A stretch of 64,000 bases of DNA, taken from positions 57,582,201 to 57,646,200 of the forward strand of contig NC_085843.1 in assembly GCF_035594765.1 (NCBI RefSeq). The letters run 5' to 3'. Shown piece by piece: positions 1 through 64,000 of this stretch. This stretch comes from Anolis carolinensis (Eukaryota). The notes beneath the pieces are model-generated. The model was not told the DNA's origin, did no database searches, and was given only the letters and a program-made list of their open reading frames with translations. How positions within the stretch are numbered: position 1 is the stretch's first letter; each line of letters opens with the position of its first letter. The position numbers and the translations under genes are program-made.

Positions 1-162
1 TCAATACTTAAAATGATTAAATGGACTATTAAAATTTACTCTCACTTTCAGGTTTAACCACTGTCATGTGTTGGACACTAAGGCGACTAGATATTGATAG
101 AGTTAACCTCAGAGAGAGCAATGGTTATTTTACTATGACTAAGCAGACAGGATCCATTAGTG

Positions 163-654
163 CACAAATGTCAAACTCAAGATCTGCAGGCTAAATCCAG
201 CCTGCCATGTCACTTTATGTGGCACTCCATATGCTGGACTACAACTCCTGTATTTTTCATCATGAAACATTATGACTAGAGCAGATGGGAGTTGTGACAC
301 AGCAACATCTGGAAAGTTGCAGTTTGTTCTGTTTAGTCAGGAAAGTGAGATTTGAATTTAGATAGATGGCTTGTCAATACGATTCTGACTTTAAAATGTC
401 AGTTAACCCTTTCCCAGTCTCAGAGCCATGAGTGCTCTTGTGGTCTGCATGGCAGATAATCCAAAATGGTAGAAGTTTTCTTTCAATAACATATGGGAAC
501 TCGAATTGGGTAAAATCTAAAGAGCACTGACAACTATGTAAAAAAATAGATGGCTCTCTGTATTCATGGATTCCCCATGCATGGATTCAATAGCCCTTTG
601 AAGGCAACCATAAAGTTGATGTGGCCCTCAATGAAAATGACTTTGAGATCCCTG
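163..654. mobile_element. hAT (Charlie-like) non-autonomous DNA transposon, decayed
   Basis: Degenerate terminal inverted repeats (cacaaatgtcaaactc ... gactttgagatccctg), flanked by a near-perfect 8-bp target-site duplication (TSD): cattagtg (155-162) / catcagtg (655-662). Confidence 0.65.
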
Positions 655-3600
655 CATCAGTGTGCCAGGGACCAACATCAAGATCTTCAATTAACAATTC
701 AGGCATGAGTTTTCTATCACAAATTATCTTAACAATTAGGATCTTCCTACTTCTTATAATTTAAAAATCATTTTCAAGCTGCAACATATTTTTAGATGAT
801 CTCAACATAAGTAAATTCTTATTGATACCCACAAGTGTTTACATATGTGTTGCTCAATTTTGTATTAGAATATTTGCAATATTTTGTAAGCAAGCTGCAA
901 TTAATATACTTCTTGACTTTGGCTATAAACTTTGTATTTAAACTAACACCTTTAAGGAACATAATTTAAAGATACAAAAACTTGTGCCATCCTATTCAAA
1001 AATACTGAACACTTTTAATTTTGCTTCACATCTGTAGACCTGTATACTGCAGCATTTGGCTTAAGGCAGGAAACAGATTACCAGCAAGTCTTACATACTT
1101 AAAAGACTGTCAAAGCCGAATCAATAGAATATCAAAAGAAGAACAAAGAAAACAAATAATAGATACAGCTACAGTGAAGCTGGATATATCGCCTGTATTG
1201 CAATAGGTCAAAATTTAAACCACAGCCTGAAGCATAAACAAGAGATATATTACCATATGTTTTAAGGTAATCAAAGGTTACTGCTGAAGCGTTTAAGAAT
1301 ATTGTAAACCGTGAAAAGAAAGATGATAATCTTCCAAATGTTCAGGAAGAAACAGTCAATTCTGGGCTCATTTCTAAAGGGGAAAATCAGCAGCACGAAC
1401 AAAGTTTGAGAAGCGGAAGAAGGTTGCAGTCTGAAAATTATACAGAGAAACTTGTCATTTATTTTCAAATATAACCATTTATGCTTCTTATGGAAAACAT
1501 GGTATACAGATAGAGAAAATGACTCAAAGACTTAGTACTGTGCTGCATTCTTTATGAAAAGAATATATGAAAAGAAGTCTACTCTTCGAATAAAGAACAG
1601 ATGAAAGGCATTGTGACTTTTTCTCTCTGTTGAAGTTTGATTGTTATTTAGCTTCTAATTGTTAAATGAGTCAGATAAACTTCCACATACATTGTATACC
1701 AGTCTCACCTTGTGTCTTAACTATTCAGGTGGCCTTGAAGTTGGAGATGCTATCGAAGTGCACAATGCATTTATATTCTGCTATAAAATGGACAATTTGG
1801 CATTTATGAGACATCATAAAAGAAGTGATGTGGTGCAGTGCATTTGGCGGGGGCTTTGGAAAAGGAGGTTCAGTGTCCAGCTCAAATAAGCAGATAGACT
1901 TAAGGCAGTCACTGCCTTCCTGTCTGTAAAATAGTTAAGTATCTAGACCAGAAAAGTATTTTAAAGAAGCGAAGGTGTTAGGAACTTTGCATAGTAACTA
2001 GTATTGTTCGTGACAATACTATTATGTCCTTCTGTTACTTAGGAATTGGAAACCTGGTTATATTTAATTTTTTATTAACCCCATGATAGAAACCCCATGA
2101 TAAATTCACAGTAAGCCAAGAATGACTTGAAGGCACATAAGAAAAACAATCTGAAGAAAAATATCTATACACAGGACAGGAAAGGGGAGAAAGAGGTAGT
2201 AGGTGCTGCTGCAGTTATTAAAGCACATCTTCAGCAATCCCATGAAGAGCATACATATTTAAAAGTTAACTTTCTCTGAATTATGTCTACACATGATAAA
2301 TATGCTACAACAGACTAAATTTAAGTTAATAATAGTATCTAACTATGAATGAAGCCCTAAAATGTGGGATTCACAAAATACACCTATCATATAAATGCAA
2401 TTGTATTGCAGGGCCTTACTTTGAAGCACATGCTGTTTAGTCATATTGAAACTGAAAATAATTTGCTTTTTTACAGACATGAGCTGCCACAGTTATATGC
2501 AACAAACATATAATCTCTGTCCATTTTAATGCCGATAATACATAATAGGTTACCACATGCATATTATCTCAAAGTAAAGAATAGATACATTTAGACAACT
2601 TTAGATCTTTTTCTGACAATTTTGCTCTCTATTTTTTCTGTTCCTGTCTTTTTTATTAGCTAATAGAGTAAAATTTCCTTTAATATACAGTGGGCTCTGG
2701 AATTGGGTTTCAAGGCCCCGTGTTGATTAAAAAATCTTCTCAAGTTCAATTATATTAAATGGCAAAATCAAAGTTGCTATTTGGATTTTTTAACTAATAT
2801 TTTCAAGCTCTGGATGGTTAAATCTGTGGATAGGGAATCCAGGGATAAAGAGGACCATCTGTAATATTACTCTTGGTCAAGTGTGGAAATTTCTACTTTT
2901 TTTACAATTACTTCAAGACTTCACAAAACTACTTGAAGGGATTAAAACTACAGTAATCTTCTCATCCAAGTATCTCAGTAGCTATCGTGATTCTTTAGCA
3001 ATCTGGAAGTTTTAGCTAATCTGAGAGCATATTTTTCTTGCTTCATCAGCAGAGTATTCTGCCAATGTGCATTTTTTTTAAAAAGGTTAAGTAGACATCC
3101 ATGTAATTTAATTTTAAATACAAAACATTAGCTGACATCTTGCTGGGAAATCATAATGACATAAGCCATCACTGCTTATTTTTGCAGTTTGGAATTCTCT
3201 ACTGAACAATGACATCATTTACAGGGATCTCCTTATGGATGCTTCTTGCTGTGTATCCAGTTGTAAGGGAAAAACTGGATGATTCTCCTTCATGACCAGG
3301 AATTGACCAGATTTGGGATGCTGCAGCTATGACAAGATGGGACAGGAAACTATCATAGCTATGATCCATATCTACATTGCTTGATGCAGGATTGTGGCCA
3401 TTGTTTCAATCATGAAATGTCTCTGATCAACCCAATAGGATGCAGGGACAATGGTTAAAAGTGTGGTTTCAACACCATCTTTCCTAATATGACTCACTGT
3501 TTTGTTAGCAGGAAAAAAATCATGGTCATGCAGGATAAATGTAAACCATACTGCTTCACTATTCAGTTTATAAGAAAATATCCAAATAGAGGTTAAGAAA

Positions 3601-4219
3601 GAACTATTTTTTGGTAGTCACCCTCTCAAGTAGTTCAGGGGTTCTGTGGTGTCAACTTCCAATAGAACAGGTGTCCTTCAATGTTTGACTTTTCCCTTTG
3701 GGAAAGTAAATCCTCAGGAAGTTATTTATAACTCTCCAGGAATCTTGAAAGTGACAGTGTCTGATGGCATTCCTCTCCTTTCCCTTTCAAGGAGGGCAGG
3801 GGTCCTTGACAGGCCATATGGGGAGACCTGGGCTGAAGTTTTCTTGCTGCTTTTATTGTTCCTTTGTTGATTTGACAAAACTATAAAAGTCTACCTTAAG
3901 GAACATAAGAGCTACAGCTTCATGTGCGACAGAAGGACTGCAAAAGAAAAAAACCACACTTATGAAATATTTGTCTGTTTTTGTTTATTCATTCAGTCAC
4001 TTCTGACACTTTGTGACCTCATGGACCATTTGTCTGTTATGAAGCTGCACAAGAAATATATCCTGGATTAAAAGAAAGGATGAGTGTCAACTGAGAAATT
4101 GATTCCTAAAAATGTTGCAACTTCACTCTGATATTTTCTCAGTGTTAGCCTTGGAACTTTTCAAAATATGGTACAACAAAATCTACAAAATGGTCATGTA
4201 ACCAACACAGATATCAGTA

Positions 4220-5426
4220 GCTATCTTGGTCCCACCTCCAAGTCAAGTACGGCTGGTGAGAACAAGAGAGAGGGCCTTCTCCATGGTCATACCCCACCTC
4301 TGGAACCCCCTCCCTAAAGAAATAAAGCTGGCCCCCTCCCTCCTCTTCTTTAAAGAACAACTGAAGACCTATTTTTGCTCACTAGCATATGGAGAGGAGG
4401 AGGATTAGATGGTGAGTGATCATTTCTGGGTCCCTGGTTGAGAACTATTTTGCATTTGGGCTCTCTTAGTCCATGCCAGCCCAATGACCATCTTTTGACT
4501 ACACAACCAACCCACACCATTTTGTGAATGCTAGTTGGCTGTTCTAAATTAATTTTGGATGTTTGTTCAAATGTTTATGTCATTACAGTAGAGCCCCGCT
4601 TAACCGAGTTAGACGGGCAGGCCCAATCTTGGATAACTGAATTTGACGGATCATGGGGGGGGGGCTATTATCCAAGCCGGGGGCTGAGTCAGGCCGCAGA
4701 AAAGGTGCCTTGAGGGAGGGAGGCACACTCCGGAGGAAGTTCCAATGCAAGATTTCTTCCCCCTACGCCTTCCTTGTTTATCTTTGAGGATCTCAAAGGC
4801 TCCCACCCGCTGCTTTGAGGTGGCGGATGGCAGGGTGGGCTCCATGCGGAAGAGGGTGCGGAACTGCAAGGAGGCCCGGGAGGAAGCCACTGCACTCATG
4901 GCTGCCTGCATCCCCCTCCGCTGTCTCCTTCTCCTCCGCATCTTCCAGCCGGAGGGAGAGGGAGAGAAAAGTCCTCCTCCCTCTCCCTCTCCTTCTTTCG
5001 GGCTCCCTCCGCACAGCGGCGATGGCAACACCTTCCTTAGGCCATCCACCACCTAAGAGCAGCTAGTGGGAGCCTTTGAGCTCCTCAAAGGTAAACAAGG
5101 AAGGCATTGGGGGAAGAAATCTTGCATTGGAACTTCCTCCAATGCTTCAGATAATACAGATGCTCGGATTAGCAGAGCTCGGTTAAGCAGGGTTCTGCTG
5201 TATATAATTTTGGTTGTCTACGTGTATTTTAATTTTTTGATGTTAGGTTCAATTTACTGATGTTAGGTTTCAATATGATGTTAAGTCTTAATATTATTTT
5301 CATTTATGGGGTTTTCTGGGATTTTAGGTCAGGATCTGTTTGTTTTATGGAGGCACTGAATGTTTGCCGTTGTATATTGGAATCCGCCCTGAGTCCCCTT
5401 CAGGAGATAGGACAGAATACAAATAA

Positions 5427-5470
<44 letters not shown>
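4220..5470 (+). mobile_element. L2-type LINE 3' end, interrupted by a MITE
   Basis: ORF 4226-4408 (RLVRTRERAFSMVIPHLWNPLP...LKTYF) resembles an L2 ORF2 C-terminus. The 3' end is aatccgccctgagtcccc...aaataaa followed by a (TTA)n tail. It is homologous to 54255-55024. Confidence 0.75.
4586..5200. mobile_element. Tc1/mariner/Tigger-type MITE
   Basis: TIRs cagtagagccccgcttaaccgag ... ctcggttaagcagggttctgctg, flanked by TA at 4584-4585 and 5201-5202. GC-rich interior with a ~75-bp internal inverted repeat (~4732-4808 vs ~5066-5141). Confidence 0.85.
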
Positions 5471-7451
5471 TTATATTAGCTATAATCCTTCTTCTGGTAA
5501 ATTTAAAGTATGAAAAAAACACTGAGCTGATAAAAATTGTACCATAATGGAAGGACTCCATTAGTTCCATTCATTACTAACACAATACACATCCTGGTTA
5601 TATGATAGATGCTAAGAAAGGTAAAGGAAATGTTCATTTTTTTAAAAAAAAAACTCAAGTAAAATCAAGTAAGCAATGCACAAAACTAATTAAAGTTGAT
5701 GCAACAAAAACTTAAGCATTTTGATGCAATTTATTAAACAGAAAGGCTGTGAAATTAACAGCAATCAAAAACTAATTAAAGCTGATGCAATAGGAACAGC
5801 CAAAGAATGTCTGATAACATTTATTGAGCCAAAGAAACATGGCCGTCAAGTTAAACAAAATCAGCCACATTCTGTTTTTGAATAGTAGTGCAAAGATAAT
5901 TATGCACTGGGTGATGCTCTCTGAATAAGATTCGAGTCATTACCTCCAAAGACAAAAGGACTGACATGCAGTACTGAAGTGCTCCTAAGAAAAAGGTTCT
6001 TAATGTTTGAATCTTTGAAGAGACTCTTAGGTCTTGTGTATGAGTCATCAACTGAATAGAACATGTCAATGTTATGTTATGATAAGCATTAATTAATAAC
6101 TGCCATTTGGGATAATATGCAGAATACTTTATGGTAGGAACTAATTTCTAATAATTTCCCAGTAATTTGTGTGCCGTACCTAAAAAATAGTAATATCTCC
6201 AGAAGCACCTGTTCTACTGCCCTGCATACTAATGCTAAAGGCATTGCTAGTGTGCCATTAGAATAAACTATGGTTTAACAATAATGTTCTTGTGTTATTT
6301 CTGGGCACACCTTTAGGTGTGAGAGCTTGATACTGAAGGCACAACACACAGTGTGAAAAATGCGTGATCTCCCATGCTTTTACCGGAGGTGTCCAAACAA
6401 TGCCTCAGGTAAAAGTGAATTAATTCTAGACAAATTAGGAAAATCCTGTTTTGTCCTGAATTAATTTGACATCTAGAAAGACCCTGCTCTTTCCAGGTGT
6501 GGATCCTATTTAGATTGGGCCCAGGGATTGCATTGTGCAATTTCCAGACCCAATCCACACAGCTATCTCAGGATTTCCAGGCTCTAGGAGCCCGGAAATC
6601 TCAAAACAGCTCCCACCTTCTCTCAAAAGCCCTTTAAAAGGGGCGGAAAAGTAAAAGTTACTTACCTGGTTGCCATAAACATGATCCCGGCCCTCTCCTG
6701 GAACAAAGAAATGACACTACAGAAGGAGGAGGAACATCGCTCCTCGCCTCCCCTCTCCTGGCATGTCATTTCTATGCGCCAGGAGAGAGCTGGCAGCACT
6801 TTAAAGGTGGCTAGGAGAGTAATTTTTTACTTTTTGCCCTTTTGGGGGGGGGGGGTGAGTGCCCTGTCGGACATTCTGGCATGGCATCTAGACACCCCCC
6901 CACAAACACACACACAAAGCACAGGTTTTGGGGGAGATGTGCAAAATTTAAACTGTGCCAAATTGGGTTTCTTAAAGGGCTGTATGGAACTGGCCTGAGA
7001 AGCAAGACATTGTGGGATTTCTTTTTTAAAGTATTTCAAAATATAACACTATTGGTCCAGACTTTATTAAAGTAGTCCCATCAAGAGCAATGGCATTTGG
7101 GTTGATTATATATCTGACCTATGCCTATGTTTATTCTTAACTTTATTTTAAGCCGCGGCAGAGAAAATGTCTGAAAGGCTACTAGGCATTTTGTATCCCC
7201 TCCACAGTTTTTGTGTGCAAAGGATCATAGAAAAAACATTACTTTCTTCTCCACAAATGGAATACATGGGGCTACAGCACTGTTTTTGAGGTAGAATATT
7301 ACTGCTGTGTTTGGGATATTTCAGCATAACAAGAAAAGAGAGGCTTTAAGACTAACCAATTTATTTCAACATAATTTTGATGAAGTGCTGACTGCTTCTT
7401 CAAATGCATGGAATATTGCCTCAGTAAGCAATTTGGAAACTCCCTCTCGAT

Positions 7452-7590
7452 GGATTGTCACCTTGCCGTGGTGAGGGGGCTTGCGTGTTCCGATGAACCT
7501 GTGGGCACTGGAGTGATGCACTCCCAGGAGTGGCCGCAGGGGAGGTTCCAGACCAAGCACAATCCGAAGACCCAAAGACCTCAACGGCGG
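7452..7590 (+). ncRNA. Candidate structured RNA (multi-helix pseudoknot) at the RTE 5' end
   Basis: Complementary pairs: ggattg 7452-7457/caatcc 7560-7565; tcacc 7458-7462/ggtga 7470-7474; loop gccgt 7465-7469/acggc 7584-7588; gcttg 7479-7483/caagc 7554-7558; gaacct 7495-7500/aggttc 7543-7548; ggagtg 7510-7515/cactcc 7519-7524. Confidence 0.5.
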
Positions 7591-8101
7591 AGCAGGCGGA
7601 GGATAACATGGTACATGTTACAACGGCTGTGAAGGCGGAAGAAGGCTGCAACAGACTGAGAAGCCACTGTCGTTGTGTTAACCACACCACTGCTGGAACC
7701 TCACTCTGTGAAGACTGTGTGTTGACCGGCCGTGCACCGACCTCCACACATTAAAAAAAATCACGCACAGGCGTCTTCCAACAAAAATAAAAACAAACCT
7801 ACAAAAGTCCCATGGCGATCAGCGAGTGGCGACGGGGGCAGGACTGTGAAATCTGGAAGCCCCTAGTCACAGACTGGCACATGGGCGGTGGATATGGACT
7901 CAGTCGTTCTACCTCAAGGACCGAGGCAGTTGAGTAGTCCGGCAGCTGTATCCATGACTGAGCAGCCCTTTTTAGGATCCGCTCTGCTCACCCCACACGG
8001 GGAAGGGGCTAGAAAAGGTGCCCTAAACATAGTCTGCCTCTCCTACCCTGACTGGACTGCCGCGTCCAGAGGGGTCACCACTCTGCGGCCAAAAAAGAAA
8101 A

Positions 8102-11100
8102 ATGAACTTTGGAACATGGAACGTACGGACATTGTTAGATAACACTGACAGCGAGCGCCCCGAACGCAGGACTGCTCTCATTGCAAGAGAGCTGGGACGC
8201 TTCAAGATCGACATAGCAGCCCTTCAGGAGACCCGGAGAGCAGGAGAGGGGCAGCTGAAGGAAGAAAAGGGAGGCTACACCTTCTTCTGGAAGGGACTAC
8301 CTGAAGAAGAGCGAAGAAGAATACACGGAGTTGGCTTTGCTATCAGAAACGACCTGGTGAAGCACCTGACTGAAGCACCCACTGGCATCAACGAACGACT
8401 TTCAACCCTCCGAATTAACCTTGCCAAAAACCAACAGGCAACCATCATATGCGCCTATGCACCAACTCTAGATGCTGACGAAGACATCAAGGAAAAATTT
8501 TACTGTCAGCTGGATACCATCCTATCGGAGATACCTAAGGAGGACAAAATCATCCTCCTGGGGGACTTTAACACAAGAGTCGGAAGGGACTCTGACCTGT
8601 GGCCAGGGATCATAGGAAAAGACGGGGTCGGAAACAGCAACTCGAATGGCATCTTGCTTCTCACCAAATGCGGAGAGCACAACCTTGTCATCACCAACAC
8701 GCTCTTCCGCCAGAAAAACAAGCTCAAGACATCATGGAAGCACCCTCGGTCAAAGCATTGGCACCTCCTGGACTATGTTATCACACGTGCCAGAGACCGC
8801 CGCGATGTGCTTCTCACAAGAGCCATGACAGGTACTGATGACTGCTGGACAGACCACAGGCTAATCCGATCCACGATGGCTATCAAGATCGTCCCCAAAC
8901 GCAGACTCCAAGGAAGAAAAACAAGGCGAAAAATGAACACCCAAGCCCTTCAGGAGCCCTCCAAACGAGCCCTTCTCCAAACAACACTCAAAGATCATCT
9001 ACCCACAGAACACCCCGAAAATGTTGAGGAACATTGGAACAAACTGAAGACCTCCATCATCACAGCCTGCGAAGAAAGCATTGGATACCTAACTAAGAAA
9101 CATCAAGACTGGTTTGATGATAACGACAAAGAGATCCAACAGCTGATTGATAACAAAAGGAAAGCCTTCCAAACATGGCAGAGAGACACCAACTGTGCTG
9201 CCAAGAAAAAGATCTATGCCAGTGCAAAAGCTGAGGTCCAAAGAAGGACCAGAGAACTCAAGAACATCTGGTGGACAAAGAAGGCTGAAGAAATCCAACA
9301 CCTTGCAGATACCCATGACGCTCAGGGATTTTTCAAAGCCACAAAGATCATTTATGGACCAAGAAACCATGGCATACAGCCCCTACGCTCATCAGATGGA
9401 ACCAAAATTCTGAAGGACAAAACATCAATTGCACTACGTTGGAAAGAGCACTACCAGAACCTGCTGAATCGCAGCTCCAATGTGGCCGAAGAGACCCTCT
9501 CACAAATCCCGCAACAACAAACCAGGGATGAGCTTGCAGCACTGCCTAGTTTGGAAGAAGTCAGCAATGCCATCAGCCAACAAAAAAACAACAAAGCTAG
9601 CGGACCTGATGGGATTCCCGCTGAAATCTTCAAAGAGGGTGGACCTGAGCTGATGCAACAACTCCACCAGCTCATTGAAAAGGTGTGGATGACCGAGAAA
9701 ATCCCAGCAGACTTCAAGGATGCCACCATCATCACCCTTTTCAAGAAAGGGGACAGAACAGACTGCGGGAACTATCGTGGTATCTCCCTTCTAACCTCCG
9801 CCGGGAAAATCCTCGCAAGAATCCTTGCAAACCGCCTTCTCCCTGTCTCAGAAGACACCCTCCCAGAATCCCAGAATGGCTTCCGCCCCTCCAGAGGAAC
9901 AGTGGACATGATCTTCACTGCTCGACAGCTCCAAGAAAAATGCAGGGAACAAAACCAACCTCTGTACATGGCATTCATTGACCTTGCAAAAGCATTCGAC
10001 ACAGTGAATCGCAGCGCTCTCTGGACCATCCTCCAAAAAATCGGGTGCCCTGACAAATTTGTGAACATCCTGCGGCTCCTCCATGATGACATGATGGCAA
10101 CAGTCTTGGACAGCAACGGCTCCCAAAGTGACCCATTTAAGGTTGAATCAGGTGTCAAGCAGGGATGCGTTATTGCCCCCACCTTATTTTCCATCTTCAT
10201 CGCTATGATACTTCACCTTGTTGATGGGAAGCTTCCCACCGGAGTGGAAATCATCTATCGGACAGATGGCAAGCTATTTAACCTCAGCAGACTGAGAGCC
10301 AAAACCAAGGTCACCACAACATCTGTTATAGAACTCCAATATGCTGATGACAACGTAGTCTGTGCGCATTCAGAAGAAGACCTACAAGCCACTCTAAACA
10401 CCTTCGCAGAAGCATACGAGAAGCTCGGCCTCTCACTGAACATCGAGAAAACCAAAGTGCTCTTCCAACAGGCACCAGCTAATCCCTCTGCAAAGCCAGG
10501 AATACAGCTTAACGGTGCAACATTAGAAAATGTTGACCATTTCCGCTACCTTGGTAGCCACCTCTCCACAAAAGTCAACATCGACACTGAAATGCAACAC
10601 CGCCTGAGCTCTGCGAGTGCAGCATTTTTCCGTATGAAGCAGAGAGTGTTTGATGACCGGGACATCCGTAGAGAGACCAAGGTGCTTGTTTATAAAGCCA
10701 TTGTCCTCCCAACCCTGCTCTATGCCTGCGAAACGTGGACTGTGTACAGACGTCACACCAAACTCCTGGAGCGTTTCCATCAGCGTTGTCTCAGGAAAAT
10801 CCTGCAAATCTCTTGGGAAGACAGGCGGACAAATGTCAGCGTGCTTGAGGAAGCAAAGACCACCAGCATTGAAGCGATGCTCTTACGCCATCAACTCCGT
10901 TGGACTGGCCACGTTGTCCGAATGCCCGATCACCGTCTCCCAAAGCAGCTCCTCTACTCTGAACTCAAGAATGGGAAACGGAATGTTGGAGGGCAGGAAA
11001 AGAGATTTAAAGATGGGCTCAAAGCCAACCTTAAAAACTGTGGCATAGACACTGAGAACTGGGAAGCCCTGGCCCTTGAGCGCTCTAATTGGAGGTCAGC

Positions 11101-11341
11101 TGTGACCAGCAGTGCTGCGGAGTTTGAAGAGGCACGAACGGAGGGCTTAAGGGAGAAACGTGCCAAGAGGAAGGAGCGTCAAGCTAACCCCGACCGGGAC
11201 CCGCCTTCCACCTGGAAACCGATGTCCTCACTGCGGGAGAATATGCGGGTCAAGAATCGGTCTCTTCAGTCACCTAAGAACACACGCCCAAGATACCAAG
11301 GTTGGAAGACCATCGTCCTCGAACGACGAGGGATCGCCTAA
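8102..11341 (+). CDS. RTE retrotransposon endonuclease/reverse transcriptase polyprotein
   Basis: APE motifs (GTWNVRTL, ALQETR, YAPT, LGDFN, LDY, TDH) and RT motifs (NYRGISLL, QNGFR, FIDLAKAFD, GVKQGC, YADD, YLGS). The C-terminus is frameshifted near 11200, leaving a CxxC-12-HxxxH finger in another frame. Confidence 0.95.
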   Translation: MNFGTWNVRTLLDNTDSERPERRTALIARELGRFKIDIAALQETRRAGEGQLKEEKGGYTFFWKGLPEEERRRIHGVGFAIRNDLVKHLTEAPTGINERLSTLRINLAKNQQATIICAYAPTLDADEDIKEKFYCQLDTILSEIPKEDKIILLGDFNTRVGRDSDLWPGIIGKDGVGNSNSNGILLLTKCGEHNLVITNTLFRQKNKLKTSWKHPRSKHWHLLDYVITRARDRRDVLLTRAMTGTDDCWTDHRLIRSTMAIKIVPKRRLQGRKTRRKMNTQALQEPSKRALLQTTLKDHLPTEHPENVEEHWNKLKTSIITACEESIGYLTKKHQDWFDDNDKEIQQLIDNKRKAFQTWQRDTNCAAKKKIYASAKAEVQRRTRELKNIWWTKKAEEIQHLADTHDAQGFFKATKIIYGPRNHGIQPLRSSDGTKILKDKTSIALRWKEHYQNLLNRSSNVAEETLSQIPQQQTRDELAALPSLEEVSNAISQQKNNKASGPDGIPAEIFKEGGPELMQQLHQLIEKVWMTEKIPADFKDATIITLFKKGDRTDCGNYRGISLLTSAGKILARILANRLLPVSEDTLPESQNGFRPSRGTVDMIFTARQLQEKCREQNQPLYMAFIDLAKAFDTVNRSALWTILQKIGCPDKFVNILRLLHDDMMATVLDSNGSQSDPFKVESGVKQGCVIAPTLFSIFIAMILHLVDGKLPTGVEIIYRTDGKLFNLSRLRAKTKVTTTSVIELQYADDNVVCAHSEEDLQATLNTFAEAYEKLGLSLNIEKTKVLFQQAPANPSAKPGIQLNGATLENVDHFRYLGSHLSTKVNIDTEMQHRLSSASAAFFRMKQRVFDDRDIRRETKVLVYKAIVLPTLLYACETWTVYRRHTKLLERFHQRCLRKILQISWEDRRTNVSVLEEAKTTSIEAMLLRHQLRWTGHVVRMPDHRLPKQLLYSELKNGKRNVGGQEKRFKDGLKANLKNCGIDTENWEALALERSNWRSAVTSSAAEFEEARTEGLREKRAKRKERQANPDRDPPSTWKPMSSLRENMRVKNRSLQSPKNTRPRYQGWKTIVLERRGIA

Positions 11342-11354
11342 GAAGAAGTAAGAA

Positions 11355-12477
11355 AGTGATTTGAGTGTTGGATTGTTGTAGCCCAGCCCCCATCTGAGCT
11401 GTCAGTTGAGCCTGAGGTTGGGTCTGTTCAGCCCGTGATTGTCCCTACACCTTGCTTGTCAGAGGACTCTGGGTTTGGGCCTGAGATTTCTGTTCCTATG
11501 CAGCCAGAGCTTGTCCCAGTGGATTCTGGGACCAGAGACATAATGGTTTCAAGCAGCCAGCTTGAACCTCATTCCTCAAAGAAGTCAAGGTCAGACCTTC
11601 TTTTGCCAGATGGGTATTCTAGTTCAGATTCTGGAAGTGGTAAGTTTAATGAGTTTGACAGAAAGAGTGTGATTAATCAGCAGAGGGGAGAAAGGGAGTG
11701 TTTCAAATGCAGCAACAGATTGTTATTGAAATGAAATAATGAGCAGGCTTTTCACAGGAAGAGAACTTGATTTTCCCTTAAGAAGGGCTGCTTTCTCTGA
11801 AAGATTCAGAGGTAGTAACTTGGCTAAATCGAGAAAGAGAGATCTCTGCTCCTTGTTCTTGTGGATTCCATGTTATTTCCTGCAGCTTTGTACCTTGATT
11901 CTTGATTCAGTCTTGTCCTTGCTTCTGTGGATTTTGGTGTCCAGTTGATGTTTCAGTAATCTTGCAGTTTGGATTTCTGCTCCAGCCAAGACCCTTGCCT
12001 TGTGTTTCAGCATTGATCCTGTACCTTGGACTAATCTTGGAGTTATGCCTCTTGTGTTCCAGTTTGATTACCTGTGTTCCTGTCTTGCCTCCTGCATTCT
12101 AGTTTGATACTGTGCCTTGGGCTAATCCTTGATATCTTGCCTGGACTAATCTTGATACCTTTATTGGGACTAATTTTGATATCTTGTTTGGACTGTTCTT
12201 TGAGTGACTTTTAAAGACTCTTGCTTCAAGATTCTCAAGTACTTTGTTCTTGTGGATTTAAACCACATTTGTTTGACTTTGAATTTTGAATTGCTATTGC
12301 TTGCATATGATCTTCAATAAAGAGCTTGCTTGTTTATACTCTGGGGCTCAAGTGTGATTTTAAGGTGTCCTGCAGCCTAGGGGTGCAACATGGATCATGT
12401 CTCTGGAAAACAGGGTTCGAATCCCCACTTGGCCATGAAAACTTACAGGGTGACCTTGGTCAAGTTGCACTCTCTCA
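11355..12477 (+). mobile_element. tRNA-derived SINE split by the solo LTR
   Basis: agtgatttgagtgttggat (11355-11373) resumes after the LTR as catgtctctggaaaacagggttcgaatccc (B-box GTTCGAATCC) ... gtgaccttggtcaagttgcactctctca. Confidence 0.6.
11374..12390 (+). mobile_element. Solo LTR (1017 bp), probably Gypsy-class
   Basis: Termini TGTTGTA...TGCAACA with a perfect 5-bp TSD TGGAT (11369-11373, 12391-12395). AATAAA near 12316 and internal ggactaatcttga repeats. No coding part. Confidence 0.85.
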
Positions 12478-12647
12478 AGCCCCATCTACACTGCCATATA
12501 ATTCAGTTTCTGAATCCATATTATCTGCTTTGAACTGGATTATATGAAAGTATAGGCGCATATCATCCAGTTCAATCTGCATTATATGAATCGGCACTGG
12601 CCATTTTAATTCAGTTCAAACTGTATTGTATGGTAGTGTAGATGAGC
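12478..12647. mobile_element. PIF/Harbinger-like MITE
   Basis: TIRs gccccatctacactgccatata ... tgtatggtagtgtagatgagcc, with TCA on both flanks. Same family as the copies at ~34745 and ~58369. Confidence 0.65.
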
Positions 12648-13094
12648 CTCAGTTTCCATTGGAGATTTGAATCCTGGTCTGTCAGAATCCTAGTCAAATG
12701 CTCAAACACCTATATCATGCTGGGCTCTCAAATATTTGCTTACTGAGGCATTTGATACATACTCTGATAAAAAAATAAAACCATAACTTTACAAAAGAGT
12801 GGTGAGAGTGACAGCAGGAGGTAATGCATAATTACATGTGTATAATTATCTCCTATTATTCACATTTTAAACAAAAATAACATCCTGCATCTTCTTTATT
12901 TTGTATCCCCTGATCCAAGATACATGACATGACATGCAAATTATTTGATGAAATATATGACAGAAAATGTACTTACATAAAATTGATTGTTTCAGTAAAA
13001 TGGATTGTCTTATGACTGAATATTATCTAAATATTGTAAAAAAAATAGGATTCTGTATATTTTGTTTTTCCAAAATATATTTTACAAATCGGAT

Positions 13095-13355
13095 ACTAGA
13101 ACATGGAGCACTGGATTCAAATTTCAGGAAGAGAGATTCCACTTAAACAGTAGGATGAACTTTCTGGTGGTCAGAGCTGTTTGGCATTGGAACAAACTGC
13201 CTCAGAGCATAATGGAGTTTCCTTCTCAAGTGGTTTTAAAGCAGAGGCTGAATGGTTATCTGCCATGGGTGCTTTGGTAGTGTGTTCCTGCATGGCAAGG
13301 GGTTGGATTAGATGGATCTTGTGGTGTCTTCCAACTAGGATTCTACTCTCTATGA
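13095..13355 (+). mobile_element. CR1 LINE 3' fragment
   Basis: Translates as RFHLNSRMNFLVVRAVWHWNKLP...LKQRL (CR1 ORF2 end), followed by the ggttggattagatgg...gtcttccaac...attcta 3' terminus. Confidence 0.75.
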
Positions 13356-15149
13356 AATTACTATATTAAATATATCAGGTTCCTGTAACATTGAAAAGTT
13401 TACATTACAGGAATCATTTCAATATAATTGAAATCACTTTTTACTGAATATGATCTTCAGATTCTAAAAGGGTCTAAGGATTCTTTGCCGGACACTTGGT
13501 GCCCATTGTTGCAACAACATGGCTTCATGCATTTAGTCCCATGTAGATGCATTTTTTTGCTTCTGAATTCCTCAAAACCTGTCATCTTTGCAAGAATAAA
13601 AAAGGTGTTCAAAAGACAGAAAGAAAGAAAGAGGAAATGGATCTGTTTGAGGAGGTATTTCCGTCTTACAGAAATGTCTACATATTCTTATGATTAAAAA
13701 TAATTATCTACAGAAAATGGGAGTCACATTCATATGCACTATCAGAAGTTCAATAGCACAGGAATATGCAGAAAAGTAAAATGAGGACATTTCAAAAAGT
13801 TCATGCCAATTTTGGGGGAAAATATTTTAAATCTATCATTTGGGGTCTGTTAATAGTTCCTCTCATTAGGAGAGAGGAAGTCACACTGAGAATATATCTC
13901 TGCCTTCTGATTAAGCAATGAGCCAATACAGCTGTAAATCTTCTAGAAATTCCCCATGGTTCAACTCAAAAGAGCAATGTTTTACTCTTTTCACCTCCCA
14001 TCCTTCATTCATAGACCAGCATTGTGATAACTACACAGGAAAACTTTTAATCATGCTGTTAAAAGCAAGAAGCAACTTTTAAAATTATGATCATTGCTAT
14101 TCCTGAGATTTGTATCTCTGTTTTCTCCATGATATTCCTTGAATGACAGAAAGAGCTATAAAAATGCAATTAGTTTACCAATGACATAGGAGAGTAATGA
14201 TAAATATTTAGGTCACAACTCCCTTCCCCTGCTCTGTCTGCAGCACCATGCAAGAAAATGGCACACAAAACTATGAAGTGAAACAAAACTCTGTAAATGA
14301 CCTGTATATTCTACATATGCTTTTGCTCCAAAAAGAGAAGAAAGTGTACATTGACTTTCCATTGTTTTTCATATTATGTGGTATGTCCAGGTTTAGTGTT
14401 ACTTAGCATTGACCAATTTGAATCAGTAAGCTGAAAATAATAATGCCAAGTTGAAGCCCCATGTTGTTCCACTTACAGTCTAAATTTATTTAGAAAGGAA
14501 AGAAATGGCTTTCTGTTCCTAAAGGGGGTTTCTCCATGTGCTGGAACTAATTTTACCCTAATATGAAATTCATGGGTTTGCCACTAGTCGACAGGTGACT
14601 TGAAGGCACATATCCACTCAAAAATTATTTTAGCTTATTCATTTTATCCACCTTATAATTGATTTGACACCCTGTCTTATCTCAAAGGCTCAGAACATGT
14701 ACCATCATGTTAACACAGAGAGATATGGAACTATCAAAGGAAACATTAAGATACATAAATCTCATTTAAATAATACCTTCTGCTTGGCCATATAATCCAC
14801 AATAAAATATATTTCACCAAATGGCAGGATCAACAATGGCAAGTTTGTGATTTCTGTGTCAAGGGGAAAATGAACCTACTGTAGTATTTAGCTTAAACTT
14901 TAAAGGAATTTTCCTAAGGTGCTCAACCCCGTCTACAAAAAAATTGTTTCATACCTTGGATAGGCCAGACTAAGGATTTCATCACATGCAACCCGCCCCC
15001 AACCCATTTCTTAACACTGCTAAAACAGTTCCCTAGTGAAGCATCACAGAACCCATCAAACAATGCTAACAGGCTTCCACCTATCGTCTTTGAACTGTTT
15101 TAGAAGTATTTAGAAATGGGGGGCATAGAAGACAAGTGTAATTATCTTC

Positions 15150-15831
15150 AAAGTTCATGTTTCGGGTGAAAATGGGAGAAAGCAGTGAAAAACATATGGG
15201 ATAAGATCTATCAAATTTCTAGACCTTCCTTTTAGTTCCAATTCATAATCCTTTGTTTCAGTCCATTCCAAAGAAGCCAGTTACTTTGAACACAATTGTG
15301 TTTTATCATTTCCCAATCCTTGATTGCCCCATCTGGATTTAGGAGGTCTCTTATCAATTGCATTCAGTTTTTGTTTTAAATTTGTCATCACTTTACCAAA
15401 TATCTGTTCCTTCTTATTATCTAAAAACACTACTGGAAGTATATCTACTTTATTTATTTGTAATTTACCTCACCATTTTTTTCCAGCACTCCATGGATGA
15501 GATCATTGGTACCCCTTTGATTTCTTTTAGAGTTTTATTGTCCACCCATCTTTTTAAACATAAGCAATTATGCCATCCGTTTATTGTTTTTTTCAATTTT
15601 GACCCATCTTCTTGAGTAATCAAAATCTAATTCTAACAATCTTGTTAATTGACAGGCTTCAAAATAGTCTTGTAGATAAGGTGCTCCCCATCCATTTTTT
15701 TTCTGGGGAGTAAAATACCGAATTGACAATTCTATTTTTATTTTCTCCTGCTATCCAAGTTTCTATTGAATTGTCCAATTTCTTAATTATTTTGCTGGGG
15801 ATACTATATGGAAGGACTTGGAACAGGAATA
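15150..15831 (-). pseudogene. Decayed L1/Tx1-type ORF2 fragment, 3' part (downstream of the DIRS insertion)
   Basis: Minus-strand LFLFQVLPYSIPSKIIKKLDNSIETWI... continues in frame from the fragment at 20749-21435 once the DIRS element is removed. The left boundary is approximate. Confidence 0.7.
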
Positions 15832-16002
15832 GTATAACTATGTTGCTGGGCAGATTTAGGGACAGTTGGACAGGCATGATTTTGGGCTCTTGTTGCTGGG
15901 CAGATTTGGATGGTAGTTGGTGGAATGAGGTTACTTTGAATTTCACACCTCTTTTATGCTGCCTTTTTTGCCACGTTTTGCAGTCAGTCAGCCAATTTGG
16001 TC

Positions 16003-16344
16003 GCCATTTTGTTTGAGGGCACGTCGGCCATTTTTATTTCTGGCATTACAGCCATTTTCCTGGTTCGGTGGCCATCTTTGTTTGGGTAATGCCTATTTAT
16101 ATGGATGGCCCAGAGGCCATTTTTATTTTGGAAGCGGCGGACATACTTGTTGGGTCAGGTTGGCCATGATTATTGGCAAGTCAGCCATTTTATTATCCAT
16201 CAGCCATCTTTGTTGAGGGCACATTGGCCATTTTTGGTTCGTCACATTTGCCATTTTGTATAAGACCAGTTCTCATCGTTATATTGGTGGTGGCCATTTT
16301 TATTTTGGGCCAGCGGCCATCTTTGTTGGCATGGTGGCCATTTT
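16003..16344 (+). promoter_or_regulatory. Co-oriented array of 12 GCCATNTT (YY1-consensus) motifs in the DIRS leader
   Basis: Exact GCCATNTT at about 16003, 16027, 16051, 16071, 16116, 16184, 16203, 16227, 16250, 16293, 16316 and 16337, mostly 19-24 nt apart with variable spacers. YY1 binding is inferred. Confidence 0.6.
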
Positions 16345-16657
16345 TGTTTAGGGCAGCAGGCATTTTAAGTTGGGCCTAGTGGATAATTTGTATGGGCTGC
16401 AACCATTTTGTTCAGGCCTAACTGCTATTCACTTACATAGGCAGCAGTAATAGTTAGGTTTTGTTAAGTATTAATTTATTTAAGCTGGGGGTAATTACTA
16501 ACTATGGATGAGTTTATTAATTGATATGAATTATGGAATTAATTGATTGATAAACTGCTTTATATTGGGATATTTTATATATATAATATTTATTAATATA
16601 TAAAATAGCAATGACAATGGTTCATTAATACTAGTAATGCATTTAATAATTCAATGT

Positions 16658-16660
<3 letters not shown>

Positions 16661-16732
<72 letters not shown>
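16661..16732. repeat. Compound (CA)n(TA)n microsatellite
   Basis: Directly visible. Confidence 0.95.
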
Positions 16733-16738
<6 letters not shown>

Positions 16739-17314
16739 AGTCATGCCAGTTGCATGACCTTGGAGGTGTCTGTGGACAACGCCGCCTCTCCGGATTAGAA
16801 ATGCAAATGAGCACCAGCTCCTCGACCTCCCCCCTCTCCCCCCTTTTTTGTACAGTGCTTTTGTACAGTAATTTTACAGTATGGAACCAATGAAGAATAT
16901 CGGGGGGGGGGGGGGCAAAAGGCAAGGGCCCAGCCAAGAAAGCTCCTGCCAAACGCCATTCCCCTTAAGTGCTTCTGCAAACAAGGAGAAAGATTCATCC
17001 CAGCTGTTGAAGGCGCTGGTTGCACGTATCGATTTGCTCAAAAGAGAAAATCGCTGCAGAAGCCATTCCATCCACCTCTGTGGCGGCAGGGGAGGTGAGG
17101 CGTGTTACCACTGCTTTAGGTAATGGGGATGCACACATTTTCCCCTGGGGAGTGGCTGATTCTCAGGATGTAAATTCAACTCAAACACCTCCAGAGCCTG
17201 TCCTCTCTACCAGCAGCATGCAATTAGCTATTTTGGCCCCTGTTGTAGGGACACCAAGCCTTGTGGGATCTTTGGTTACTGCAACTCCCACTATAGAAAG
17301 CTTACTTTGTTTTT

Positions 17315-18830
17315 GCACTAGGTCCCAGAGCCCCTTTTAGACCTCCAAACTTGAAGTCCATTATTGGCATGGAGGACGTGGTCCTTGCAAAAATTAATAA
17401 AGAAGTCACTGAGGGTAGGCTTCTTGGCCCATTTACTTCACCTTCCACACCAATGTTTAGGGTTTCACCACTAGGGATTATTCTGAAGAAGGCCCCGGGA
17501 GAGTATGACCTCATTCACCATCTTTCCTATCCCAGGGGAAGATCAGTGAATGACACAATTCCGGAGGATTTTTGTACGGTCCATTATACTTCTTTTGATT
17601 TGGCGGTTAAGAAACTTAGGGCTCGTGGGCCGGCAGCTGAGTTGGCAAAGTGTGACATGAAGTCTGTTTTTCGCCTTCTCCCAGTGCACCCACTGGACTT
17701 TGAACTGTTGGGTTTTCAGTTCAACAGGTTGTACTATATGGATAGGGCTCTTCCAATGGATTGTTTAGTTTCTTCTGCTGCTTTTGAATCCTTCAGCACC
17801 TTTTTAGAATGGGCCCTTAAATCAAAATCAGATTTATCGGGGGTGGTTCATTATTTGGATGATTTTTATTTATAGGAAAGTGTGGGTCTGGAGAGTCGGA
17901 GACGACTAAATGACTCAGCAGCAGTGGGTCTGGAGAATGCAAATTTTTGTTGCATTCTTTTCAAGAATTGGCTGATCAATTAGGGGTCCCCTTGGCCCCA
18001 GAAAAAACTGAGGGCCCTGCTACTAAATTGAACTTTTTGGGGATTGAGCTTGATACAGTTCAACAATCTTCTAGTTTGCCCCTTGAGAAGGTATCAAATT
18101 TAATAGATAGGATCCAATCCTTTGTTACCCATAACAAGGCCACTTTACGTGAGTTTCAGAAAATTATTCGGCATTTAAATTTTGCATGCAGAGTGGTAGC
18201 TCCTGGGTGCGCATTTTTGCGCAGGCTCTGTGATGCTATTTCTGGCACCAGACTTCCACATCATCATGTGCAGATTACCCATAGGATTAAGGCTGATTTG
18301 GATATATGGTTGCAGTTTTTAAGTCAATTTAATGGAATTTCTTTTTGGAGGCAGGACCTATTGTTGAAAGATGCCCTTCAGATAGCGTCCGATGCCTCTA
18401 GAGCCATTGGTTTTGGTGTATTTTTTTAATGGGCATTGATGTGCTGAGTTATGGCCCAAGGATTGGCATACTAGGGGGTATAACCTCTGATTTAACATTC
18501 CTGGAGTTTTTTCCCATTTTGGTAGCAGTGACGCTGTGGGCAGATCAATTGGCAAATTCCACTGTCCATTTTTGGTGTGATAACCAGGCCACAGTACAGG
18601 TTATCAATTCGCTAACATCTAGGTCATCCAGACTGATGGAGGTTTTGAGGTTTTCTACACTCCACTGTCTAAAAGTATAACATACTGTTTAGAGCTTTTC
18701 ATATCGCAGGGACAGATAATTCTCTTGCTGATGCTCTGTCCCGTATGCAGATGGAATGCTTCAGGAAGCTTGCCCCCAGCGCAGATTTGCACCCTCAGAG
18801 CATGCCGGTCCATCTTTGGCTACGACTTCC
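17315..18830 (+). pseudogene. DIRS/Ngaro reverse transcriptase-RNase H (frameshifted)
   Basis: Motifs SPLG, LIHHLSYP, AKCDMKSVFR, LPM, HYLDDF, LGVPLAPEKTEGP, FLGIELDT, SDAS, LEFFPI, WCDNQA and DNSLADALSR, spread over ORFs 17351, 17947, 18429 and the following frame. Confidence 0.9.
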
Positions 18831-19682
18831 AGAAAATCTTACATCAGATCAGTGCAGGAGTTCTATGAGTTCAAAAAGTTGCATGCCATAAGTTCTGTTT
18901 CACCGGTTCCATATGAACATGTCGCACAGTTTGGCATTTTTCTTGAAAGGAAGGGGTTGGCCGCTCAAACCATTCATGCCAAGTTATCCGCCCTGGCTTA
19001 TTGGCTTAAGGCACAGGGCTTTCCAGATGTCACGGCCAATTTTCAGCTTCGCAAATGGCTGGAAGGCTTGTCTAGAGAGCAAGCTAGGCCACGAGACAGT
19101 CACCAGTCATTGACCCCTGAAATTCTTAAAGGTTTAAAGCAAATTTGGCCCCAAATTTGTGAATCCCAATAGAAATCTGTGTTATTCCAGGCAGCAGCTC
19201 TCACCGCTTTCTTTGGGGCTCTTCGAGTTAGTGTGTTGGCCACCTCTTCAAAGGTGGATCAATCTCGAAGAGCTCTTCAATTTTCGGACCAATTTGCAGC
19301 TCCAGCAGGACAAATTAGAATTGGTAATTCTAAAATGGATCAAAAGGGGAAGGGTTCTATTATTAAATTGGGACGTTGTAGTGACTCTGAAATATGCCCA
19401 GTTGCAGCATTGACATCTTTTGTTGCATGCAGGGGGACAGCAGCAGGTTTCCTTTTTTGTCATCAGGATGGAGCGCCGTTGACAAAATACCAGTTCTGGG
19501 CTTTGACTTTCAGAGCTTTAAAAATGCTGGGGATCAAGGATCAGAAGTTTGGTATTCATTTCTTTAGAATTAGAGCTGCTTCCACTGCCACTGTAATGGG
19601 CAATTCAGTAGACAAAATTAAATCATTGGGCAGATGGAAATCTGGTGCTTACCGTGTGTATGTGCATCATATGCCAGATTAG
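18810..19682 (+). pseudogene. Tyrosine recombinase of the DIRS/Ngaro element (internal stop near 19170)
   Basis: An N-terminal helical domain (SLATTSRKSY...LSALAYW), then catalytic motifs FFGALRVS (R), SKMDQ (K), HFFRI (H-x-x-R) and LGRWKSGAYRVY (W, Y). Confidence 0.9.
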
Positions 19683-19686
19683 TTAC

Positions 19687-20247
19687 ATGGCCTTGTTTTT
19701 TGCAGAACCCACCCTGTTGGTGAGTAGATGCCGCGTCCTGATTTGCGGGCACAGTTATGTGTACTGGGCAGAGCGACAGGCGCGCAGAGGTCCCTACGGC
19801 CAGCATCTCGGCCTCGCTTCCATGGCTTTCGTGGAGTGGAGGGGAAGAAGAGGTCTGTGGTGGTATGGTTTGCTCCCATTGTTGTTTGGGTCAGGGGTCC
19901 GTTTTCCTTCTGACTTTATTGTTATTCATTTGGGAGGCAATGATTTGGGACTGCTTAAAGGCAGGACCCTTTTTCTTCAAGTTTTGAATGACATGCACAA
20001 GATCCAAGAGGTGTGGCCTCATACCGGATTGGAATGGTCAGCAATTATTCCTGGGCTATGTTGGCCCTATGGGAATGGCAAAAAGTTGGATAAAGCATGG
20101 AAGCGGGTCAATCGGGCCCTTTGAAAAGTTTTAGAGAATGGCATGGGTTATTATATCCCACATGACACCACTAGGTTCAATTATTCGAATCTGTATCGGG
20201 CTGATGGGATCCATCTGGGCAACCAAATTTTCCTAGATGACCTATAA
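19687..20247 (+). pseudogene. SGNH/GDSL hydrolase-like ORF of the Ngaro element (one in-frame TGA at 20122-20124)
   Basis: Block I VLICGHS, block II GRRG and block III IHLGGNDL. After the TGA, in the same frame, block V YRADGIHL (20203-20214). Stop at 20245-20247. Confidence 0.8.
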
Positions 20248-20748
20248 AAAGGAATTAGGGAAATTCTTGTGAATTTGGTGGGGGTCAGGAGCTAAATAGA
20301 CATTTGCTCCTGATCTGTGGCAGAATGCTTAGGAGAATCTCTTGTTCTGGTGTGCACCACAAGGCACCTCAGTTTTGGTGTTAGCCAGAGGCTTGAATCC
20401 TTGCTTAGGGTTTGTACAGCCCCGGCGAGGGTGAACAATTATGGCCTTGGAATGGGAGACTTTGACCTCATTTGTTTTGGAGGCAAAACTCTCCACCACA
20501 TTCCCCTTCAGGTCATCCAGGTTTAGATATGCTGGGGACCTGGTGTTTCACCCTAAATTCAGTTTAATGGATGGTCGGGCAGGACCACCGATATTGGCTT
20601 ATGCCTTACTAAATTCATAGATGGCTATTGAGATTTTGGCCCTAGTTCCAAATCAAAAGTTAAATAGGTAACTATCAATAAAGTTGCCCAGTTTTGAACA
20701 CAAGTTTACTTGTCTTGTCTCGTTATTTCGGTGGGTTGGAGGGCAATA

Positions 20749-21435
20749 AAAATTTGGGGAGAACCATCATTTCATTATCCTAATATTGTTTGACATTTCC
20801 CAGTTCAGATTATTCCAACTGTGAATTTGGTTATTTACTTTTTTCCATAAGTGGTTATAATTTGATTGAATTATATTGTTTAAATTTTTGGTAATATAAA
20901 CATCTAAATATTTTAATTTGTTCTCACCTAATTTTATCCCGGATATGGTATATATTTCTTTTAACTCTTTCAAAGTCAGGTTTTATTTAAAATTTCTGAT
21001 TTTTGAATGTTAATGGCCAACCCTGATAGATTCTCAAATTTCTTTATGGTATTAATAACGTCTTTAATAGAGTCCTCTGGTGATCCCATTAGAACCATGG
21101 CATCATCTGCAAATAAGTTAATTTTGATTTATTCCCTCCCAATTTTAATGCCTTTAATTTTCTCATTATTCCTAATAAAATTGGCTAAAGGTTCTATTGC
21201 CAATGCAAACAGGATAGGGGAGAGTGAGCAACCTTGTTTAGTCCTGCTTTTAATCTTAATTGTTCTTGTTCTGGTTCCATTGATAAGTAATTGTGCTTTA
21301 TTATCTTTGTAAAGTCCCTTAATTACTTCACAGAACTCTTTCCCCAAATTAGATTCTTCGCAGACTTGATGGAGATATTGATGGTTGACCGTGTCAAATG
21401 CTTTGTAAACATTCAATTTTAATAACAGAGTTTTA
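20749..21435 (-). pseudogene. Decayed L1/Tx1-type ORF2 (RT) fragment, 5' part
   Basis: KAFDTV, TKQGCSLSPILFALAIEPLA, FADD and KYLDVYI...NYNHL motifs on the minus strand. Confidence 0.85.
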
Positions 21436-23014
21436 CTTTTTCTCTCGTAGCTGAGAGGAGAATGGGAGGAAAGAAAAGGAGCCCAGAAAAGGGCTCTCTG
21501 CTTTAAGAACTATGCCTTCTGTCTTTTCTATGGATGGTTTAGCTAGGGGTGGGAGGAGTTGAGCCTGTAAATTCCCTGTCTTTTTAAAAGTCAATATCCT
21601 ACACAAAGAAGATGATTTCACCAGGCCTTCCCCATTTTTCCCAGTTCCATCTGCAACTTGAAAACAGCTGATATGTGGGGAAGAGGCTACACTGCTTAAC
21701 AAACATAGAGGGGGATTGCTTGTTGAGAGAGATTTCAGATCTATGCAGAAACAATAAAAGTCAATTCCAATGGCATTATCAGATGTAATCTACTGTAATT
21801 CAATGAGCAAGATGCCACCCATTATTATCTGGTTATATATTGAATACTATTATATTATTATCATTGGCTTGTTGACATTTTACACTTTCCCCCTTTCTCT
21901 CTCTTTCTGCTCTTCTTATTTCTTTCACTTATTTCAGTTTCATTTTGTTTCCTTTTGACAGGATATAGTGCTTCCCCCCCCCCCAATATGGCATCTCATT
22001 GTGTACCAAACTTTGTTTCCCCTACACACATGGGACCCTGACTGAGGTTACTATAGTTCATGCAGGAGACAGTCAGTAACCAAATGATTTACTTGCTAGC
22101 ACTGTATAGCTCCTTTTGAAAGAAATAACCAAAGCCCTAATCAATGAAAGCAAGAAGAAAAATCATATGAAATATCAGAGAAAAAACAAATATATACTAA
22201 AATATAGATGTAAAATAAGAGACATGGTGGAGAGGAGTGAGAAAAAAATGACTGTTTTATCTAATACCTTTTTTCAAAGGTACAATCACTAATGTGCACA
22301 TTATGAAGTCAGACAAAGGACGAGTGTTGGCACATTCACCTAAATCACTGCTTCACCTCATTGCATTCCAATACATCAACTTCACTCTCAATTTAGCTTG
22401 CTGCAAAAGTAGAAGACTTAATTTGTGAAACCGCCCACACTTTAGCAAAAAATAATGCAACCTCCTATTTGCCCATTTTTTCCTGCAGACTGTTCATATC
22501 TCTGTGAATGAATAAATTCTATAGTCTTTATTAATTCTACTAATGTACTGGAAATCAAATATGTAATTTATTCATCAGTTTCTATAATATCAAATTATGA
22601 AATTATGAAAAATATGTTTATTTAAATTAACACTTTCCCAAGCTACATTTTGTAAATATTTCTTCTTTTAGTTTATAATTCTTTCCTTTATAGTGTTGAC
22701 CCATATACTGGGGATATGAATTTGGTTAAAACTTGAAGCATTTATTATTCCATCAGTTGATGTTAAATATCATAAACTTTGAGCAAGGTATTGAATTATT
22801 TTTAAATGCTCTTTTAAAACCAAAACTTGCAAGCATAAGCAAAACACATTTCCTGTATCCTTCATCCTACAATAAATCGACATTTCACATCATTAGAATA
22901 CAAGTTCTTATGTTTACTTTGTTGTATGGTTTCCTTTAGACAATTGAAAGTTTTGCTTTATGTTGGAAACTCCCCTGAGACCTTTTGAGGAGATGAAGCG
23001 GTATATAAATAAAG

Positions 23015-23068
<54 letters not shown>
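23015..23068. repeat. (ATT)n tail of a short L2-derived 3' fragment
   Basis: An (ATT)n run preceded by ...ccctgagacc...gaagcggtatataaataaa. Confidence 0.85.
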
Positions 23069-23069
<1 letters not shown>

Positions 23070-23987
23070 CGTGAAATATTTAATGTGCTGATTTATGTAA
23101 GGTCCATAAGAGAAAGAACAGTAGTGAAAAAAATTATACAGAACAAAATAGAAATGCAAAGATGCTAGGGAAGAGGAAGATATTTAACAAAATATCTGAA
23201 GATGGGATATTTAGATAGGAGATATTTTCTTCTTTCTGAAAAACCAACTTTTATAAATGTTGAGTTTTACTTTTCTTCAGTTTTTGCTGGCGTTCTATTT
23301 CCCCCTTGCAGTTTACAAATTGTATAGCTAAATGAGCAATTTGATTAGGGCATTTCAATTTCATGCCATGATATTGAAGGTCATGAATTTAATCCTCCTC
23401 AAGTCATTGTCACCATTTCTGCAAGTGTCAATAAATTAAGCAAAACAACATTTTTGGTTAGTAACTAAGTATCTTCTTCAGAAAGAGCCCCAGATTTCCT
23501 TTCAAGCAAAACAAATTGTGTTGATATAGTAGAAATAATCACTATTAGTTTGTTCAAGGACTAATCACAAAGTATACTTCTCTATTTTCTCCCCTCTAAG
23601 GTTTATTTTATCTCTTTTGTCTTTAGAGAAAATAGTTCTAAAGCAATCTAAACTTTCAATAAGGGTTTTAAAAACCTCCAGGAAATCCTTAACATTTTTT
23701 CTGCTTTTAACACACAATACCTAAATGCATTTCTGTTTTGAAATTTTATAAATATTTTTGAAATATTGTTACATCTTCTAGGTGCTGATAGAGAGAACAT
23801 CAACCCCAGCTAGATCTCAGTGTCTGCTACCCTTTTGTCTGAAGCTTCTTAAGAACAAAAGGTTCTGTGACCAGATGATGAGAAGTATTTATGGCTATTC
23901 AGTTGTCTCCTCCATTGTTACATTTGTTACTTTACAGAACATACAGAGTTTATCTTAGCACAACATTTTTTTTAAGAAACCTAAGAG

Positions 23988-24121
23988 CAGTGGTTCTCAA
24001 CCTGTGGGACCCCAGGTGTTTTGGCCTACAACTCCCAGAAATCCCAGCCAGTTTACCAGCTGTTAGGATTCCTGGGAGTTGAAAGCCTAAACATCTGGGG
24101 ACCCCCGGTTGAGAACCACTG
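23988..24121. mobile_element. hAT-type MITE
   Basis: TIRs cagtggttctcaacc ... ggttgagaaccactg with a palindromic interior. The right TSD is disrupted by the adjacent SINE. Confidence 0.85.
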
Positions 24122-24125
24122 ACTA

Positions 24126-24575
24126 ATTTATTTATTTATTTGTTTACAGTATTTATATTCTGCCCTTCTCACCCCGAAGGGGACTCAGGGTGGATCACAA
24201 TGTACACATACATGGCAAACATTCAATGCCATATGAACATAGAGACAGAGACACAGAGGCAATTTAATATTCTCCAACTTCCAGCTTACTGAGGGTATGC
24301 TCAATTCCGGCCATAGGGAGAGCAGCTGCTTCATCATCTACTGTGACACTGAGTCCTTGATGGATATTTCCTCATTCCAAATGCTGCTGGATTATTTTTA
24401 TGGAGTTGTGAATTAGTTAAATTAGCCTCCCTGTATAAGCAATACCTAATTTTTCTACTTGATAGATGCAACTACCTTTTGGGTTGCTTAGGTCAACAAC
24501 GAGCAGGGCTATTTCTCAATGGTCAGGTTCTCAGTCCGCCATAGGCTGGCTTTGAACTCATGACCTCTTGGTCAT
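24126..24575 (-). mobile_element. tRNA-headed SINE with an L2-like tail
   Basis: On the minus strand: head tgaccaagaggtcatgagttcaaagcc (B-box), tail gatccaccctgagtccccttcggggtgagaagggcag, then (TAAA)n. Confidence 0.75.
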
Positions 24576-26214
24576 AGCTGAACTCTCATATCAAGACTAC
24601 ACCAGAGGGAACCATATTTTAAAGATCAACTTTATTAGATGTATGCTTGAAATTGCTAACGATTTTGCTGGCTCCTGGAGGCTCCAGCAGTTTAGGCTTT
24701 TTGTCTGTAATCACTTAGCAAAAGTTTCTTAAGTCATGTATCCTGAAGATACTTACTGGAACCTGTGTTACAGTCTTTTAATTTGGATAGTGACTTAAAT
24801 AAAGCCTAAGGACTTATTGAACTCCTACTTGAGGGGTTCTAGATGGGTTTAAGAAGTCATACAGCAAGTGTGGGTGTTTGAAGTACTTCTTTCCAACCCT
24901 GCAAATCTTACAACACCTTCTTAGTATTTAGATTTCTCCTCCTTTGGACAAGGTGTACCTTAATACATATTGATACACATGTCAATGGACAATGCCATTC
25001 TACTTGATGATCAGACTGGATGTCAAAGAATGTACATCCCTTTTTTCCAGCCATAAAAGAATTTCCTCATGCATGCATGCCTTACAAATAATGTTTGCAT
25101 TTTTACCTTCCAATCACAAAATTCAGCACATAGAATGAAAACCAAGTAAGCAATAATAATCATGTGTTTATAAAAGGACAGTGTTTTCCCTAATGGATCA
25201 TCTGAAAATATTATAAACATGTTATCTAGTTTGATCACGAGGCTTCCTTTCTTTATACGTCAGGAATATGGGACCAAAGGTATAATATTATGCATTTATT
25301 ACCAAACGAGTTAGCTTGATCCAGAATTTAGTTTGATTATAGTTGGACAGGGTTTTTTTTCCAGTCACCAGTGGAACATGGGAACAAACTGAAATTGCTT
25401 TTTTCCCATTTGGAATTAGATCATTTTGGGGACAGAGCCATTCCTGTGGCAGTAACACACTTATTACAAAATCACTTTATATGCCATAACAGCTATATTC
25501 TGTATAACTGGAAGGGTATTGTTTTTGTTTGATTGCATTGGCATTGGGAAGAAGATGAGAGAGGACTAGAGAGACATAGATTATTGGTATTGGGCTGCAG
25601 CAGCATTCCTGCAGTAAATAGTACAATAAATAAAAACTGGGCTGGAAAAGTGTATTTTTTTTCCTCCAACTGAAATTGTGGTTATCTTGGATCAAACAAC
25701 CAAAGCAATAAGTAGCAGCCTCCACAATCCCATATCAGCAAAACACAGGAAAAAGGAGTAACCCTTAAAAAAATCATAGATCTATAAACACAGCCACCAA
25801 AATGATAATCTTAAGAAAAGTGGAGGCTGGTGAAAGAAAAAGTAATCTCTGGTGCATTTTAGAAGTAGCCTTTAAAGGATCTCTATTCCAAGTCTTTTTG
25901 CTCAAACTTACTTGACTTGGTTGTTTTATTTCACATGAGTGTGAATACTGTTAGTTCAGAATAAAATGTTTGTTAAAACATGCTGTGTGCTTCTTTTGTG
26001 ACGCTTCTGTTCTTTCCATTTTATTTCTGCCTTTAGAACTAAATTTTGAGTTAAAGAAGTACTTTCCAGGACCAAAGTTACTTTGTTAATTGAAGAACAC
26101 CTGTATTTTGAACGTAGACTAAGGGCATCATAGGATGAAAATTATTATTATTCCTTTTAGTTGAAAAAGAAAAATCATCACAACACATTTTACAGCCAGT
26201 TTCCCTGGTCACCA

Positions 26215-26617
26215 CCGTGTTTCCCCGAAAATAAGACAGTGTCTTATATTAATTTTTGCTCCCAAAGATGTGCTAGGTCTTATTTTCAGGGGATGTTTTA
26301 TTTTTCCATGAAGAAGAATTCACATTTATTGTTGAACAAAAAATGAACATTTATTATATGCTGTACAGTAGTTGTCATCACAAACCAACATAACCAGACA
26401 AACTCTTAATCCTATCAAGAATTTCTTGTTACTACCATTTTTTCCATGTACAACTGGTATGTACATTTACCAATCCTGGTGTTCTGTTTGGCGGGCATGC
26501 TTCCAAACAAAAATTTTGCTTGGTCTTACTTTCAGGGGAGGCCTTATATTTAGCAATTCAGCAAAACTTCAACTAGGTCTTATTTTTCGGGGATGTCTTA
26601 TTTTCAGGGAAACAGGA
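26215..26617. mobile_element. Mariner/Tigger-type MITE
   Basis: Termini ccgtgtttccccgaaaataagac ... gtcttattttcagggaaacagg, with repeated ggtcttattttcagggg subterminal motifs. Confidence 0.75.
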
Positions 26618-27670
26618 TATGCGTCCTGTTTGGTATGTGTGCGTCCACACACATACCAAACACCTCTTGGGTGGAGATTTGTTTAGCACAAATACTTTTA
26701 GAATTTACACCAAAGGTGCATCTATACTATAGAAGCAATGCAGTTTGACACCACTTCAGCTGCATGGCTCAATGCTATGGAATATAGGGGATATAGTTCA
26801 CTAAAATATTAGCATTTTTAAACTGTTCAAATATTTTAAAACACACTGCTGTATTTATTTAGTTTATATATTTTATGTTAAGAGGATTCACATTGATGAT
26901 CTTGCTGTCATTCTTTCAGCAACCACATAAAGTATATAAATATTATTATGTTCTGAATTTATAGTACAGGTAAAATTGCATATATGAATGACATATACTC
27001 AAGGAATTAAATGCAATGCAAAACAAACAAATATATGCACTCCTTTTGTTATAAACACTCAAAGAGCAACATTTTCAAACTCCTGAATGGTCACATGTCA
27101 TGCTTTCTGCTAATGAGGGGATTTATTTGCTAATCTTGACCAATGTGAGGTCTGGTGTAGGCCATGCCCGCAACAGGGATGAAAGTATCACCAGATGCTT
27201 CCACCTAAACACAGGAGGCTTCCCATGTTGTGCTGACTCCAACGGAGCCAGCATGGAGGCTCCCCACAATGGCGACAGTTTCCCCATGTCATGAGGAAAG
27301 TCTTGCAAGAGGAAGTTGCACATGGGGTGACAGATTCACCCTGCTGCTCCCTCTTTCCTCCCAAAAGCCCAGCAAAGTGGGATGTTTCACCAGGCCTTTC
27401 TGATGAGGTCCCTAAAATAAATACTAATAAGCAAACAAAAGCAAAACCAAACCTCTCCCAAAGTGCTACAATATGAGAAAAATAAAGCAAAATATGTGGC
27501 TTTCAAAAGAAACATTTACTGTTACATATTTAGTAAAAGATTTCAAACAATATGTTGGCTGTACTTAAAACAAGGCAATAAGATATATATCACATAATAG
27601 TACATTAGTTTCATATATAAAAAAGTGTATGATTTTTGCTTCAGTAATTGAAAAATTCAAGCATACTCAC

Positions 27671-27820
27671 CTTTCTTGTCATCAAAATACAAGGTCTGTT
27701 GAGCTGGATTTGACCACTGGAGGGAGGTGTTATCATTTTGATCAACCCTACAGGTCAACGTTGCTGTTTCACCTTCAATAACTGTAACATTCTGTGTAAG
27801 TGGAAACTGTCCTTGGCTGC
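27671..27820 (-). CDS. CADM2: CADM2 (SynCAM2/Necl-3) internal coding exon, N-terminal half of the Ig V domain
   Basis: The minus strand reads ttcttctgtAG|gc agc caa gga...aag aaa g|GTgagt: 150 nt, phase 1-1. It translates as (G)SQGQFPLTQNVTVIEGETATLTCRVDQNDNTSLQWSNPAQQTLYFDDKK, almost identical to the recalled vertebrate CADM2 sequence. Confidence 0.96.
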
Positions 27821-28531
27821 CTACAGAAGAAATGAAGAAAAAGGTAAAATTACATTACACATTATAGGGCTATGTTGAGAACTGGAGCTTCCCAGAAGCG
27901 ATCACTGTACAGTAAGCATTTTGTTATTTCCTAGTAGTGGGTAAATAATTCAAACATCCCGTGAAAACATGTTACAAGTGATTACCACAAAGCAATGGTT
28001 TGGTAAGGTGAATCTTGATATTTGGGTACTTAGAGTCAGTAGTTCAATATACCACAGCTCCCACCGTAGAAACAGATGAGTGGATTGCATGGATTCCTGC
28101 ATCATCTTGGACAGGATGGCCCATGTGGTCTCTTCCAACTCTATTATTATATGATTTTATCTGAGTTCATGTGAACACTTAGCTACAAAGTAGTCAGTTG
28201 AACATATTAGCTGTGATGCTTCCTTCTCTACATTTTGAAAAGTAAGGTCTTCTCCTCACAATATGCTATGCAGCAGATGACAACATTTTTCCACCGCAAA
28301 TTGACTCACTGACTGCTGTTGAAGCACTGTAAACTTTGGAATGGTTTTCTTACAAATTTACAATCCTAGTACAGGAACTATGATTCCAATCAAACTAGAT
28401 AGTGCTCTTAGCAATCAGTGTTTGTGTTGCTTGCATCTAAATTTGTTAAATTGTTTTACAGGTCTTTCTGACTCCTAAACAAGAATTGTCTCTTTTCCTG
28501 TACTCCTCCCAAAATTAAATGTCTGAAGTAC

Positions 28532-28585
28532 TTTCTTCTTTTCTTTTCTTTTCTTTTCTTTTCTTTTCTTTTCTTTTCTTTCTTT
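28532..28585. repeat. (TTTTC)n microsatellite
   Basis: Directly visible. Confidence 0.9.
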
Positions 28586-29814
28586 TTTGCAGAGGGGAGG
28601 CAATATAGACCACACAAACGTTGGCCAAGTGGGTTGAAATTATCCAATGTAAGTTTTAATTAGGTTTGGGCCTGGATCAGTTTGATCAAAAGTAATTTGT
28701 AATATTCAGTGGTCTGTTTTGTGTAATCCCCCAAAAACAGAATGGGGAAGAGGGAACCAAAAAGCTGGGCAAAATGGATCAAAAGAGCCGGATTTATTGG
28801 CTACTAGAGAGGATAGTTAAGTCTGCAATATACCTGAGGCAGGGGTCTGCCGTGGGGCTCCTGGATAAAATGGGATTACTTGTAGCATCTTTTCTCCTTC
28901 CCTGACAGCAGAGTGTCCATTTCTTTTGGAAACGTTCCCTAGGCAACTCCTCCAGAGGGGCCATGCTGGGAACATGTTTTCCCAACAGCACTTGCATGGG
29001 GTGAGCACTGAAAAGTGTCTGAGTTCTGCTTGGAGCATGATGGGAGTTGAAGTTTCTCTCTCTCTCTGTTTCTCAGCCAATAAAAGGCCTGGCTGTGTCC
29101 ATGCTCTGATTGGCTGTGAATGGACACAACCAGTGACTGCAATTCCCAGAACCCTCTCTTGCGGTTTGTCTTATTTTTAAAAAATATTATGTAAAAACTT
29201 AAAATAATTGCCAATGGACCAAATCTTTGCCGAATGAAAATGGCAACATTCCTCCCAATTCGAGTAACTTCCCGGTAAACAGAATGAGAGGTTAGTTGAA
29301 AATGGACCCTAAAATGGCATGCCTTTTGGCTGAACTGCACAAGCCTAGTTACAATAATTTGTGTATGTTTTGTATTCTTTGTTGATAAAGACATTTACAT
29401 TATAGAGATATGGACTCCACTAGCACAGAATGCTAAAGAATTTTCCAAAGTACAAATTCTAGGATTCTATAGGATAGAGTCATGGTTGTTAAAGTGCTTT
29501 CAGAATGTAGATGAGCTCTAACAATGTACATGAAACTATCAATATTTATCATCCACACAGTATTCACTTTTCAGGCTAAGAACTAGAGAGAAATATAAGA
29601 CATTATCCTCATCATTACCACTATCATTGTTATCACCACCATCTTTTTCCTGATCCAGAGCTCAAAATGTTTTTGAAATATGCTTTTTTGTTAAATAAAA
29701 AGGAATTATATGACTTGCCAAACAAGAAGAGACTTGCTTCATATATTTTATAATTTATCCCCCTAATATAATAAGTACCTTAGTTTTTTGGGGGTGAAAT
29801 CAATAAGTTTTATA

Positions 29815-29821
29815 TATAGAT

Positions 29822-29872
<51 letters not shown>
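29815..29872. repeat. (TAGA)n microsatellite
   Basis: Directly visible. Confidence 0.95.
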
Positions 29873-31718
29873 CATACATGCCATACATGTTTATTCTGCC
29901 ATATTATCTTCTCATAGGAAAACAAATGTCACCAATAAAAGCCAAGATTTCTTCTTATATTTTTGATGAACTATTTTATGAAGAAATTGGAGGGGGGCTG
30001 CCATATTTAAAATTAGATATTTTAAATATTCTAAATAATTATGGTGCTCAAAAGTACATAGCAGATAATAAGACATGATCTTTGCCTTTGATAATTTATT
30101 CATTTTTACTGATTAATGATTTTATCTACCATGTTGATGCTTTAGTTAATGTTCATGGCTTAAGTCACACAATGCCTTTTTTACAAAAATATTATTCAAC
30201 TCTCATAATTGAAATATGTTGTTATTTTGTAAATGTATAAATATTACAAAAATATTTACATTGCATTGAGAAGCAAAATACTGTGATTATTATTTTGAAG
30301 ACCATGGTATTTCAATGATTTCATCCAATATTTACAAAGCACAGGAAGAGAAAATTTTATGTTTTAAAGGCAGGCCTTAAAAAAAGACTAATGAGTAATT
30401 AGTATGTTCTGCCTTTACTTCAGATGACTAAATTAAAGGCTTTGAAGAATTACCTTGGTTTTTGGGTCTCCATCACAAGGGATTTTATTTGACTTGCCTT
30501 CCATTTCTATTAACTGTCTTTCCACCATCTGCATGTATTTTAATTGCCTCTATATTGTATTTACTTTAAACCACCAAGATGATCTTTTAGATTGTATGTA
30601 TGTGTTCCATTGCAGATATTTAGCATCATTTCAATCCATTTCTATGTAGCAAAACACTTCAACATGATGATTTTAATTTCCCAAATAACATAGTTATTGG
30701 TCTTGCTGGTGTGCACCCTGGCCTGCAAAATATCTACCAATATGGAAATGCTGATCGACCGAGAGTCTCCCTGATGAATTAGTTTTGCAAGCTGCTCATG
30801 AATCTAGCAGATGTTTATGTTGTCTAGGCCAGTAGAAACCTTATGGACCCTTTCCCTACTCCTCCTCCCAGGAGCAAATGTCAGCACAACAGAGATTTGG
30901 AACCATGCCATACAGCACCGCAGACAGAAAAAGCTGTCATGGAATACAGGCATGGCGCTGTGTACTAATTTTATTGGTTTATTGGTTGTTTGGTTTTAAT
31001 AAGATAAACTAAAAACTGCACTGCTCATCATGCTAATTACCCATTTATGTTTTATGACACTTCTATTCACTACTAATTCTGGTGCAAGGCATTATAAAAT
31101 ACAAAAAACAACACTGAAGCAGAGAAAACAAAAACTGGGACATTAACCTGCAAACCAATCATGGCCTTAACAATTGTTTGTGAAACAAACAAAGAAGTTC
31201 TGAGTGGAACAAAACATTTACTCTGTAAACAAGGAATAAAGAAAGAGAAATGTCAAGCTGAGAAATTTTAAAACAGAAAATGAGCTTATGTGGCTTGTGT
31301 AATCAAAAAGAATCTCTCTGTTCAATATTGATTGCCCAGTAATTTCTGCTCATTGCAACAAATGAGGTATTTGTTGGGCATCAGCAGAAGTGGCCAGAAG
31401 AATTGTTTCTATAATTATAAAGAGATGAGGATGTGGATGGCTCTGATTCAAATCAAACTGTTTTGCTAGTATAAAATACTGGATGTAAGCTGAATAAATG
31501 TTCACAAGCCATTTGGTGACAAATATCTTGTTAGTTATAGTTATGGCTATCCAAAGTAATTTTTGCTAAAACCCATAACTGCACTGATGTCTGAGTTTTT
31601 TTGTGCCTCTGGCACAATTCATATAAACTTTAAAAGAGCTCTGCTACAGCAAGACAAGATTTCTCTTTTCCAGCATTTTTCCACACAGGAAGGCCAAAAA
31701 TAACCAAGAAACAATATA

Positions 31719-32711
31719 CAGCAGAACCCCATTTATCCGATTTAAACGGGCGGCCCGCAAGTCGGGTTACCCACATTAATCAGATAAATCAATTGTAGGC
31801 CCAGGCGCCTAGCGGAAGGAGGAAACTTCTCCCTCCATCAGGCGCTTGGACCCAGGAAGCGTGAGGCATGCCGCTGCTTAGCAACATGACTCACGCTTCT
31901 CTAAAGGCCCAAGCGCCCAGAGGAGGGAGTAGTTTCCTCCCTGCTCTCAGCGCTTGGGCCCAGGGAAGCAGGCCACGATTGCAGACCGCTTCCTCCTGCC
32001 TCTCCCTCTCGCGAGAAGGAGCTCATTCACAGACAATATTCAGTATGGTTCATTTCTGTGAGTGACAGCAAGGGAATTACAGTAAAACCTTGGTAAGCTG
32101 AGCCCCGGTGAATCGAGTCTCTGGATTATCCGAGGGGCCGCCACCCCCCTCCCCCTCTCCTCCCCCTCCCAAAGGAGCCCTCACCCCTTGGAAGGAGCCC
32201 ATGAGTGCCGCTGCCTAGCAGCGCTCGTGGGCTGCTTCCCAAGAGGTGAGGGCTCGGCCCAGGGAAGTAGGCCATGAGCACTGCTGCAGCAGTGATCGTG
32301 GGCCGCTTCCTCCGGCCTCTCCCTCTCCTCTCGTGGGAAGGAGCTTCTTCACGTGAGAGGAAGAAGAGGAGGGGCGCTTCCCTCTCCTCTCGCAAGAAGG
32401 AGCTCCTTCTAGCGAGAGGAGAGGGAGGGGCAGGAATAAGCGGCCTGCAATCGTGGCCTGCTTCCCTGGGCCCAAGTGCCAAGCGGAGGGAGGAAACTAC
32501 TCCCTCTGTTTGACGCTTGGGCCTTTAGAGAAGCACGAGGCATGTCGCTAAGCAGCGGCATGACTTACGCTTCCCTGGGTCCAAGTGCCTGACGGAGGGA
32601 GAAGTTTCCTCCCTCCACTAGGCACCTGGGCCAACAATCGGTTTATCCAATTAATCCGGGTAACCCAAGTTGTGGGCCACCCATTTAAATCGGATAAACG
32701 GGGTTCTACTG
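31719..32711. mobile_element. Foldback-like Tc1/mariner/Tigger non-autonomous element with ~305-bp inverted arms
   Basis: TA|cagcagaaccccatttatccgattt ... aaatcggataaacggggttctactg|TA. Arm 31719-32024 is the diverged reverse complement of 32400-32711. Confidence 0.88.
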
Positions 32712-34744
32712 TATTTGAATTTTGACAATTTACAACTCATTTCTGATTTTCACATATAATTCTTCTGTGGCTACAGCAAGATTAAAATAGAATAGGAAAG
32801 GATGCTATTGGTTAATTAGAAAAGAAAAAAAAAGTTTTACTGGTGTTTGCAAAGCTAAACTGTATATATCTATGAGAGAAGAGAAAACAATAGCAAAATA
32901 TAAGAAACGAGTAACTATATTGATAAAATGCATTAAACCAATTTTCTGGACCAGTGAACTCATATCAGAAATTGCCTCTCACACTAAAATGCTATTTCTT
33001 TTTTTTCTGCTGAATAATCTTTTAGCAAAACATTTTACATCATAACCTTTGAATTATGTTGGAGGTGACCTGGTGCTCAATGTCATGTTTATTTTTTATT
33101 GTAGGCTACTATGCAGCAAAGTTATACTTTTACTTTATGAACTATGAAGAGGCAAATTAAATTTTGGGCAGATTAAATTGGAGTTGTCCTCATGATTTAA
33201 AGTCACTCTGTAGCACTTTTCACTGCCTAGGTATATTGCTGGCTGGCAAAGGAACATGGTGGACTTCTGAAAAACCATTCAAATGTCTATAGTAATTTAA
33301 CACAATTTGTCATTGCTCAAATATTTAGAATCTTGGTATTTGTAGTTTGATAAGGTATTTAGGATTCTTTTTGTCAGAGAGATCTAATCCACTCTCCTGA
33401 ACTACTAAATACTAAATTCTGGAAGAGAATTTGAAGTACTTCACTTAGGATGAATTTACACCAAATCAATAAATGTGATATCAGACTGCTGTAATTGTGT
33501 AGTGTCATTAGTGTGGCTACAATCTGAGCTGGCGTCCAAAGAGTGTATGGACAGTTAATTTTAAAAATTAAATGGTTAAATTGCATCCTCCCTCAGTATA
33601 TAGTTTTCATCAGCAAGCATTACAACAGACATTCACTGAGTTGCTTTCCCAAGGAAACATATTCACCTCTAAAATGCCAAAAGAGTTTCGGGTCAAGGTC
33701 CTACACCTGGAGATCTATTATGTAGCAATGTCTCCATAGCCACATTTTCTAATGGTAGCCTCACACAAACCCACTCAGTAAGCTGTGTAGCTTCTACTTC
33801 CCCACATATTTTTCTGAGACAGACACAATATGACAAGCAAGTGCAAAGGCCTCTAGATGCCATACAGATTATGTACTGGCAGCACAATCACCTATGGAAA
33901 TAGCTGGATGTGTCCCCACAGATCCCCTTGTTATCCAAAAACATGAACACTAATGCGGTGGAGAATCACGAGATGGAGGGTTTGGGCAGGAATATTGATT
34001 GTTGAGTGGCTGGTTGAGAATTCAGACTTCCACAATGACCAAAAAAGTGAATTGCAATGGCTAAGTCCAACCTATGTCATTAAAATTCAGCAACAGGATG
34101 CAAGCTACCATTTGTTACTTTTTAAAATAAATACAGAAAAACAGATTATAATAAGTAAGACCTTTGTATATTTAAAATTAGATGAGAGAAGTATGGTCAG
34201 AACACATCACACCAATGATACCGAAGAACAATGTACAGATATAACACTTGGAGAGTTACACCTTGAGTGTTTTTCTTATACTGTTTTAAAAAATGCTGGA
34301 CCTTTATATTTTAAATGTTTTATTGGAAACTTAAACAGTTCTTAAACTTTAAACACGGAATCAGCCTTATAAGAACAAATTGCTCAAGAAACCCATTAGA
34401 AAGAATACATTCTTATCTTTATGTCATTGCTACCTGTTGTTGTAGCACTGTTAAAACATCCCACTGGTGTACTTCAGAAAATTTCTGTCTAATTTACAGA
34501 AAGTATCCATTATAGATGGTTGCAATGGGGCCCTTTTGCACTACACAATTATGAAATGTAGCAACATTCAATGGAATCCTAGGGGCTTGTAGTTTGGTCA
34601 CCGGACTGAGAAATTGAAACAACCCACAAACAACTACACATTTCAGTTTTCCACTGGATATTTGCCATGGTATTTAAAGTGGGGTCATTAAACTATGTGT
34701 AAGGCTCTTGGATTCTGTATGAACAATGTGGACAGTGAAGCTTA

Positions 34745-34880
34745 GGCTGGATCTACACTGCCATGTAATCTAATTTCTGGATCCATATTAACTGCATTGA
34801 ACTGGATTCTATGAGTCTACACTGACATATAATCCAGTTGAAAACAGATAATCTGGATTCAGAAAATGGATTATATGGCA
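34745..34880. mobile_element. PIF/Harbinger-like MITE (partial)
   Basis: ggatctacactgccat...gaactggatt...ccagttg...gattatatggcag; same family as 12478-12647. Confidence 0.6.
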
Positions 34881-37800
34881 GAAATGTAATCTAGCAATGT
34901 GCTAGAAATGAAAGAGCCAACAAAGCCACAAATATAAATATCCTACACTTTCGTACTCTTTGAAAAACAACAAGAACAACAAAATACCAATGAAAGAGCA
35001 GATCCATGAAAACACTGGAAAGAGCAAAGAGAACAAGCCAGTCCTCTGAAAATCCTGCTTTATGACTAACCTAAATGTTATTGAACAGTGCTAAATTATT
35101 ATGAGACAAATACTTGTTTATCTTCCAACCTTTTCCCCAATGTGAGACCCAAAGTGTCCTTAAGTATAAACTACCCAAAAAAGCCAAACCAGTGCACATT
35201 TTTAAAATGAATTAAAGGAGCAATTAAATTTAAAGCATCAAGTAAATTAATTTTAAAGCATTTGAAGTGTAATACAAAAGATAAAAGTACAACATACTCT
35301 ATTAAAAGACCTTTCTGCTACAGTTAGTTACTTTGGCTACAAGCTATAAATAATGAATAGAAGTGACATTTTAACTGTTTTGCTTTTCCTACAGAGCACC
35401 CTGAATGAATAGAGACTGCCAAATCTCTCATGTACTTCTATGATGAATTATGCAGATGATTTCAATGCCAGAACACTCTTAAGGTGCTATTGTTTGCATT
35501 GACATAAATAGAGTATTAATTAGAGTATTAATTCCAAAGTGGCAAATCTATTTTTTTTACCCCTTAATCACATGGGTTCTGCATTTTGTGGACAATAGCT
35601 TGCATGCTTGCTAAGCACAACTTTGGCTTGGTTTATTCTCATTACTGTCTGTACTGAACTTGGTGGTAGGTTACCTGGGTAAAGCTCAATTATGTTTTGC
35701 AAAATCCACTCCCAATATTAGGCCTATTCATACTATCACAGAAATACCCTGCAAATGCTGCAAAGACAGCTAAAGGAACAATGCTGTAACGGAAAGCCTT
35801 ATTTTATTGTTCATTTTTGCCTATGTTATTTAATGTTGATTTAGAGACAAAAGTGGGCAGAAGTTAGCTACTGATGATTGGCCATGTGTCACCATGGTAA
35901 CATAGCTGCTTCGGTAGAAATGTAACAATTCTAAGCTAGTGAAAGGGGCGGAGCTAGCTGGAGGAAAAAAGGAGGAGAGGATGTTTTAGAAAGAAGGGAG
36001 TTATGTTGAGGTTTCTGGTGAGGGAAACTTAAAAAAAAGATGTGTGTGTCTGAGGTTCAGTTATGGTAGTCTCTAGCTGGGTGAGCTAGAGGGAAAAGGA
36101 TCCAGGTTTAAATTTGGGACTTCAGTTGGAATACTGAAGGAAAAAGTGACTATTATTGAGTCAGATCTGGGTTTTCTAGTGAGGTAGAACTGAAAAGAAA
36201 AGGAATATGGTAGAGACAAAGTTTCAGTCAAGTTGTTAATGTTGAAGAATGAAAAGTATGGTTTATATTGTATATAAGTGAAATTGAAGAAGTAAACTAT
36301 TGCAACCAGTTATGATTTTTGGACTAATTTAACCATAAATAAATAATTCTCTGTTTTAAATAAAGAAAGTGCTTCTGAGTGGTAAATTGCTTAACTTAGT
36401 ATCAGTAGAAGATTTGTCTCAAATATTGCCCCTCAGTGACTCATCATATTGTACATGCACACGTACAGACTCAAGGGTTTATAACTGGCAGTGGCTGGGA
36501 TCCTGAAAGAAGGATTGCCCCCTGCCTGTTTATGAAGTGGACCCTTGCAAATGCCAACACAGTGGTCAAGATCTACAAAAGTGGTGTCACTATCATGACA
36601 AGTGGAAAAGTGGGGAAAGATAGGAAATTCCCTTCTCCAATTTTACTTTCCTCCTCCAACAGATCAGATATGCATAGTTCTAACAATAGCAATGCTATGG
36701 GTAATATACTAATGGATCATGCTACAGACTGCCAGTTAAAGATAACAACCAGGGTCACCATACTACACTATTAACAGAAACAGTTGTTTGTTCCCAAATT
36801 ATATTTACATGCAAATATGAGAATTCACATTTACGGGAAAAATGTTGGCAACCCCAAAGCTACTCAATATTCACTCCAAGGGCAGAAAACTATTGGAAAT
36901 ATTTTGGAATGAGGTCAAATAGACTGCACACTGAGTAGGGATTAGCTGGTGTAAAATATTCCTCCTATGTGTGTGAAACAGTTTAGGATCCAGTGCAGTG
37001 TATATTAAAATTGAATCCAAAAACAGTTGTACAAATTGACTGAAATCAGGGAACAAGTAGTAATATAGCACTATTAAACCAATTCGACCATGATTTTAGT
37101 TGGGTCTGAAGAGCTGTTTGTCTAGAGTGACTTTAGGACAGAATTGGGGGCTTATTGTGTTGTTTCTCTCACCATTAGGAGTAGACAGCTTGAAAAAGAG
37201 AAGCTAGTGTATTTGATATACCTCTATTCTTAGTCCTATTTGGAAATTACAAAAACCAAAGGAAGAAGTGTGAGAGGAAAAGGAGGACAGTAGCCCTGTT
37301 CCTCCTTGTGCTTTTCTATTGCTCCCATCACATGCTGGAATTAGAAGAATAATCAAAGACCGTTGGCAAACATGTTTTTTGACTAGAAGAATTGTAGCCT
37401 TAAGAGATTCTTCACAACTTAGTTCTTATTCTGTTGTTGTTTTTTGGGGGGAAACAGCACTTCTGCATGTGAAACATTGCTTTCTTTGCAGGAAACATTC
37501 CTATGAGAAGAAAGGCTAGCTTCTAAAAAAGGAAAGCTTAAACTATGCATGGGGACCCTCTATGTGACTAAGAAAGCTGTATTCTAAATTGTGTGGCATG
37601 CCTGAGGAAAGTAGCAGAGCAAAAAAGCAAATCAGGGAGGCCAGCTGCGATACTGTGCAATATCACCTCTCATGTATGTACTCCCGAGTCTGAACAACAT
37701 AGTCTATCTAGAACTGCAACTCCATTGTCTGTCACCATTGGTTATGTTGGCTAGTTCAGATGGATTGTTAAATTTTGTTGTCACATCTATGGACTTCCTG

Positions 37801-39090
37801 AGTGCTGAGAAAATGTGCTCTAAGTTGGTATTTATTTTAGTCTGTAAACTCTGTTCTTTCAACCTATGGATAAATAAGCCCCACACTGAATACTTCGTGA
37901 ACTCTGTGGTATGATTTCAGAGATCCATTCCTTAGAGAACATCATGACATTTTTTCTCTGACCTTATCTTCTGTTCCTAGGTTATACAACCATGGGGTAT
38001 TTTTGGGGCTGGCTGAGCAAACACAGGGTATAATTGGTTATTTCTTAATATCAGACAAAGAAGTGGTTTGTATCATAAGCACACAGGAAAAAAAAGATCA
38101 CAAGGATAAAGAAAAGTTTCCCCCCCTTTAAATTAGTCTAAGCCATATTAGGAAAATTAATTATAGGAATCATATGAACAAAGAATACTGACAACACAGT
38201 GTGATGAATCTGAAACAAAGCACTTTGTGAAATAAATCAGACTTATGTCTCATGCAGTATAAAGCAGAATGTTATACTTGCCCTCTAAAAGAAAAGAAAA
38301 AACCTTAGCCAGCACCCTTCCTTTCTTCTCAATAGTCTAGCTGGTGCTGATACTGTTAATTTGAAATAAACTTCACTATTCTAACCTAAGCAAGAACTTC
38401 TTTAAATAATTGCAAGATGATAGGAATCTCTCCCCCCTCCCCCGCCAATTCAAAGGATTTTAACTTCTTTCCAAATATCATCCATGGAGAAACAAGACCA
38501 ACAAGCATATCATAATCTCAAAAAATGGCATGAGGAGAATTCATGGGAAATCATCCAAAGAGACAAGGTATTTCACTGCTAAATATCTACCAAGTATTTG
38601 AGGGTGAGTGAAAACATAATTAGGCAGTGACACTGGCCAGTACATGGAGTGGTGACACTCATGTTAATAGTAGCTCTAATATAGGGCCATATGAGTGAAA
38701 GGAAATGTGCCAGTGTATAACATTTTTAGATTTTTTTTCAAGTTCCTAACTCAGGTCCTCACTGTCACCCCAAGGATTATAGATAGATGACACACACTGC
38801 AAAACTCTATAGTTGCTTTGAATTTGATAGATATTAAAGCCACTAAAATCACTTTTAACATCTGACATAATGTAATTGAATATTAAAACCTTTTTCTAGC
38901 TCCACAAAGGCAGGAAACTAAAACATATGTGCATTCTGACCATTAATGATGTTGCACAGTGCTTGAAATATGATGTACAGATGACATTTACAAATGGACG
39001 TATTAGGACATCTGATCAACTTGAAAAGAAATTATGACTAATGTGGTTATTTTCCCACTTTGTGTGTTTTATTTTTCTATTTTTGCTGTA

Positions 39091-39092
<2 letters not shown>

Positions 39093-39127
<35 letters not shown>
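39093..39127. repeat. (CA)n microsatellite
   Basis: Directly visible. Confidence 0.95.
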
Positions 39128-39128
<1 letters not shown>

Positions 39129-39238
39129 CTAATGATGTTGTACATTGTTGTAAACTGAGCTTAGTTACAATCTATTCCCCATGTACCCATACTTTTCTTT
39201 GGCGATTCTGATCCAAATCTAGTTGGGAAGCTATAGTG

Positions 39239-39356
39239 CAGGCATGGGCAAACTTTGGCCCTCCAAGTGTTTTGGACTTCAAACCCCACAATTCCTAACA
39301 GCTGTTAGGCCGTCAAGAATTGTGGGAGTTGGAGGGCTGAAGTTTGTCCATGCTTG
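39239..39356. mobile_element. hAT-type MITE
   Basis: TIRs caggcatgggcaaactt ... aagtttgtccatgcttg; 8-bp TSD ctatagtg/ctacagtg. Confidence 0.85.
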
Positions 39357-40129
39357 CTACAGTGATTCTAAAAGTCATGTTTGTGTTCCCTAATTAAACA
39401 GTCATTGCCAATAGAAAGCAATAGTGTTCCTCTGAAAATAGCAACTTTCTAGCTTTTTAGTGTTGTACAAATTAACTTCTTTAGAAATATCTGCCTTAAG
39501 ACTTTAATCGCAGTTTTTAAAAAACATAGCACCTAGAATTAACCAAGCTAATTAAAGACATGCTTGTTCAACAAGTCTGAACAAAGTCCATCAGTACTAT
39601 AGAATCTAAGTCTACTTTTGAAAGAAAAGAATTACACTCATTCTGAAAACTGGAGTAAAAAGAGTAAATATGTCAGTTTTCTGGAGTTTTTAGCTTGTTC
39701 TTCTGAGGCATTTTCCTCCTCCCCTGATCAGTCCGATCTTTGATTCCTTTGAAGAATTAATCTGGTGTTATATTTCAAGTTATCATTACAACAGATGCCA
39801 TTTACTATGAGCAATATAATTTGAGGTTCTTAATGGTGCAGCCCTTTTGTTGCAACCTTAATGAAAGGGGAACACTTTTATTCTGAATCTTCTTCAGAAT
39901 TGTTGTCCTTAAGATCTTGATAATATTTCAACTGGTGGCAAGTTGGTATCTTTCTGAAAAACTGCTTCCTAATAAAAACCACTTGCTGTAGATTCCATAA
40001 TGCACACAGATTTTGTTTTCACTGAGTAAGTCTGTGGCTTTCTTTAGATATTGTAGATAATTTTCACTTTGTTCAGCCTGAGAGAGTGAGACCTAACTAT
40101 TCACTCTTCATAATAATCCAATGGGTCAA

Positions 40130-41252
40130 TCCCCCCCACCCCCTTTTGTAACTTAATCTAGGGCCCCTGACTTAGCTCCCCACAGGGCCCCTTCCCTTCT
40201 CGGCGGGGCAGGCAGGGGGCGGAACCATGCCTTCAGGTTGCTGGGAGTGGTAGCACTGCTTGCCTGACCTCGTTGCACTTTCACCTTCATGTTCTAGGCT
40301 TCTGGGGCAGCCTTGGTGTTTCAGTGTCACTGGCCAGTATATGGAGCAGCTGGGCTTCTCCCCCCCCCCCCCGGGCAGCTGGGGGGATGGCAGCTTTGGG
40401 CCCTTTGTTCCACCATATCCTCATGCCCATGTCCCCACTCATGGTAGCAGTGGTGCTGATGACAGGGCTCGGCTTTGTGCCTTGTGCCAGCTGTGATGCT
40501 GCAGGGGCTCCAGTCTTAGCCAATTGCTGCCTGGCACTGCCCAGCACCTCAGGGGAGTGGTGGCTGGATGTCAGGTGCACCTCACTTCCCTCTCCCCTGC
40601 TTTGATGCTGCTTACAGTGGGGAGTCGTGGGGTGTTTCCAGGCACTGGCTGAACCGCATAGTGTGCCCTGGCACTTGGCCTATCCCCTGGCTGTGCCCTG
40701 CACAGCATCTGTGTTGCTGGCCAGGGGGCAGTGGCAAGATGGGTGCCCCGGACTTATTGGTGGCCCTGCAGTGGCCATTTTGGTGTTGTCCCTGTTGGCG
40801 GCTGTTTTCTTGCCCCTGTGTGTGGGTGGCCAGTTTGCTTGGCTCTGCCTGAGGGTGGCCATTTCAGTAGATCTATGTGGGGCAGTCATTTTGTTTGGCT
40901 CCTCATGGGGGTGGCCATTTTGGTGTGGTTCCACTTGGGGAGCTGATTGGTTCTGTTACTTCTCATTGGTGGCCCAATGAGGCCCATACAAAACAAAGGT
41001 GTGTGTGTGTGTGTGTGTGTGTTTATAATACTGGCATTGCATAAATAACAAGCATAAATAACAAGAATAATAGTATTATAGGATTAATGATTATATGGAT
41101 AATTGCTGGCTTAAATTCACACCAGTTTTAGGCCTCTTTAGTTACATGTTGCAAGTCACACAAAGTTAATTCAGGTAACATTTAACTAAAGTTGCCCATA
41201 GTTCAATCTGCACTGTTGTCTGGTCTCTTATTTCGGTGGTAGGGTGGCAACA
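40130..41252 (+). mobile_element. Non-coding DIRS/Ngaro-related derivative (leader joined directly to the 3' terminus)
   Basis: A GC-rich block with gtggccattttg motifs, then (GT)n and an AT-rich stretch. The terminus aaagttaattcaggtaac...taaagttgccc...ttgtctggtctcttatttcggtggtagggtggcaac aligns with 20655-20748. The left boundary is approximate. Confidence 0.65.
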
Positions 41253-41299
41253 CAGATTTCAAGAAAGTTAGTAAAAGAAGTAAGAATTGAAAGATTGGG

Positions 41300-43560
41300 A
41301 AGAAAAGGAGCTAGATTGTGTAGGGTTGAACATTAAAGCAAGAAGCCTGCACTGAATCCTAGAAAGAATGAGTAACTAATGAGGAGATATCAAATGTGTG
41401 GTGACATGACCAAGGCAATAAACTAAAAAGATAATACTGGCATCACAATGTTTAATGGAAACCAGTGGATTAAAGTGAGATAATGGAGGAACTTAGAAAG
41501 AAGATAATAGATGGTCTGGTTTTGATAATACTATAAAGAAAATAATCAACATGCCTTTGCTACAGCCTCAGTGTGAAAAACAAAAGACAAAAAGTAAAAA
41601 AAAAATAACTGTCCTTACTTCACAGGATAAATGGGAACCATGATGGAAAATGTGTATTATAAAAATAGGCTTTGAGGGAAAAGAAGTAGTTCCAACTTTG
41701 TCATGTTAAGTTTTAGGTGACAATGAAGCATCCATCTGAAATAACTGAAAGACATGCTATAATGATGGTTGCGGTCAGCAGAGAATTCTAGAGTAGATAG
41801 GTACATTTGAATATCATCAGCATAAATATGATATTCAAAACCATACAAACTGATAAGATTTCCTAAATATAATACAAGAGAAAATAACAAAGGTTGCAGA
41901 ACAGAATCCAAACAAAAGAGGAGCAGAAGAAGATTCATGACATCTAGCTACCACATTAAATGACCAATCTGAGAGATAAGATGTTAACCAGCTGAGTACT
42001 GAATTAGTAAACCCTAAGTTATTATTGAACCCAACAGCAGCAGCAGCAGCGGTGGCAACAACAACAGTAGCAACAGCAACCACAAAGAATGGGAAAGGTA
42101 ATAGTGAAACAGGGCAGTAAGAAGAAACAGAAGATGTATCAAGCGAAGACTTCCTAAGAACTGGAAAAAACAGTAAAATGTTTCAACTCAGAAGGAAACA
42201 AGGCAGTAGAAAGAGAAAGATAAATTAATATAGAGAACAGAAGGGAAAATGGAAGGGACAACAATAATTCAGAAGTGAAAAGGAACAGGCTCAAGAGAGC
42301 AGGTAGTAGAATTCAAAGGTATCAATATTTTGGATAGTTCATCTAACAAGATGGGGTAGAAGTAGACATAGAAGAAACAAACATTTGATATGTTGGTAAT
42401 GAGGAATATTCAGGAGTAGAAAGATGAGAACAGACCATTTCAATTTCAGTATTAAAGAGAATTGCAAAAACATCAGCAGGTAATCATAGTGGGAAAGGTG
42501 GAAAAAAGGGTTTAAAAGAGAATCAAGGGTAGAAAAGAGACTCTTTGGGTACCATGCATTAGTCAATGAAGTATATTATTTCTGTATTGTCGAAGGCTTT
42601 CATGGCCAGAATCACTGGAATGTTGTGTGGTTTACAGGCTGTATGGCTGTGTTCTAGCAAAGAACTAGAACACGGCCATACAGCCTGGAAACCACACAAT
42701 ACTGCTATGTTATTTCTGTTTGGAAAAAAAGAAAGCATAAGAGAAAGAAGAAAGAATGAAATTTAGAAAAAAATGAATTTATAATGAATGTACCCCTACC
42801 CATTCCCTAATCTTCCTCCAGAACCACTGAACTGTGTGAGGGCAAGGATGGAGATACCAAATAAAAAGAGTAAGCCAATACTGAGATTTGATAGAGGGAA
42901 TGTACATGTTGACAAAGGGGCAAAACTATTAAGAGTTGAGTAAATAAACAGTTGAGTCCAAGAATTGAAGGGGCCAATGTCTGTAAAAACAGTTTGTCTC
43001 TGTCTGTAAACACAGAGACAAAGGCTTGGAGCCTGCATTTGGCTCTGTCTTTGTTAAGGCATTGAATGTTTGCCTTAAATGTGTAATGTGATCCGCCCTG
43101 AGTCCCCTTCAGGTGAGAAGGGCAGAATATAAATACTGTAAATAAATAAATAAATGAAAAGGCCTTAGAATTGCCAAATTAAGTTTTTGAAAGAAGTTAG
43201 CAATGGAATACCAAGAAGGTGGATTATGAGCAAACACAAAAGAAACAAGATGATCAGACGAAGGAAACTCAGTAACTGAAAAGCAAGAGATAAAACAATT
43301 CTTAATAAGAATAAGAGCAAGACAATGGCCAAGGGAATGTCTAGGTAAATCAGAACAAAGCTTGAATCCAAAAGAAGACAATAAAGGGGAAAAAATGTAA
43401 TATAGCAGGATCTTTAGAAACATCTACATGAGTATTAAAATAATCCATAATAAGTGTGAGAATTTGAGAGAAAGAAAGTCAGCCAAGAATCAAAATAAGA
43501 AATAAAACTTGAAAATGGACCCGATTGATGGTAAATCCACTGGTGCAGAGAGGAAAAGTC
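41300..43560 (-). pseudogene. Old L2-clade LINE ORF2 relic with nested insertions
   Basis: Minus-strand YHIYADDIQMYLS, LKLNMTKLEL and LSWLTSYLSD (RT), and GHCLALIL..SDHLV (APE) remnants. Confidence 0.7.
42586..42710. mobile_element. Penelope-like pseudo-LTR fragment in inverted (hairpin) arrangement
   Basis: A 35-bp stem, 42623-42657/42665-42699 (ttgtgtggtttacaggctgtatggctgtgttctag / ctagaacacggccatacagcctggaaaccacacaa), preceded by ttgtcgaaggctttcatggcc. The family assignment is from recall. Confidence 0.6.
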
Positions 43561-43632
43561 TCACAGCATGTGCCCCAAATGTTGAAAAATTGTGTTTGTA
43601 AAAAAACAAAAAAAACGAAATTGGCTTGAAGA

Positions 43633-43960
43633 GGAGCCCCCGATGGTGCAGCAGATTAAACCGCTGAGCTGCTGAACTTGATGACCGAAAGGTTGCCAGT
43701 TCAAATCTGGGGAGCGGAGTGAGCTCCTGCTAAAAGCCCCAGCTTCTGCCAACCTAGCAGTTCAAAAACATGAAAATTTGAGTAGATCCATAGGTAAAGC
43801 TTCTGCGGGAAGGTAAAGGTGCTCCATGCAGTCATGCTAGCCACATAACCTAGGAGGTGTCTATCGACAACACTGGCTCTTCGGCTTAGAAATGGAGATG
43901 AGCACCAACCCCCAGAATCAGACATGACTAGGTTTAATGTCAGTGAAACCTTTACCTTTA
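43633..43960 (+). mobile_element. Sauria SINE, full length
   Basis: Head ggagcccccgatggtgcag...gttcaaatc, body ctgccaacctagcagttc, and tail (ACCTTT)n. Confidence 0.85.
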
Positions 43961-44569
43961 AATAATAGAAGAACCACTCCATACCACCCCTATCCTCATA
44001 GTGGCTTGCATGAGAAAAAGAGAGTCCTCCAATGGAGAGGGCAGCTGAAATAGCAGTAGCATAGGAAGAAAGTCAAGTTTCAGTGAAAAGGTCCAGAGAG
44101 AAATAAATGATAAACAGTGATAAACAGTAGTAATTTAAGGAGAAACTGAGCAACCATTCTGTAAGGATCCATAAAGGGGAAGCTGGGAAGAAGGAAGATC
44201 TCAGATTACTACTGGGCTGCTCCCAGACTGTGGAACTCCTTCTGAAGAGAAACCAGAATAGCACCATCCCTGTTGGGCTTCTTCAAGCAGGTCATGATCT
44301 TCTTCTGCCAACAGGCATTTGGGGAAGGGTTTTGGGAGGCAGGCTTTTGTGAGGTTGGATGGGATTGTGTGTGTGTGTGGGGGGGGGGGGTAATAAGTTT
44401 CAAATGCAATTTTAATGTATTTATTGTATTTTAATTCTGTTTTTACCACACTGTTACTATTTAATTGTTGTTGTTTTTTTAACTTTTGTATTGCAATTTT
44501 AAAACTTGTCTAGTGTGGATTGTTAGTCACCTTGTGTGCCCACAGTGAGAAAGGTGGGGGTATGAACAT

Positions 44570-44572
<3 letters not shown>

Positions 44573-44625
<53 letters not shown>
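44573..44625. repeat. (TAA)n microsatellite (retroposon tail)
   Basis: Directly visible. Confidence 0.9.
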
Positions 44626-45606
44626 GAAGAATCAGGAGATAAAACAAATAGAAAGAAGAAACTAGATTTCCAACTGCAAGGTAGGTATGTGTGTCATGGC
44701 ATTTGTGAGCTATGTCATGGGGGGAGGAGGAGGAGGTCCCTGTTAAAGGCCATGCCCAGCAGCACGAAAACATGTTTAGCATGACTGGGCAGTGGAGACA
44801 CTCTGCCATCTCAGAGGTGGTTTAGGGAGTTTCTATCGAGCTGCTAAGCAGGTTCAATCTGAGCATTTTGGATGCCAGATCAAGCCCATGGAAATGGTCA
44901 GTCTATAGAGTACTTCCTGTATTTTCCATTTAGAAGATGCTGGGACAGTTCTGGTCTGGTTTTATAACCCCAGTGACCCGGTATTACACAGGTGGTTATG
45001 GGAAGATAGTACCTGGGTCTGAGTCTGTCAAAAGGAAGTTGGAAACCGCAGGCCACAGGAGAGATAAATCTCTGCAGAGGCAGCAACAGCAGAAGTTGGG
45101 TGACACAACTTGCCTTGTATATACCAGAAAGCATTTTCATCCCTCACAGGAAGGAAGAAAGTGGTTACCTGGACACTTTTGGATCTAAATTCACTTCCAG
45201 TTTTGAAACAGAAATAAATTTATTGATCAGTTTTTCAGATGATCTACACTAGAAGGAGTGTATTAGCTCTTGTTCTGCACAAGCATTTATCCGCCTCCAG
45301 CAAAAAAAAACAATTATGACATCTTTTGGTAGTATTTGCTTTGTTGAAGTGCCTCCAGTCCCATTTGGCTGAGTGTCTCAGCCACTCCCTTGGCTACTGG
45401 ACTCTCTCTGCTATTTAGTATCTATATGAAGCTGATGAGAGGTACTACCCACAATTTGGGAATAGAGAACCATAGCTATTCTTATGATACCATGCCTTAC
45501 TTCCAATTTTCAACTGACAAAGGGACTGTGGAAGTCATAAACACATATGTACACAATAAGAGACTGGAAGTGACTGACCAAATCAGAGAAGTCAGCTATA
45601 GCAGAA

Positions 45607-45908
45607 TGTCAGAACCCTGCTACTAGAGCCTGTATGTGGCTCTGAGTTTCAGGGTCACTGACATTGATAAGACACCTGCGTCTCAGGACTCGGAGAAGAA
45701 ACGGCTGCTGGACTTGGCGGGGAATTTGCGCGGGGTTTTACTGAGCGGGAAGAGACTTTTCAAATGAGGGGGAGGGTATATAAAGGATGGTTGGCCGGAG
45801 TCTCCCATTCTTGGCTTTTCTGATGTTTATGTTTCCTGCAGTAAAGCTTCTGGTGATATCACAGAGAGTCTCGTGTGTTCATTCAGGAGCGGCTGTGGTG
45901 AGCTGACA
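45607..45908 (+). repeat. 5' LTR
   Basis: TG...CA ends, TATATAAA at 45777-45784 and an AGTAAA poly(A)-like signal at 45840-45846. Confidence 0.95.
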
Positions 45909-45910
45909 TT

Positions 45911-45931
45911 AAGCCAAGAATGGGAGACTCC
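45911..45931 (+). promoter_or_regulatory. Self-priming primer-binding site (PBS)
   Basis: aagccaagaatgggagactcc is the exact reverse complement of LTR positions 45797-45817. It is not a TGG-starting tRNA PBS. Confidence 0.85.
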
Positions 45932-47305
45932 AGGGGAAACAACATACTCGCTGACGCTCTCTCTCGGATGCCTCAGCACGGGGGAGGAATTCAGGAATCT
46001 GAGGGGAGCCTTTTCCTAGATAAGCAATGGGGCCTGGCAGTACTGACTCGAGCACAAGCAGCCAAAGAAAACAAACGTACTGCCATTTCCACGGGGGGAG
46101 GAGAAATATGGGAGGAAGAGTTGAAGCGAGCATATGGAATGGACAAATGGTTACAAACGAACAAAGAACAGGGAGAACTGTGTGGGGATTTGGTGTTTGT
46201 TAATAAGAAATTGTATATTCCTGAATGTTTAAGACAAGAAATGTTAAGGAAATGCCATGATAACAAGGGTGCAGGTCATCTAGGCCCCACCAGGACTATT
46301 AAACTGTTGGCCAAACAATGCTGGTGGCCCGGAATGAGGAAAGACGCCAGGGGGTACGTCACGCAGTGTGAATTATGTGCAGAGGGCAAGACACCACCTG
46401 GGAAGCCCCAGGGGCTATTGCAAAAGGTGGTGGAGCCCATGAGGCCATGGGAATGCGTGGCAATGGATTTTGTAGGCGAACTACCCCCCAGCAGAGGCCA
46501 CAGATACATTTGGACAATATTGGACGTATTCTCAAAACAGGCACACTTTGTGGCCCTGCCAAAACTCCCCTCGGCTGAAAAGCTCGCTGATTTGTATGTG
46601 AAGCATGTATATCGCCTACATGGGTGCCCCGACAAAATAATTAGCGACCGGGGAGTCCAATTCACTGCAAAATTTTGGGGAAAATTCTTACAGCTGTTAG
46701 GAGCGGAAAGGAATCTGAGCTCGGCTTTTCATCCCGCGACCAACGGGGGGGTCGAACGTACCCAACAGACACTGTGCCAATTCTTGAGGATGTACACCAA
46801 TTATAGACAGGACGATTGGGCGGACCTTCTTCCGTTTGCTGAGATGGCTTTTAACGGGGCCGTACATTCGGCCACAGGTCGTGCCCCATTCGAAATAGTA
46901 TACGGACAGGAGGTGGCACCTTTCCCCAGGCTACCCGAGTGGAAGGAAGGAGAGGGCCAGACCGACAAGGAATGGCCGGCCAAAATTAAGCAAGGGTGGC
47001 AGACCGTGGTGGAGGCATTGAGGGAAACACAAAAGAAGTACAAGCTCTTTGCAGATCGTAGGCACCGAGAGGGGGACAAATTGGGCGAAGGAGATCTGGT
47101 TTGGCTGAGCACAAAAAACCTGAAATTGGGGTTCCCATCTAAGAAATTGGCTCCACGCTATATAGGGCCGTTCAGGGTAGCGAAAAGAATAAACGAAGTG
47201 ACCTATGAGCTGAGGCTACCCAAGGACCTAGGAAAGGTACACCCGGTATTCCATTGCAGCCTGTTAAAAAAGTATAAAGGAACTCTGGACAGCGGAGAAC
47301 AATAG
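45920..47305 (+). CDS. Uninterrupted Gypsy-type integrase ORF (461 aa) with a few RNase H C-terminal residues
   Basis: NILADALSR (RNase H end), HHCC zinc domain (CHD..GHLG..WWP..CELC), DDE core (MDFV, ISDRG, GGVER), GPY/F motif (RYIGPF) and HPVFH. No chromodomain. Confidence 0.92.
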   Translation: MGDSRGNNILADALSRMPQHGGGIQESEGSLFLDKQWGLAVLTRAQAAKENKRTAISTGGGEIWEEELKRAYGMDKWLQTNKEQGELCGDLVFVNKKLYIPECLRQEMLRKCHDNKGAGHLGPTRTIKLLAKQCWWPGMRKDARGYVTQCELCAEGKTPPGKPQGLLQKVVEPMRPWECVAMDFVGELPPSRGHRYIWTILDVFSKQAHFVALPKLPSAEKLADLYVKHVYRLHGCPDKIISDRGVQFTAKFWGKFLQLLGAERNLSSAFHPATNGGVERTQQTLCQFLRMYTNYRQDDWADLLPFAEMAFNGAVHSATGRAPFEIVYGQEVAPFPRLPEWKEGEGQTDKEWPAKIKQGWQTVVEALRETQKKYKLFADRRHREGDKLGEGDLVWLSTKNLKLGFPSKKLAPRYIGPFRVAKRINEVTYELRLPKDLGKVHPVFHCSLLKKYKGTLDSGEQ

Positions 47306-47351
47306 TTGTGTTTAATCTTTTCCTTCCAGGACGAAGGGGAGGAGGACGCCA

Positions 47352-59657: not shown

Positions 59658-60736
59658 TCTATATACATTTACATAATAAAAGTGTGTGTGTGTGGCTGGG
59701 GTGCACAATTCCACAGACAGACTCCCGCTTCCACAAACACCTATAACCCATAGTGCTGAGGAGCCACTAAAAGCACTCTCTCCAATGACATTTCAGGTTA
59801 TAGCGAGTGCCAAGAACATGTAGCCCAAACCCTGTCAATGTCCTCCCCAAACACTACAGCCCACCACCCAAAGAATGCTTTCATTCAGGGACAATTTCTT
59901 CCTAGATTTTATGTGTTTCCTCCACCGCAAACATCCCAGTGTTTCTTACTCTCTCCACTGGTATGGAATTTGCATGATCCCATCCACTGCCTCTCTCTTA
60001 ACCCTTTTCTACTCTTTTCAGCTCTGTCTGCATAACAAACAGAGCAGAAATGAGCAGCAACTAAACATACTGGAGGAGTCTGGGGGATTAACTCTATATG
60101 GTGGAAGTTGTTGTTTACCCAGCATCAAGTCAGATCACTGACCCCCACTGACAATGGACCTGGACCACATTTGGCAGACAGAACCCCCATGACCAAAAAA
60201 AAATGCAGGAGAGCTTTGGGGGGGGATTCACTTTGATTTACAGAAATTATAGTTCACCTACATCCAGAGAGCAATGTAAATGCAAACAACAATGGATCTG
60301 CACCAAATTTGGCATGCACACCCAATATGGCCAAATTTGAATACTGGTGGATTTGGGGTGGACATTTGTTTGTTGTAAGTAGCAGGAGTTATAGTTCACC
60401 TGCAATCAAAAAGCACTCTGAACCCTACCGATGATGGACCTGGATGTAACTTGGAAGACAGAAATCCCATGACAAACTGAACGTACTGGAGGAATTTGAT
60501 GGGACTGATTCACCATGGTGGGAGTTGTAATTCATTATGCAGCTGAAGAGAATACTGAAACCCACCAATGATGCATCTAGAGCACATTTTCCCAACATGA
60601 CAAACTTTAAGTATTGATAAGAGTTTCAGGGGGTTAATCTGGCATGATATGTGTTGTAGTACACCCACAACCTTATGCATTTTGTAAAATAAAAATGACT
60701 TCTAACAACCCAGGCAACACCAGGCACCCAAACTAG
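59658..60736 (+). mobile_element. Non-autonomous Helitron
   Basis: A|TCtatata at the 5' end; a 3' degenerate hairpin cccaggcaacaccagg followed by CTAG|T; no TSD; internal diverged tandem units. Confidence 0.75.
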
Positions 60737-63700
60737 TTAATAAAGCAATCTGGAATCTCTAAAAATACATAGCAGATGAGTTGGAATTATTGTGATTTCA
60801 GCTAACATTGCTAATTTGAATCAATGATTTAAATACATTTTAAGTAGGTATCCAATACCGTTTATTGTTCTTACTATAGCATGCGCATATTCTGCATACT
60901 CTTCATGTGATACATCATCATTTTTACCAGAATGGATAAAACCAGTGTTGTGGTCTGATGGAGGTTTATGAGCCATTGGCAGCTTTTCTGTGACAATTGT
61001 TTGAATATGACTATATATGGCACAAATGTGGTAGCATCTCCTGCAAAAAAAAAAAATGCAGCTCCTCCAAAGCCTGATTAAAACTGCTCAATAGAATGAT
61101 TCTAGGACTATGAAAAGGCTTAGGAGTGAATATTAAGATTTTCTATCTTCTTATCTATGCCATTTTACAAAATGTGTTCCAAGATGCTTCTTGACAGTAA
61201 TTCAGCATAGGAGGAAAGTGCTGTTCAAGAAACAAATTCAAAAACAACAGCATTGGATACTGTTAATTTCTTCCGATCCACTGAGAAGCAACTGTTCTAC
61301 TAATGGACCCTCCTAGCATTTGTTTTCTGGCATTTTCCTTCTAAATTCTCACTGGATGGCTCTCTGTTGTTTAGAGAACTTGAGGGAAAGGAGCTAGCAG
61401 AAACTGACAAATGAACAAATTGTGAAGAGCAGGTAAGTTAATTTAAATTAACAAACATCAATAAGGCAAGTACCTGTGTGGTGGAGCAGAACAGAAAGCT
61501 AAATGCATTCTAGAAAAGGTCCAACCTTTCATCTCCATAGACTAGCACAAATGCATGCTGCTTCTCTTTAATTTTAAGAGGTCCCACAGGTTCCTCATTA
61601 CCTCAACATTTAGTCTTTTGGTGGTTTGGCAGCCCTTTTGTTCGGCTCAGAAAGGTACTTAGGTCAGGTAGCTGATTTTACCAGTCATGAGATATAAGTG
61701 CAGCAGGAGTGTGGTAAATCTGGTGGTGCCCAGTGGAGGGTGTGGGGGAACTTATCATCTCACACCCCATATCACCTGACTTATCCCAGGCCCTATCTCA
61801 TGAGGGGAAGTGTCCACCGCATAGCTTCCTCCTGTTGATCCAATGCATAGGCATAGGCTGGTTCCCTCTCCCTTTTACCATGGAACTCTGCCAGAAGTAG
61901 CTGTGCGTCATGGGATGGGAGTCATGGGCTCCGGGGCAAAAGGAAAGAGGTACCAGCACATGCTGCCAAATTCAGCCCCATCTGACGAGGTCGTATGGTT
62001 CGTAATTTGCTTTATTTGTAGTAGGATTTTTTTTTCCAAAAAAAATTAACCATATGTGACACATATACTTGGCCAGGGAAATGATGTACCTGACTGTCTG
62101 GGGTGGAGAGAAGGGCGCCATTTTCTGATATAAACAACAATTATAACAGCTTTTGGTTTTTAGCTGTTTATAAACTTCTTTATACTATGGTCTATTTTTC
62201 TGTGACAAAGTATCTTCACACACATTTCTATCCTATCTTTTCAAAGTGCTTTGCATATTCATGCCCCATGTTGATCCATTTCTCTGTTTATTCCCCTGTT
62301 TAACTGATGAAATGTGAAGCCTATAATTTTTATGCCATTTGGTTTACTTTACGTTGGTCCCATTACCAAATCTGCAGGTCCTATTTATAATTCACAATCA
62401 GTTCTTGGCTTGCTTTCTAACTCATTTAACTTTTTTTCATAAAAGTTGCACATCCCTGAAAAGAATCGAGTAGACAGAGTGGCCTGTGTTGAGAATACAA
62501 AAGTCCTTCGATGCACATGAGCAGCACATGGAGTTTCGGTGCCTGCCACAGGATTTCATGTTTTGGAAAATATTTACCAAAATTTTTTGAAGTCTGCTTC
62601 AGGAGTCATATTATTACAACACTAATTTCATTCTTCAAAAGTAAATCATTTACGGCTATGTAGTCTAAACACTCATTATGAAATTTAAACCTCAAAATCC
62701 CTGTATATTTTTTTAAAAATCCTGTAGGACAAATGCAATAGAGGACTGAATCTACTCTCCCACAGCACAACAGCAGCTATTCATTCATTTAAGGGTGGAG
62801 GGAAACTCTGAAGACTTGCTTTAAAAATGCAGATGAATGAATTAGTGTTGACAGTTCGAACTTGTTTCTTGGCAACTCTGACAGGATGTGGCATTTCCCC
62901 ATCCTTCTAACCATAAAAATGATTTGAAGTAAACTAAACCACACAAAAACATCAAAACCTGTTAGAAAGTAACACACAAAGCAAATATTAATAGGTGCTA
63001 TTTAACTTAGCTCATTATTTTAGACATAAGTATAGTTCTAAAATTGCATCCTGTTACTTGTGAGAGCTGAGTCTTAGTCTCTGACATATGCATATAGTAG
63101 AGAGAAAGACACACAGAGAAAAAGATCAGGAGAGAATTCAAGGAGAAACTTGTATGCCAGAGTGACACCAAAAAGACTGCTATTTGTAGCAATACACAGC
63201 TGTGAACATATGTTCTTTGGTATTTAACCAGATGCACAGTTGCTATATTGGGATAGTACATTAAATTATACCAACATGCTTGCCATAACCATGATTTCAT
63301 TTGGAGTATATATTAATATACCATACTGCTTTTTTATAGGAAAAAAAGACAAAACAAAGGTAGAATACACTGAACTGCTAAGCTTGTTTAATGAGATGCA
63401 TTTGTGCAAACCGTTTCCAGTTAACAAAAGCCTTAGAGCTGGAACAAGGAAGATACAACATAAACAGCATTGGGCAATACAAACATGCAGGTCCTGTATA
63501 ACCTTCTCCTCAATAGCTCATGTGCTGCCCTCCTATGCAACAAAAGCTAAATAATTAGCACGGGGAGATAGTGGCGGGTTATAAAAATTTTTTTAATTAT
63601 TATTAATTCATGAGATTGCAGATGCTAAGCCAAATAGCCCATTCCATTTTAACATGTTGTGTAGATATGTGATCAAAAGCTGTCATCATTCATGAGTGTG

Positions 63701-64000
63701 ACATCTGTACTTAATCTTTTTTTAAAGACACAATATATTCATATGAATTTGTTTATTACAATGATATAGAATATTTCAAGCAATGCACCGCTAAAAGATC
63801 TGTTGTACATTTAATATTTAGTCAAATTAAAGGGTGAGTGAGAAAGCAAAAGGGCTGGTTCTCAGAACAGTAATTTGACATGCAGTAAATTAGAATCCCT
63901 CTGTGACAATAGATGCAAGAAGTGTTATGAAAATTTTATACAGAAATTTAATAATACACTTGAGAAGTAGCCTGGTGTGAAGACTTGATGTGATGACAGG

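What the first reader, a model, noticed from the sequence alone, without database searches (positions are those of the whole stretch)
45777..45945. tRNA-independent self-priming site with an over-long 21-bp match ending at the apparent deletion breakpoint
Seen: 45911-45931 is the perfect reverse complement of 45797-45817 in the LTR. The TATA box at 45777 predicts a start near A45807, so the first 11 nt of the transcript (ATTCTTGGCTT) would pair with the PBS. Established: Tf1/sushi elements self-prime this way, and Tf1 uses an 11-nt duplex. The unusual part is the extra 10 nt (gggagactcc), which are complementary to sequence upstream of the predicted start and abut the RNase H remnant. Inference: an upstream-initiated RNA gave a longer primer, and its copy mis-annealed near the RNase H end at plus-strand transfer. 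That would delete gag-PR-RT and create the MGDS start.
Basis: partly seen in the sequence, partly recalled or inferred. Interest (0 to 1): 0.7.

Follow-up and report, generated by a model that had tools for sequence, protein, structure and literature searches.

The report
Self-priming retrotransposon miscopies its own primer
This cut-down copy of a lizard jumping gene carries a scar that recurs in ten copies of its family: the primer-binding end of the new DNA is extended by a reversed copy of the element's own terminal repeat and then rejoins further along, likely a slip of the element's reverse transcriptase; the scars also mark the likely 11-base self-primer to the base.

Summary
The window holds a 2,047-bp Gypsy element with identical 302-bp LTRs and a 6-bp target duplication. 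Other copies carry only an 11-nt PBS/R match. Here 10 extra nt copied from U3 join the RNase H end through TCC, and 3.28 kb of gag-PR-RT-RH is lost.

The scar recurs: 10 of about 870 LTR-PBS junctions carry in-register U3 tracts of 5-369 nt, each with a different re-entry point. Point changes pile up at PBS bases 11-12 (85 and 65 copies, against 2 and 3 at bases 9-10), placing the primer end at A45807. The mirror event expected from host replication was not found (0 versus 10).

This supports an error at plus-strand transfer. Best reading (0.6): the PBS end re-primes on R of a plus-sense strand. An over-long primer remains possible (0.28).

HIV has a known analogue with tRNA inserts. This scan noted fold-back copies in another self-priming Gypsy clade. 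Verdict: new variant of a known kind; no RNA data.

The parts
45601..45606 (+). 5' target-site duplication (6 bp)
   Evidence: Same 6-mer at 47654-47659; run X1 carries the empty site, skipping 2053 = 2047 + 6
45607..45908 (+). 5' LTR, 302 bp, TG...CA ends
   Evidence: Identical to the 3' LTR
45777..45785 (+). TATA box
   Evidence: Sequence; 30 nt upstream of A45807
45797..45806 (+). Last 10 nt of U3: same sequence as the template of the extra tract
   Evidence: Reverse complement of 45922-45931
45807..45817 (+). Likely self-primer: first 11 nt of R; A45807 is the inferred start
   Evidence: Complement of the PBS in the family; variation steps up at PBS nt 11-12; start site not mapped by RNA
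45840..45845 (+). Poly(A)-signal-like AGTAAA
   Evidence: Sequence only; inferred
45911..45921 (+). 11-nt PBS, not tRNA-type (no TGG after the LTR)
45922..45931 (+). Templated tract: reversed copy of U3, in register with the R/PBS duplex; last 3 nt (TCC) shared with the RNase H end
45929..45961 (+). Re-entry point and RNase H C-terminal remnant; 3,276 nt of the longer copies are absent before it; a further 2-nt loss near 45939
45920..47305 (+). 461-aa ORF (MGDS...): RNase H tail plus integrase (HHCC, rve, SH3_Tf2-1; no chromodomain). Start codon formed across the PBS/tract joint; expression untested
47330..47351 (+). Polypurine tract
   Evidence: Sequence
47352..47653 (+). 3' LTR
47654..47659 (+). 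3' target-site duplication

Best explanation
The element is a deleted copy of a Gypsy family whose PBS pairs with the first 11 bases of its own R region, and the extra 10 bases were likely added by the element's reverse transcriptase during a failed plus-strand transfer. Steps: (1) Inferred: the RNA starts at A45807 and its first 11 nt prime minus-strand synthesis as in Tf1. (2) Inferred from Tf1: plus-strand strong-stop DNA ends with a DNA copy of that primer, which is the PBS sequence. (3) Inferred: that end is by construction a perfect complement of R+1..11. It sometimes anneals to R in a plus-sense strand (the U3-R end of a packaged RNA, or its own displaced DNA) instead of the minus-strand PBS, and RT extends it backwards into U3. 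(4) Shown as sequence, inferred as event: the extended end then joined the minus strand at the RNase H end through TCC, dropping 3.28 kb. (5) Shown: the product has two identical LTRs and a 6-bp target duplication, as integrase products do.
For: Recurrence: 10 copies have PBS + in-register U3 tract; lengths 5, 7, 9, 10, 12, 13, 19, 50, 96 and 369 nt (blast length for the last), with different re-entry points and 0-6 nt overlaps. Tracts follow each copy's own U3 variant; three variants seen. The PBS end is a natural 3' end: variants at PBS nt 9, 10, 11, 12 number 2, 3, 85, 65 against 720 canonical. These variants are scattered on a tree of 103 rows: e.g. 15 changes for 17 rows, 10 for 15 (FastTree, no shuffled control). 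14 of about 870 junctions are rearranged exactly at the PBS end versus 11 breakpoints in 145,642 internal nt, about 200-fold per base. Mirror control: 1 pattern hit, which is not in an element, so 0 versus 10 (p about 0.001 if symmetric). L166's tract runs through U3 into PPT and integrase sequence, not into its own flank. It differs from its own 3' region at one site where both alleles occur in other copies, which hints at a second RNA. L168, L169 and L171 show the same end copying inverted internal pieces. Papers, passages read: Tf1 cDNA often keeps a single-stranded PBS 3' end and gets non-templated bases (PMC11042837); Tf1 RT can clamp 2-nt overlaps in vitro (PMC3035444); RT extends folded-back HIV strong-stop DNA (PMC6088434).
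Against: For this single copy, re-priming and an over-long primer give the same sequence; only the family pattern separates them. L166 could also come from read-through in a tandem donor (two tandem pairs among the first 100 places listed; one confirmed, L179), or from a 3' R acting as primer. The L166 allele difference is one base. The title of Atwood-Moore 2006 (seen only in a reference list; paper not held) says the Tf1 primer is not removed, which would mask the PBS end. No RNA or cDNA data. Only a small sample of the 720 canonical junctions and 30 of the 85 nt-11 variants were read downstream, so counts are lower bounds.
Confidence: 0.6

Rival explanations
1. Over-long primer. The RNA that supplied the primer had a 5' tail: an upstream start, read-through from a tandem copy, or the 3' U3-R of another RNA cut and used as primer. 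Plus-strand synthesis copied into the tail, then mis-transferred.
For: Gives exactly this sequence. Direct analogue in HIV: tRNA inserts of 7-54 nt at deletion junctions (PMC12657518, passages). Tandem copies exist. Alternative start sites are known for Tf2 (PMC5341516, passages), although the ones shown there are at the U3/R border and downstream. The trans-primer version fits L166.
Against: Ten different tract ends; a start at 45797 is 20 nt from the TATA box; only 2 of 51 non-rearranged nt-12 variants have G, the first tail base. No tract enters host flank (1 of 10 is long enough to test). Inverted internal inserts in L168, L169 and L171 need re-priming anyway.
Confidence: 0.28
2. Host repair or replication after insertion. 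A break or stalled fork near the PBS folded back on the 11-bp inverted repeat, copied 10 nt and rejoined by TCC (snap-back SD-MMEJ or quasi-palindrome template switch).
For: A templated insertion plus 3-nt overlap is the snap-back signature (PMC5728401 and PMC2943611, search listing and abstract starts only). Any fold-back must start at the arm end. Contigs of X3, X8 and X9 run from the flank 26 nt into an LTR at this site (below the tool's 31-nt bridging rule), so an undeleted allele is not excluded.
Against: 0 mirror events versus 10. Four other rearrangements and 150 small changes sit at the same PBS end without using the repeat. 13 of 14 rearranged copies have identical LTRs. L166's tract carries an allele absent from its own locus.
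Confidence: 0.09
3. Assembly or library artefact at a hairpin.
For: The junction has no independent read support here.
Against: Ten different loci with different tracts, clean target duplications and own-LTR alleles. The insertion site itself is real, since the empty allele is seen in X1.
Confidence: 0.03

Closest known systems
Tf1/Tf2 and the Tf1/sushi group (self-primed Ty3/Gypsy; PMC10085805, PMC4600332, PMC6317226, passages read)
   Same: PBS complementary to the predicted RNA 5' end instead of a tRNA. TGTCA...TGACA LTR ends as in Tj1/Tosmo. Ty3/Gypsy domain order. Capsid's best solved relative is PEG10 (E = 5e-4).
   Different: No chromodomain after the integrase SH3. Mostly 6-bp target duplications (21 of 29) where the fission-yeast elements have 5 bp. 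RT phylogeny not tested. In-register U3 tracts after the PBS were not found described in the searches made; the primary Tf1 papers were not held.
HIV-1 delayed (aberrant) second-strand transfer proviruses (PMC12657518, passages read)
   Same: Intact LTRs, PBS followed by a variable-length insert continuing the primer, then a jump downstream that deletes the 5' coding region.
   Different: The HIV insert is tRNA-Lys3 copied past its modified stop base. Here the insert is the element's own U3, and one tract reaches beyond the LTR.
Self-priming (fold-back extension) of HIV-1 minus-strand strong-stop DNA (PMC6088434, passages read)
   Same: RT extends a strong-stop DNA end that has annealed to a complementary repeat.
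   Different: That is minus strand, in vitro, a dead end suppressed by NC. Here it is plus strand and the products integrated.
Snap-back SD-MMEJ / Pol theta templated insertions (PMC5728401, PMC2943611; listing only)
   Same: Templated inverted insert plus short microhomology at a deletion.
   Different: Strand-asymmetric here, and anchored at an RT intermediate end.

Membership tests
Ty3/Gypsy LTR retrotransposon | gag-PR-RT-RNase H-integrase order | tested here: met
   Pfam on a longer family copy; RT-RH best solved match is Ty3 RT, E = 7e-82
Ty3/Gypsy LTR retrotransposon | TG...CA LTRs, PPT, target-site duplication | tested here: met
Tf1/sushi group | PBS complementary to own R 5' end, no tRNA PBS | tested here: met
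   11-nt match in the family; LTR followed by CT/TT-AAGCC, not TGG. No search against internal tRNA halves was run.
Tf1/sushi group | Self-primer lies at the very 5' end of the RNA | tested here: inconclusive
   TATA +30 spacing and the variation step at PBS nt 11-12 support it; no RNA reads
Tf1/sushi group | Three-duplex 'pretzel' leader structure | tested here: inconclusive
   Normal leader folds with the R/PBS duplex and an adjacent U5 stem, z = -4.58; the third duplex and covariation were not tested
Tf1/sushi group (chromovirus) | Chromodomain at the integrase C-terminus (usual, per PMC10085805) | tested here: not met
   Integrase ends about 8 aa after SH3_Tf2-1; no chromo hit in the window ORF or L096. 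Not filed as a member.
Tf1/sushi group (chromovirus) | RT/IN phylogeny inside the Tf1/sushi clade | not tested
   No named reference set fetched; only a weak PEG10 capsid match
Tf1/sushi group | RNase H-dependent cleavage of the primer | not testable with these tools
   Biochemical
HIV-type delayed second-strand-transfer deletions | Insert after the PBS continues the primer in register and marks a deletion junction | tested here: met
HIV-type delayed second-strand-transfer deletions | Insert is tRNA sequence | tested here: not met
   Insert is the element's own U3

The most novel reading that the evidence does not exclude
Self-priming carries a built-in error: because the PBS end is antisense to R, about 1% of insertions of this vertebrate family come from the plus-strand end attacking (or being primed from) the 3' U3-R of a second packaged RNA. 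These scars would be genome-readable in vivo evidence for self-priming and for two-RNA template use in a chromodomain-less Gypsy lineage. Some products, as here, would be integrase-only expression cassettes behind an intact LTR promoter.
Probability: 0.3. Interest if true: 0.62.

Novelty: new variant of a known kind. Interest (0 to 1): 0.45.

Why it matters
In the papers read, self-priming is demonstrated for yeast Tf1 and proposed from sequence for vertebrate elements. Here the family's own insertion errors mark the primer end to the base (variants 2, 3, 85, 65 at PBS nt 9-12) and show what the plus-strand end does when transfer fails. This gives a sequence-only assay for self-priming that can be run on any high-copy LTR family, and a specific, testable failure mode. 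It links to the primer-insert class of defective HIV proviruses. The single window copy is a dead-end deletion product, not a new system.

Tried and rejected
(1) 21-nt match as a normal family feature: rejected, 0 of 29 and 10 of about 870 with any GGG tract. (2) tRNA 3'-end PBS: rejected, no TGG after the LTR. (3) Two plain deletions using the AGACTC 13 nt upstream of the breakpoint: weak; 5 of 53 TCC sites have a tract 6-mer within 15 nt upstream, and it does not explain the leading GGG or the nine other tracts. (4) Expression and start site: no RNA holder listed. (5) Junction in other individuals: no contig of 4 runs covered 45924-45938; contigs drop rare paths, so this is no evidence either way. 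(6) Mirror pattern: the one hit, L191, is a chance match outside any element. (7) Primary Tf1 papers (PMC1563812, PMC1369541, PMC231564, PMC109269) are not held, so they could already describe such cDNA ends. No supplements were opened. (8) The alignment failed for one reference (L182); that row was ignored. L180 could not be delimited. Rows dropped from the tree: the 14 rearranged loci and 7 with breakpoints or insertions; one locus is present twice (L059 = L159). (9) My notebook entry said all tract copies have 6-bp duplications; one search corrects this: 8 of 10 have 6 bp, L166 has 5 bp, L178 is ambiguous.

Full report
Anatomy. The window holds a 2,047-bp element at 45607-47653 with two identical 302-bp LTRs, a 6-bp target duplication and a PPT. 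A 461-aa ORF at 45920-47305 has the RNase H tail, the integrase zinc finger, core and SH3_Tf2-1 domains, and no chromodomain. Longer family copies are about 5.3 kb with gag-PR-RT-RH-IN order; RT-RH is closest to Ty3 among solved structures and the capsid weakly to PEG10. Earlier notes from this genome call the host an anole lizard (not checked here). Run X1 carries the empty site, so the insertion is real and polymorphic.

Observation. The 21-bp perfect inverted match is there (fold z = -9.07). In 29 other LTR-PBS loci the match is 11 nt (26) or 10 nt (3), never longer. The RNase H end reads TTCTTCC|AGGGG in other copies, so the window junction is PBS + 7 unshared nt + shared TCC. 3,276 nt are missing relative to L096/L098. 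The junction appeared once among 40 scored matches. A separate 2-nt loss near 45939, also seen at one other locus, is what puts the new ATG in frame.

Family survey. Exact patterns gave 720 junctions with the canonical base after the PBS, 65 with another base, 85 altered at PBS nt 11, 3 at nt 10 and 2 at nt 9. All 65 were fetched and read: 51 are small changes followed by the normal leader and 14 are rearranged exactly at the PBS end. Ten of the 14, including the window, continue with the reverse complement of U3 in register; an independent pattern found the same ten. Tract lengths are 5, 7, 9, 10, 12, 13, 19, 50, 96 and 369 nt. Re-entry points all differ, from the PBS itself (L172, L174) to integrase (L170), with overlaps of 0-6 nt or short extra inserts. 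Tracts follow each copy's own U3 variant. 13 of the 14 have identical LTRs; 8 of the 10 tract copies have 6-bp duplications, one has 5 bp, one is ambiguous. The other four are a forward jump (L167), inverted internal inserts (L168, L169) and a 5-nt insert (L176). All 30 of the 85 nt-11 variants that were read continue into the normal leader.

The PBS end is a natural 3' end. The step from 2-3 to 65-85 variants at nt 11-12 is what non-templated addition at the end of a copied primer would leave. Tf1 RT adds such bases and about half of Tf1 cDNAs keep a single-stranded PBS end (PMC11042837, passages). On a FastTree of 103 rows the variants recur across subfamilies (17 rows/10 changes, 17/15, 15/10, 9/8; no shuffled control, and canonical rows came from one subfamily). 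Together with TATA +30 spacing this places the start at A45807; this is inferred, as no RNA holder was listed. Per base, rearrangements at the PBS end (14 of about 870) are about 200 times as frequent as internal breakpoints (11 in 145,642 nt of 110 loci). Two of those 11 are nested insertions.

RT or host? A host fold-back at the 11-bp inverted repeat should occur on either strand. The mirror pattern gave one hit, outside any element: 0 versus 10. Contigs of four runs did not cover the junction, which is uninformative, and three of them show an LTR start at the site, so an undeleted allele is not excluded. I give host repair 0.09.

Which template? Against it: ten different ends; a start only 20 nt from TATA; G in only 2 of 51 simple nt-12 variants; and L166, whose tract passes the U3 start and continues through the PPT into integrase sequence, not into host flank. 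L166's tract also differs from its own 3' region at one base; the tract allele is in 40 locus records and the other in 2 (records overlap). L168, L169 and L171 show the same end copying plus-sense internal pieces. The simplest single rule is that the free PBS end primes on plus-sense strands, and R is its perfect 11-nt target. RT then drops off and rejoins the minus strand by 2-3 nt; Tf1 RT shows such clamping in vitro (PMC3035444, passages). A long primer from tandem read-through, or from a 3' R used as primer (a lead from note e1-7857552), gives the same products and keeps 0.28. For the window copy alone the two cannot be told apart.

Known versus new. It works like Tf1 self-priming (PMC10085805, PMC4600332, PMC6317226, passages). 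I do not file it in the Tf1/sushi group, because the chromodomain is absent and the RT tree was not made. The scar class has a published analogue in HIV: 44 proviruses with 7-54 nt tRNA inserts at deletion junctions (PMC12657518, passages). Searches found no description for self-priming elements, but four primary Tf1 papers were not held and no supplements were read. The scan noted fold-back copies in another self-priming Gypsy clade (e1-9913754; unchecked).

Verdict. A real feature and a recurrent reverse-transcription error; new variant of a known kind; interest 0.45.

Noticed in passing
family-wide; window 45601-45606 and 47654-47659: Target-site duplications are mostly 6 bp (21 of 29 copies; 4 are 5 bp, 3 ambiguous in AT repeats, 1 tandem), unlike the 5 bp reported for fission-yeast Tf1/sushi elements.
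   Followed up: partly
window about 46328-46345; L168, L171: Two independent inverted inserts start or end within 3 nt of each other, just before a purine-rich run: a possible internal plus-strand priming site.
   Followed up: no
L170 (G000:C3:40.12 Mb), 5' LTR: The 5' LTR lacks 167 nt of U3, ending at R+2, yet the copy has a 13-nt U3 tract after the PBS.
   Followed up: partly
L167 and L173, early gag: Two PBS-end jumps land within about 8 nt of each other at a site resembling the extended PBS end.
   Followed up: no
L179 (G000:C1:147.25 Mb); also C1:187.21 Mb: Tandem copies sharing one LTR, as described for integrase-independent Tf1 insertion; only L179 was fetched.
   Followed up: partly
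L187, L189: Deletions starting inside the PBS (after 8-10 nt) and landing within 15 nt of each other in gag: premature transfers.
   Followed up: partly
window 45607-47653: The insertion is polymorphic: run X1 has the empty site.
   Followed up: yes
window 45920-47305: Integrase ORF keeps its HHCC and D-D-E motifs behind an intact LTR; two upstream ATGs at 45823 and 45829; expression unknown.
   Followed up: partly
L065, L142: Other TGTCAGG-starting elements appear nested inside family copies.
   Followed up: no
window 47740-47830: Very high contig depth just right of the element suggests another abundant repeat.
   Followed up: no
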